Source: a virus
Taxonomy: Duplodnaviria; Caudoviricetes
Length of the DNA: 34,613 nucleotides
IMG/VR virus record: IMGVR_UViG_3300027193_000023
Span: 1-34,613 of that record
Strand: one strand, 5' to 3'
Shown here one piece after another: positions 1-34,613 of the stretch (positions are counted from its first letter, which is position 1; each line of letters starts with the position of its first letter). The notes under the pieces were generated by a model. The model worked only from the letters and a program-made list of their open reading frames with translations. It was not told where the DNA came from and did not search any database. The translations under genes were made by a program, and so were the position numbers.

Positions 1-1
1 C

Positions 2-106
2 GGCGAACGTCAAGCTGTTAACCAAGACGCTATCGTCAAGCTCATCGGTTTTGCCGGCAACCTCACATCTTCAGGCCCGCAATTCTGCGGCGTTCTGATC
101 GCTTAA
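2..106 (+). CDS. Major capsid protein, C-terminal fragment (redundant copy)
   Basis: Reads GERQAVNQDAIVKLIGFAGNLTSSGPQFCGVLIA*, identical to the end of ORF 32298..32996. Confidence 0.93.
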   Translation, partial: GERQAVNQDAIVKLIGFAGNLTSSGPQFCGVLIA

Positions 107-118
107 AAGGAAACCATC

Positions 119-652
119 ATGGCATATACATTTGACGAACCCCGTTTGGGACTTCAGCAAATTGCTGAAATTAACGACACAGTAGTTACCGCAGGTGGAA
201 CAACTATTGTTGCCCCGCCAGCAGTATTGGGTAGCATTGTTCGTGCGTTTGACCCAATTTTTGGTGAAGGCGAGTTTATCTTGTTGCTAGGTGTTGCAAG
301 CACTGTTGTTGGTTCTGTTGTGCGCTACAACGCTACAACTTACCAAACAACTTTGGTTGTTAACACCGCCGTTCAAGACGTACCTGTTGCAGTCGCTATG
401 TCGGCTTGCACAGCGGGTCTTTATGGTTGGTATCAAATCGCTGGTAATGCAGTCATCAAGAAAACTGCTGTGACCGTTGCACCTAACGTCACTCTGTTCT
501 TGTCGGCTACAGCTGGTCGTGTGAAAGTCTTGGCGTCTGCCGGTCTGCAAGTTGTTGCTGCTCGTTCAGCCAACTTGACTACCGTTACCTCTACGACTTC
601 AACTATTACCGTTACCATCAACCGTCCACATCTCCAGTCACAGATTACCTAA
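119..652 (+). CDS. Putative capsid decoration/cement protein (allele 1)
   Basis: 177 aa, Thr/Val/Ala-rich and beta-like, immediately after the major capsid gene, preceded by AAGGA. Function inferred from position. Confidence 0.6.
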   Translation: MAYTFDEPRLGLQQIAEINDTVVTAGGTTIVAPPAVLGSIVRAFDPIFGEGEFILLLGVASTVVGSVVRYNATTYQTTLVVNTAVQDVPVAVAMSACTAGLYGWYQIAGNAVIKKTAVTVAPNVTLFLSATAGRVKVLASAGLQVVAARSANLTTVTSTTSTITVTINRPHLQSQIT

Positions 653-1420
653 ATGATTGAAGCTGTACTTGATGTTGTAGGGAACACAAAGCCTGACGTT
701 TTGTTGGGCAATGTGCAGCGATCCGTAAAAAGGTCGCTGCCTTGGTTTGATTTTGACGAGTCACCCCAAGGCAGCGTCTGTCTTGTTGGTGGTGGGCCAA
801 GTCTGGTTGACACGATTGACCAGTTAAAAGTCCGTCATCAAAACGGCGCAAAAGTATGGGCAATGAACGGCTCTTACGATCATTTGCAAAGCCAAGGCAT
901 TATCCCTGATGTAATGGTGATGCTTGACGCTCGACCAGAGAACGTGAGATTTGTTCAGAATCCACAGCAATCGACTACGTTTTACATTACTAGCCAATGC
1001 GACGATGCAGTATTTGATGCGTTGGAAGGGTACAAAGTGGTGCTAGTTCACGCCAATACGCCTGGCGTTTATGAATTGCTTGAGCATGAAAAGGCTCGAC
1101 CAGTTCATCTGATGGGCGGGTTTACAACTGTTGGCATCTTGTCGTTGATATTGGCTAAGTTGCAGGGGTTTCAGCGCATCTTTATGTTTGGCATGGATTC
1201 AAGTTACCGAAACGGCGAACACCATGCTTACAAGCAAGAAAGTAATGACGCAGAACGTGTAATTGACGCTATGATTAACGATGTGACGTATAAGTGTGCG
1301 CCGTGGATGGCACAACAGGTAACAGATTTTCAGAATGTCGTAGCAGGCTTTGGTGATGTTACGATTGAAGTATGTGGCGATGGACTTTTGCACGAAATGG
1401 CAAAAGCGATGAGTAACTAA
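653..1420 (+). CDS. Maf/MptE-like (DUF115, CstII-sialyltransferase-like fold) putative glycosyltransferase
   Basis: Family-typical motifs VCLVGGGPSL, VWAMN, PDVMVMLD, TTVG and GFQRIFMFGMDSSY. Confidence 0.75.
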   Translation: MIEAVLDVVGNTKPDVLLGNVQRSVKRSLPWFDFDESPQGSVCLVGGGPSLVDTIDQLKVRHQNGAKVWAMNGSYDHLQSQGIIPDVMVMLDARPENVRFVQNPQQSTTFYITSQCDDAVFDALEGYKVVLVHANTPGVYELLEHEKARPVHLMGGFTTVGILSLILAKLQGFQRIFMFGMDSSYRNGEHHAYKQESNDAERVIDAMINDVTYKCAPWMAQQVTDFQNVVAGFGDVTIEVCGDGLLHEMAKAMSN

Positions 1421-1435
1421 ACTTTAAGGATTATC

Positions 1436-1798
1436 ATGGCATTTCCATCTAGAATTATGGGCGCTGGCAATTCGTCGTTAACTGCACAAGTAATCTGTGG
1501 CGAAGGCGCTGTCGGCCTAGTCGCTACTGGCACAACCGCAGCAGATGCTTTGCAGCTAAACGTATCAAACAACACGATTACGACTTCAGCAGCATCAACT
1601 GGCGTTAAGTTGCCACCTTGCGAAACTGGCGCTGAAATGATTATTCGTAATGATTCGGGTCAGACAATTACCGTCTATCCTTACAATACAAGCACTACAA
1701 TGAACGCAGCTGCCGCAAGTGTTACGCTTGCAAACGCTAAAACAATGTTGGTAAAAGCAACTTCCGCAACTACATGGGTAACATTAACAGGGGCTTAA
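1436..1798 (+). CDS. Small Thr/Ala-rich putative virion protein
   Basis: 120 aa, SD AAGGA, in the structural operon; GVKLP...IRNDSGQTITVYP...TW pattern of small beta-rich virion domains. Confidence 0.55.
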   Translation: MAFPSRIMGAGNSSLTAQVICGEGAVGLVATGTTAADALQLNVSNNTITTSAASTGVKLPPCETGAEMIIRNDSGQTITVYPYNTSTTMNAAAASVTLANAKTMLVKATSATTWVTLTGA

Positions 1799-1799
1799 A

Positions 1800-2336
1800 T
1801 TGGCTTTAGACAGCGATATTCACAGCGCAGACAACCATTTGCACGTTGAATTTTACGTTTACGACAAAGAACCGTATAAAGAAAAGCCGTTTGTTAGAAT
1901 TACAGTACCAGGCGATAAGACGAACATTGTTGACCAGCCCGTTCGGGAAGATCACAAAAGACGTTTTCCACGCCAATGGTTGCACTTTCAGATGCAAAAC
2001 AACAACGCTGAAGTTATTGGCGTACCGTTGGAACAATGGGTAAAAGACGATCCTGAGAACTTTAACGATATGCAGATGGCAGAATTGCAAATCTTTAAAT
2101 TCCAGACAGTTGAGCAAGTTGCTACCGCTACCGATAACCAATTGCAGCGCATTGGCATGGGTTCGACAGGCTTGCGAGAGTTGGCAAGGCGTTATTTGCA
2201 AGTTAAAAACCAATCTTCTAGCCAAACTGAGATTGAACACACCAAGCAGGAACTTGCTCAAGTTAAAGAGCAAATGGCGGCTTTGATGGCTCAGTTGTCG
2301 GAAAAGAAGGTTGGGAGGCCAAAAAAAGAGGAATAA
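1800..2336 (+). CDS. Hypothetical phage protein (head-completion region)
   Basis: 178 aa, TTG start, tightly packed between neighbours, C-terminal coiled coil and KKVGRPKK tail. Confidence 0.6.
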   Translation: MALDSDIHSADNHLHVEFYVYDKEPYKEKPFVRITVPGDKTNIVDQPVREDHKRRFPRQWLHFQMQNNNAEVIGVPLEQWVKDDPENFNDMQMAELQIFKFQTVEQVATATDNQLQRIGMGSTGLRELARRYLQVKNQSSSQTEIEHTKQELAQVKEQMAALMAQLSEKKVGRPKKEE

Positions 2337-3245
2337 ATGTCATCAACGATGCTACAGCTAGTCACCCAAGTTACCAATGAATTGGGTGTATCAACGCCAA
2401 CTACTGTGGCATCGAATACGAACCAAGATGTAATTCAAATCTTGGCGTTGATGAACGCTGCCGGCTATGAGTTCTTGCGAAAGCATGACTGGCGAGAATT
2501 AACTAAACGGCACACATTCACCACAACCTTTAGCGTAACAACTGGTGATGTGCTTGAAAACACATATACGATTACCAACATCCCATCGACAGCTGGGCTT
2601 GATACAACGTATCAGGTTGTAGGTAACGGCATCTCAAATGCGGCTTACATTGAATCGGTTGACTCAGCTACGCAAGTAACGATCAACTTACCCATTACAG
2701 GGACGTATTTAGGCACTTCAATCACTTTTGAAAAAGTGCAGTACCCTTTACCCTCAGATTACGAATCAACCGTTCCTCGTACTCATTGGGATCTCAGCAA
2801 GCATTGGGAGATGCTAGGCCCAGAAAGCCCACAGCAATGGGAATGGCTGCTTTCAGGATTTATCGCTACCGGCCCACGGATTCGCTGGCGCTTGTTGGGT
2901 AAATACTTTCAGATCTGGCCTGGCGTTTCGACTAACGAGTTGTTGGGCTACGAGTATCGGTCAAAGGGTTGGGCATTATCTGACACAGGCGTTGTAAAAG
3001 ATTCATTTACTGCCGACACAGATACTTGCATTTACCCAGATCGACTGATGGTATTGGCTACTAAGCTCAAGTATTTTGAGGCTAAAGGCTTTGATACCAC
3101 AGCGATGTATCGCAACTATATTGAGGAATTTGAGATTGTTCGGGCGCAGGATACGTCAGCGGCTAACTTGTCGTTTGCACCACGCCCAGGCACAGTCTTG
3201 ATCGGCTACGACAACATTCCTGATACTGGCTACGGGACAAACTAA
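2337..3245 (+). CDS. Head-tail adaptor (tail tubular protein A-like)
   Basis: N-terminal helical segment with LRKHDWRELT, then YPLPSDY and a C-terminal helical region; lies directly before the nozzle-like gene. Confidence 0.65.
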   Translation: MSSTMLQLVTQVTNELGVSTPTTVASNTNQDVIQILALMNAAGYEFLRKHDWRELTKRHTFTTTFSVTTGDVLENTYTITNIPSTAGLDTTYQVVGNGISNAAYIESVDSATQVTINLPITGTYLGTSITFEKVQYPLPSDYESTVPRTHWDLSKHWEMLGPESPQQWEWLLSGFIATGPRIRWRLLGKYFQIWPGVSTNELLGYEYRSKGWALSDTGVVKDSFTADTDTCIYPDRLMVLATKLKYFEAKGFDTTAMYRNYIEEFEIVRAQDTSAANLSFAPRPGTVLIGYDNIPDTGYGTN

Positions 3246-4774
3246 TGGCAAGCCGACTTGTTCAAGGTACGGCGGCACGGGTTCAGTCATTACCAGCGCC
3301 TATCGGTGGTTGGAACGTGCGGGACTCCATTGCAAACATGGATACGCTAGATGCCGTTCAATTAACCAATTTGTTCCCCACAGTCAACAATGTGGTGTTG
3401 CGTGGTGGATATACAAAATATTCCACCGGCATCACGGGTCAAGTTCAGACTTTGATGGGTTATTCAAGCGGTGCAACTGACGAATTGTTTGCAATTGCAG
3501 GAACGTCGATTTACGACTGTACTGCTGGTGGTGCAGTTGGCGCAGCGGTCAAGACGGGTCTGAGCAACGCAAAGTGGGAATACACCAACGTCACAACGCC
3601 TGCCGGTGGTTACTTGTATTTGGTCAATGGCGTAGATGCGCCGTTGCTATATGACGGTTCAGTATGGACAAATCCAACCATTACTGGCGTAGGGGCAAGC
3701 AGTTTAAGCAACATTGCCATTTTTAAAAACCAAGTTTGGTTTACGCAAAACGCAAGTCTAAAGGCATGGTATTTGCCTACTCTAAGCATTGCAGGCGCAG
3801 CTGCCGCAATTGACATGAGTTCGGTTGCCCAACTTGGTGGATTCTTGGTTGCCGTGGGAACGTGGACAATTGATGCAGGCTACGGCGTAGACGATAACCT
3901 AGTGTTTATAACGTCCAATGGCGAGGTTATTGTTTGGGCGGGTACTGATCCCTCAGATGCTACGAAATGGGCGCTAGTGGGCGTTTGGAGGGTTGGCAAG
4001 CCTGTTGGTAAGCGATGCCTACTAAAGTACGGCGGCGATATGCTGATGCTGACCTACAACGGTCTATATCCACTTGCCGCAAGCCTGCAATCATCCAGAC
4101 TTGATCCCCGTGTTGCTTTGTCTGACAAAATACAAGGCGCATTTACTGCTGCAACGCAAACGTATGGCAGTAATTTTGGGTGGGACATTATGTTTGACCC
4201 ACAACATAATGCTTTAACTGTAAATGTGCCGGTCGCTGAAGGCCAACAACAGCAATATGTGATGAATAACATCACGAAAGCCTGGTGCAACTTCACGGGC
4301 CAGTACGCTAATTGTTGGGCAATCTTTGACAACGAGCCGTATTGGGGTGGCAATGGCTTTGTTGCTCATGCCTGGGATGACAACTACGCTGATGACACAA
4401 GCGACATAAACGGCTATGCGTTACAAGCGTTTAACTATTTTGATGCCCGTGGGTACAAAAAGTATTTTACTAGAGCTAGACCGTCGATTTTTACTAACGG
4501 CACACCGTCAATATTCATTGGTTTAAACATGGATTTTGATTTGGCAGACACGACTGCGGCGCTAAGTTTTAGCCCACAAGTATCTGCTAAGTGGGACGTT
4601 GCGTTGTGGGACGTAGGCTATTGGGCAACAGACACGGTAATCACAAACAATTGGCAAGGCGTGACTGGGATCGGTTATTGCGCTGCAACACAGTTTAAAT
4701 CTGCCTCTCAAGGAACGACAATTCTATGGGCATCGACGGACATTGTTTACCAACAAGGTTGGGGTGGCATATAA
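3245..4774 (+). CDS. Tail nozzle / P22 gp10-like DNA stabilisation protein
   Basis: 509 aa, Trp/Gly-rich beta-propeller-like, starts PAPIGGWN; TAATG coupling to the adaptor; followed by a GNAT gene as in podoviruses. Confidence 0.65.
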   Translation: MASRLVQGTAARVQSLPAPIGGWNVRDSIANMDTLDAVQLTNLFPTVNNVVLRGGYTKYSTGITGQVQTLMGYSSGATDELFAIAGTSIYDCTAGGAVGAAVKTGLSNAKWEYTNVTTPAGGYLYLVNGVDAPLLYDGSVWTNPTITGVGASSLSNIAIFKNQVWFTQNASLKAWYLPTLSIAGAAAAIDMSSVAQLGGFLVAVGTWTIDAGYGVDDNLVFITSNGEVIVWAGTDPSDATKWALVGVWRVGKPVGKRCLLKYGGDMLMLTYNGLYPLAASLQSSRLDPRVALSDKIQGAFTAATQTYGSNFGWDIMFDPQHNALTVNVPVAEGQQQQYVMNNITKAWCNFTGQYANCWAIFDNEPYWGGNGFVAHAWDDNYADDTSDINGYALQAFNYFDARGYKKYFTRARPSIFTNGTPSIFIGLNMDFDLADTTAALSFSPQVSAKWDVALWDVGYWATDTVITNNWQGVTGIGYCAATQFKSASQGTTILWASTDIVYQQGWGGI

Positions 4775-5172
4775 CCCAAGGCGCTGAAATAGGCCATTGG
4801 GTAGCAGAGCGAGTACAGGGTAAATATTTTGCAGATGGTTCGCAAGCAATTGGGTTAGAGCGTGACGGTCAGATTATTGCAGGCGTGATTTACGAGAATT
4901 GGAACAAAGCCTCGATTGTGTGCCATATAGCAATTGAAGGACGTATTACAAAAGGGTATTTAAAAGCGATATTTAACTACCCTTTTAAGTTTTGTAAGGT
5001 AAAAAAGATTATTGTGCCGGTGAGCAGTACCCATGCAAAAAGCCTAAAATTAGTCACTAAGATGGGTTTTAGTGAAGAAGCAAGGGTTAAAGATGCTGTA
5101 CCGGATGGCGATATTATATTTTTGACATTGGCACGGGAAAAGTGCCGGTTTCTAGGGGTAGAAAATGGGTAA
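4726..5172 (+). CDS. GNAT-fold protein (P22 gp14 / T7 gp13 position); true start probably TTG 4759
   Basis: AIFNYPF...SLKLVTKMGFSEEARVK GNAT motif; sits between nozzle and ejection proteins. Confidence 0.75.
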   Translation: MGIDGHCLPTRLGWHITQGAEIGHWVAERVQGKYFADGSQAIGLERDGQIIAGVIYENWNKASIVCHIAIEGRITKGYLKAIFNYPFKFCKVKKIIVPVSSTHAKSLKLVTKMGFSEEARVKDAVPDGDIIFLTLAREKCRFLGVENG

Positions 5173-6658
5173 GTCGAGCGCAGCACCACCAACACCGGAT
5201 TATGTCGGCGCAGCTAAACAGCAGGGGATTGATAACCTTGCCGCAGCTAAACAGTCGAACATTATGTCTAACCCAAATATGTATACGCCATTTGGCAATC
5301 AAACGGTGACGTATTCAAGCCCAACATTTGACCAATCCGCATATGAAACAGCGTTGGCTAAATACAACGCAAATAAAATTGATCCAAACGCTTATTACCG
5401 AACTGGTGAGGGCGGTCAAACAAGTTTTGACCAAGGTAGTTTTGACTTAGCTAATGCAAAACGAGGTGCAGCGCCAACCCGTGAAGGGTTTATGACTGGT
5501 GGCGGGATGCCAACTGTTACACAAACTTTGACTCCACAAGCGCAACAAACTTTAGACTCGCAACAACGTGTGCAAACAGCGTTGGCTAATCTTGGTGAAG
5601 TTGGCATTTCAAATGCTTACGACACATTATCAAGACCGTTTACGCCAACATCAACTGACATCAAAAAAGATTTTGGTGGATATGGTGCTGTACCTTTAGG
5701 CGATCAATATGGGTCAGCACAAGCAAAAACTGCTGCTGATACTTATGGTTTAGCGCAAAGACAGATTGATACTAACAATCTAACTCAAATGCCTACCAAT
5801 GCAGGAATGAGCGCACAGCAAGCTATTTTGGCAAGACTTGATCCGACAATTCAAGCAGGCGATACATCATTTAAGCAAGCATTAGCAAACCAAGGTTTAG
5901 CGCCAGGCACAGCTGCCTATGATGCTGCATACAGAAATCGTCAAATGGGCGTTAATGACTTATATAACCAAGCTGCGTTGCAAGGCATCAGCCTTGACAT
6001 GGCGGCTCGTCAACAAGGATTAAACGAACAATTAGCGCAAGCTGGTTTATTTAACGCCGCCGTGGGTCAAAACTTTGGTCAAGGCGTTACTGCCGACCAA
6101 CTTGCAAATGCTGCAATTGGTCAGAATTACGGTCAAGGTATGCAAACCCAAGGTACGCAATTTGCCCAAGGTCTTAATAAAGCTCAATTTCAGAATACGG
6201 CACAGCAACAGCAGCTGGCGCAAGATTTTGCGTTACGGGCGCAACCAATTAACGAAATTATTGGTCTTATGGGCGGTTCACAAATTCAATTGCCACAATT
6301 CCAAGGTTATCAGGGTACTAGCGTTGCACCAGCGCCAACATTTGCGGGTACTCAAGCTCAAGGTCAAGCTGATATGTCACGCTACGGTATTCAGCAAGCA
6401 GGCAACAATGCCATGACTCAGGGCTTATTTAGCGCACTTGGAACGGCTGCAATGTTTGCACCAAAATTTTCTGATCGACGCTTAAAATCAAATATTGTTC
6501 AAATTGGCACTCACCCACTTGGAATTGGTATTTATGAATACGACATTTTTGGTAAACGTGAGCGTGGCGTGATGGCAGATGAAGTTGCTAAGGTAATGCC
6601 AGATGCAATCGTGCCGCATGATAGCGGTTTCATGATGGTTAATTACGGGAAATTATGA
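5165..6658 (+). CDS. Putative ejection (pilot) protein with C-terminal peptidase S74-like intramolecular chaperone domain
   Basis: MGKSSAAPPTPDY start, Gln/Ala/Gly-rich body, C-terminal FSDRRLKSNI...GVMADEV...VNYGKL. Confidence 0.75.
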   Translation: MGKSSAAPPTPDYVGAAKQQGIDNLAAAKQSNIMSNPNMYTPFGNQTVTYSSPTFDQSAYETALAKYNANKIDPNAYYRTGEGGQTSFDQGSFDLANAKRGAAPTREGFMTGGGMPTVTQTLTPQAQQTLDSQQRVQTALANLGEVGISNAYDTLSRPFTPTSTDIKKDFGGYGAVPLGDQYGSAQAKTAADTYGLAQRQIDTNNLTQMPTNAGMSAQQAILARLDPTIQAGDTSFKQALANQGLAPGTAAYDAAYRNRQMGVNDLYNQAALQGISLDMAARQQGLNEQLAQAGLFNAAVGQNFGQGVTADQLANAAIGQNYGQGMQTQGTQFAQGLNKAQFQNTAQQQQLAQDFALRAQPINEIIGLMGGSQIQLPQFQGYQGTSVAPAPTFAGTQAQGQADMSRYGIQQAGNNAMTQGLFSALGTAAMFAPKFSDRRLKSNIVQIGTHPLGIGIYEYDIFGKRERGVMADEVAKVMPDAIVPHDSGFMMVNYGKL

Positions 6659-6957
6659 TGCTAAATCAATACGTCAATCTCACGCCACAGCAGAAAATGG
6701 CTCAGATGCTGCAACAGCAAGCACAACCGACCCAGTTGCAGGGCGATATGCAACAGCAGATGCCGCAAGCTCAGAACCCGTTTAGTGGCGTTCAAGACGC
6801 AATGAAAATGTATCAACAAGCAAGCCAACGAAATCAAATGCAAGATATGCAAGATTACATGGCTCGGATGAAACTTGGTCAAGCTCAGACCGGCGGTATG
6901 TTTGATCGTGGCAACGCTGTTGGGCCAGACGTAACTGCAAACAATTACACGGGGTAA
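6655..6957 (+). CDS. Gln/Met-rich hypothetical protein
   Basis: 100 aa, ATGA overlap with the previous gene. Confidence 0.55.
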   Translation: MMLNQYVNLTPQQKMAQMLQQQAQPTQLQGDMQQQMPQAQNPFSGVQDAMKMYQQASQRNQMQDMQDYMARMKLGQAQTGGMFDRGNAVGPDVTANNYTG

Positions 6958-6960
6958 ATC

Positions 6961-8403
6961 ATGGCTACTGTTATGCCAACAACGCAAGGTTATCGTGCGC
7001 CAGGCCCGTATGATGAGGATTACCGTTCAATTGCTCGGCGTGAGCAAATGGCGCAAATTTTGCAACAACAGGCTTTGCAACCAATTGAAGTTGGTGCATA
7101 CCAAGGTATTCAAGCGCCTATTTCGCCATTGTCCGGAATTGCTAAAATTCTGCAAGGTTATTTTGCAGGGCAACAAATGGATAAGGCTGACGAAGGCCGC
7201 CAAGATTTATTATATAAATCTGAAAATGCTGATCGTGCTTTAGTTGGGTTGCCACCTATTGAAAGAACAAGACCGCAACAATTAGCTCAAGCGTTACAGC
7301 AACCAGCGGCTACAACATATGGTGAGGGTGCGCCACCGACAGGTATGTCACCAGCGGGTATGCCACAAACAAGTATGCCATCAACAGGTGTGCCGCAACC
7401 TCAAGTTATGCCAGTTGCTCAATCATTCCCGATTGGGCCATCTGGCGCATACCAAAACTTGCCACCAAATCAAGAAATTGATGCAGTACCGCAAGCAGCG
7501 CCAGTTCAAACTATGCCAACGCAAGGCGTACCGACTCAAGCTGTAGCGCCAAAAGGTCAATTTACGCCACCAGGCGGCGGTTCACCATTGCCATCAGTAA
7601 CCGGCGATCCTGTAAAAGATTTGGCATTGCTTAAACAGTTTAGAGGCGATACAGCTGCATACGTTAAATTTGCTTATGAACAAAACAAGCCACAAGTGTT
7701 GCCTAGAGGTTCTTCATTAGTAACCAATCAAGGTAGAAACATTACTGGAACGCCTGACGAAAAAGGTAACATTATTGTTCAAAACGCTGACGGTAGTTAT
7801 CGAATTGAAAAAGTTGCTGGCGCAGCAGAAACAACACGAAGCGACGCTTTTATAAAAGAATATGCAACTCAAGGCGCACAAGCCACAGTAGCACGGGACA
7901 CCACGCATTTTGGTTTGGCAGAATCCGCACCTCAAAATATTGAAAAAGCTAATCGAATTATTGATTTAATTGATTCAGGTGCATTAACTGGTACGGCAGC
8001 AGAAAGAAAACTTCAAATTGCTCGTTTGTTTAACATTACGGGTAATGGGCCAGAAGAAACAATTAAAAAGACTGAGTTGTTGATTTCTAGTCTTGGTCAA
8101 AACGTGCTTGATAACATTAAAGCGTCCGGTCTTGGTGCAGGACAAGGATTTACAGATACCGACAGAGAATTCTTAAAGAATGTAGTTGGTGGTTCAATCG
8201 AACTTAATGCAAAAACTCTTGCTGATTTGGCTAGATTGCAAAAACTATCTAATCAACGTAACGTTGAAAGATGGAACAAACGGGTTGGCGAAATTGATCC
8301 AAACGTTAGAAAAGACATGGGCTATAAACCCGTTGAGCTAGGCAACACTTACAGTCAAAGCGAAATTCGTGCTGAATTGAAACGCAGAGGATTGACTCAA
8401 TAA
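6961..8403 (+). CDS. Putative ejection/internal virion protein
   Basis: 480 aa with a Pro/Gln-rich linker and helical C-terminus; lies in the ejection-protein block. Confidence 0.6.
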   Translation: MATVMPTTQGYRAPGPYDEDYRSIARREQMAQILQQQALQPIEVGAYQGIQAPISPLSGIAKILQGYFAGQQMDKADEGRQDLLYKSENADRALVGLPPIERTRPQQLAQALQQPAATTYGEGAPPTGMSPAGMPQTSMPSTGVPQPQVMPVAQSFPIGPSGAYQNLPPNQEIDAVPQAAPVQTMPTQGVPTQAVAPKGQFTPPGGGSPLPSVTGDPVKDLALLKQFRGDTAAYVKFAYEQNKPQVLPRGSSLVTNQGRNITGTPDEKGNIIVQNADGSYRIEKVAGAAETTRSDAFIKEYATQGAQATVARDTTHFGLAESAPQNIEKANRIIDLIDSGALTGTAAERKLQIARLFNITGNGPEETIKKTELLISSLGQNVLDNIKASGLGAGQGFTDTDREFLKNVVGGSIELNAKTLADLARLQKLSNQRNVERWNKRVGEIDPNVRKDMGYKPVELGNTYSQSEIRAELKRRGLTQ

Positions 8404-10592
8404 TGGCTGAACCATACAACATTGATGAGTTAACACAAGACCCGTTTTTAAGGTTAGTTGTTAAACCTGAATCTGGCGGTCAAAATATTGCCAATGTGCC
8501 GTTGCCAGGCGCAACCCCATCGTCAGCATTTGGTTTGTTTCAAATAACAAAACCAACTTTTGATCATATTGTTACAACAAACCCTAATTTACAAGGGCTT
8601 TCTTACGATGTGTTTCAAAAAGATCCAAAAGCGCAAGTTTCGGTTGCAGAAGCATTAGCTAAATCACATCGAGCTACGTTAGCAAGTCACGGGTTAGAAG
8701 ATAATCCGACAAATATGTATGGAATGTGGTTTGGTGGATCGGGTGGTGGCCCTGCTCTTTTAAAAGCAGATGAAAATACCCCGATGACCTCAGTATGGGG
8801 ACAAAACGAAATTGCGTCTAACCCGTGGGTTGGAAAATTAACAGCAGGCGAATTACGCAAAAATTTATCCTCTAAAGTAGGAACGCAATATTCTTCAATG
8901 GCAACCGCAACCACATCAGACGTAAATCCAGTAGGAATATCGTCAATGAGTAACGAGCAATTGCTTAAACTTGCGACACCATCTGCGCCTAAAGGCTTGG
9001 AAGGGTTAAGCAACGAAGAATTGTTAGGCATGGCAAAAGGTCAGCAACCAACTGCACAAGCGCCACAAGGCCCAATGGGGGGCGCTGACGTTGCGTTTCA
9101 AGCCATTACCAATATCCCGTCAAGCGCAGCAAAGTTTGCGGGTGATATTTACCAAGCCGTTACAAACCCTGTCGAAACGGTTAAAAGCATTGGTATGTTG
9201 GGTGCAGGCGCAATTAAAAATGCGTTGCCCAAGTCTGTTACTGATTTCATTACCTCAATCAGTAGTGAGCCTGGTCAGATTGACAAAGCCGTGGAAATGG
9301 CTAATGCCGTGGGTGGCGAATATGCTAAAAAATACGGCTCTCTAGAAGGGTTTAAGACAGCAATTGCAACTGATCCTGTAGGAACAGCAGCAGACATTTC
9401 TATGCTGTTTACTGGTGGCGGCTCATTAGTTGGTAAGTTGCCTGGCATGGTGGGTCGTGCAGGCGAAACGGTTGCTAACGTTGGTCGTGCAATTGATCCT
9501 TTAAATCTTGCGGTTAAATCCGTTACAAAGCCTTTGCAATTAGCAGAAATGCTTGCCACGCCTGCCGTTGGTTTGGCAACTGGCGCAGGCGCAGAATCTA
9601 TCCGTGAAGGTGCAAGAGCAGGCGCAGCTGGTGGTGCAAAGGCAGAAGCGTTTTTGGGTCAATTGCGTGGCAATGCGCCAATTGAAAACGTGGTTGCTAC
9701 AGCTAAAGAGGCTGTTGCAGAGTTATACAGAAACAAGTCAGATGCATACAAATCTGGCATGACGGGGGTAACGCAAAACAGAGCATTGCTTGATTTTGCG
9801 CCAATTGACCAAGCAATCATCAACGCTGAAAAAGTTGGTACTTTTAACGGCGTAGTTATTCGTGGAAACGCAGCAAGTGCTTTAAAAGAAATTAAAGACA
9901 AAGTTGCTGAATTCAAAGCCGGCAATCCCGCTGTATTTAGAACGGTTGAAGGTTTTGATAAGTTAAAACAAGCCATTGGTGATATTCAGCAAGCGTTGCC
10001 TTATGGCACACCAGCTCGTAAAGTTGCTGACGATTTATACAATTCTGTTAAAAATGAAATTGTTAAACAAGCGCCTGATTACGCAAAAGTAATGGGCGAT
10101 TACGAGCAAGCAAGTGCGTTGCTTAAAGACATTGAAGGATCGTTATCGCTTGGCAAGAAAGCCAACATTGATACGTCGGTTCGCAAGTTGCAATCAATAT
10201 TGCGTAATAATGCAAACACTAATTACGGCAGACGGGTTGATTTAGGTCGGCAATTAGAGGCTACAGGTGTGCCAGGCGCTGACACATTGTTTCCGCAATT
10301 AGCCGGTCAAATGTTAAGTTCGCCCACGCCTAGAGGTATTCAAGGTGCAACAACCGCATTAGGCGGTGCTGCTGCATATGCAACTAATCCATCGTTGTTG
10401 CCTGGGCTTGCACTAACTTCGCCACGATTAGTTGGCGAGGCAGCATATTACGGCGGTAAAGCAGGCGGTGCAGCACAACGAGTGGCTGAAGCGCTAAAAA
10501 CATACACAGGCAAATTGCCAATTGATCCTTATACTTTAAGAATGTTGGCAGCTAAATTAGGGCAAATGCAGCCCGAAGAACAGAGGCAATAA
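8403..10592 (+). CDS. Large ejection protein with N-terminal lytic transglycosylase-like domain
   Basis: ESGG (catalytic Glu motif) and SSAFGLFQITKPTF are lysozyme/SLT-fold motifs; the rest is Ala/Gly-rich and helical. Confidence 0.75.
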   Translation: MAEPYNIDELTQDPFLRLVVKPESGGQNIANVPLPGATPSSAFGLFQITKPTFDHIVTTNPNLQGLSYDVFQKDPKAQVSVAEALAKSHRATLASHGLEDNPTNMYGMWFGGSGGGPALLKADENTPMTSVWGQNEIASNPWVGKLTAGELRKNLSSKVGTQYSSMATATTSDVNPVGISSMSNEQLLKLATPSAPKGLEGLSNEELLGMAKGQQPTAQAPQGPMGGADVAFQAITNIPSSAAKFAGDIYQAVTNPVETVKSIGMLGAGAIKNALPKSVTDFITSISSEPGQIDKAVEMANAVGGEYAKKYGSLEGFKTAIATDPVGTAADISMLFTGGGSLVGKLPGMVGRAGETVANVGRAIDPLNLAVKSVTKPLQLAEMLATPAVGLATGAGAESIREGARAGAAGGAKAEAFLGQLRGNAPIENVVATAKEAVAELYRNKSDAYKSGMTGVTQNRALLDFAPIDQAIINAEKVGTFNGVVIRGNAASALKEIKDKVAEFKAGNPAVFRTVEGFDKLKQAIGDIQQALPYGTPARKVADDLYNSVKNEIVKQAPDYAKVMGDYEQASALLKDIEGSLSLGKKANIDTSVRKLQSILRNNANTNYGRRVDLGRQLEATGVPGADTLFPQLAGQMLSSPTPRGIQGATTALGGAAAYATNPSLLPGLALTSPRLVGEAAYYGGKAGGAAQRVAEALKTYTGKLPIDPYTLRMLAAKLGQMQPEEQRQ

Positions 10593-10594
10593 AA

Positions 10595-11161
10595 ATGAGT
10601 TACAACGGTTCAGGCACGTTCGTCATCAACTCAACTGGTCAGCCAGTTGTTACAAACACAGTCATTTCATCGACAGCGTTTAATGCGCTAACCGCTGATC
10701 TTGCAACTGGTTTAACAACTGCGCTGACTAAAGACGGTCAAACGACACCGACAGCCAATATTCCCATGGGAACGTTTAAGTTTACAGGATTGGGGGCGGG
10801 TTCTTCTGCAACTGATTCTGCAAACTTATCGCAAGTGCAAAGCTCGGTTGGATCATTTTTAACCGCAGCCGGCACAGATACCATTACAGCGTCGGTTAGC
10901 CCATCGTTGACTGCTTATGCTGTTGGTCAAACTTTTAAATTTATTGCTGCTGCGACAAATACAGGCGCAGTCACTATTAACATTAGTACGCTTGGTGCTA
11001 AATCTATTTTAAAAAATGGCGCAACGGCGTTATCTGCGGGTGAATTAGTTAGCGGTTCAATGTATCAAATTGTTTATGATGGTACACAATTTCAACTTAT
11101 CGGGGCTGGCGGCGTTACAGCTGGCAAAGCAATAGCTTTTTCAATCATTTTTGGACTATAA
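10595..11161 (+). CDS. Tail fibre/spike anchoring protein
   Basis: MSYNGSGTF...LTKDGQTTPTANIPMG head, then FKFIAAATNTGAVTINI...YDGTQFQL, typical of fibre N-terminal modules. Confidence 0.65.
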   Translation: MSYNGSGTFVINSTGQPVVTNTVISSTAFNALTADLATGLTTALTKDGQTTPTANIPMGTFKFTGLGAGSSATDSANLSQVQSSVGSFLTAAGTDTITASVSPSLTAYAVGQTFKFIAAATNTGAVTINISTLGAKSILKNGATALSAGELVSGSMYQIVYDGTQFQLIGAGGVTAGKAIAFSIIFGL

Positions 11162-11164
11162 ATC

Positions 11165-11539
11165 ATGGCCGCACCTAATATTGTTAACGTTAGCGCAATT
11201 TATGGCAAAGTCGTAACTGCCGATTTAACTTCAACATCTGCAATTTCAGTTTTAAGCAATGCTGCATCAAGTGGCAAAGTGTTTAAAATTGATTCGCTTG
11301 TGGTAGCTAACATTGATACTGCTAATGCTGTAAACATTACAGTTAATCATTATTCCGCTGCGGCGCTTGGCGGGACTGCAACTGCAATTGCCTCGACAAT
11401 TTCCATTCCTGCCAATTCAAGTTTGATTGTGATTGATAAAACAACCATGATTTATCTTGAAGAAAATATGTCGATTGGTGCTGTGGCGGGTACGTCAAGC
11501 AAATTAAAAGTCGTTTGTTCTTATGAGGACATTTCGTAA
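11165..11539 (+). CDS. Small tail-fibre-associated beta protein
   Basis: 124 aa, MAAPNIVNV...CSYEDIS, between fibre genes. Confidence 0.55.
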   Translation: MAAPNIVNVSAIYGKVVTADLTSTSAISVLSNAASSGKVFKIDSLVVANIDTANAVNITVNHYSAAALGGTATAIASTISIPANSSLIVIDKTTMIYLEENMSIGAVAGTSSKLKVVCSYEDIS

Positions 11540-12426
11540 TGGCTTTAGGAAACCAAGGGCAAATAGGCCCATTTCGTGCGCCCTCAAGTGGGATGCTACG
11601 GCTATCTGCTTTACAACAAAATAGATCAGGCCCTTATACGGTTAATTATCTTGTTGTAGCTGGCGGTGGTGGTGGTGGCCCTGGTTCAAATGATACGGGT
11701 GGTGGTGGCGGTGCAGGTGGGTTGTTAACCGGCATTTCTTCTCTTGCTATTGGTACTGCATACACAATTACCGTTGGTGCGGGTGGTGCAGGCGGTGTTC
11801 CTTCCTCAAATGGTTCAAACGGTTCAAATTCTTCGTTTGCTGCTATATCTGTTTCAACTGGTGGCGGCGGCGCTGGTCGTGGCGCTGGCGGCGGTTCAGG
11901 CACAGCAGGAAATAATGGCGGTTCAGGTGGTGGTTCAGGACAAAACGCAAGTCCAGGCGGTACAGGAATTGCTAATCAAGGTTTTGCAGGCGGTACAAGT
12001 ACGGGCATTGTAAGTGGCGCTGGCGGTGGCGGTGCGGGTGCTGTAGGTTCTAACGCAACGGGTGCAAGTGCAGCTGGTGCGGGTGGAGTTGGTGTGGCTT
12101 CCAGTATTAGCGGATCATCTGTATTTTATTCAGGTGGGGGTGGAGGTGCTGCAAACTCTGGTGCTGTTGGCGCTGCGGGTGGGAATGGAGGCGGCGGGAC
12201 AGGTGGTAGTTATTCTGGAACTAACGCAGGAACAGCAGGCACAGCAAATACGGGCGGTGGTGGTGGTGGCTCTGGATCAGCAACAACAGCAACTGGCGCA
12301 GCAGGCGGTTCAGGTGTGGTAATTATTTCTTACCCAGGATCGCAACGTGGAACGGGCGGCACAGTTACAACTAGCGGCGGCAACACTATTCACACGTTTA
12401 CATCTTCAGGGACGTACACAGCATGA
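11539..12426 (+). CDS. Glycine-rich tail adhesin / receptor-binding protein
   Basis: YLVVAGGGGGG, YTITVGAGG, ANTGGGGGG, GGSGVVIISY and IHTFTSSGT are characteristic of polyglycine-rich phage domains. Confidence 0.75.
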   Translation: MALGNQGQIGPFRAPSSGMLRLSALQQNRSGPYTVNYLVVAGGGGGGPGSNDTGGGGGAGGLLTGISSLAIGTAYTITVGAGGAGGVPSSNGSNGSNSSFAAISVSTGGGGAGRGAGGGSGTAGNNGGSGGGSGQNASPGGTGIANQGFAGGTSTGIVSGAGGGGAGAVGSNATGASAAGAGGVGVASSISGSSVFYSGGGGGAANSGAVGAAGGNGGGGTGGSYSGTNAGTAGTANTGGGGGGSGSATTATGAAGGSGVVIISYPGSQRGTGGTVTTSGGNTIHTFTSSGTYTA

Positions 12427-12821
12427 GTTATTTTGCAAGAGTACCGACAATTACAAATGGCAAAGGCATTGTCGATGATGTTATTGCTGCTGACCAAGCG
12501 TTTATTGATTCAGACGCAGAAGGTGATCCAAGTATGTGGTGGCAGACTTCATATAATACTCATGGGAATGTTCACTACGGGCCTGACGGTCAACCAGATG
12601 GCGGCGTAGCTTTAAGAGCTAATTATGCAGGCATTGGTTATACGCTTGATACATCTGTTGTACAAGATGGCGTAGTCGGTGTGTTTTACGCACCACAACC
12701 GTATCCATCGTGGATTTTAAATACGCAAACTTATTTGTGGGAAGCGCCAGTTCCAATGCCAAAAACTGGTGGGCCATATTCTTGGGACGAGGCTACAGAA
12801 TCTTGGGTAACAAGTGCTTAA
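12423..12821 (+). CDS. Tail-fibre-associated protein
   Basis: WWQTSYN, LRANYAGIGYT, PQPYPSW, WEAPVPMP, YSWDE motifs; ATGA-coupled to the Gly-rich gene. Confidence 0.6.
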   Translation: MSYFARVPTITNGKGIVDDVIAADQAFIDSDAEGDPSMWWQTSYNTHGNVHYGPDGQPDGGVALRANYAGIGYTLDTSVVQDGVVGVFYAPQPYPSWILNTQTYLWEAPVPMPKTGGPYSWDEATESWVTSA

Positions 12822-12915
12822 CTTCATTGCCATATTGTTGATTTCACCATTGATACTGCTATGCAGCGTGTGGTTGATACCGTGGGCAATTTTTGCAATG
12901 TTTAAGGGTAAATAA
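12814..12915 (+). CDS. 33-aa hydrophobic micro-protein (not in ORF track)
   Basis: GTG start, MLNFIAILLISPLILLCSVWLIPWAIFAMFKGK*; fills the gap exactly and its TAA overlaps the next ATG (TAATG). Confidence 0.55.
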   Translation: MLNFIAILLISPLILLCSVWLIPWAIFAMFKGK

Positions 12916-13169
12916 TGGATTGGCAAATAATCATCAATATCGGTGCAGGTTCACTACTGACTATTGGTGGTTGGTTTGCCCGTCAGTTATGGGATTCTGT
13001 CAAAGAACTCAAGAAAGAGATTGCCGATCTAAAGCTGCACGTTTCAGAAACCTACGCAAAAAAATCAGAAATTGAAACGCTTGAATCCCAAATGGAAAAA
13101 CGCTTTGACCGCCTTGAGCAGATGATTGCTCGTCTGTACGACAAAATCGACGCCAAGGCAGATAAATGA
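12915..13169 (+). CDS. Small membrane protein (N-terminal TM plus coiled coil), lysis region
   Basis: IIINIGAGSLLTIGGWFA hydrophobic segment followed by a heptad-rich charged tail. Confidence 0.65.
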   Translation: MDWQIIINIGAGSLLTIGGWFARQLWDSVKELKKEIADLKLHVSETYAKKSEIETLESQMEKRFDRLEQMIARLYDKIDAKADK

Positions 13170-13249
13170 CTTACTTAAAAGCAAAGTTGGAAGCGTTCAA
13201 AGCGTGGTGCTGGCGCATGGTGGCTTGGTTTAAAAACGTGAGGTTCTGA
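13166..13249 (+). CDS. 27-aa cationic amphipathic peptide (not in ORF track)
   Basis: MTYLKAKLEAFKAWCWRMVAWFKNVRF*; ATGA overlap upstream and ends 1 nt before the holin ATG. Confidence 0.55.
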   Translation: MTYLKAKLEAFKAWCWRMVAWFKNVRF

Positions 13250-13250
13250 C

Positions 13251-13667
13251 ATGTTTCCAATCATGGATATCCTTGGCATTGGCATGAAGGTCTTGGATAA
13301 GTTTTTTCCTGACCCCGAACAGAAAGCCAAAGCCCAGCTTGAGTTAATGCAGATGCAGCAGAACGGTGAGCTTGCCAAGATGCAGGCTGACATGCAAGAG
13401 CAAGGAGAGCTTACCAAGCGTCAAGAAAACGATATGCGGTCTGACTCATGGCTCTCCAAAAACATTCGCCCTATGACCCTTATAGCGATCCTAATAGGCT
13501 ATTTTATCTTTGCCATGATGTCAGCGTTTGATCTTGATACAAACGAGAAGTATGTTGAGTTGCTTGGGCAATGGGGCATGTTAATAATGAGCTTCTATTT
13601 CGGTGGTCGCACCCTTGAAAAGATCATCGACATGAAAAACAAAACGCCCGAAAAGAGCGACAAGTAA
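13251..13667 (+). CDS. Holin (3TM, GTA-release holin-like family)
   Basis: DKFFPDPEQKAKAQLEL, SDSWLSKNIRP, two TM segments, FYFGGRTLEK. Confidence 0.8.
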   Translation: MFPIMDILGIGMKVLDKFFPDPEQKAKAQLELMQMQQNGELAKMQADMQEQGELTKRQENDMRSDSWLSKNIRPMTLIAILIGYFIFAMMSAFDLDTNEKYVELLGQWGMLIMSFYFGGRTLEKIIDMKNKTPEKSDK

Positions 13668-14329
13668 TGGTAACGGCTAAAAAGCCTGCGGTTAAACGAG
13701 CGCCAGTAAAACGGGTTGCAAAACCTGCGCCTGTTAGGAACCCAGACTTTACAGACAAGGTTGTTGATCTTATCAAGTGGGTAGACAGTCCGTTCAAGCT
13801 GATCTCGGTGGTGCTGATTGCGTTTGTTGCGTTTGCTGGCTACTTTGCTTGGGACTCACGGCAGGTCATTTTGGGTGCAATCAGTAGCAAAAAGACTGAA
13901 CTCAAAGAACCGTTGCTTGTCGAGGCTATTACCAAGTCTTTAATTTACGATCTGAGCGCAGATGTGGTGGTTGTTAACTCTGTCAATCTTCAGTCAAATA
14001 GCCGCACAACCATCTTGGCAATGAGCAATCAGGGTCGTGAAAAATCGCTTGAAGGCGTAATCAACGCTTTGTTTACCAGTTCGCCCGAACGCAACCGTGC
14101 AGTCATTACGATGTTTCAAGGCGAGGTGCATTGCGAGACGTTTGTACCAAGCTCAAAGCTCGGTGAGTACGTTGTCAAACATGGCGTGACGTACATGTGC
14201 CGTGGTGCTGTACCCCCAGAACAAGGGCGCTTTGTAGGCTACATTGCGGTTGGTTTTAAGATACCCCCTAAAGATATTATCCAAGCGAAGACTCGCATTA
14301 ACTTAGCAAGTGCGGAGATGAGTAAATGA
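13667..14329 (+). CDS. Single-TM protein with a putative GAF-like soluble domain, between holin and endolysin
   Basis: Basic N-terminus, TM LISVVLIAFVAFAGYFAW, C-terminal MCRGAVPPEQGRFVGYIAVGF. Confidence 0.55.
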   Translation: MVTAKKPAVKRAPVKRVAKPAPVRNPDFTDKVVDLIKWVDSPFKLISVVLIAFVAFAGYFAWDSRQVILGAISSKKTELKEPLLVEAITKSLIYDLSADVVVVNSVNLQSNSRTTILAMSNQGREKSLEGVINALFTSSPERNRAVITMFQGEVHCETFVPSSKLGEYVVKHGVTYMCRGAVPPEQGRFVGYIAVGFKIPPKDIIQAKTRINLASAEMSK

Positions 14330-14841
14330 TTAGTAATTGGCAAAAATCGTTCGAGCTGATGTTGAAGTCGGAGGGAGGGTTTGTCAATCACCCGAGCGAC
14401 CCCGGCGGCATGACCAACCTCGGCGTGACCAAAACGACTTGGGAAAATTGGGTAGGCCGTGAGTCAGACGAGGCTGAAATGCGTGGGCTGACACCGGAAA
14501 AAGTTGAGCCTCTGTACAAAAAGAAGTATTGGGATGCCGTGCGTGGGGATGAAATTGAAAATGGTGGTGTTGCATACCTTTTGTTTGATTTCGCCGTAAA
14601 CGCAGGCGTGGGTCGTTCGATAAAGACCTTGCAAACCGCAGTTGGTGTCACGCCAGACGGTGGGTTCGGCCCGATGACGATGGCAGCTGTGCAAGCCGTT
14701 GACCCTGTTGATCTAATTGAGCGATTTAGCCAAGCCAAAGAGGATTTCTATCGGTCTTTAAACACTTTTGCAACGTTTGGCAAAGGATGGCTAAATCGGG
14801 TGGCTGACGTTAAGGTAAAGGCTTCGTCGATGTTGGCTTGA
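14326..14841 (+). CDS. Endolysin, glycoside hydrolase family 108 with C-terminal peptidoglycan-binding domain
   Basis: EGGFVNHPSDPGGMTNLGVT catalytic motif, FDFAVNAG, FGKGWLNRV. Confidence 0.92.
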   Translation: MISNWQKSFELMLKSEGGFVNHPSDPGGMTNLGVTKTTWENWVGRESDEAEMRGLTPEKVEPLYKKKYWDAVRGDEIENGGVAYLLFDFAVNAGVGRSIKTLQTAVGVTPDGGFGPMTMAAVQAVDPVDLIERFSQAKEDFYRSLNTFATFGKGWLNRVADVKVKASSMLA

Positions 14842-15022
14842 ATTGCTTATCGCAGTAAACACAAAGCCCGTCACGCAACGTTGTACAGACTTGACCGCAG
14901 CCATCACAAACAAACTCTTTGGGATAATTCGTTGGGCGTGACCAACGTATCCAAATGGCTGTGGCAACCAATGCGGCAGCGGAAGCGTAAAACACAAACA
15001 TCCAGTCCCATAGCGTCATCAC
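14810..15022 (-). CDS. Small membrane protein with Zn-finger-like Cys pairs
   Basis: N-terminal hydrophobic segment, CDGC and CVYC; last gene of the overlapping leftward operon. Confidence 0.55.
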   Translation of the reverse strand: MMTLWDWMFVFYASAAALVATAIWIRWSRPTNYPKEFVCDGCGQVCTTLRDGLCVYCDKQFKPTSTKPLP

Positions 15023-15297
15023 CAGCCTCCCACACCCATAAGTACCACTTGTTCACGTTTGGCTCTCTCAGCGGCTATACGCATGGCTGGCGATAGCCTG
15101 TATGCCGGCCTGTCAAACTTGTCGATCTTCTTGTCGATGTGAGTCAGGTATTTTTCAAGCAAAGCACGTTCGCCAGTTGGGGCAATACCGCCTAATTCGT
15201 GCGAACACATTGCAAGTGTTGCGGGTCGAGAGTCTGGTAACAAACCTTTATGGCGCAGTTTGTCAGCAGCGGCTAGGTATAAATTAGATAAAGTCAT
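15019..15297 (-). CDS. Hypothetical protein
   Basis: ORF 15019..15336 with probable start at MTLSN (15297); overlaps its neighbours. Confidence 0.55.
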   Translation of the reverse strand: MTLSNLYLAAADKLRHKGLLPDSRPATLAMCSHELGGIAPTGERALLEKYLTHIDKKIDKFDRPAYRLSPAMRIAAERAKREQVVLMGVGGW

Positions 15298-15523
15298 TGT
15301 TGTCCCCAAGTAATTGCGTGGCACGATCAAGACCAACTTCTGTTTGAATCATTCGACGTAGCCTGACAATTGTTTCAGCGTTTAGCAACATTCCCTCCAT
15401 TAACGCTTTGTTTGATTCTTGCAACTGGCGTATCAGCTGCGCTGCCTCGGTCTGTTCTTGATGCGTCATAAAAAACCCATTCTCAAGGTTTCTCAGGATT
15501 TGTTTCGGGCTAAGTGGGTTCAT
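15284..15523 (-). CDS. Hypothetical protein
   Basis: 79 aa helical ORF in the packed leftward operon. Confidence 0.55.
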   Translation of the reverse strand: MNPLSPKQILRNLENGFFMTHQEQTEAAQLIRQLQESNKALMEGMLLNAETIVRLRRMIQTEVGLDRATQLLGDNNDFI

Positions 15524-15731
15524 TGTTTGCCTTGTCTAATGCGTAGAGGGCTGTATACAGATGCGGATGCGTTGTGTCGTTGAGTAGTACGCCTTTGTCC
15601 CCAATGTATCCCGTGGGCTTTAATTTAGCTAAATTGTCAGCAGCCTGGCGATACGCACAAGGGTTGTATTCAGCGTTGCATTTGCCACCGCAAGCCTCTT
15701 TAAACAGATGGATATAGTCGGCCTTAGTCAT
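15510..15731 (-). CDS. Hypothetical protein
   Basis: Probable start MTKADY after GGAGG; contains CGGKCNAEYNPC. Confidence 0.55.
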   Translation of the reverse strand: MTKADYIHLFKEACGGKCNAEYNPCAYRQAADNLAKLKPTGYIGDKGVLLNDTTHPHLYTALYALDKANNEPT

Positions 15732-15732
15732 G

Positions 15733-15966
15733 TCAGCACCCACCTCCACCACCTTGACCACCAAAACCACCACGAATAATAGGTGTAAGCCACGGTTGCA
15801 TATTTTCAGGGTGACGGTATTGCCATTGCGTCATGTTCACCCCACCTTTCACAAAACACAATTGCAAGTGATCTTTAATCATCTTCCATTGCTCTTTAGT
15901 TGGCTCTCTGCCACCGTTCATTTCAACAAAACCTTGCAGCCAATAAGCAAATTGATCGTGGTTCAT
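15733..15966 (-). CDS. Hypothetical phage protein
   Basis: FAYWLQGFVE...PTKEQWKMIKDHL; ATGA overlap with the upstream gene. Confidence 0.65.
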   Translation of the reverse strand: MNHDQFAYWLQGFVEMNGGREPTKEQWKMIKDHLQLCFVKGGVNMTQWQYRHPENMQPWLTPIIRGGFGGQGGGGGC

Positions 15967-16235
15967 AAACGTAATCCAAAAGGGTTGTGGGCGTGTTTAA
16001 CAACTAGGTTTTCGTAATTATCTGAAGATTCTGTAACAGTCGGTGCTTGTCGAATAGTGACATAAACACAAGGTGAGCCACGCCTGCCATCCCCACGTTT
16101 CTCGATCTTGTTATTGCGCTGAAGTTTGGCAAGTTGAGTGTAGATGCTGATCTTTTCAAGGCCACAGTAATCAGCAATATCAACTGTTGTTTTAGGCTCA
16201 ATGCAATACCGCAATATCTTTTGTTCTGTTGACAT
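15963..16235 (-). CDS. Winged helix-turn-helix DNA-binding protein
   Basis: KTTVDIADYCGLEKISIYTQLAKLQRNNKIEK...YVT winged-HTH pattern; first gene after a promoter. Confidence 0.65.
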   Translation of the reverse strand: MSTEQKILRYCIEPKTTVDIADYCGLEKISIYTQLAKLQRNNKIEKRGDGRRGSPCVYVTIRQAPTVTESSDNYENLVVKHAHNPFGLRL

Positions 16236-16254
16236 ATGTTCTCTTTAAAAGGAT

Positions 16255-16283
16255 ACATTAAGTTATCTAAACAGATCAATCAA
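16255..16283 (-). promoter_or_regulatory. Sigma70-like promoter with operator in the spacer
   Basis: Minus strand TTGATT-17-TAATGT; contains TTTAGATAACTTAAT. Confidence 0.6.
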
Positions 16284-16333
16284 GAAGTATTAACTAGGTG
16301 ATAACCCTTACTCTGTTTATTTTAAATATAGTT

Positions 16334-16354
16334 CCCCTACCCTTATACCCACCC
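16334..16354 (-). other. G-quadruplex-forming motif
   Basis: Minus strand GGGTGGGTATAAGGGTAGGGG: four runs of at least three G with loops of 1, 5 and 2 nt. Confidence 0.6.
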
Positions 16355-16645
16355 ACCGTAGTAGTTGAGGATAAATCCTTTACGACAGACCTGTACCTTG
16401 TTAGGTTTATGGCAGGCATCTCACCCCACCCCTAGATTCCCTAGATTGCTAGCAGTCCTTGCAAGCAATAAAGATCAATACCTAGAGTAAATGGTTTTAG
16501 TAGATTTCTCTACTCTGTCTATATCCTGTTCGATTTCTCTACTGGGGCGTGCGGGTCACACGGGATAAAGCTATATAACAAATGTATAACTGACCTGTAT
16601 GGGTACGAGTGGTCACTCTATTAGCTAATGCGCCCTGACAGCTGT
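16355..16645 (-). ncRNA. Candidate structured non-coding RNA / origin region
   Basis: No credible ORF; several hairpins on the minus strand (GUAGA-GAAA-UCUAC, AGGA-UUUA-UCCU) and a 12-bp direct repeat at 16503/16532. Confidence 0.4.
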
Positions 16646-16647
16646 TT

Positions 16648-16763
16648 AAAAAAACAAAAAAGCCGTTTTAATCTGTATCCTGGTGAGAGAATCCACTATC
16701 GTTTTCAAGGCGCAAGTGGATCAGGCTACAGACTAAAACGGCTTCGTTATCTCTCACGACAAC
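16648..16763 (-). ncRNA. Candidate ~115-nt small RNA / attenuator: long hairpin, poly-U and leader-bulge pseudoknot
   Basis: Arms 16660..16697 and 16715..16744 pair; the bulged UCUCUCAC (16683..16690) is complementary to leader GUGAGAGA (16750..16757); a U-tract follows. Confidence 0.7.
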
Positions 16764-16769
16764 AATTTA

Positions 16770-16799
16770 ATTATGCCATCGTCTGTTCCGATGTGTCAA
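16770..16799 (-). promoter_or_regulatory. Strong sigma70-like promoter driving the structured RNA
   Basis: Minus strand TTGACA-18-CATAAT with an extended -10 TG. Confidence 0.7.
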
Positions 16800-16871
16800 G
16801 GTCTGAAGCTAACCTAGTGAAACACGACCCTTATCATTGTTTGTTTCATGCTTGCTAAAGGATTAATCAGT

Positions 16872-17087
16872 CTAATGCAACTCAGGCCAGATTTGTTGCC
16901 AGTTAGGGATTTCTTTTCTTGACCATTTACCGTTTGATTTCTTTTCAAGCTCGGCAGCTAGCAACACTAACTTATCACCAGGCAAACCATTGTTGCGCCA
17001 TTGCGATACAGCTGGTGGACTGACACGGCAGAGCTTGGCTACAGCAAACGTGCCACCTAATGTTTGGATGATTTCTGTTGTATTCAT
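16872..17087 (-). CDS. Cro-like HTH repressor
   Basis: IIQTLGGTFAVAKLCRVSPPAVSQWRNNGLP...IWPEL, a Cro/YdaS-like pattern. Confidence 0.85.
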   Translation of the reverse strand: MNTTEIIQTLGGTFAVAKLCRVSPPAVSQWRNNGLPGDKLVLLAAELEKKSNGKWSRKEIPNWQQIWPELH

Positions 17088-17150
17088 GTAGCAATCTTAA
17101 CATTGGTTGTCAAAGAAACTCAAATAAATATTTAACCTTGAGTTTTCCGC

Positions 17151-17179
17151 TTGCGTTCTGTGTTTAGTTGGCTTAATAT
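17151..17179 (+). promoter_or_regulatory. Sigma70-like promoter for the recombination operon, with operator
   Basis: TTGCGT-17-TAATAT; contains TTTAGTTGGCTTAAT. Confidence 0.7.
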
Positions 17180-17227
17180 TAGTCATGGCATACCCGCCAT
17201 GAACAACGATAAAAGGTACATAAATGA
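17163..17227 (+). repeat. Duplicated promoter/leader unit, copy 1
   Basis: Shares GCTTAATAT, the ATGGC-N6-GCCAT hairpin and the identical 22-mer ACGATAAAAGGTACATAAATGA with 19241..19305. Confidence 0.9.
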
Positions 17228-17787
17228 AAGAATTAGCAAAAGCACTTGTTACGGCTCAGGCAGCAATGTCCCACGCAGCTAAAGACTCCAAAAATCCCCA
17301 TTTTAAATCTGCATACTCTAGCTTGGCGAGTGTGATTGACGCTGTGCGGCCTGCTTTGTCGGCTAACGGTTTAGCTTTTGTGCAGATGTTGCATACAGCA
17401 GACGGTGGCGTAGCAGTCGAAACAGTTTTAATCCATGAGTCTGGTGAGCAGTTGTCTTGCGGCACGTTGTTTATTCCTGCTAGTAAGCAAGATGCTCAAG
17501 GCTATGGTTCAGCGATTTCGTATGCAAAACGCTACAGTTTACAAAGTGCGCTTGGCATAGCGTCAGAGGATGACGATGGCAACTCAGCGGTTAAATCAGC
17601 GCCTCCAAAGGTTGAGAAACCCAAAGGCATAGATATGGATGCAACGGTTGACCAAATGGCGGCAGCGGTCAGCTATGAAAGCCTGAAGGACATATTTAGA
17701 CTGGCTTGGACACAATGCCTGAAAGAACAACAACCCGTCTTGAAAGCAATGTATGACGGAATTAAAGCAAACTGGGAGAACCAATAA
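17224..17787 (+). CDS. erf: ERF-family single-strand annealing protein
   Basis: KDSKNPHFKSAYSSL, IHESGE, AQGYGSAISYAKRYSLQSALGIASEDDDGN (ERF motif). Confidence 0.92.
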   Translation: MKELAKALVTAQAAMSHAAKDSKNPHFKSAYSSLASVIDAVRPALSANGLAFVQMLHTADGGVAVETVLIHESGEQLSCGTLFIPASKQDAQGYGSAISYAKRYSLQSALGIASEDDDGNSAVKSAPPKVEKPKGIDMDATVDQMAAAVSYESLKDIFRLAWTQCLKEQQPVLKAMYDGIKANWENQ

Positions 17788-18239
17788 TGGCTTCAGATTT
17801 AAATCGTTGTGAGTTTATTGGCAGATTAGGTAAAGACCCTGAAATGCGTTATTCAGCGGATGGCAACGCTATTTGTAATTTGTCACTTGGCGTTAATTTT
17901 GAATATAAAAACAAAGCTGGTGAACCACAAAAAACGGTGACTTGGGTAAGAATTAGTGCGTATAGTCATTTGGCTGGCATTTGTGGGGATTACCTTAAAA
18001 AAGGTTCTCAAATTTATATTTCGGGGAAATGGGTTACTCGCAAATGGGTCAACAAAGACGGAGTTGATCAATACACAACTGAAGTGGTTGCTGACCAGAT
18101 GCAAATGCTCGGTGGTCGGCCTGCGGAGGATGCGCCTGCACCAGCTGCGCCTGCAAAACCAAAGTCTGACGCATACCGACAGATTAAAGAGGGGATTGTC
18201 GTGCCTCTTGATGAAATGATTGACGATGTGCCGTTTTGA
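17787..18239 (+). CDS. ssb: Single-stranded DNA-binding protein
   Basis: LNRCEFIGRLGKDPEMRY, YLKKGSQIYISG, YTTEVVADQMQML and acidic DDVPF tail. Confidence 0.95.
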   Translation: MASDLNRCEFIGRLGKDPEMRYSADGNAICNLSLGVNFEYKNKAGEPQKTVTWVRISAYSHLAGICGDYLKKGSQIYISGKWVTRKWVNKDGVDQYTTEVVADQMQMLGGRPAEDAPAPAAPAKPKSDAYRQIKEGIVVPLDEMIDDVPF

Positions 18240-18382
18240 TGAGTCAGTCAGAGGAGGCAATTTTAATATCTTGGCGATTGCAACAATGGTACGAAGGTAT
18301 GGTTTTAGACGCTAGAGCCATGCAAGACTTACAGGATGCAATCGAGATGCTTAAAACTTTAGCTAAACAGGTGCAAAAATGA
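18239..18382 (+). CDS. 47-aa hypothetical protein (not in ORF track)
   Basis: MSQSEEAILISWRLQQWYEGMVLDARAMQDLQDAIEMLKTLAKQVQK*; TGATG and ATGA overlaps on either side. Confidence 0.65.
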   Translation: MSQSEEAILISWRLQQWYEGMVLDARAMQDLQDAIEMLKTLAKQVQK

Positions 18383-19113
18383 TTATTAAATCAGCAGATT
18401 CAGAATCAGGCCATTGGTACGCAGCTGACGGTTCACCAGCGTACAAGATCATTGGTAAGAACGGCAAAGAACGCAACACAACGGTTCGTGACGCAAGGGA
18501 ACTTGGTTTAAAGCCTAGCGTGACAACCATTCTTGGAATTATTGGTAAGCCTGGCTTAAACACTTGGCTGCAACAACAGGTCTTACTGGCTGCGCTGACG
18601 TTGCCACGCATTGCTGGCGAAACAGAGGAAAACTGGTTAGAACGGGTAATGACTGATTCTAAGTCTACGGGCCGTGACGCTATGGATCGTGGCACACAGA
18701 TGCACGGCGTTTTGGAACGGTTTTATCGTGGCGAACAAGACGATTACCCTGTTTATGTTAACCAGGTTGATGCGGCAATCAGAATCCACTTTGGGCATGA
18801 CCAGACTTGGGAGGCAGAACGCTCGTTTGCATACGAAGGCTTTGGCGGCAAGGTGGATTTGATTGCTGAAAACATTGTGATCGACTTTAAGAGCAAAGAT
18901 AAGCTCGACAAAGTTGTGCCGTATCACGAACAACTTATGCAATTGGCCGCCTACCGTGTCGGTCTTGGCAAGCCCACAGCCAGATGCGCCAATGTGTTCT
19001 TTACTGCTGAAGGCGATGTGAAACTTATCGAACACTCGGAGGAAGATTTAGCCTCTGCGTGGGATTGCTTTCAGTATTTATTAGCGTTCTATAAGCGTAA
19101 AAACAACCTATAA
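18379..19113 (+). CDS. PD-(D/E)XK exonuclease
   Basis: PSVTTIL, RGTQMH, AERSF, GGKVDL, VIDFKS, QLAAY motifs. Confidence 0.88.
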   Translation: MIIKSADSESGHWYAADGSPAYKIIGKNGKERNTTVRDARELGLKPSVTTILGIIGKPGLNTWLQQQVLLAALTLPRIAGETEENWLERVMTDSKSTGRDAMDRGTQMHGVLERFYRGEQDDYPVYVNQVDAAIRIHFGHDQTWEAERSFAYEGFGGKVDLIAENIVIDFKSKDKLDKVVPYHEQLMQLAAYRVGLGKPTARCANVFFTAEGDVKLIEHSEEDLASAWDCFQYLLAFYKRKNNL

Positions 19114-19118
19114 TAAAT

Positions 19119-19170
19119 TGCGGGGAAAGCTAGTGTCCCAAACACACTCCTTGTTCGGTGAGTACCCGCA
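19119..19170 (+). ncRNA. Candidate small structured RNA with a loop-E-type motif
   Basis: UGCGGG/CCCGCA closing stem flanking GAA and AGUA; TATAAT at 19109..19114 just upstream. Confidence 0.4.
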
Positions 19171-19240
19171 CCTTGTTGTAAAAACCCCAAAAAGTAAAAA
19201 ATAATTGCAAAAATTAGGGTAAACACCTATGCTTTTATTA

Positions 19241-19305
19241 TTTAGATAGCTTAATATCTGTACATGGCAACACGCCATCAACCACGATAAAAGGTACATA
19301 AATGA
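19241..19305 (+). repeat. Duplicated promoter/leader unit, copy 2
   Basis: See copy 1 at 17163..17227. Confidence 0.9.
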
Positions 19306-19451
19306 GCAAACTGATCCAAGCATTTAAAGCAGACCCATCCGAAAAAAACCGTGCAAAGTTAGCGGCATACTTGCAAAAACACATGATGGCTATTTGTATG
19401 GCAAGCCCAGACGAGCAGCAATTCCTAAAAGCTAACGGGTTTAAGGGGTAA
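19302..19451 (+). CDS. 49-aa hypothetical protein (not in ORF track)
   Basis: MSKLIQAFKADPSEKNRAKLAAYLQKHMMAICMASPDEQQFLKANGFKG*; uses the same ribosome-binding sequence as erf. Confidence 0.7.
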   Translation: MSKLIQAFKADPSEKNRAKLAAYLQKHMMAICMASPDEQQFLKANGFKG

Positions 19452-19454
19452 GCC

Positions 19455-19718
19455 ATGAAACATTCATACATACAGCTAACAGACGAAGGCAAGCGTCAAT
19501 TGATGCGTGAACTTAGCCTTGAGCTTACCGACAAAAAGATTGCAGAGCTGATGGATCAATTTGCAGATGGCGTGAAATTAGACAGTAACGGTGAGCCGTA
19601 TATCAAGATTGACCGTGACGATGTGCTGATGTGCGCTGTGCCAATGTACACACATTTCATTGACATTAACCATATTGAAACCGTGACAGCTAACGAGGAG
19701 GATGGCAGCGATGAATAA
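19455..19718 (+). CDS. Hypothetical protein
   Basis: 87 aa, SD-like AAGGGG, operon packing. Confidence 0.6.
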   Translation: MKHSYIQLTDEGKRQLMRELSLELTDKKIAELMDQFADGVKLDSNGEPYIKIDRDDVLMCAVPMYTHFIDINHIETVTANEEDGSDE

Positions 19719-19908
19719 GCGTAACTGGCCCTTTCTGACTGACTTAGGCGATCCTAACTGGACAGGTCGCACCACTCGCACAATGCGTAATCAGACACGC
19801 TACACGCAAGCTGACGAACGTATACCGCCGATTGCTTGGGTTGTTGGCTTGTTAATGCTGGCGCTTGTGTTTGGTTTCTTTCCACTTTTAAGTTTGATGA
19901 TGTTATGA
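19711..19908 (+). CDS. Small protein with C-terminal TM helix
   Basis: GAGGAGG SD; hydrophobic tail IAWVVGLLMLALVFGFFPLL. Confidence 0.6.
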   Translation: MNKRNWPFLTDLGDPNWTGRTTRTMRNQTRYTQADERIPPIAWVVGLLMLALVFGFFPLLSLMML

Positions 19909-20129
19909 ACAAGATTGATTTAATTATTGATGCGCTTGAGTCAGCATACGAGGACAAAGCGGGATGGTGCGACAAAGTTAATGAAGCCCTGTACGCTGCT
20001 AGAAGGTTACAAGCGTTGCAACCAGTTGGCGTGTTTGAATATGATGCAGAAAACCAAGTTTGGGAAGAATTAACGCCAAACTGTGAAGGTGTAAAACTTT
20101 ACGCACTAGACGAGGTTAAACATGACTGA
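19905..20129 (+). CDS. Hypothetical protein
   Basis: Probable start MNKIDL at an ATGA overlap. Confidence 0.6.
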   Translation: MNKIDLIIDALESAYEDKAGWCDKVNEALYAARRLQALQPVGVFEYDAENQVWEELTPNCEGVKLYALDEVKHD

Positions 20130-20370
20130 CCAAAGATTAGTAAAGCAACTCGACTTGTATGAACGTGCGTACCTTGTGTTGACCATTTGGTCTGAGGATT
20201 ACAACAACGTTGACCCAGATCATCAAAAAGTCATTGATGATCTTAAACAAGAAATTAAACGTATTACTAAGGAATTGGAACGGAAACCTGATTTGAGCAT
20301 TGAAGCAAACCGTGTTGCCTATGATGTTGCCATGCACTACGCAAACAAGACAAAGGAAAAATTGGGATGA
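20122..20370 (+). CDS. Hypothetical protein
   Basis: 82 aa, GAGG SD, overlaps neighbours. Confidence 0.6.
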   Translation: MTDQRLVKQLDLYERAYLVLTIWSEDYNNVDPDHQKVIDDLKQEIKRITKELERKPDLSIEANRVAYDVAMHYANKTKEKLG

Positions 20371-20663
20371 ATCAAGTTGCAAGAAACACCGATCCCGCCA
20401 CCAGTTGGGCTGCTGCCGACTCTGCAAAGTCTTTAGCGGCTCAACACGCCACGATTATCATCCAAGCCTTATGCAAGTATGGGGCAATGGGAAAAGACGG
20501 TATAGCCACGATTACAGGACTTGATGGTAATCAAGTAGCCAGGCGGCTTAGTGAATTAGAACGCAATCATGAAATTCTGCTAACTGGTCGCAATGTGCAA
20601 AGCAAAGCTGGTCGGGCCGAAAGGGAATGGAAGGTTATGCCAAAACAAATGGATTTAATATGA
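20367..20663 (+). CDS. HTH-like DNA-binding protein
   Basis: ARNTDPATSWAAA...GIATITGLDGNQVARRLSEL...GRAEREW. Confidence 0.65.
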   Translation: MNQVARNTDPATSWAAADSAKSLAAQHATIIIQALCKYGAMGKDGIATITGLDGNQVARRLSELERNHEILLTGRNVQSKAGRAEREWKVMPKQMDLI

Positions 20664-21292
20664 GTTACATCATTGGAAACTTACCGCCAATTAAATGTTT
20701 TGTGCGGCGAGAGTATTTGTACAACTTTGAGAAAGGTCACGGTGAGCTTGAGCCTTGCATTTGGGTAAGCATCAAAGCAATCCGTGGGCAAGTGTTTCGC
20801 ATTGAAAGCCTGTTGCCACGGTATGGTGCTTTGTACGACAAACTACCTATTCAGGCTTACGTTTGGAATACTAAACATGGCGATTTAGATTTTGACATTT
20901 TGCAACTATGGGATTGCATGGGGTACAGGTTTACGGTTCATGAAAAGATTGGGTTGCGTAACCTTGGGGTTAAATTCTTAGGTAAAGATAAAGAATGGCA
21001 CTTTGGTAAATACCTGTTTACCGTAGATTTTTGTGCCGACGGTATGGATGTCGATACTGGATTTACTGAAGTTGCTGAAGAACATAAATCATTTAATTTT
21101 ATCCGGCTAGATAATGGGCAGTTTGCAGCGCAGCCTAACAACCGTTGCCTTTGGTACGACCAGTCGCTAATACCAGCTAAAACTGAGTTCCCAGACTTTC
21201 AAGCATCACGCCACATTTGGACAGTAGACGGATCGCGCAAATGGTCAGCTGGTGACGATTGGTTCTACGACATTGGGGAACGGCATGAGTGA
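20660..21292 (+). CDS. Conserved-looking hypothetical phage protein
   Basis: Start MSYIIGNLPP at an ATGA overlap; GALYDKLP, LQLWDC, YLFTVD, EEHKS, LDNGQFAAQPNNR. Confidence 0.7.
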   Translation: MSYIIGNLPPIKCFVRREYLYNFEKGHGELEPCIWVSIKAIRGQVFRIESLLPRYGALYDKLPIQAYVWNTKHGDLDFDILQLWDCMGYRFTVHEKIGLRNLGVKFLGKDKEWHFGKYLFTVDFCADGMDVDTGFTEVAEEHKSFNFIRLDNGQFAAQPNNRCLWYDQSLIPAKTEFPDFQASRHIWTVDGSRKWSAGDDWFYDIGERHE

Positions 21293-21614
21293 ATATTCGC
21301 CACATCCCTGCATAGAATACATTTACGACAACGCACCACATTACGCCAAGGCCAAAGGAGAACTGGCGCAATTAGAGGCGTTTAAATCAAGCCTAAAAGC
21401 TATTTTGATGAAGAAGTCTGGCGAAACTGCTGTGACCGCCCAGGAGAGGGAAGCATATGCTCATCCTGATTACCAAAACCTTTGCAATGCAATTGGGGCA
21501 GCAACTGAGAAGGCCGAGTTGTTAAAGTGGCGGTTAACCAGCGCACAACTTAGATTTGACGCATGGCGCACCGAGCAGGCTAGTAACCGACAAATTGAGA
21601 AAATAACCAAATGA
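21285..21614 (+). CDS. Helical hypothetical phage protein
   Basis: AQEREAYAHPDY...FDAWRTEQASNR; probable start MSEYSP. Confidence 0.65.
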   Translation: MSEYSPHPCIEYIYDNAPHYAKAKGELAQLEAFKSSLKAILMKKSGETAVTAQEREAYAHPDYQNLCNAIGAATEKAELLKWRLTSAQLRFDAWRTEQASNRQIEKITK

Positions 21615-21781
21615 GAACACTCACGGCTTATTTTTCTGTTAACGAAGAAACTAAAATTAAATACTCAGAGTCATTTATAGCTTCACATTGGGTAATTCAA
21701 GCCGATATTTTGGGTGATTTAATTGCTGAATTACAGAAAAAATACGAATTAATCATTATTGAACAGAGAAAAACCAAATGA
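21611..21781 (+). CDS. 56-aa hypothetical protein (not in ORF track)
   Basis: MRTLTAYFSVNEE...IIIEQRKTK*; ATGA overlaps at both ends. Confidence 0.6.
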   Translation: MRTLTAYFSVNEETKIKYSESFIASHWVIQADILGDLIAELQKKYELIIIEQRKTK

Positions 21782-21951
21782 AAGATTATTCTGAAAGCCT
21801 AATTAAACTTAAAGCAATGATTCATCAATACCAAAAACTGGTATTGCAGGGCAAATATGACGCTGCCGCTGACGTTGCGGTGGATATGCAAATCGTTTTG
21901 GTTGATCTTCAAGAATGGACAGAGGCTCAAGTTGACCAAAGCGCAACGTAA
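21778..21951 (+). CDS. 57-aa hypothetical protein (not in ORF track)
   Basis: MKDYSESLIKLK...AQVDQSAT*; ATGA overlap upstream. Confidence 0.6.
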   Translation: MKDYSESLIKLKAMIHQYQKLVLQGKYDAAADVAVDMQIVLVDLQEWTEAQVDQSAT

Positions 21952-22198
21952 GCATTATGAGAAACTTGCAGGGCTGGGTTGCTCATTGTGCCGACACTTG
22001 GAATATGGGGAAACGCCGGCTCATATTCATCACATTAGACGATTAGGGATGAAACGTGAAAATTCGCCGGTTATACCGCTATGCCCGACTCATCATGTGG
22101 GCAATGATGGGGTACACGGACTGGGCAAAAAGGCGTTTGCTCAAAAATATGGGGTTACAGAAGAAGATTTATTAGCCCAGACTGAGGTTTTAATTTGA
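21932..22198 (+). CDS. Ref-like HNH nuclease
   Basis: GCSLC, AHIHH, IPLCPTHH, GVHG, YGVTEEDLL; probable TTG start after GAGG. Confidence 0.78.
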   Translation: MTKAQRKHYEKLAGLGCSLCRHLEYGETPAHIHHIRRLGMKRENSPVIPLCPTHHVGNDGVHGLGKKAFAQKYGVTEEDLLAQTEVLI

Positions 22199-22455
22199 GA
22201 GCTAGACGGGTTGACGTTAATCAAAAAGATATTGTTGTTGCGCTGCGACAACTAGGGTTTTCTGTCACCGATTTGTCAGCCGTAGGTAAAGGTTGCCCAG
22301 ACTTATTAGCGGGTAAACATGGGGTTACTTACTTATTTGAGATTAAACGGGACAACAAAGCAAAATTCACACCACAGCAAATTGAATGGCAAAACGGTTG
22401 GAAAGGTGGTATTTTTGTTAGAATTGAGTCTATTGACGATGTTTTAGCATTGTGA
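22195..22455 (+). CDS. VRR-NUC-like PD-(D/E)XK nuclease (putative resolvase)
   Basis: RVDVNQKDIV, GCPDLL, LFEIK, TPQQIEW. Confidence 0.8.
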   Translation: MRARRVDVNQKDIVVALRQLGFSVTDLSAVGKGCPDLLAGKHGVTYLFEIKRDNKAKFTPQQIEWQNGWKGGIFVRIESIDDVLAL

Positions 22456-22461
22456 GGCCAT

Positions 22462-22818
22462 ATGGATTATCCCGCCGTATTTGTTGCAACCTTGTTCCAT
22501 TCAGGCACAAATGCTCACTTTATGCATTTGCAGACGGACAGTTACGCCAAGCACGTTGCGCTAGGTGAATATTATGATGGCATTATTGATTTGGTGGACA
22601 AGTGGGCCGAGGCGTATCAAGGCGCTTACTCAATCATCAAGAGTTACCCCAAAGACTTTCATTTAGCCACCGATCCCGTCAAATACATCACAGGTGTAAA
22701 AGCGTTTGTTAAAGACATTCGTGACGAACTGCCTAAAGACTCAGAGCTACAAAATATTGTGGACGAGATTGCCGATCTGATTGATTCAACCCTTTATAAG
22801 CTAAAGGCGTTCAAATGA
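22462..22818 (+). CDS. Ferritin/Dps-like four-helix protein (DUF5856-like)
   Basis: HFMHLQTDSYAKHVALGEYYD, DKWAEAYQG, LQNIVDEI...TLYKL. Confidence 0.72.
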   Translation: MDYPAVFVATLFHSGTNAHFMHLQTDSYAKHVALGEYYDGIIDLVDKWAEAYQGAYSIIKSYPKDFHLATDPVKYITGVKAFVKDIRDELPKDSELQNIVDEIADLIDSTLYKLKAFK

Positions 22819-22970
22819 ATAAGCCTGGACTCTACGCCAATATTCTTGCTAAACAAGAGCGCATTAAAGCAGGCAGCGGCGAAAAGATGAGAAAGCCAGG
22901 TGATCCAGGCGCACCCACGGCTAAAGACTTTAAAGAATCAGCCAAGACTGCCAAGGACAATAAGAAATGA
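22815..22970 (+). CDS. 51-aa basic phage protein (not in ORF track)
   Basis: MNKPGLYANILAKQERIKAGSGEKMRKPGDPGAPTAKDFKESAKTAKDNKK*; ATGA overlaps at both ends. Confidence 0.75.
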   Translation: MNKPGLYANILAKQERIKAGSGEKMRKPGDPGAPTAKDFKESAKTAKDNKK

Positions 22971-23251
22971 CAGCGGCTTGGCAACGCAAAGAAGGAAAAA
23001 ACCCTGCTGGCGGTCTAAATGCCAAGGGTCGAGCAAGTGCCAAAGCAGAAGGCATGAACCTCAAGCCACCCGTTAAGTCAGGTGATAACCCACGCAGAGC
23101 CAGTTTCTTAGCACGAATGGGCAATATGTCAGGGCCAATGGAAAAAGACGGGAAACCGACTAGGTTAGCGTTAGCCTTAAAAGCATGGGGCGCATCAAGC
23201 AAAGAAGATGCCCGATCAAAATCTAAGAATATCAGCGAACGCAATAAGTAG
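22967..23251 (+). CDS. Basic phage protein (DUF6321-like)
   Basis: AWQRKEGKNPAGGLNAKGRAS, RRASFLARM, LALKAWG. Confidence 0.72.
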   Translation: MTAAWQRKEGKNPAGGLNAKGRASAKAEGMNLKPPVKSGDNPRRASFLARMGNMSGPMEKDGKPTRLALALKAWGASSKEDARSKSKNISERNK

Positions 23252-23292
23252 GCTAAACTATTCATACTTAAACTACCACAATTGGGTAAGTA

Positions 23293-24615
23293 ATGAAGAT
23301 AGAACAAGTCGCAGTCACGGCGCTAATACCTTACGCTAAGAACAGCAGAACGCACGATGACGCACAAATTGCCCAGATAGCGGCAAGCATTAAAGAGTTT
23401 GGCTGGACTAACCCAATCCTAGTAGACGGGGAACGGGGCATCATTGCAGGCCACGGCAGGCTTATGGCGGCTAGAAAGCTAGGCATGACAGAAGTACCAG
23501 TCATTGAGCTAAAAGACCTGACACCCACGCAAAAGAAAGCCTACATCATTGCCGACAACCGATTAGCGTTGAACGCAGGGTGGGATGACCAGTTGCTAAC
23601 CATTGAGCTCAACGAATTACTTGCAGATAAGTTTAGCTTAGACTTGCTAGGATTTAATGCAGACGAGCTCAATGCGCTATTAAACCCAATTGAAATTATT
23701 GAGGGACTGACAGACGAAGATGAGATACCTGGTCCACCTCCAGATCCAATTGTTCAATCAGGAGATTTATGGATATTAGGTAACCACCGATTGCTATGTG
23801 GCGATGGTAAAGATTTTTCAAATGTTGAAATATTGCTTGATGGTCAGAAAATCAATTTAGCAATTACTTCGCCACCTTATGCATCACAAAGAACTTACGA
23901 TAAAGATTCTGGATTCAAACCAATACACCCAGATGAATTTGTTAATTGGTATCAAGACATATCATCAAATATCATGGCAAATTTGACAGATGATGGTTCG
24001 TATTTCTGTAATATCAAACCAAATGCAGAAGGATTAAAAAGAGAACTTTACGTTTTTGATTTGGTTTTGGCCCACGTAAGAGATTGGGGATGGAATTTTG
24101 CTGATGAATATTGTTGGGAAAGAAACGGAATACCTCAACAAGTAGTGACAAGGTTTAAAAATCAATTTGAACCAATTTACCATTTTACTAAAGACAAATG
24201 GAAATTTAGACCAGAATCGGTAAAGCATGAATCTAAAGCCGTTCCTAAAGCAAAAGGTAAAGGGGCTGGAGATACCAATGCAGCTAAAAGACAAGGTGTT
24301 GTGTCGGCAGTTGATGGGAATGATGTAGCAGCAGGAATGGCATACCCTGGCAACAGATTGCCTACATTTCAATCAGAAGCTTTAGGTCATCCAGCTGCAT
24401 TTCCTGTGGGATTGCCAGAATTCTTTATCAAAGCGTATACCGATGCTAAAGATGTTGTATTTGATCCATTTATGGGTAGTGGATCAAGTCTTATTGCAGC
24501 AGAAAAACATGGAAGAATGTGTTTTGGTACGGAAATAAGCCCAATGTATTGTGATCTGATCATTAAACGATGGGAAAACTTTACTGGCAAAACAGCAGTT
24601 TTATCGGAGTTATAA
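23293..24615 (+). CDS. ParB-like domain fused to a beta-class N4-C/N6-A DNA methyltransferase
   Basis: IIAGHGRL and IIADNRL (ParB-N); HRLLCGD, TSPPY (motif IV), HPAAFP, VFDPFMGSGS (motif I). Confidence 0.9.
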   Translation: MKIEQVAVTALIPYAKNSRTHDDAQIAQIAASIKEFGWTNPILVDGERGIIAGHGRLMAARKLGMTEVPVIELKDLTPTQKKAYIIADNRLALNAGWDDQLLTIELNELLADKFSLDLLGFNADELNALLNPIEIIEGLTDEDEIPGPPPDPIVQSGDLWILGNHRLLCGDGKDFSNVEILLDGQKINLAITSPPYASQRTYDKDSGFKPIHPDEFVNWYQDISSNIMANLTDDGSYFCNIKPNAEGLKRELYVFDLVLAHVRDWGWNFADEYCWERNGIPQQVVTRFKNQFEPIYHFTKDKWKFRPESVKHESKAVPKAKGKGAGDTNAAKRQGVVSAVDGNDVAAGMAYPGNRLPTFQSEALGHPAAFPVGLPEFFIKAYTDAKDVVFDPFMGSGSSLIAAEKHGRMCFGTEISPMYCDLIIKRWENFTGKTAVLSEL

Positions 24616-24619
24616 GCAA

Positions 24620-24955
24620 ATGGCTGAAAAAGGAAGGCCACCACATAAGCCAACGCAGGCAGATAGGGATACCGCAAAGCGCTTATCGGCGCTTGGTTGC
24701 CCACACGAGGACATTGCCATTCGCTTAAAAATCTCATCTGATACGTTGGTTAAGTATTATCAAGTTGAGCTTGACGAAGGCAGAATTGACGCTAACTCAG
24801 CCATTGCCGGCACGTTGTTTCAGCAAGCCAAGAACGGAAACACTCAGGCTGCTATCTTTTGGCTAAAGACTAGGGCTAGGTGGAAAGAAACAGACCGCCA
24901 CGAGATTGCTGGCGCTGATGGTCGTGACCTGGTGGTTAAATGGGCAGAGAACTAA
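24620..24955 (+). CDS. terS: Terminase small subunit
   Basis: GRPPHKPT, HTH (EDIAIRLKISSDTLVKYY), GNTQAAIFWLKTRARW; directly upstream of TerL. Confidence 0.8.
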   Translation: MAEKGRPPHKPTQADRDTAKRLSALGCPHEDIAIRLKISSDTLVKYYQVELDEGRIDANSAIAGTLFQQAKNGNTQAAIFWLKTRARWKETDRHEIAGADGRDLVVKWAEN

Positions 24956-26274
24956 TACTGCCGTACTCACCCAGACGGGTATTCAAATCATTCCACAACC
25001 GCACCGAACGTTGGGCTTGCTTGGTGGCCCATCGTCGTGCAGGCAAAACAGTTGCAGCTATAAACGACATTATCAGGGCAGGCTTGATGTGCAAAAGCCA
25101 GCAACCGTTGTTTGCTTACATTGCGCCGTATCGCAGTCAGGCTAAATCTGTAGCTTGGGATTACCTAAAACACTTTGCTGCACCTGTTCTCGCATCGAGC
25201 AACGAGGCCGAGTTAACTATCGAGCTTATAACTGGCGGCAAGATCAGATTGTTTGGCGCTGACAACGCAGATGCTATGCGTGGCCTAGGTTTTGATGGCG
25301 TGTTCATGGACGAATATGGGGACTTCAGGCCTAGCGTGTGGGGTAACGTCATTCGACCAACATTGTCAGACAAGCAGGGTTGGGCTGTGTTTGCCGGAAC
25401 GCCAAAAGGCAAGAATCAGTTTTGGCAGATATACGAAACAGCCAAAAAGAACCCTGATGAGTGGTTTCATTTAGTCCTAAAAGCTAGTGACTCTAAATTA
25501 CTGCCTGAATCAGAATTGCAAGCTGCTGCTGCACAGATTTCTCAAGACCAATTTGAGCAAGAGTATCAATGTAGTTTTGAAGCTGCCATTTTAGGGGCGT
25601 TCTATGGCGAGGAATTACGCAAGATTACAGATGCCGGTCAGGTTAGGCGTGTTGATTACGATCCGCACCTACCCACATACACGGCTTGGGACTTAGGCTA
25701 TCGTGATGACACGGCTATTTGGTGGTATCAAGTCATCCGCAACGAAATTCACATCATTGATTATTTTGCAATAAGTGGTGCAAACATTGCAGAAATAGCT
25801 AAAATAGTCGTAGAAAAGCCGTATAAATACGCAAAACATTACCTACCGCACGATGCAAGGGCTAAAACTCTAGCAGCAGCGGGTAAGTCAGTTATTGAGC
25901 AGTTGAGTGAGTATCTAGGCATTAACAACATGGCGATTGTGCCTGATCTGAGTGTGCAAGACGGGATTCAGGCGGTCAGGCAGATGTTGCCGCAATGTTG
26001 GTTTGATAGCGGACGAACGCATGACGGGCTAGAGGCTTTACGGCAATATCAGCGGGAATACGACGAGGACAAGAAGGCATTTAGGCAAACGCCCAGGCAT
26101 GATTGGACAAGCCACCCAGCAGATGCGTTCCGAATGTTGGCAATTGCGTGGAGGCTAGAGCCAAAGGTTAAGCAGCCAGATATGGTCAAGCCGTTGATTG
26201 TCGGGCCTGAGAACACAGTAACTTTGAATGATATGTGGGCAACCCACACAACAAACCGGAGTAGAAGATTATGA
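24940..26274 (+). CDS. terL: Terminase large subunit
   Basis: Walker A HRRAGKT, Walker B GVFMDE, GTPKG, nuclease motifs AWDLG and HDWTSHPADAFR. Confidence 0.95.
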   Translation: MGRELILPYSPRRVFKSFHNRTERWACLVAHRRAGKTVAAINDIIRAGLMCKSQQPLFAYIAPYRSQAKSVAWDYLKHFAAPVLASSNEAELTIELITGGKIRLFGADNADAMRGLGFDGVFMDEYGDFRPSVWGNVIRPTLSDKQGWAVFAGTPKGKNQFWQIYETAKKNPDEWFHLVLKASDSKLLPESELQAAAAQISQDQFEQEYQCSFEAAILGAFYGEELRKITDAGQVRRVDYDPHLPTYTAWDLGYRDDTAIWWYQVIRNEIHIIDYFAISGANIAEIAKIVVEKPYKYAKHYLPHDARAKTLAAAGKSVIEQLSEYLGINNMAIVPDLSVQDGIQAVRQMLPQCWFDSGRTHDGLEALRQYQREYDEDKKAFRQTPRHDWTSHPADAFRMLAIAWRLEPKVKQPDMVKPLIVGPENTVTLNDMWATHTTNRSRRL

Positions 26275-26582
26275 GCGGCGTACCACAACCTTATGAATAT
26301 CAATACGAACACGTTGCAGCAAGTCAGACCGCACAAGTTTTAGGCGGCACAGGCGCAGTTGGTGACTATTTACATCGTTTAATTTGTACTGTTGCCACAG
26401 CGGCAACAGGTGGCGTTACCATCGTCGATGGCTCATTCTCGCACGTTCTTTTGCCAGCAGTAGCGGGAACAGGCGTTAACGTCTACAACATTGAAGTAAA
26501 CGCTATTTCTCGTAGCGGGCCGTGGAAGGTCACAACTGGCGCAGGCGTAGAAGTAATAGCTGTTGGCATTTTCAGCGCATGA
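26271..26582 (+). CDS. Small beta-rich hypothetical (possibly virion) protein
   Basis: 103 aa, ATGA overlaps on both sides. Confidence 0.6.
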   Translation: MSGVPQPYEYQYEHVAASQTAQVLGGTGAVGDYLHRLICTVATAATGGVTIVDGSFSHVLLPAVAGTGVNVYNIEVNAISRSGPWKVTTGAGVEVIAVGIFSA

Positions 26583-27169
26583 TCGTAGCGAGCGTATTGC
26601 GGTCAGGCGGTGATTTTAAGCCTGAACACGTCTATGCGCTGCAAAAGATGTGCGCTAAGTATCTGCCACCGCATGAGTTTGTGTGCCTGTCAGACGTTGA
26701 TCTAAAGTGCAAAACCATCCCTTTGATGCATGACTGGGTTGGTTGGTGGGCAAAGATGGAGTTGTTTCGGCTACCAAGTGCGCTGTACTTTGATCTTGAT
26801 ACGGTGCTAACTGGTGACTGTACGGTAATGATCGAGGCGGCAAAACAGCACGATTTTGTGATTATGCGTGACGTTTATCGGGGTCAATACAACCCAAAAG
26901 CGATGCAGTCGAGCATGATGTATTGGTCGAAACCTGTTGATTTGTACGACAAGTTTGCCGCATTACAGATGTATACAGCGGGTGGCGACCAGGCTTACAT
27001 AGAACACTTTATGCGGGACAAAGTGACGTACTGGCAAGATATTTGTGATGGAATTGTGAGCTTCAAGGCTGATGTGCTGCCCAAAGGGGTAGACGATGCC
27101 AAGGTTGTGATCTTTCACGGTAAACCAAGACCGTGGGAACAAACAAGGATACCGTATGAAATTGGTTGA
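26579..27169 (+). CDS. GT-A fold glycosyltransferase (GT8-like)
   Basis: GWWAKMELF, YFDLD (DxD), GDQAYI, VIFHGKPRPW; start MIVASV at an ATGA overlap. Confidence 0.82.
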   Translation: MIVASVLRSGGDFKPEHVYALQKMCAKYLPPHEFVCLSDVDLKCKTIPLMHDWVGWWAKMELFRLPSALYFDLDTVLTGDCTVMIEAAKQHDFVIMRDVYRGQYNPKAMQSSMMYWSKPVDLYDKFAALQMYTAGGDQAYIEHFMRDKVTYWQDICDGIVSFKADVLPKGVDDAKVVIFHGKPRPWEQTRIPYEIG

Positions 27170-27767
27170 AGGTTGGCAAGTTCCTGACATAGACGAGTGT
27201 TGCATTAACGCACTCTTGGTTGAGCTGCCAGACTTAAATGTGAGTTATACCCACATGAACCAGTTCCGCACAGTCATTCAGGCCGGTGGCAATATCGGTG
27301 TTTATCCCGCTACGATGGCAGGGCAATTTGAGCGTGTGATTACAGTAGAGCCTGATTTAACCAATTACCAAGCGTTGCTGCTAAACGTTGCAGGCCATGA
27401 CAACATTGAGCATCATTGGGCTGCATTTGGTGACAAAATTGGCACAGCGTCAGTCGATCACCCATACCCTGAGAACATTGGGGCGCATCAGTTAAAGGCA
27501 GGCAACGATGTGCAAGTTATACCAATTGATGCTTTAGAGGTTGATGATTGCGACTTTATTCAGTTAGACATTGAAGGTTATGAGCATTTGGCTTTGCTTG
27601 GCGCAGAACGCACAATCAAAAAGACACACCCAGTTATCACGCTCGAGCTTAAAGGCTTGGGCAGTCGGTACGGGTACAGCGACGAGGACACAATCAACCT
27701 ACTCCAAGATTGGGGCTACGAGATTGTCGGGCGGGTAAACCGTGACGTAATTTTTGCGAGATACTAA
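27156..27767 (+). CDS. FkbM-family SAM-dependent methyltransferase
   Basis: VIQAGGNIG, TVEPD, DFIQLDIEGYE, GAERTIKKTHPVITLE. Confidence 0.88.
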   Translation: MKLVEGWQVPDIDECCINALLVELPDLNVSYTHMNQFRTVIQAGGNIGVYPATMAGQFERVITVEPDLTNYQALLLNVAGHDNIEHHWAAFGDKIGTASVDHPYPENIGAHQLKAGNDVQVIPIDALEVDDCDFIQLDIEGYEHLALLGAERTIKKTHPVITLELKGLGSRYGYSDEDTINLLQDWGYEIVGRVNRDVIFARY

Positions 27768-30114
27768 GATGGAAGCATTGACTGGTGTTCAAAAGTGGCT
27801 AAACGTAATCAGCCAATACGACAATGAGTTCAAAAAATGGGAGGCTCGTACAAATAAGATTGTGAGGCGTTACCGTGATGACAACCGCAATCAGAACACC
27901 AACGAAACCGCTAAATTCAACATTCTGTGGTCTAACGTACAGACGTTGATCCCTGCCGTATATGCTAGGCTACCAAAGGCTGACGTATCTCGACGCTTTG
28001 GGGATAACGACCCAGTTGCCCGTGTTGCTAGTCAATTGATCGAACGTGCCTTGGACTTTGAGATCGAGCATTACACCGATTTCAGATCGACCATGAAACA
28101 CGCAGTTGAGGACAGGTTCTTGGGTGGTCGAGGCGTGGCATGGGTGCGCTACGAGCCGCACGTTCGGGCGCAAGACATTCCTGAAGATGGACTGCAAATA
28201 ACCGAAGATGTTGACGAGGTTGACAGTACAGGTCAGCAAGTCAAGACTGCTATGACGCTTGATGGCGCTATGGGTGAGGAAGTCGAGCCACAAGAGGAAA
28301 TTGAGTACGAGTGTGCGCCTACCGATTACGTTCATTGGAAAGACTTTGGACATTCGGTTGCCCGTACATGGGAGGAAGTCACTCAAGTCTGGCGCTGGGT
28401 GTACATGACCAAAGACAGCCTAATCGAACGCTTTGGCGAGGAAACGGCTAAATCCATTCCCTTGGATGCAGGGCCTGAAACCAATAAGCAGTATTCGACC
28501 CAATCCAAAGACTTCACACGGGCTAAGATTTGCGAGCTTTGGGACAAAGAAAGCGGCAAAGTGTACTGGATCAGCAAGAGTTGCCCAAACATTCTTGACG
28601 AGCGTGACGATCCGTTAGAGTTGGAAAACTTCTTTCCGTGTGCCAAACCTTTGTACGCCACGATGACGAGCGACACGCTTGTACCTGTGCCTGACTTTGT
28701 GCTGTATCAAGACCAAGCGACAGACCTAGACATTTTGACTGATCGCATTGACGGGTTAGTTAAGGCGTTGCGTGTGCGTGGGGTCTATGACGCATCACAA
28801 CCTACCTTGCAGCGTCTTTTGACTGAGGGCGACAACAACACGTTGATCCCAGTTGATAAGTGGATGGCGTTCTCTGAAAAGGGTGGATTAAAGGGGTCGA
28901 TTGACTTGTTGCCAATTGATGTGATGGCGGCAACGCTCATGCAATGCTATCGAGCAATGAATGAAATCAAAACCCAAATCTATGAAATCACAGGTATTAG
29001 TGACATTATTCGGGGACAGGGACAAGCCTCTGAAACCGCTACGGCACAACAGATTAAGGGTCAGTATGCAGGATTGCGCTTGCGCTCGATGCAAGAAGAT
29101 GTTGCCCTGTTTGCGAGTGAGCTATTCCAGTTAAAAGCACAGGTTATTTGCACTAAATTCCAGCCCACAACGATCCTTATGTACGCTGCCGCACAAGGTA
29201 TGCAGCCGGCAGATCAGGCGCTGATTCCACAAGCCTTGCAGTTAATCCAAGACAAGCCGCTACGCTCGTTCCGCATCCAAGTGGATTCAGATAGCCTGGT
29301 GCAGATCGACGAGAATCAAAACAAACGTGAGCGAGTTGAGTTCTTGCAAGCAATGGGTGGGTTCTTGACGCAAGCGTTGCCAATGGGTCAACAAGCGCCA
29401 GAGTTAGTGCCTATGCTGATCGAGTTGGTTAAGTTTGGCGTTGGCGCATACAAGAAAGCCGCACCGATTGAGGGTACGATTGACCAGGCGATGCAAGAGT
29501 TGCAGATGAAACAGCAACAGATGGCGCAGCAGCCACCACCGCCAAACCCTGAAGTCATGAAAATGCAGGCAGAGCAGCAGTTTGAGCAAATGAAGATGCA
29601 AGCTCAAGCCCAAAACGAGCAAATGAAGATGCAGGCCACGGCGCAGGCTGAACAACTGAGGGCGCAAGCCGATATTCAGGTTGCCCAAGCCAAAGCGCAG
29701 GCTGATGTGCAGATGCATCAAATGAAACTGCAAGCAGATGCTCAACTTGAGGCGCAAAAACAACAGTATATGCAGGCAATGGAACAAGCCAAGTTGCAAG
29801 CTGCCGAACAGTTAGAGAAATGGAAAACTGAGCTAGAGTCTGCAACCAAGATCATGGTGGCTAGGATTGGGGCGAACCCAGGCTTAGACTTGCCATTGCT
29901 TGAGGCTCAAGAGGCTGCAAGCACGAAGATTGCCGCAGAACTGGGTGACAATGTGACGCAAGCCATGAACCGCATGGTGCAGATGCACGACAACATGAGC
30001 AATATGCACAACACCGCAATGGATAAAATCAACGGCGTGATGACTGTTATTGCAGCGCCTAAGAAGATTATCCGTGGCGCAGACGGGAGAGCCGCAGGGG
30101 TTGAGCTTGCATGA
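27754..30114 (+). CDS. Portal protein with long Gln-rich C-terminal coiled coil (start may be 27769)
   Basis: Position after TerL; IYEITGISDIIRG and ETATAQQIK as in P22-like portals; helical barrel-like tail. Confidence 0.85.
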   Translation: MRDTKMEALTGVQKWLNVISQYDNEFKKWEARTNKIVRRYRDDNRNQNTNETAKFNILWSNVQTLIPAVYARLPKADVSRRFGDNDPVARVASQLIERALDFEIEHYTDFRSTMKHAVEDRFLGGRGVAWVRYEPHVRAQDIPEDGLQITEDVDEVDSTGQQVKTAMTLDGAMGEEVEPQEEIEYECAPTDYVHWKDFGHSVARTWEEVTQVWRWVYMTKDSLIERFGEETAKSIPLDAGPETNKQYSTQSKDFTRAKICELWDKESGKVYWISKSCPNILDERDDPLELENFFPCAKPLYATMTSDTLVPVPDFVLYQDQATDLDILTDRIDGLVKALRVRGVYDASQPTLQRLLTEGDNNTLIPVDKWMAFSEKGGLKGSIDLLPIDVMAATLMQCYRAMNEIKTQIYEITGISDIIRGQGQASETATAQQIKGQYAGLRLRSMQEDVALFASELFQLKAQVICTKFQPTTILMYAAAQGMQPADQALIPQALQLIQDKPLRSFRIQVDSDSLVQIDENQNKRERVEFLQAMGGFLTQALPMGQQAPELVPMLIELVKFGVGAYKKAAPIEGTIDQAMQELQMKQQQMAQQPPPPNPEVMKMQAEQQFEQMKMQAQAQNEQMKMQATAQAEQLRAQADIQVAQAKAQADVQMHQMKLQADAQLEAQKQQYMQAMEQAKLQAAEQLEKWKTELESATKIMVARIGANPGLDLPLLEAQEAASTKIAAELGDNVTQAMNRMVQMHDNMSNMHNTAMDKINGVMTVIAAPKKIIRGADGRAAGVELA

Positions 30115-30470
30115 ACGGGTATTGGGACACCGGAACGTGGGACGATGCCACATGGGACTATGTACCCGTCCTAATTGACGTTGACACCCACGATGGCGTT
30201 GATCGCAAGAAAAGGGAAGAAGAACACCGCAAGGCAGAGGCAGCAAAGGCAAAAGCAAGGCGAGATGAGGTTTTAGCGTTATTTGAGCAAATAGTAGAGG
30301 GTAAACCAAGGATTGCAGAGGAAATTGCAGAACCGTTTGTCATTGAGGCTACAGCCCAAGCGCCAGCGGCAATCAATTACGATGCGATGTTGGCTGATTT
30401 AGATCGGGTAAACCGGATTTACAACGAACACATAGAAATGGATGATGAGGACGTTATAGCTCTGTTATGA
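30111..30470 (+). CDS. Hypothetical protein
   Basis: WDTGTWDDATWD N-terminus and DDEDVIALL C-terminus. Confidence 0.65.
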   Translation: MNGYWDTGTWDDATWDYVPVLIDVDTHDGVDRKKREEEHRKAEAAKAKARRDEVLALFEQIVEGKPRIAEEIAEPFVIEATAQAPAAINYDAMLADLDRVNRIYNEHIEMDDEDVIALL

Positions 30471-30787
30471 AAAAAACTTACATATACGTTAATGGCGAAC
30501 TGGTTGAGAAAGGCTCAAAAGAGCATTACGAGAGCCTTGGCCCAATGGTGATGCCAGACATTCAACCCTACAAATCCATGATTGACGGGTCAATGATTAC
30601 GAGCCGGTCAATTCATCGAGAACACTTGCGCCAACATAATTGCTTTGAAGTAGGCAATGAGAAGATGGAAACCAAGTTGCCACCGCCTGTTGACACACGC
30701 AGGGAAGTCATGCGGCAGCAGCTGGCGAATATGACGCATAAACAGGCAAATCAAGTTCTTTCACAACTACGCCGTAAATTTACCTAA
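30467..30787 (+). CDS. Hypothetical phage protein (head module)
   Basis: VMPDIQPYKSMIDGSMITSRS..REHLRQHNCFEVGNE. Confidence 0.7.
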   Translation: MKKTYIYVNGELVEKGSKEHYESLGPMVMPDIQPYKSMIDGSMITSRSIHREHLRQHNCFEVGNEKMETKLPPPVDTRREVMRQQLANMTHKQANQVLSQLRRKFT

Positions 30788-30793
30788 AGGGGT

Positions 30794-31714
30794 ATGCAAT
30801 TGGAAAATACTGAACAGCCAGATCGTCGAGAATTACTGTCACAGCAGTTCGATGAGGTTCAGAATGAAGCACCAGTCGAGGCAGTAAGGACGCAGGAACA
30901 ACCCAATCTTGAGCCACCGGCAGAGCCACCAGTTTGGGAAAGACCGCCGGCATCGTGGAAGAAGGATTATCACGAAGCCTGGACAACCGCTGATCCAAAG
31001 CTGAAAGAATACGCTTGGAAACGTGAAGAAGAAATGAGAGCAGGGGTTCAGCCTTTGCTTACTAAAGCTCAATATGCTGACCAAATGCAGCAAGCCATTG
31101 AGCCGTACATGAACAACATTCGTGGTTTAGGCATTGAAGCACCACAGGCTGTCAAAGCCTTGATGGAAGCTGATAACGTCTTGCGCCACGGTTCGCCACA
31201 ACAGAAACAAGCATATTTTGCCCAATTAGCCCAACAGTACGGGATCAACATGGGCGATGTGCAGATTCAACCTACTGATCCCAATTTTTACGCCATTCAA
31301 AACGAGCTTGCACAAGTTCGTGGCGAGGTGTTAAATTGGAAGCAAGCGCAGGAAAATGCACAGAATGAAGCACTTTTGAGCGAAATTAACCAGTTTCAAT
31401 CAAAAGCAGAGTATTTTGAGGAAGCTCGTCCAACAATGATCCAACTGCTTAACAGCGGTGTGGCGAAGGACTTGGATGATGCGTACCAAAAGGCAATACG
31501 CCTAGATAACGACCTGTTTACAAAACATCAGCAAGCCTCACAGGGTCAAGCAGATGCAGCGAAACGGGAAGCATCGAACAGAGCGGCGAAAGCAGCTAGG
31601 GCGGCAGCGGTCAGCGTTAAATCCTCGACACCAGGGGCGGCAACGAGTACCAAAGCGCAAGATAGGCGTTCATTATTGATGGAACAGTTTGACAATCTTA
31701 ATGAGCGTTTTTGA
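30794..31714 (+). CDS. Scaffolding protein
   Basis: Acidic and helical, PPASWKK motif, immediately upstream of the capsid gene. Confidence 0.75.
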   Translation: MQLENTEQPDRRELLSQQFDEVQNEAPVEAVRTQEQPNLEPPAEPPVWERPPASWKKDYHEAWTTADPKLKEYAWKREEEMRAGVQPLLTKAQYADQMQQAIEPYMNNIRGLGIEAPQAVKALMEADNVLRHGSPQQKQAYFAQLAQQYGINMGDVQIQPTDPNFYAIQNELAQVRGEVLNWKQAQENAQNEALLSEINQFQSKAEYFEEARPTMIQLLNSGVAKDLDDAYQKAIRLDNDLFTKHQQASQGQADAAKREASNRAAKAARAAAVSVKSSTPGAATSTKAQDRRSLLMEQFDNLNERF

Positions 31715-31734
31715 TAACCTAATCGGAGATTACT

Positions 31735-31982
31735 ATGGCATTTGCCAATAGCTCGATCAGCGACATCATTGCGACTAACATTCAAAGCCGCACGGGTGAA
31801 CTTGCTGACAACGTAACAAACAACAACGCTTTACTGCGCCGTTTGAAAGAACGTGGCAACGTAAAGACGTTTTCTGGCGGTAACGTGATTTTGCAAGAGA
31901 TCATGTACAACGACGCTGCAACTGACAACACTAATAGCTATTCAGGCTATGAAGTTTTAAATGTTTCGCAAAACAGTCCCAT
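31735..31982 (+). CDS. Major capsid protein, exon 1
   Basis: GGAG SD; MAFANSSISDIIAT...LADNVTNNNALL...YSGYEVLNVSQNSP(I); the unspliced frame stops at 32019 inside the intron. Confidence 0.9.
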
Positions 31983-32242
31983 TGACGAATTAGTGGCCTT
32001 GCAGAGTAATCTGCATTGAATAACTTTGTGAATTCGGTGAAACTCTGACCATTAAGTTGAAGACAATACCGAGCCAAGCCCAGAGATGGGAAGGTGTAAC
32101 GACTAGGGTGTGACTACCCGTAGAGCCAAGTGGCTCGAAGTGCAAAGAACCCTACGGGGTTGTGAGATAGTCTGCTCTGCATAGAAATATGCAGCAGTCC
32201 GAAAGGGCGGCAAGAAATTAACGACTTCTTGTGAACATTTGG
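31983..32242 (+). ncRNA. Group I self-splicing intron, 260 nt, ORF-less, IA-like (P7.1/P7.2 present)
   Basis: P1 with U31982.G31993; P3 CUUUGU/GCAAAG; P4 UUCGGU/ACCGAG; P7 GACUA(32101)/UAGUC(32168); P8 with UACG loop; P9 with GAAA loop; terminal G32242; excision restores the frame. Confidence 0.93.
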
Positions 32243-32996
32243 TAGTGGGGCACAGTTTTCGATCACCCAGTACGCTGCTGCGATTTCAATCAGCGGTTTG
32301 GAAATGATCCAAAACAGCGGTAAAGAAGCAATCATCGACTTGCTAGATGGTCGTATGAGCGTGGCTGAAGCACAATTGGCGAACCGTATTTCGGGTGACA
32401 TTTACCTAGACGGTACTGGTAACTCAGGCAAGAACATCACAGGCCTCGGCGCTGCTGTTCCTGACGCACCAAGCACCGGCACATACGGCGGCATCAATCG
32501 TGTATCGTTCTCGTTCTGGCGTTCGGCTAAGTTCTCAGGCGTGACAGATGGCGGCTCGGCTACATCAGCATCAAACATCCAGTCGTACATGGATGCTCTT
32601 GCTGTTCAGCTGATTCGTGGAACTGACAAACCTGATCTGATCGTTTGCGACAACAACTATTACAAGCTGTATTTGCAATCGTTGCAGTCAATCCAACGTA
32701 TTTCAGACGGTGGCAATTCGGCAGTTGGCGCAGGCTTTGCATCGTTGAAATACTACGGCGCTGGTATGGCATCAGATGTGATCTTAGACGGTGGTATCGG
32801 TAACGATGCAACTGCCAATCATATGTGGTTTTTGAACACCAAATACATGATGTTCCGTCCACACGCTGATCGTAATTTCGTGCCAATCGGCGGCGAACGT
32901 CAAGCTGTTAACCAAGACGCTATCGTCAAGCTCATCGGTTTTGCCGGCAACCTCACATCTTCAGGCCCGCAATTCTGCGGCGTTCTGATCGCTTAA
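32243..32996 (+). CDS. Major capsid protein, exon 2
   Basis: The frame is open upstream of the tracked TTG: (I)SGAQFSITQYAAAISISGLEMIQNSG...; 248+754 nt = 1002 nt = 333 aa plus stop. Confidence 0.9.
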
Positions 32997-33007
32997 AGGA
33001 AACCATC

Positions 33008-33541
33008 ATGGCATATACATTTGACGAACCTCGGATCGGGGTTTTAAATATCGATCAAACGGACTCTGGTGTTACAACCGCAGGCGGCACGACTATTCCT
33101 ACGCCCCCAGCTGTTCTCGGCACTATTGTTCGTGCATTTGATCCAACCTACGGCGAGGGTGAGTTCATCCTGTTGTTAGGCGTGGCATCAACTGTTGTTG
33201 GTTCTGTTGTGCGCTACAACGCTACAACTTACCAAACAACTTTGGTTGTCAACACCGCCGTTCAAGACGTACCTGTCGCAGTCGCTATGTCGGCTTGCAC
33301 AGCGGGTCTTTATGGTTGGTATCAAATTGCTGGTAATGCAGTCATCAAGAAAACAGCCGTTACCGTTGCACCTAACGTTACTCTGTTCTTGTCGGCTACT
33401 GCTGGTCGTGTGAAAGTCTTGGCATCTGCCGGTTTGCAAGTTGTTGCTGCTCGTTCAGCAAACTTGACCACCGTCACTTCTACGACTTCAACCATTACCG
33501 TGACAATTAACCGTCCACATCTCCAGTCACAGATCACCTAA
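33008..33541 (+). CDS. Putative capsid decoration protein (allele 2)
   Basis: Identical to 119..652 except for 16 substitutions in residues 10-48. Confidence 0.6.
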   Translation: MAYTFDEPRIGVLNIDQTDSGVTTAGGTTIPTPPAVLGTIVRAFDPTYGEGEFILLLGVASTVVGSVVRYNATTYQTTLVVNTAVQDVPVAVAMSACTAGLYGWYQIAGNAVIKKTAVTVAPNVTLFLSATAGRVKVLASAGLQVVAARSANLTTVTSTTSTITVTINRPHLQSQIT

Positions 33542-34309
33542 ATGATTGAAGCTGTACTTGATGTTGTAGGGAACACAGAGCCTGACGTTTTGTTGGGCAA
33601 TGTGCAGCGATCCGTAAAAAGATCGCTGCCTTGGTTTGATTTTGACGAGTCACCCCAAGGCAGCGTCTGTCTTGTTGGTGGTGGGCCAAGTCTGGTTGAC
33701 ACGATTGACCAGTTAAAAGCCCGTCATCAAAACGGCGCAAAAGTATGGGCAATGAACGGTTCTTACGATCATTTGCAAAGCCAAGGCATTATCCCTGACG
33801 TAATGGTGATGCTTGACGCTCGACCAGAGAACGTGAGATTTGTTCAGAATCCACAACAATCGACTACGTTTTACATCACTAGCCAATGCAACGATGCAGT
33901 ATTTGATGCGTTGGAAGGTTTCAAAGTGGTGCTAGTTCACGCCAATACGCCTGGCGTTTATGAGTTGCTCGAGCATGAAAAGGCTCGACCAGTTCATCTG
34001 ATGGGCGGGTTTACAACTGTTGGCATTTTGTCGTTGATATTGGCTAAGTTGCAAGGGTTTCAGCGCATCTTTATGTTTGGCATGGATTCAAGTTATCGCA
34101 ATGGCGAACACCATGCTTACAAACAAGAAAGTAATGACGCAGAACGTGTAATTGACGCTATGATTAACGATGTGACGTACAAATGTGCGCCGTGGATGGC
34201 ACAACAGGTAACGGATTTTCAGAATGTCGTAGCAGGCTTTGGTGATGTTACGATTGAAGTATGTGGCGATGGACTTTTGCACGAAATGGCAAAAGCGATG
34301 AGTAACTAA
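33542..34309 (+). CDS. Maf/MptE-like putative glycosyltransferase (allele 2)
   Basis: Four amino-acid differences from 653..1420. Confidence 0.75.
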   Translation: MIEAVLDVVGNTEPDVLLGNVQRSVKRSLPWFDFDESPQGSVCLVGGGPSLVDTIDQLKARHQNGAKVWAMNGSYDHLQSQGIIPDVMVMLDARPENVRFVQNPQQSTTFYITSQCNDAVFDALEGFKVVLVHANTPGVYELLEHEKARPVHLMGGFTTVGILSLILAKLQGFQRIFMFGMDSSYRNGEHHAYKQESNDAERVIDAMINDVTYKCAPWMAQQVTDFQNVVAGFGDVTIEVCGDGLLHEMAKAMSN

Positions 34310-34324
34310 ACTTTAAGGACTATC

Positions 34325-34613
34325 ATGGCATTTCCATCAAGAATTATGGGCGCAGGCAATTCATCGTTAACGGCTCAAGTAATCTGTGGCGAAGGCGCTG
34401 TCGGCCTAGTCGCTACTGGCACAACCGCAGCAGATGCTTTGCAGTTGAACGTGTCAAACAACACGATTACAACTTCAGCAGCATCGACTGGCGTTAAGTT
34501 GCCACCTTGCGAAACTGGCGCTGAAATGATTATTCGTAATGATTCGGGTCAGACAATTACCGTCTATCCTTACAATACAAGCACTACAATGAACGCAGCT
34601 GCCGCAAGTGTTA
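34325..34613 (+). CDS. Small Thr/Ala-rich virion protein, truncated by the window end
   Basis: Copy of the 5' part of 1436..1798. Confidence 0.7.
   Translation, partial: MAFPSRIMGAGNSSLTAQVICGEGAVGLVATGTTAADALQLNVSNNTITTSAASTGVKLPPCETGAEMIIRNDSGQTITVYPYNTSTTMNAAAASV

Follow-up and report, generated by a model that had tools for sequence, protein, structure and literature searches.

A folded RNA occupies the place behind the cro-like gene of this phage in which very close relatives carry O and P, their predicted replication initiator genes. The comparative evidence is strong, and on it this RNA family likely stands in for the initiator. We favour the reading that the element acts as an RNA-primed replication origin, with a probability of about 0.55; initiation based on RNA in any form is decidedly probable. 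The window, by which we mean the whole stretch of 34,613 nucleotides that was analysed, is a complete tailed-phage genome of ~32.9 kb (CheckV completeness 100). The phage is described as freshwater and its relatives are uncultured virus contigs. The cro-like gene heads a short minus-strand operon; ERF, SSB and an exonuclease head a long plus-strand operon. PHROG searches on 44 ORFs and Pfam searches on 12 window ORFs gave no initiator, primase, helicase, loader or polymerase, and several small ORFs had no match. GC skew tracks gene direction and gives no origin position. The ends of the assembly overlap (window 1-1724 with 32891-34613) at an identity of only 93.7%, from which we judge that it probably joins two strain variants. 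We also note a group I intron without an ORF (Rfam RF00028, 62.8 bits) at window 31984-32243 (+). It interrupts what is probably the gene of the major capsid protein, between residues 83 and 84; in relatives with a full-length match this gene is intact.

The slot behind cro

In the slot between cro and a winged-helix-like (wHTH) gene (16236-16871, 636 nt) every minus-strand frame is closed. Minus-strand ORFs that reach 46 aa are absent, and the single plus-strand ORF (76 aa) has no PHROG match. This ORF check upholds the claim of an earlier note on this DNA that about 600 nt downstream of cro are non-coding. The order of elements read there on the minus strand (promoter, hairpin/pseudoknot, hairpin-rich core, G-runs, AT tract, palindrome) also stands, all being present in that order. 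The features of the region are as follows.

17224..19113, plus strand: ERF, SSB and PD-(D/E)XK exonuclease; common to RNA-type and O/P-type phages
16872..17087, minus strand: cro-like HTH gene (PHROG repressor/HTH matches); left edge of the exchangeable replication slot and anchor of the searches
16799-16770, minus strand: sigma-70-like promoter TTGACA-18-CATAAT; 11/12 consensus positions, predicted start near 16763
16646..16757, minus strand: leader, comprising a 5′ pseudoknot strand (16757-16750), a terminator-like stem (16744-16660) and a T-tract; from folding and comparison
16600..16641, minus strand: small, variable module M1, from alignments; common to A1 and A2 (RNA families, below), replaced by other modules in some members
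16529..16563, minus strand: 5′ domain of the core, the P1 hairpin (invariant loop UGACCCG) and then P2 (AGUA/GAA internal motif, GAAA cap); covariation
16378..16524, minus strand: central domain of the core, P3 flanked by conserved AUAWA and RUAAAG and enclosing P4-P7 and a pseudoknot; covariation
16334..16375, minus strand: 3′ domain of the core, the P8/P9 stem with its G-rich 3′ arm and then invariant GGGU; covariation
16316..16332, minus strand: AT-rich tract adjoining the 3′ end of the RNA, a candidate either for an unwinding element or for the UP element of the promoter that follows
16296..16308, minus strand: imperfect palindrome; near copy at 19216 ahead of a duplicated left promoter
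15963..16235, minus strand: wHTH gene, right edge of the slot; its FaeA match is weak and below the cut-off

The core, ~235 nt on the minus strand (16329-16563), belongs to a covarying, pseudoknotted RNA family that we name A1. A motif pattern scanned against viral, metagenome and genome collections matched 263 sequences over their full length, which fall into 42 clusters at 85% identity. By eye 23 of the 42 clusters were kept; the 19 dropped as chance include all matches from the genome collection. Ten GTDB pattern matches, the candidates for A1 in bacterial genomes, were judged to be chance. The letters GACCC, AGUA, GAAA and GAA were preset in the pattern used for the search. Because the helices were picked from the same sequences and the shuffles ignore kinship, the following shuffle counts are not probabilities: P1 is paired in 20/20 cells over distinct variants (45 of 5000 shuffles), P2a in 23/24 (8 of 5000), P2b in 10/10 (35 of 5000) and the long-range helix P3 (16519-16515 with 16388-16384) in 44/45 cells over nine variants (0 of 5000), with 0 of 2000 shuffles each for P8 and for the pseudoknot of 16417-16413 with 16393-16389. 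The main structural evidence is the many different pair types per column. The GGGU following P8/P9 is predicted to pair with ACCC of the P1 loop; GGGU and ACCC are invariant, so that this contact carries no covariation. The whole region folds with z -4.2 and the core alone with z -1.6 on both strands (crude shuffle); as the core alone is not unusually stable, the first value comes mostly from the leader, and the case for the core structure rests on covariation. The earlier note had looked to relatives for conservation and covariation, and the A1 core has both. No match to Rfam was obtained with the core from the window or from other loci. As far as aligned sequences tell, the region is a conserved, covarying structured RNA family without an Rfam listing; whatever its role, A1 is an RNA family that packs several pseudoknots into a compact fold and is comparable in complexity to ribozymes.

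The AGUA/GAA motif under a GAAA loop, which we take to be loop E/sarcin-ricin-like, the many G-U pairs and the constant sense orientation behind a promoter place the RNA on the minus strand. The GAAA/GCAA loops and the AGUA/GAA motif are RNA motifs. These features, together with several pseudoknots, make it very unlikely that the active form is single-stranded DNA laid open by transcription, as a primase or primosome assembly signal, even if covariation alone does not separate RNA from DNA. Plasmid motifs of this kind may indeed work as single-stranded DNA, by the account in part of PMC5737381.

The 3′ end of the RNA is rich in G. Four G-runs (16354-16334) form the sole canonical G-quadruplex motif on either strand of the window, and the pattern recurs in 18 of the 23 clusters. 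The motif claimed by the earlier note is thus present as a pattern, but its runs are mostly the 3′ arm of the covarying stem P8 and it is missing in 5/23 clusters; for a G-quadruplex R-loop of the CSB II type, the recurrence of the pattern has to be set beside the pairing of its runs in P8. The G fraction in the last 30 nt of the RNA is 0.43 (0.26 in the body), and 176 of the 217 G-containing P8/P9 pairs have their G on the 3′ side. In the 60 nt after the RNA the A+T content is 0.70 (0.52-0.80 over the 23 clusters). No terminator follows the core in the window; ColE1 RNA II has no terminator at its 3′ end. The palindrome had been proposed as an element of the origin. It recurs before another promoter (19216), and a palindrome-like stretch also follows P in the O/P-type loci L068 and L076; we prefer to see in it an operator of the downstream promoter, probably outside the origin. 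The operator-like palindrome at 19216 accompanies a duplicated 66-nt promoter/RBS stretch (window 17163-17227 and 19241-19305, 86% identical).

The position of the predicted promoter is kept in relatives with and without O/P; by itself the promoter is not above chance (3 sites found, 8.1 expected). Its spacer (window 16794-16778, minus strand) forms a hairpin of 5 bp, which covaries in relatives, has a GA-rich loop and, by its place after cro, is to our eyes reminiscent of a boxB site. In the leader, a hairpin with 23-nt arms (16744-16660) is followed by the T-tract and folds with z -9.4, and the 5′ strand 16757-16750 is complementary over 8 bp to the hairpin loop (16689-16682). The pseudoknot measures 7-8 bp in relatives; a leader with a complement of at least 6 bp is present in 82/83 slots, including 13/13 O/P slots (counts without a shuffle control). 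The comparison indicates that this is a generic leader of the replication slot, and the earlier suggestion of a leader or attenuator specially controlling an RNA replicon falls with it. Since O genes sit behind the same leader in relatives, read-through of the terminator, which the earlier note had supposed, is implied. A transcript of ~430 nt, also proposed there, is compatible with the mapped coordinates.

Exchange of the RNA with O and P

Slots were collected by two cro searches, one with 102 relatives and one with 535, and from each the best 80 were taken. Setting aside 8/160 cro loci in which cro was not located, duplicates and loci with less than 700 nt downstream left 82 distinct slots: A1 in 30, A2 in 28, A4 in 8, O+P in 13, neither in 3 and both in 0. 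One of three mutually unrelated structured RNAs is therefore found in 66/82 slots among the matches listed. The O slots were labelled from ORFs, DUF1376 being confirmed by Pfam in the two scanned. The function of O and P is that of their annotation (DUF1376, ‘primosomal protein’, ‘replication protein P’); the partner of O carries the last label in GenBank MW202520. In addition, 24 whole records chosen for carrying an RNA or P were compared. All 21 RNA-bearing records have one RNA element and no O/P; all three P-bearing records are without an RNA, and two of them have an O match. None of 45 P-like loci (0/45), whose flanks reach 6 kb at most and are often shorter, has any of the RNAs. The anti-correlation with O-like genes that the earlier note had envisaged is thus borne out, both being present in 0/82 listed slots and 0/24 genomes.

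A2 is a second covarying family in the same slot; six of the distinct A2 pattern matches listed were left out, lying in structural genes or having no other A2 motifs. The A2 loci have a GGUGRK loop with two candidate partners, in the 5′ loop and at the 3′ end, both of which change with the loop in L449; this hints at a conformational switch. A4 is Betaproteobacteria-1 of Rfam (RF02932), found at 81-111 bits. It occupies this slot too, preceded by the common leader and to the exclusion of O/P, and is likely the functional equivalent of A1, although the two are unrelated in sequence and the RF02932 model has no match in the window. Rfam lists RF02932 as an sRNA, and its 120-position model covers part of a ~190-nt conserved element; in L059:4489-4614 and L451:2893-3009 strong conservation extends ~70 nt 3′ beyond the model. 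A scan of 151 genomes of one class for RF02932 gave no match; as its control gave none either, the scan is uninformative. Three slots (L513, L514 and L491) have neither O/P nor A1, A2 or A4 and look like further structured RNAs; L513 and L514 have a UGACCCG loop and a GGGUAAG stretch resembling A1, and L491 and L514 have no Rfam match. Many cro-locus contigs end within 1 kb after cro, so that the slot often breaks assemblies. Among cultured phages no carrier of any of the RNAs was found, matches being limited to uncultured spring-water records.

On the cro tree the O label needs 10 changes, at least 8 of them on well-supported branches, which argues for repeated exchange and not for a single loss. 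The O+P locus L076 and the A1 locus L077 are separated by zero-length branches. The promoter-leader-RNA cassette is also found in other places and lineages, with unrelated downstream genes. In L134 and L168 the whole cassette sits after a terminase gene; this location away from cro implies that the cassette moves as a unit.

We looked for a protein that might do the work of O in the RNA-type phages. A decayed O gene, which the earlier note had named as the finding that would speak against it, was sought by tblastn with five O, P and C-terminal proteins; the slot gave no match at E up to 10, and the window holds no remnant of O or P. The slot also has no iteron array or iteron-like repeats. The wHTH gene, considered as a hidden initiator, was rejected on its distribution, being present in O/P relatives and without a tblastn match in 4/11 RNA-type genomes; its single-sequence fold (pLDDT 37) is uninformative. 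More generally, G023, an O/P-type genome, also has all the early genes that the 11 RNA-type genomes have in common, so that none of the small ORFs, among which the earlier note had allowed for a hidden Rep, behaves like a stand-in for the initiator. In L047, L069, L070 and L077 the right operon is reduced to cro, the RNA and one small gene. Several small ORFs without a family match and the uninformative wHTH fold are what can be said for an unrecognised small initiator that the RNA only regulates or accompanies; given the distribution of early genes and the reduced operons, this is the least probable account. Hardly more probable is the loss of O/P by phages that borrow these proteins from co-infecting O/P phages, the RNA being a selfish insert or a helper-recruiting signal. 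Very close relatives do encode O/P, but the RNA types are the majority (66/82 slots among the matches listed), their slot is without iteron-like repeats and their genomes are complete with full structural genes.

The earlier note had called the origin protein-free. The PHROG and Pfam searches gave no initiator, primase, helicase, loader or polymerase in the window, but for the family the term fails: 6/21 RNA-bearing genomes, which are of type A1 or A4 and have records of 25-65 kb, encode helicase and primase. The RNA therefore replaces the initiator and not all replication proteins. In five of these six (two complete, one 91%) no Pol A and no phrog_270 initiator was found. The RNA might alternatively have another job, as antiterminator, regulator, ribozyme or anti-host RNA, in a slot that is a swap hotspot, with replication left to recombination-dependent initiation by ERF, exonuclease and SSB or to random R-loops. 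The co-occurrence of RNA and helicase/primase in larger phages, a complexity akin to that of ribozymes or orphan large RNAs, the early operon position behind a terminator and the high variability of the slot region among relatives would fit such a role. It leaves unexplained that O/P and RNA never occur together and that three unrelated RNAs exclude each other, and O/P relatives express the same downstream genes without the RNA; recombination-dependent replication moreover requires a second genome end or a prior origin, according to sections of PMC3016281. We regard another job as unlikely.

A possible course of initiation and its precedents

From the sequence anatomy, the covarying structure, the strict exchange with O/P and the single copy per genome, all of them observed, we infer the following course. 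Transcription from 16763 would read through the pseudoknot/terminator leader to give the ~430-nt RNA, the core folding during transcription. The G-rich 3′ arm of P8 would stay on its C-rich template instead of closing P8. The displaced DNA strand carries the same G-rich sequence as this arm and would be held by the pyrimidine arm thus set free, together with the invariant ACCC loop. R-loops are favoured by G-rich transcripts, as part of PMC4083084 sets out. The R-loop so formed would persist and end at the AT-rich tract near 16330, providing the 3′ end for leftward leading-strand synthesis. The fork would be built by host polymerases and restart proteins, or by phage helicase and primase where encoded, and ERF, exonuclease and SSB would then support recombination-dependent replication.

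This RNA-primed origin is favoured because of the strict O/P exchange, in which three unrelated RNAs occur behind the same leader and the cassette moves with its promoter and leader, and because no early gene is both universal in the 11 RNA-type genomes and absent from G023. It is favoured further by the RNA-type motifs and covariation, the 3′-sided G bias, the lack of a terminator after the core and the precedents of ColE1, MRB and T4. Several observations count against a primer: the helicase and primase of 6/21 RNA genomes, the lack of likeness to ColE1 RNA II or to PLSDB plasmids, G-runs that ordinary pairing partly explains, a 3′ end of Betaproteobacteria-1 (A4) that is not G-rich, and a fold of A1 that is far more elaborate and invariant than the R-loop origins of T4 need. 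A leftward fork would also run head-on to most genes of the genome, and a crude plus-strand scan gave no antisense control promoter. Small shares of matches occur in 14 sequencing runs; four RNA-library runs gave contigs that carry no strand or end information, one covering the flanking genes too and three consisting of scattered low-depth pieces.

The same exchange with O/P is expected if the RNA is a scaffold and not a primer, its folded surface binding or loading host DnaB/DnaC, DnaG, PriA or RNA polymerase in cis or in trans. The invariant unpaired UGACCCG, AUAWA and RUAAAG and the loop E/GAAA surface suit contacts with protein or tertiary contacts. We note a stand-alone 124-aa protein (L337:3717-4088 (+) and relatives) that matches only the C-terminal part of phage initiators (phrog_270) and is possibly a helicase-loading partner. 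This stand-alone domain, found in 6/21 RNA-type and 0/3 P-bearing genomes, speaks for a scaffold; it is absent from the window, and the conserved G-rich 3′ asymmetry better suits a hybrid. We know of no bacterial precedent for an RNA scaffold as initiator. A scaffold thus appears rather unlikely, and we return to the RNA-primed origin.

The closest parallels to an RNA-primed origin are plasmid and T4 systems. By analogy the element may work like ColE1, MRB or T4 R-loop origins; by the tests run it is a member of none. ColE1 has no Rep protein and is primed by an origin-proximal transcript of 400-550 nt (sections of PMC3035462), and no element-encoded initiator was found in the window phage either. 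The earlier note had drawn on ColE1 RNA II, to which nhmmer revealed no sequence likeness: the best hit of the A1, A2 and A4 profiles on the ColE1 origin had E 4.8 over 12 nt on the wrong strand. A blastn search of the three families against PLSDB plasmids gave nothing meaningful. ColE1 has the antisense RNA I; a crude scan of the slot gave no plus-strand promoter-like site. The phage element differs in having a terminator/pseudoknot leader and in exchanging with O/P, and its priming is conjectural. For the MRB (marine RNA-based) replicons of Vibrio, part of PMC3035462 describes a protein-less region of ~500 bp that suffices, an RNA II of ~465 nt and an evolutionary emergence independent of ColE1; these plasmids of Vibrionaceae are controlled by a 68-nt antisense RNA (same sections). 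MRB replicons have a conserved 110-bp RNA I region, and the lack of a PLSDB match bears on homology to it only insofar as MRB plasmids are in PLSDB.

ARRPOF, PAGEV and GEBRO are structured motifs of 220-350 nt tied to plasmid replication, and ARRPOF lies in a rep-dispensable region and has four pseudoknots, as outlined in parts of PMC5737381 and PMC12990946. They differ from A1 in being plasmid motifs of other hosts, and their Rfam models gave no match at E up to 5 in 14800-19500 and none at E up to 0.05 in 18 other loci. In T4, oriF and oriG combine a promoter with an unwinding element downstream of it; the transcript serves as primer for the leading strand, and phage helicase and primase load on the displaced strand (sections of PMC3016281). 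The slot has a promoter-like site and an AT tract, which may be an unwinding element or the UP element of the next promoter. The formation of the T4 R-loop is sequence-independent and served by a full phage replisome, by the same sections of PMC3016281, whereas the window phage has a conserved tertiary fold and no polymerase was found in it. With the lambdoid O/P module the element shares its position after cro and, in relatives, its leader, but the window contains no O, P, remnant or iterons.

A proposed RNA substitute for a protein initiator

In the literature searched, outside which most subscription journals lie, no paper describes phage O/P genes that give place to a structured RNA and vice versa; pieces of A1 or A2 may be among the 10,000 candidates of PMC10690425. 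Taking the slots together, we consider it reasonably probable that the protein initiator of tailed phages has repeatedly given way to pseudoknotted RNAs that evolved independently, at least three and perhaps five of them, and that open the origin and prime or recruit the replisome. As RNA-only replicon cassettes they would be interchangeable and, within this freshwater phage group, more common than any other form; Betaproteobacteria-1 would be given a function. In the boldest form of this proposal, the folded RNA itself would do the initiator's work, holding the displaced strand, loading helicase or cutting its own primer end.

If true, this would be a new kind of phage origin, with an RNA in place of the two predicted replication-start genes of relatives, and would explain phage genomes that seem to be without replication genes. 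One orphan Rfam family and two large RNAs without a listing would gain a function, and a protein-free origin of ~500 bp could be used as a new vector replicon. The natural pairs with near-identical cro genes, one with O/P and one with RNA, would allow one to ask how an RNA does the job of an initiator. RNA-only initiation, known from ColE1-like and MRB plasmids, would then be mainstream in abundant tailed phages, and of several origins.

What the first reader, a model, noticed from the sequence alone, without database searches (positions are those of the whole stretch)
16648..16763. Small RNA / attenuator whose 8-nt bulge is complementary to its own leader
Seen (minus strand): GUGAGAGA-uaacg-AAGCCGUUUUAGUCUGUA-G-CCUG-AUCCACU-(loop)-AGUGGAU-[UCUCUCAC]-CAGG-A-UACAGAUUAAAACGGCUU-UUUU. 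The roughly 29-bp rod has one precise 8-nt bulge that is the exact complement of the 5' leader. One stem position is G.U on the minus strand but A/C on the plus strand, which points to the minus-strand RNA. Established: P4 CI and P1 C4 RNAs use bulge or loop sequences to pair with their own nascent leader and control termination. Inference: either a cis pseudoknot switch or a trans-acting immunity or copy-number RNA, notable because no CI repressor is present.
Basis: partly seen in the sequence, partly recalled or inferred. Interest (0 to 1): 0.75.

Follow-up and report, generated by a model that had tools for sequence, protein, structure and literature searches.

The report
Barcoded RNA gate on phage replication
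This uncultured phage carries a predicted ~110-base RNA whose front loop and terminator bulge are exact complements that change in step through at least 17 versions in related phages; it likely acts as a strain-specific, RNA-only switch gating a neighbouring folded RNA that sits where relatives keep their DNA-replication genes and may start replication without an initiator protein.

Summary
On the minus strand a sigma-70-type promoter (16799-16770) precedes a small leader hairpin, a 29-bp rod with an 8-nt bulge, and a U tract. In 57 aligned homologues the first six leader:bulge pairs hold in 342 of 342 cells, with compensatory changes and one G.U; there are at least 17 alleles. Folding of nascent lengths makes the leader:bulge helix dominant until about 8 bases past the bulge, and geometry argues that it cannot coexist with the finished terminator. 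Likely mechanism: cis pairing antiterminates, and the terminated RNA blocks it in trans, giving allele-specific feedback or exclusion. Downstream lies a ~310-nt covarying RNA that ends in the genome's only G4 motif. Of 49 distinct slots, 45 hold such an RNA (2 are Rfam Betaproteobacteria-1) and 4 hold lambda O/P-like genes; none holds both. No initiator, helicase, polymerase or integrase was recognised in the window. It works like P4 CI/seqA but fails C4 and CI membership. The host, expression, trans action and origin function are untested. Earlier notes of this scan describe the same class in other genomes.

The parts
16872..17087 (-). Cro/YdaS-like HTH gene (71 aa); marks the upstream edge of the module
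   Evidence: Pfam P22_Cro E 2.6e-7; phrog_35; used as anchor
16770..16799 (-). Predicted sigma-70 promoter TTGACA-18-CATAAT; start site predicted near 16763
   Evidence: 11 of 12 consensus matches; -35 and -10 like boxes recur in homologues; not mapped experimentally
16746..16763 (-). Leader hairpin (6 bp) presenting the address hexamer in its loop
   Evidence: MFE; 90% of cells paired in 57 sequences, 0 of 500 shuffles as high
16750..16757 (-). Leader octamer GUGAGAGA (address)
16660..16744 (-). Long rod / predicted intrinsic terminator hairpin with variable upper stem-loop
   Evidence: 96% of cells paired, 17 of 23 pairs with compensatory change
16683..16690 (-). 8-nt bulge UCUCUCAC, complement of the leader
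   Evidence: first six pairs hold in 342 of 342 cells; 7 of 8 pairs with two-sided change
16648..16661 (-). U tract (U6 G U7); predicted 3' end of the short RNA
   Evidence: a U tract follows the rod in the homologues, which were selected for one
16330..16640 (-). Structured non-coding 'slot' RNA (type A, ~310 nt) in the position of O/P-like replication genes; candidate primer/origin RNA
   Evidence: 20 of 36 named pairs with compensatory change in 45 sequences; mutually exclusive with O+P in 49 slots
16334..16354 (-). G3-N1-G3-N5-G3-N2-G4 tract at the 3' end of the slot RNA; the only such G4 motif in the genome
   Evidence: conserved, but part of it was the search pattern

Best explanation
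The leader loop and the bulge are complementary and co-vary across relatives; the element is likely a self-addressed transcription attenuator in which cis pairing would let transcription run into the replication slot and the terminated short RNA would shut it off in trans. Step 1 (predicted): transcription starts near 16763 and the leader hairpin forms first, showing a 6-nt loop. Step 2 (computed): when the bulge strand emerges, it pairs with the leader in cis. This 8-bp helix is the dominant fold until about 8 more bases are free. With ~14 nt hidden in RNA polymerase (recalled figure), that is when the polymerase enters the U tract. Step 3 (inferred): the cis helix and the full two-turn terminator rod exclude each other, so the cis helix delays terminator formation and allows read-through. 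Step 4 (inferred): terminated ~110-nt RNAs have a free bulge. They would bind the leader loop of new transcripts of the same allele, block the cis helix and enforce termination. This gives negative feedback on replication and exclusion of genomes with the same address. Step 5 (shown by comparison): the read-through region is the replication slot, which holds O/P-like genes in some relatives and a structured RNA here. Step 6 (inferred): that RNA likely primes or opens the origin through a G-rich RNA:DNA hybrid, ColE1 RNA II-style, using host enzymes.
For: Covariation: 342 of 342 cells paired at the first six positions; 107 cells with two-sided change against 29 +/- 4 in shuffles; slid registers pair 34-53%. 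17 seven-base alleles among 69 sequences, and six identical 3' rod arms carry 2-3 different alleles, as expected for a specificity code. One G.U in 433 paired leader:bulge cells against 122 in about 1259 paired rod cells. Leader:bulge probability >0.5 in 50 of 57 sequences at the bulge end, 36 at +8, 10 at +10, 1 at +14, 0 at +21; window 0.94-0.99 up to +8. The bulge-to-rod-base distance is fixed at 22-24 nt in 57 of 57. Slot survey: 34 type A, 9 type B, 2 type C, 4 O+P, none both or neither. O-like protein in 3 of 26 records, exactly those with it in the slot; DUF1376 / phrog_678 'replication initiation O-like'. No helicase, primase, polymerase or integrase family among 150 proteins of nine related records or the window ORFs. 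Precedents: P4 CI pairing with upstream seqA (PMC4825925, section read); RNA-based origins replacing repA in mycobacterial prophages (PMC7157519, passages).
Against: No transcript, start site, termination or trans effect was observed; the available runs are contigs only. The sign of the trans effect is not shown: IsrK is a terminated RNA that activates its own read-through message. ViennaRNA models neither kissing complexes, pseudoknots nor kinetics, and at equilibrium the terminator wins from +10 on. In 7 of 57 sequences the cis helix is not dominant even at the bulge end. The 57 rows were chosen for having the match 18-22 nt from the U tract, and related sequences can beat shuffles without structure. 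107 of the 150 proteins had no Pfam family and 50 shorter ones were not scanned, so an unrecognised initiator is possible. A stand-alone initiator C-terminal domain occurs in 3 of 22 records and in MW202674, all with slot RNAs, though not in the window. The slot RNA alone folds no better than shuffles (z -0.83) and has no plasmid match. The one chromosomal Betaproteobacteria-1 copy found has no leader/rod element nearby. No host or prophage copy was found.
Confidence: 0.55

Rival explanations
1. Cis-only kinetic attenuator: the leader:bulge helix sets a fixed or condition-dependent read-through fraction (polymerase speed, temperature, upstream antitermination) and the short RNA is a by-product.
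For: The cis helix is strongly predicted in nascent RNA and its timing matches the U tract. Two co-varying hairpins upstream could be a separate antitermination input.
Against: It does not explain why the address is shown in a conserved hairpin loop, why alleles diversify on identical scaffolds, or why G.U is nearly absent here but common in the rod.
Confidence: 0.17
2. Trans action with the opposite sign or another target: the short RNA activates read-through or refolds the slot RNA (IsrK-like positive feedback), acting as a density or multiplicity switch.
For: IsrK precedent (PMC4825925). In the window the apical loop is complementary over 10 nt (one G.U) to the start of the slot RNA at 16638-16629 (read).
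Against: That loop motif occurs in only 15 of 37 type A elements and also before other slot types (2 of 10 B, 1 of 4 E, 3 of 25 other), so it does not co-vary. No second address copy lies downstream: 7 of 58 cognate against 287 of 3512 non-cognate. No alternative antiterminator that trans binding would favour appeared in the folds.
Confidence: 0.1
3. The switch works as proposed, but the slot RNA is not a primer. It is a single-stranded-DNA origin or priming signal, or an RNA of another function, and replication starts by recombination (ERF, SSB, exonuclease, resolvase) or an unrecognised protein.
For: ERF, SSB, PD-(D/E)XK nuclease and Hjc-like genes are present. Many ORFs have no family. Some slot-RNA phages keep an initiator C-terminal domain. 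GAAA loops also stabilise DNA hairpins (recalled).
Against: Exact one-for-one exchange with O+P. The slot lies behind a regulated terminator. G.U pairs and GAAA/GUAA loop exchange fit RNA on the transcribed strand. The recombination genes are also present in O/P-bearing relatives.
Confidence: 0.15
4. Ordinary long terminator; the complementarity is neutral or maintained by template switching between inverted repeats.
For: Inverted-repeat correction can perfect palindromes (recalled).
Against: Conserved register and compensatory change across 17 alleles and unrelated virion types. Mismatches and G.U persist in the rod, where such correction would be easiest.
Confidence: 0.03

Closest known systems
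Satellite phage P4 immunity: CI RNA with seqA and seqC (PMC4825925, one Discussion section read; primary paper PMC176756 not held)
   Same: A small RNA from the same transcript pairs with an upstream site in its own leader and limits transcription of replication functions by premature termination.
   Different: One address only and no downstream seqC-like site. The terminator is intrinsic and part of the RNA itself, whereas CI is processed from a longer transcript (Rho dependence recalled). The gated product here is a non-coding RNA.
C4 antisense RNA of phages P1/P7 (Rfam RF01695; PMC5320573 passages, PMC2864571 passages and supplement hits)
   Same: Short variable recognition sequences in single-stranded parts of a long stem give phage-specific recognition; upstream target site. 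Related classes here have a three-way junction and two sites.
   Different: No model match. No second recognition region or downstream target in the window class, and no ant gene recognised. Control appears transcriptional.
ColE1 RNA II/RNA I and MRB plasmids such as pB1067 (PMC3035462, parts 2-3 of 6 read)
   Same: ORF-free replication region of a few hundred bases; a small terminator-bearing RNA as specific negative regulator; small loop differences give compatibility groups.
   Different: Those regulators are counter-transcripts from the opposite strand. Here both partners lie on one strand in one transcript, and no opposite-strand promoter was predicted. No sequence similarity to plasmids. 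Primer function untested.
RNA-based prophage origins of cluster A mycobacteriophages (PMC7157519, passages read)
   Same: Within one phage group, a repA gene and a non-coding RNA region are alternatives for replication.
   Different: Those serve parABS plasmid prophages of Actinobacteria. No ParA was recognised here, no lysogeny is shown, and the passages read describe no such self-addressed attenuator.
Rfam Betaproteobacteria-1 (RF02932)
   Same: Occupies the same slot behind the same attenuator in L059, L063 and L098.
   Different: The window's type A RNA does not match it.
IsrK of Gifsy-1 prophage (PMC4825925)
   Same: A terminated short RNA acts in trans on its own read-through transcript.
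   Different: IsrK activates translation; no Rfam match here.

Membership tests
C4 antisense RNA (RF01695) / c4-2 | Match to the Rfam covariance model | tested here: not met
   No hit in the window at gathering score or at E<=10; no C4 hit in 18 and 20 homologous loci
C4 antisense RNA (RF01695) / c4-2 | Three-stem RNA with two recognition regions a' and b' | tested here: not met
   The window class has one bulge address; a second site is seen only in related classes
C4 antisense RNA (RF01695) / c4-2 | Downstream target in front of a translated antirepressor operon | tested here: not met
   No downstream address enrichment; the downstream ~400 nt are non-coding
C4 antisense RNA (RF01695) / c4-2 | RNase P processing at the stem 5' end | not testable with these tools
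   Only assembled contigs were available
P4 CI RNA system | Upstream complementary site in the same transcript (seqA-like) | tested here: met
P4 CI RNA system | Downstream complementary site (seqC-like) | tested here: not met
   7 of 58 cognate against 287 of 3512 non-cognate; the octamer is unique in the genome
P4 CI RNA system | Lies ahead of replication functions | tested here: inconclusive
   Met for O/P-bearing relatives; inferred for the window's slot RNA
P4 CI RNA system | RNA acts in trans to cause termination and immunity | not testable with these tools
   Needs experiment
ColE1/MRB-type RNA-primed replicon | No initiator protein; structured ORF-free region | tested here: inconclusive
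   None recognised in the window and structure is supported, but many ORFs have no family
ColE1/MRB-type RNA-primed replicon | Counter-transcribed RNA I overlapping the primer | tested here: not met
   No plus-strand promoter-like site between 15000 and 17936 (consensus scan only)
ColE1/MRB-type RNA-primed replicon | Persistent RNA:DNA hybrid processed by RNase H and extended by Pol I | not testable with these tools
   Only a G-rich 3' tract is seen
Betaproteobacteria-1 (RF02932) | Match to the model | tested here: not met
   Window: no hit; three relatives hit at 80-83 bits

The most novel reading that the evidence does not exclude
A group of tailed phages of several virion types replicates from an all-RNA, protein-free replicon on a single transcript. 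A self-addressed attenuator, whose terminated product is its own allele-specific inhibitor, meters synthesis of a modular structured primer RNA that is interchangeable with lambda-like O/P genes. Rfam's orphan Betaproteobacteria-1 motif would be one such primer domain, and the address alleles would be orthogonal incompatibility groups.
Probability: 0.4. Interest if true: 0.87.

Novelty: new variant of a known kind. Interest (0 to 1): 0.7.

Why it matters
If true, it explains how many small uncultured phages with no recognisable replication gene start replication and compete with each other. It gives an orphan Rfam motif a testable job. It adds a one-promoter, one-strand design for antisense-type copy control, with no counter-transcript and no repressor protein. 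The natural set of at least 17 strictly paired alleles on one scaffold is a ready panel of possibly orthogonal RNA transcription switches. Tempering this: the logic is close to P4 CI, RNA-based phage origins have a precedent, and earlier notes of this scan already flag the same class in other genomes.

Tried and rejected
Rfam: only a group I intron in the window; four chance-level hits at E 2-7 around the locus. Plasmid BLAST with the window region and a type C slot: nothing meaningful. Host search: a pattern scan of GTDB genomes gave 59 loci; my script printed those with a 6-nt match or a strong fold, and none showed the leader/bulge arrangement in a phage-like context. The covariance model R1 found 0 of 151 genomes of the order holding a Methylotenera genome and two marginal 30-bit, 45-50 nt hits in 151 genomes of its family, which I did not examine further and treat as chance. 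Sequencing runs: 11 listed, none holding half of the words; four were laid, all contigs of relatives, so nothing on ends, strand or level. Two-strand cofolding of leader with rod was uninformative because the program cannot model loop-bulge kissing. Apical loop pairing with the slot RNA start was rejected as non-conserved, and a downstream second target was rejected. Alignment A1 had wrong coordinates for two rows and was not used. A guessed homology of the window's 21285 ORF with the 'putative replication protein' of MW202674 was not supported. A supposed replication-relaxation gene beside the chromosomal Betaproteobacteria-1 copy had no family match. Literature searches showed no description of this element. 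The library lacks most subscription papers, and the supplement of PMC5737381, which describes Betaproteobacteria-1 and c4-2, could not be read and may bear on novelty.

Full report
Setting. The window is a complete ~32.9 kb phage genome with overlapping ends. It has terminase, portal, capsid, endolysin, ERF, SSB, exonuclease and resolvase-like genes. No integrase, CI-type repressor, initiator, helicase, primase or polymerase family was recognised among the ORFs scanned; many ORFs have no family. The host is unknown. The two GenBank relatives come from a freshwater spring.

Observation. The quoted sequence is present. The rod folds at z = -9.4. A sigma-70-type promoter with 11 of 12 matches ends 7 bases before the leader. 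The leader octamer is presented by a 6-bp hairpin. Rfam has no match.

Homologues. A Cro-anchored scan kept the best 80 of 102 loci and a pattern scan gave 75 loci; many are the same contigs. I examined 156 sequences (79 of the 80 Cro loci, the 75 pattern loci, MW202520 and the window). 148 gave a rod ending at a U tract, and 79 were distinct. In all 79 the leader had a perfect 6-9 nt complement inside the rod. It was 7 nt or more in 71 of 79, against 589 of 6162 non-cognate pairs (which include same-allele pairs) and 187 of 3950 shuffles. In 69 of the 79 the match ended 18-22 nt before the U tract. The other ten were set aside: six of a three-way-junction class, three of an apical-loop class, and L113.

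Covariation. The 69 carry 17 seven-base alleles, and six identical 3' arms carry two or three alleles each. On a sequence-only MAFFT alignment of 57 distinct rows, the first six leader:bulge pairs hold in 342 of 342 cells and all eight in 95%. 107 cells show two-sided change against 29 in shuffles, and slid registers pair 34-53%. There is one G.U among 433 paired cells, against 122 among about 1259 in the rod. The leader hairpin is 90% paired. The rows were selected for the position of the match and cells are not independent events, but the number of distinct alleles leaves little doubt that the pairing is selected.

Cis or trans. In the finished rod the bulge lies 22-24 nt from the base and the leader is 5-13 nt from it. 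In nascent RNA, however, the leader:bulge helix is the dominant nested fold: probability above 0.5 in 50 of 57 at the bulge end, 36 at +8, 10 at +10, 1 at +14 and 0 at +21; 0.94-0.99 in the window up to +8. With about 14 nt inside polymerase (recalled), the switch point coincides with entry into the U tract. I infer a kinetic antiterminator. The looped display of the address, its diversification on fixed scaffolds and its strict Watson-Crick pairing point to trans recognition as well: the terminated RNA would occupy the leader loop and restore termination. No second target exists downstream (7 of 58 against 287 of 3512) or elsewhere in the genome. These steps are untested, the folding is equilibrium-only, and the sign could be opposite, as in IsrK.

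What is gated. In L064, L068, L076, L357 and MW202520 the terminator is followed by a DUF1376/O-like gene and a second gene annotated as replication protein P in MW202520. In the window it is followed by ~400 non-coding bases. Their core shows non-triplet indels and GNRA loops, and 20 of 36 named pairs have compensatory changes in 45 sequences (97.8% paired, 0 of 500 shuffles). The single sequence folds no better than shuffles. It ends in the genome's only G4 motif. Of 160 Cro- or ERF-anchored loci, 158 had Cro and 49 distinct slots had 900 bases or more: 34 type A RNA, 9 type B, 2 type C and 4 O+P, none both or neither. Type C contains Rfam Betaproteobacteria-1.

Absence of replication proteins. 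The O-like protein occurs in 3 of 26 records, those with it in the slot, and in 1 of 12 near-complete ones. From nine records I scanned 150 of 200 cluster representatives of 90 aa or more that lack a window homologue. No helicase, primase, polymerase or integrase family appeared, DUF1376 appeared only in the O/P control, and 107 had no family. These records include SU10-type and HK97-type virion modules, so the module moves between phage types. Against a wholly protein-free reading, a lone initiator C-terminal domain is present in 3 of 22 records and in MW202674, though not in the window. Several ORFs upstream of which I noted their own operator-like motif suggest that the downstream genes need not depend on read-through (inference). 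I therefore infer that the slot RNA replaces O/P, most likely as an R-loop-forming primer.

Comparison. It works like P4 CI/seqA (PMC4825925: passages and one Discussion section read) and shares the specificity logic of C4 (PMC5320573: passages; PMC2864571: passages and supplement hits) and of MRB plasmids (PMC3035462: parts 2-3 of 6). It fails the membership tests: no model match, no downstream target, no counter-transcript. RNA-based origins alternating with repA are known in mycobacterial prophages (PMC7157519: passages). PMC5737381 (passages), PMC8129170 (passages) and PMC12360218 (passages) added background only. Nine literature searches (listings only for papers not named above) found no description of this element. 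The PMC5737381 supplement was unreadable.

Earlier notes of this scan. Look-ups by sequence and by place found nothing. A word search showed unreviewed notes with the same reading in other genomes. They came after my reading was formed and are not independent evidence, but they show the class recurs.

Verdict. Real and selected pairing, about 0.97. It controls read-through at this terminator, about 0.8. Trans negative feedback, about 0.6. Slot RNA as primer or origin, about 0.5. New variant of a known kind; interest 0.70; most novel reading probability 0.4, interest 0.87.

Noticed in passing
window 16777-16815 (-): Two small hairpins between the cro stop and the leader, the second inside the promoter spacer, co-vary in their stems around conserved loops (AGCUUYAG and GAAAGA-like), behind a conserved box. 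Possibly a nut/put-like antitermination signal (label recalled) for the transcript coming from cro.
   Followed up: partly
window 16258-16271, 17087-17100, 17163-17176, 19241-19254: An imperfect palindrome lies upstream of the 16235 gene, cro, erf and the 19302 gene; candidate operators of the Cro-like protein (19 matches against 6.7 expected, pattern derived from these sites). A -10-like box just ahead of the cro start suggests a leaderless message.
   Followed up: partly
window 31971-32194 (+): Group I intron (RF00028, 62.8 bits) interrupting the major capsid gene.
   Followed up: no
L046, L064, L067, L068, L075, L081, L357; L035, L070, L072, L228, L231: Two other attenuator architectures fill the same position: a three-way junction with two address boxes, and a class whose apical loop matches a leader box. 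All four O/P-bearing slots use the two-box class.
   Followed up: partly
L089, L092, L093, L097, L108, L109, L119, L126, L139, L143, L155, L224, L228: Several further unclassified 250-330 nt non-coding sequences follow the attenuator. 5' and 3' domains are swapped between types (L224, L228), and many end in a G-rich or CCACCCUUGG element.
   Followed up: partly
L033, L062, L075, L076, L077 between cro and the promoter: An extra ~190-nt non-coding insert with apparent hairpins, not in Rfam.
   Followed up: no
L008, L046, L067, L075: A 74-aa ORF of no known family is inserted between the terminator and a type A slot RNA.
   Followed up: no
L287:7241-7615; L290-L292: Stand-alone C-terminal domain of a phage replication initiator (phrog_270, E 1e-17), without the DNA-binding part, in four slot-RNA phages; possibly a helicase-loading adaptor for an RNA-opened origin.
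   Followed up: partly
L286 (G148:C1:2769809-2769931): A chromosomal Betaproteobacteria-1 copy among AAA, CHAT and HAD genes, followed by another structured-looking non-coding stretch and with no R1 match nearby.
   Followed up: partly
window 1-1720 and 32891-34613: The window start recurs at 32891, so it is a ~32.9 kb circularly permuted genome with overlapping ends.
   Followed up: yes

What the first reader, a model, noticed from the sequence alone, without database searches (positions are those of the whole stretch)
31983..32242. ORF-less group I intron interrupts the major capsid gene
Seen: the capsid frame is broken by 260 nt that folds into a complete group I core. P1 is CCAU^UGA-CGAA-UUAGUGG with the U.G wobble at the 5' splice site; P2 is UGCAG/CUGCA; P3 pairs 32024-29 with 32142-47; P4 pairs 32033-38 with 32068-73; P7 is GACUA/UAGUC with J8/7 GUGAGA; P7.1 and P7.2 hairpins are present; P8 has a cUACGg loop; P9 and P9.1 have GAAA loops; the last base is G32242; P10 is UAGU/AUUA. 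Splicing gives ...NSP-I-SGAQF... and a 333-aa protein, whereas the unspliced RNA stops after 94 aa. Established: classic phage group I introns lie mostly in DNA-metabolism, terminase or lysin genes and often carry homing endonucleases. Inference: synthesis of the most abundant virion protein in this small podophage depends on ribozyme splicing, which could act as a GTP/Mg2+-sensitive checkpoint on particle production.
Basis: partly seen in the sequence, partly recalled or inferred. Interest (0 to 1): 0.88.

Follow-up and report, generated by a model that had tools for sequence, protein, structure and literature searches.

The report
Self-splicing intron in phage capsid gene
A 260-base group I intron with no gene of its own breaks the main coat-protein gene of a small aquatic phage and likely cuts itself out of the RNA; capsid introns are already known, but in this phage family the coat gene carries such inserts at eleven different places, and close relatives differ in whether they have this one.

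Summary
Confirmed. [quoted passage not shown] Every helix named is present, and 7 pairs change on both sides among 17 same-site copies. Removal gives a 333-aa major capsid protein, 2 residues different from an intronless relative. Splicing is inferred: no spliced junction appeared in six RNA runs.

The checkpoint idea is poorly supported. 75 of 79 close capsid genes lack the intron, and its presence changes at least 9 times on the exon tree. All copies are 258-261 nt and no endonuclease gene lies next to the capsid gene, so it likely spreads by recombination.

Capsid introns are published (LittleE, crAss-like phages), and this scan has noted them on other DNA. What is added: this capsid family has inserts at 11 sites, and a sister ORF-less insert sits at 4 different sites, each after exon CCU, a possible trace of reverse splicing. 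New member of a known kind.

The parts
31735..31982 (+). Exon 1 of the major capsid protein gene (codons 1-82 and two bases of Ile83)
   Evidence: phrog_9953 positions 4-78, E 2e-16; 93-100% identical to the start of intronless relatives
31983..32242 (+). ORF-less group I intron, 260 nt, IA2-like anatomy (P7.1 and P7.2)
   Evidence: RF00028 62.8 bits, E 8e-14; exact 260-nt gap against intronless alleles; covariation
31979..31996 (+). P1 helix with the U31982.G31993 wobble at the 5' splice site; guide sequence 31989-31996
   Evidence: the four exon-guide pairs never vary in 17 of 17 copies
32017..32019 (+). In-frame TGA that would stop ribosomes before the core; unspliced product 94 aa
   Evidence: an in-frame stop lies before P3 in 17 of 17 copies, and 3 copies that lost this TGA carry an earlier TAG
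32024..32147 (+). Core: P3 (32024-29/32142-47), P4-P5-P6, 5' strand of P7, P7.1, P7.2
   Evidence: two-sided changes in P5 and P7.1
32099..32173 (+). P7 with the predicted guanosine-binding pair G32101-C32172 and bulged C32100
   Evidence: invariant in 17 of 17; role assigned from established group I structure (recalled)
32174..32242 (+). P9.0, P9, P9.1, P9.2 and terminal G32242
   Evidence: two distant relatives (L178, L181) have a fully paired P9.0 with other letters (read by eye)
32243..32996 (+). Exon 2 (last base of Ile83, codons 84-333, stop); its first four bases form P10
   Evidence: phrog_9953 positions 84-328, E 7e-79; 50% identical to the Myxococcus phage Mx8 major head protein
30794..31714 (+). 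Upstream gene, likely the scaffold protein; ends 20 nt before the capsid start
   Evidence: position between portal and capsid; no family hit; function inferred
33008..33541 (+). Downstream virion structural gene; starts 11 nt after the capsid stop, leaving no room for an endonuclease gene
   Evidence: phrog_29386
17224..19113 (+). ERF annealing protein, SSB and PD-(D/E)XK exonuclease: candidate recombination system for exchange of the intron (inferred)
   Evidence: PF04404, PF00436, PF12705; phrog_2324, phrog_298

Best explanation
[quoted passage not shown] Shown: anatomy, reading-frame restoration, covariation, patchy presence. Inferred from established group I chemistry: free guanosine bound in P7 attacks after U31982, the freed exon attacks after G32242 guided by P10, and the joined mRNA gives the 333-aa capsid protein; the in-frame stop before P3 would keep ribosomes out of the core. 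Because the gene is essential, selection keeps the ribozyme and the exon bases it pairs with intact. Gain and loss likely occur at DNA level during co-infection, as a block with a few flanking exon bases, plausibly through the phage's own ERF/exonuclease system (inferred); no endonuclease that would drive it was found.
For: RF00028 62.8 bits. 98.0% of 1326 cells paired, 7 pairs with two-sided change, 0 of 500 shuffles as high, slid controls 35-42% paired. Loop swaps UNCG/GNRA in P8. Stop before P3 in 17 of 17, with a TGA-to-TAG swap in 3. Exon bases in P1/P10 (CCAT|TAGT) in 20 of 20 distinct intron-bearing alleles but 3 of 71 intronless ones. 4 of 79 close loci carry it. Presence needs 11 changes on an 85-row exon tree, 9 forced by starred branches, one clade in 0 of 200 bootstrap trees. 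Window and L014 share the intron letter for letter while 130 of 1002 exon bases differ. The window's nearest exon relatives are intronless and carry another junction haplotype; 0 of 71 intronless alleles have the 14-nt junction that precise loss from most carriers would leave. All 48 locus-level hits at this site are 258-261 nt; no gene between scaffold and capsid or between capsid and the next gene where visible among 22 carrier loci.
Against: Splicing was not observed. Six RNA runs gave no joint 31982-32243; the joints seen belong to intronless alleles, and run X15 holds contigs bridging both unspliced junctions of a carrier allele at depth 44-61. These are contigs and the library may hold DNA, so this does not measure splicing. 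Intron and exon divergence correlate (Spearman 0.75, 120 pairs) and carriers are somewhat clustered (2 of 500 shuffles as low), so much of the history is vertical. The covariation counts are not independent events (related sequences). The role of ERF is untested. Unrooted change counts cannot separate gain from loss.
Confidence: 0.72

Rival explanations
1. Same intron, but spread by endonuclease drive in trans: collaborative homing by a free-standing nuclease elsewhere in the genome or in a co-infecting phage, co-conversion from the GIY-YIG intron at codon 27, or a lost or unsampled endonuclease-bearing form.
For: Identical introns in exons 13% apart. Carrier alleles share third positions near the site (0.90 at codons 81-85, 0.72-0.76 at 86-100, against 0.43-0.49 among intronless alleles), as co-conversion would give. 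The codon-27 intron 170 nt upstream encodes GIY-YIG (PF01541, E 6.6e-6) and co-occurs in L143 and L315. Collaborative homing is described (PMC3984707, passages).
Against: No endonuclease gene beside the capsid gene; no long form among 48 hits from 5' and 3' junction and core patterns. The window's nucleases are ordinary replication types (PF16786, PF01870). Control: 15 intronless alleles picked by an unrelated local haplotype show a similar peak (0.81, 0.75; far 0.56), so the peak is not specific to homing. Only 4 of 79 close alleles carry it.
Confidence: 0.15
2. One reading: splicing is a GTP/Mg2+-sensitive checkpoint that holds back capsid synthesis and is kept because it helps the phage.
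For: The gene is essential and the unspliced RNA gives 94 aa. Environmental sensing by phage introns is a standing, unproven hypothesis (PMC11878797, introduction read). Unspliced carrier contigs occur in one RNA run.
Against: 75 of 79 close alleles lack it, including proteins 2-3 residues from the window's; 9-11 gains or losses; 11 different sites in the family; no aptamer match. Group I affinity for guanosine is usually well below cellular GTP levels (recalled, not checked).
Confidence: 0.07
3. The ribozyme has decayed or needs a protein helper, so the strain makes little capsid protein by itself.
For: C.A mismatch in P9.0; no spliced junction seen.
Against: The mismatch is shared by 17 of 17 copies and the core helices are fully paired in all; identical introns occur in other contigs (L001, L014, L283).
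Confidence: 0.05
4. Assembly artefact.
For: The window's two ends overlap at only 93.7% identity, so the assembly mixes strains.
Against: The same insert at the same base in 20 distinct alleles, and run contigs that bridge its junctions.
Confidence: 0.01

Closest known systems
Mycobacteriophage LittleE capsid intron, BAKA/Optimus tail intron, and Tuc2009 capsid intron (PMC3706429; passages read)
   Same: Group I-type intron in a major capsid gene (LittleE, splicing shown by RT-PCR and protein sequencing); ORF-less 265-nt intron in a structural gene (BAKA); U before and G at the end.
   Different: LittleE's intron is about 820 nt and holds an endonuclease; siphoviruses of Gram-positive hosts; single sites. 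Here an ORF-less intron in an Mx8-like, likely podoviral gene with many sites.
crAss-like phages, Delta and Zeta groups (PMC7886860; passages read)
   Same: Group I introns in the MCP gene, one gene in five pieces. A 67%-identical stretch lies in crAss-like phage cr116_1.
   Different: Large gut phages; introns found through their endonuclease domains. Here a 33-kb aquatic phage and no ORF.
Staphylococcus phage Twort orf142 (as described in PMC10136302; passages read; the 1999 original not read)
   Same: Several group I introns in one gene, two highly similar and of subgroup IA2; precedent for the look-alike inserts at several sites.
   Different: Three introns in one genome; here 11 sites across a population, and look-alike copies at four sites.
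IA2-type phage introns in terminase and DNA polymerase genes (Aeromonas phiA009 terminase 77% over 60% of the intron; Pseudomonas KIL, Vibrio helene, Ralstonia BOESR1); T4 td as prototype (recalled)
   Same: Core sequence and P7.1/P7.2 layout.
   Different: Other host genes; no record among 50,697 phage records exceeds 67% identity over 80% or more of the intron (2 records, one phage).
ORF-less introns moved by collaborative homing (cyanophage psbA; PMC3984707, passages read)
   Same: ORF-less intron present in some alleles only.
   Different: No free-standing endonuclease was found beside this gene.

Membership tests
Group I intron | Match to RF00028 above the gathering score | tested here: met
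   62.8 against 50 bits, E 8e-14; same-site copies 56-68 bits
Group I intron | Core P3-P7-P8 and P4-P5-P6 with G-binding pair in P7 | tested here: met
   P3, P4, P6, P7 never vary (so they give no covariation), P5 and P8 change on both sides
Group I intron | U.G pair in P1 at the 5' splice site, terminal G, P10 | tested here: met
   P10 G.U becomes G-C in 5 of 17 copies
Group I intron | Removal restores the host gene exactly | tested here: met
   333 aa, 331 of 333 identical to intronless L002; contiguous in 75 of 79 loci
Group I intron | Guanosine-dependent self-splicing | not testable with these tools
   needs an in vitro assay
Group I intron | Spliced junction in RNA | tested here: inconclusive
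   not seen in 6 RNA runs, contigs only
Subgroup IA2 | P7.1 and P7.2 between P7 and P3, bulged C in P7, short P5 (definition recalled) | tested here: met
   P7.1 has two pairs with two-sided change
Subgroup IA2 | Best score against the subgroup covariance models | not testable with these tools
   no subgroup models are held; PMC11878797 calls IA2 heterogeneous
Mobile (homing) group I intron | Endonuclease ORF in a loop | tested here: not met
   stops in all six frames; all 48 hits 258-261 nt
Collaborative homing pair | Free-standing endonuclease gene beside the host gene | tested here: not met
   23-29 nt from scaffold end to capsid start, next gene 12-15 nt after the stop, wherever visible among 22 loci; a distant nuclease is not excluded
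Allosteric (riboswitch-controlled) group I intron | Ligand-binding aptamer next to the intron | tested here: not met
   no other Rfam match in the window at E<=1; unknown aptamers would be missed
Major capsid protein (Mx8-like) | Profile match and gene order portal-scaffold-capsid | tested here: met
   phrog_9953, phrog_12082; 50% to Mx8 major head protein
Major capsid protein (Mx8-like) | HK97 fold | tested here: inconclusive
   model pLDDT 37; PDB 7f38 putative major capsid only at E 0.026

The most novel reading that the evidence does not exclude
The capsid mRNA of this phage family is a landing strip for ORF-less group I introns that reach new sites by reverse splicing and then spread between strains by recombination alone. 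The sister insert found at codons 53, 62, 151 and 280, always after exon CCU matching its own guide, only in this gene (27 of 27 contigs) and with up to 100% identity over its first 130 nt between sites, would be a recent natural record of that pathway, for which the 2014 review reports no direct evidence. The window's intron, with a 79% relative at codon 49, would be an older case of the same process.
Probability: 0.2. Interest if true: 0.72.

Novelty: new member of a known kind. Interest (0 to 1): 0.36.

Why it matters
Practically, gene callers split this capsid gene into a 94-aa and a 232-aa ORF, and Rfam misses several of the family's other inserts (19-35 bits), so capsid-based surveys of these common lake and coastal phages will misannotate carriers. 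Scientifically, the intron itself is ordinary, but the family offers a compact system for two open questions: how introns without an endonuclease persist and spread, and how they reach new sites. Near-identical alleles with and without the intron exist in nature, which makes the checkpoint idea and the drive idea directly testable.

Tried and rejected
Spliced junction in metatranscriptomes: six RNA runs (X15-X20) and one DNA run (X7) laid; all joints carry the letters of intronless alleles. One 156-nt contig in X20 ends exactly at G32242, as a freed linear intron would; one contig in one study, not counted as evidence. Endonuclease-bearing form at this site: 5' junction, core and 3' junction patterns in IMG/VR and one metagenome scan (42 of 64 parts read) found none; of 18 hits only 6 and of 120 only 11 were relevant, the rest chance. 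The first core pattern had too long a gap and missed this intron type; it found other introns. Local exon similarity as proof of homing: rejected by the haplotype control. Degradation-tag tail on the unspliced product (lead e1-5838823): 14 of 17 copies end NLH, 3 end VAL, and other sites end in LH, FH, NV, GL, IA or QW; none ends in the ssrA-like LAA (motif recalled). Core-less mini-introns (lead e1-9718420): no insert under 150 nt that splits the tblastn match in 215 capsid loci. Structure prediction failed (pLDDT 37), so no fold search was run. Promoter and terminator scan: no more than shuffles. Host: 18 GTDB contigs, 17 from MAGs of many phyla and likely mis-binned phage; one isolate, a Pandoraea iniqua locus at 71%; none has an intron; host unknown. 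A pair count on the wider alignment A1 was not completed.

Full report
Setting. The window is a complete IMG/VR virus record. Its first 1724 bases repeat its last ones at 93.7% identity, so the genome is likely about 32.9 kb and circular, assembled from mixed strains. Terminase, portal (phrog_12082), capsid (phrog_9953), tail and ejection genes and 50% identity of exon 2 to the Mx8 major head protein fit an Mx8-like podophage (morphology inferred). Runs that hold half or more of the gene's words are labelled marine, lake, freshwater, drinking water or plain metagenome. The host is unknown. There is one full capsid gene.

Observation. Rfam RF00028 matches 31971-32194 at 62.8 bits, E 8e-14. Removing 31983-32242 gives 333 aa; the unspliced frame ends after 94. 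Of the 80 closest IMG/VR loci (best 80 of 592 confirmed), 79 show exon 1: 75 are contiguous across the site and 4 have a gap of exactly 260 nt; one of the 4 (L001) is identical to the window and may be the same population. The joined protein differs from intronless L002 at 2 residues.

Signs of selection for splicing. On 17 distinct same-site copies, 98.0% of cells pair; 7 of 78 pairs change on both sides (P2, P5, two in P7.1, two in P8, P9.2); 0 of 500 shuffles reach this, and slid controls pair 35-42%. The sequences are related and the structure was drawn on one of them, so this is support, not a probability. An in-frame stop precedes P3 in 17 of 17 copies; three copies lost the TGA and have an earlier TAG, in line with the known rule that such stops keep ribosomes out of the core (PMC3073962, passages). 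The exon bases used by P1 and P10 are fixed in 20 of 20 distinct carriers but occur together in 3 of 71 intronless alleles (alleles under 75% identity, with gaps or without cover at the site were left out; carriers were sought on purpose, so 20:71 is not a prevalence). Shared descent also contributes to this.

RNA. Six RNA runs and one DNA run were laid, all as contigs. No joint 31982-32243 was found; joints carry intronless letters. Run X15 has contigs over both unspliced junctions of a carrier allele, which may be precursor RNA or DNA. Splicing therefore remains inferred.

How it moves. All 48 locus-level hits at this site (redundant) are 258-261 nt and no endonuclease gene flanks the capsid gene. 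On a tree of 85 exon rows without codons 71-105 (16 carriers, 69 not), presence needs 11 changes, 9 of them forced. The window and L014 share the intron exactly while 130 of 1002 exon bases differ. The window's nearest exon relatives (2.8-3.6% apart) are intronless and differ from it at several silent bases around the junction, so gain or loss swapped a block of DNA rather than removing the intron precisely. Against a purely lateral history: intron and exon distances correlate (0.75) and carriers cluster somewhat (2 of 500 shuffles). The local similarity peak around the site is also seen for an unrelated haplotype among intronless alleles, so it does not show homing. The phage encodes ERF, SSB and an exonuclease; ordinary recombination in a mosaic population is the simplest account (inferred).

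The family is an intron hotspot. Inserts with U before and G at the end, whose removal restores the frame, sit at or after codons 13, 27, 49, 53, 62, 69, 72, 83, 151, 280 and 309. Those at 13, 49, 69 and 83 pass the Rfam cut-off; 72 scores 46.7 and 27 scores 27-35 bits; a model built here also finds them. The codon-27 insert encodes GIY-YIG; the codon-13 insert has an antisense ORF with a weak HNH match (E 0.049). The inserts at 53, 62, 151, 280 and 309 are a second type, with GACUA/UAGUC and similar helices by eye but Rfam scores of 22 bits or less, or no match; they are group I-like, not confirmed. One sub-family of 231-238 nt was found in 27 IMG/VR contigs (19 at codon 53, 5 at 151, 4 at 280, one contig with two) and two metagenome contigs (151, 62), always in this gene and after CCT wherever the 5' exon is visible. 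Of 13 copies compared, those at 53 and 151 are 80-94% identical and up to 100% over the first 130 nt. This fits transposition to guide-matched sites by reverse splicing, for which PMC3984707 (passages) reports no direct evidence; but DNA insertion filtered by selection, and conversion between introns, fit too, and the search pattern itself selected 27 shared bases.

Comparison with the known. Capsid introns are published for LittleE (spliced), Tuc2009 and crAss-like phages; ORF-less structural-gene introns for BAKA; similar IA2 introns in one gene for Twort orf142 (passages only). I found no paper on introns in this capsid family in eight searches; supplements were not read, and Supplementary Table S1 of PMC11878797 (over 100 phage introns) may list further capsid cases. 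The scan's own notes hold at least eight other capsid-intron findings; these are unchecked and are not counted as support.

Verdict. Real feature, correctly delimited. It is a group I intron by every test that could be run, IA2-like by anatomy, and not a homing or riboswitch intron by the tests run. Most likely a neutral or slightly costly passenger exchanged by recombination (0.72); drive in trans 0.15; checkpoint 0.07. New member of a known kind; interest 0.36, mostly for the family-wide hotspot and the sister insert.

Noticed in passing
L462, L464, L483 (codon 53); L289 (codon 62); L246, L480 (codon 151); L474, L483 (codon 280): One ORF-less 231-238-nt group I-like insert at four different sites of this capsid gene, always after exon CCT; 27 of 27 IMG/VR contigs with its pattern have it in this gene, one contig twice. 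Rfam scores it at 22 bits or less.
   Followed up: partly
L056:1133-1829 and relatives: About 700-nt group I intron after codon 27 with a GIY-YIG ORF; in 10 of 79 close loci, commoner than the window's intron.
   Followed up: partly
L100:1364-2232, L101: Group I intron after codon 13 with a 191-aa HNH-like ORF on the opposite strand, 5' of the core.
   Followed up: partly
L107, L128, L142, L150, L178, L120, L175, L295: Further ORF-less inserts at codons 49, 69, 72 and 309; several genes hold two or three introns (L113, L128, L142, L143, L175, L246, L289).
   Followed up: partly
L321:297-575 (minus strand): The 3' two-thirds of the window-type intron with capsid exon 2 is joined to the 5' part of another intron that follows a terminase-like frame (read by eye): assembly chimera or recombination between introns.
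   Followed up: no
window 1-1724 and 32892-34613: End overlap at 93.7% identity, with most differences in the first 200 bases of the gene after the capsid: two alleles of that gene in one assembly.
   Followed up: partly
window 32247-32249: Gly85 in the capsid protein where 90 of 91 distinct alleles have Ala or Ser; it lies just past P10.
   Followed up: no
window 33542-34309 and 653-1420; 26522-27767; 22462-22818: MptE-like gene (PF01973) two genes after the capsid, an FkbM methyltransferase with an unnamed neighbour before the portal, and a Dps-like gene (phrog_858): possible auxiliary genes.
   Followed up: no
run X20, contig 32087-32242: An RNA-run contig lies wholly inside the intron and ends exactly at the terminal G; single case.
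   Followed up: no
L490:1501-1657 (Aeromonas phage phiA009) and phages KIL1-5, helene 12B3, eugene 12A10: Related intron cores in cultured phages; in phiA009 the terminase gene is annotated as two ORFs with no intron.
   Followed up: partly
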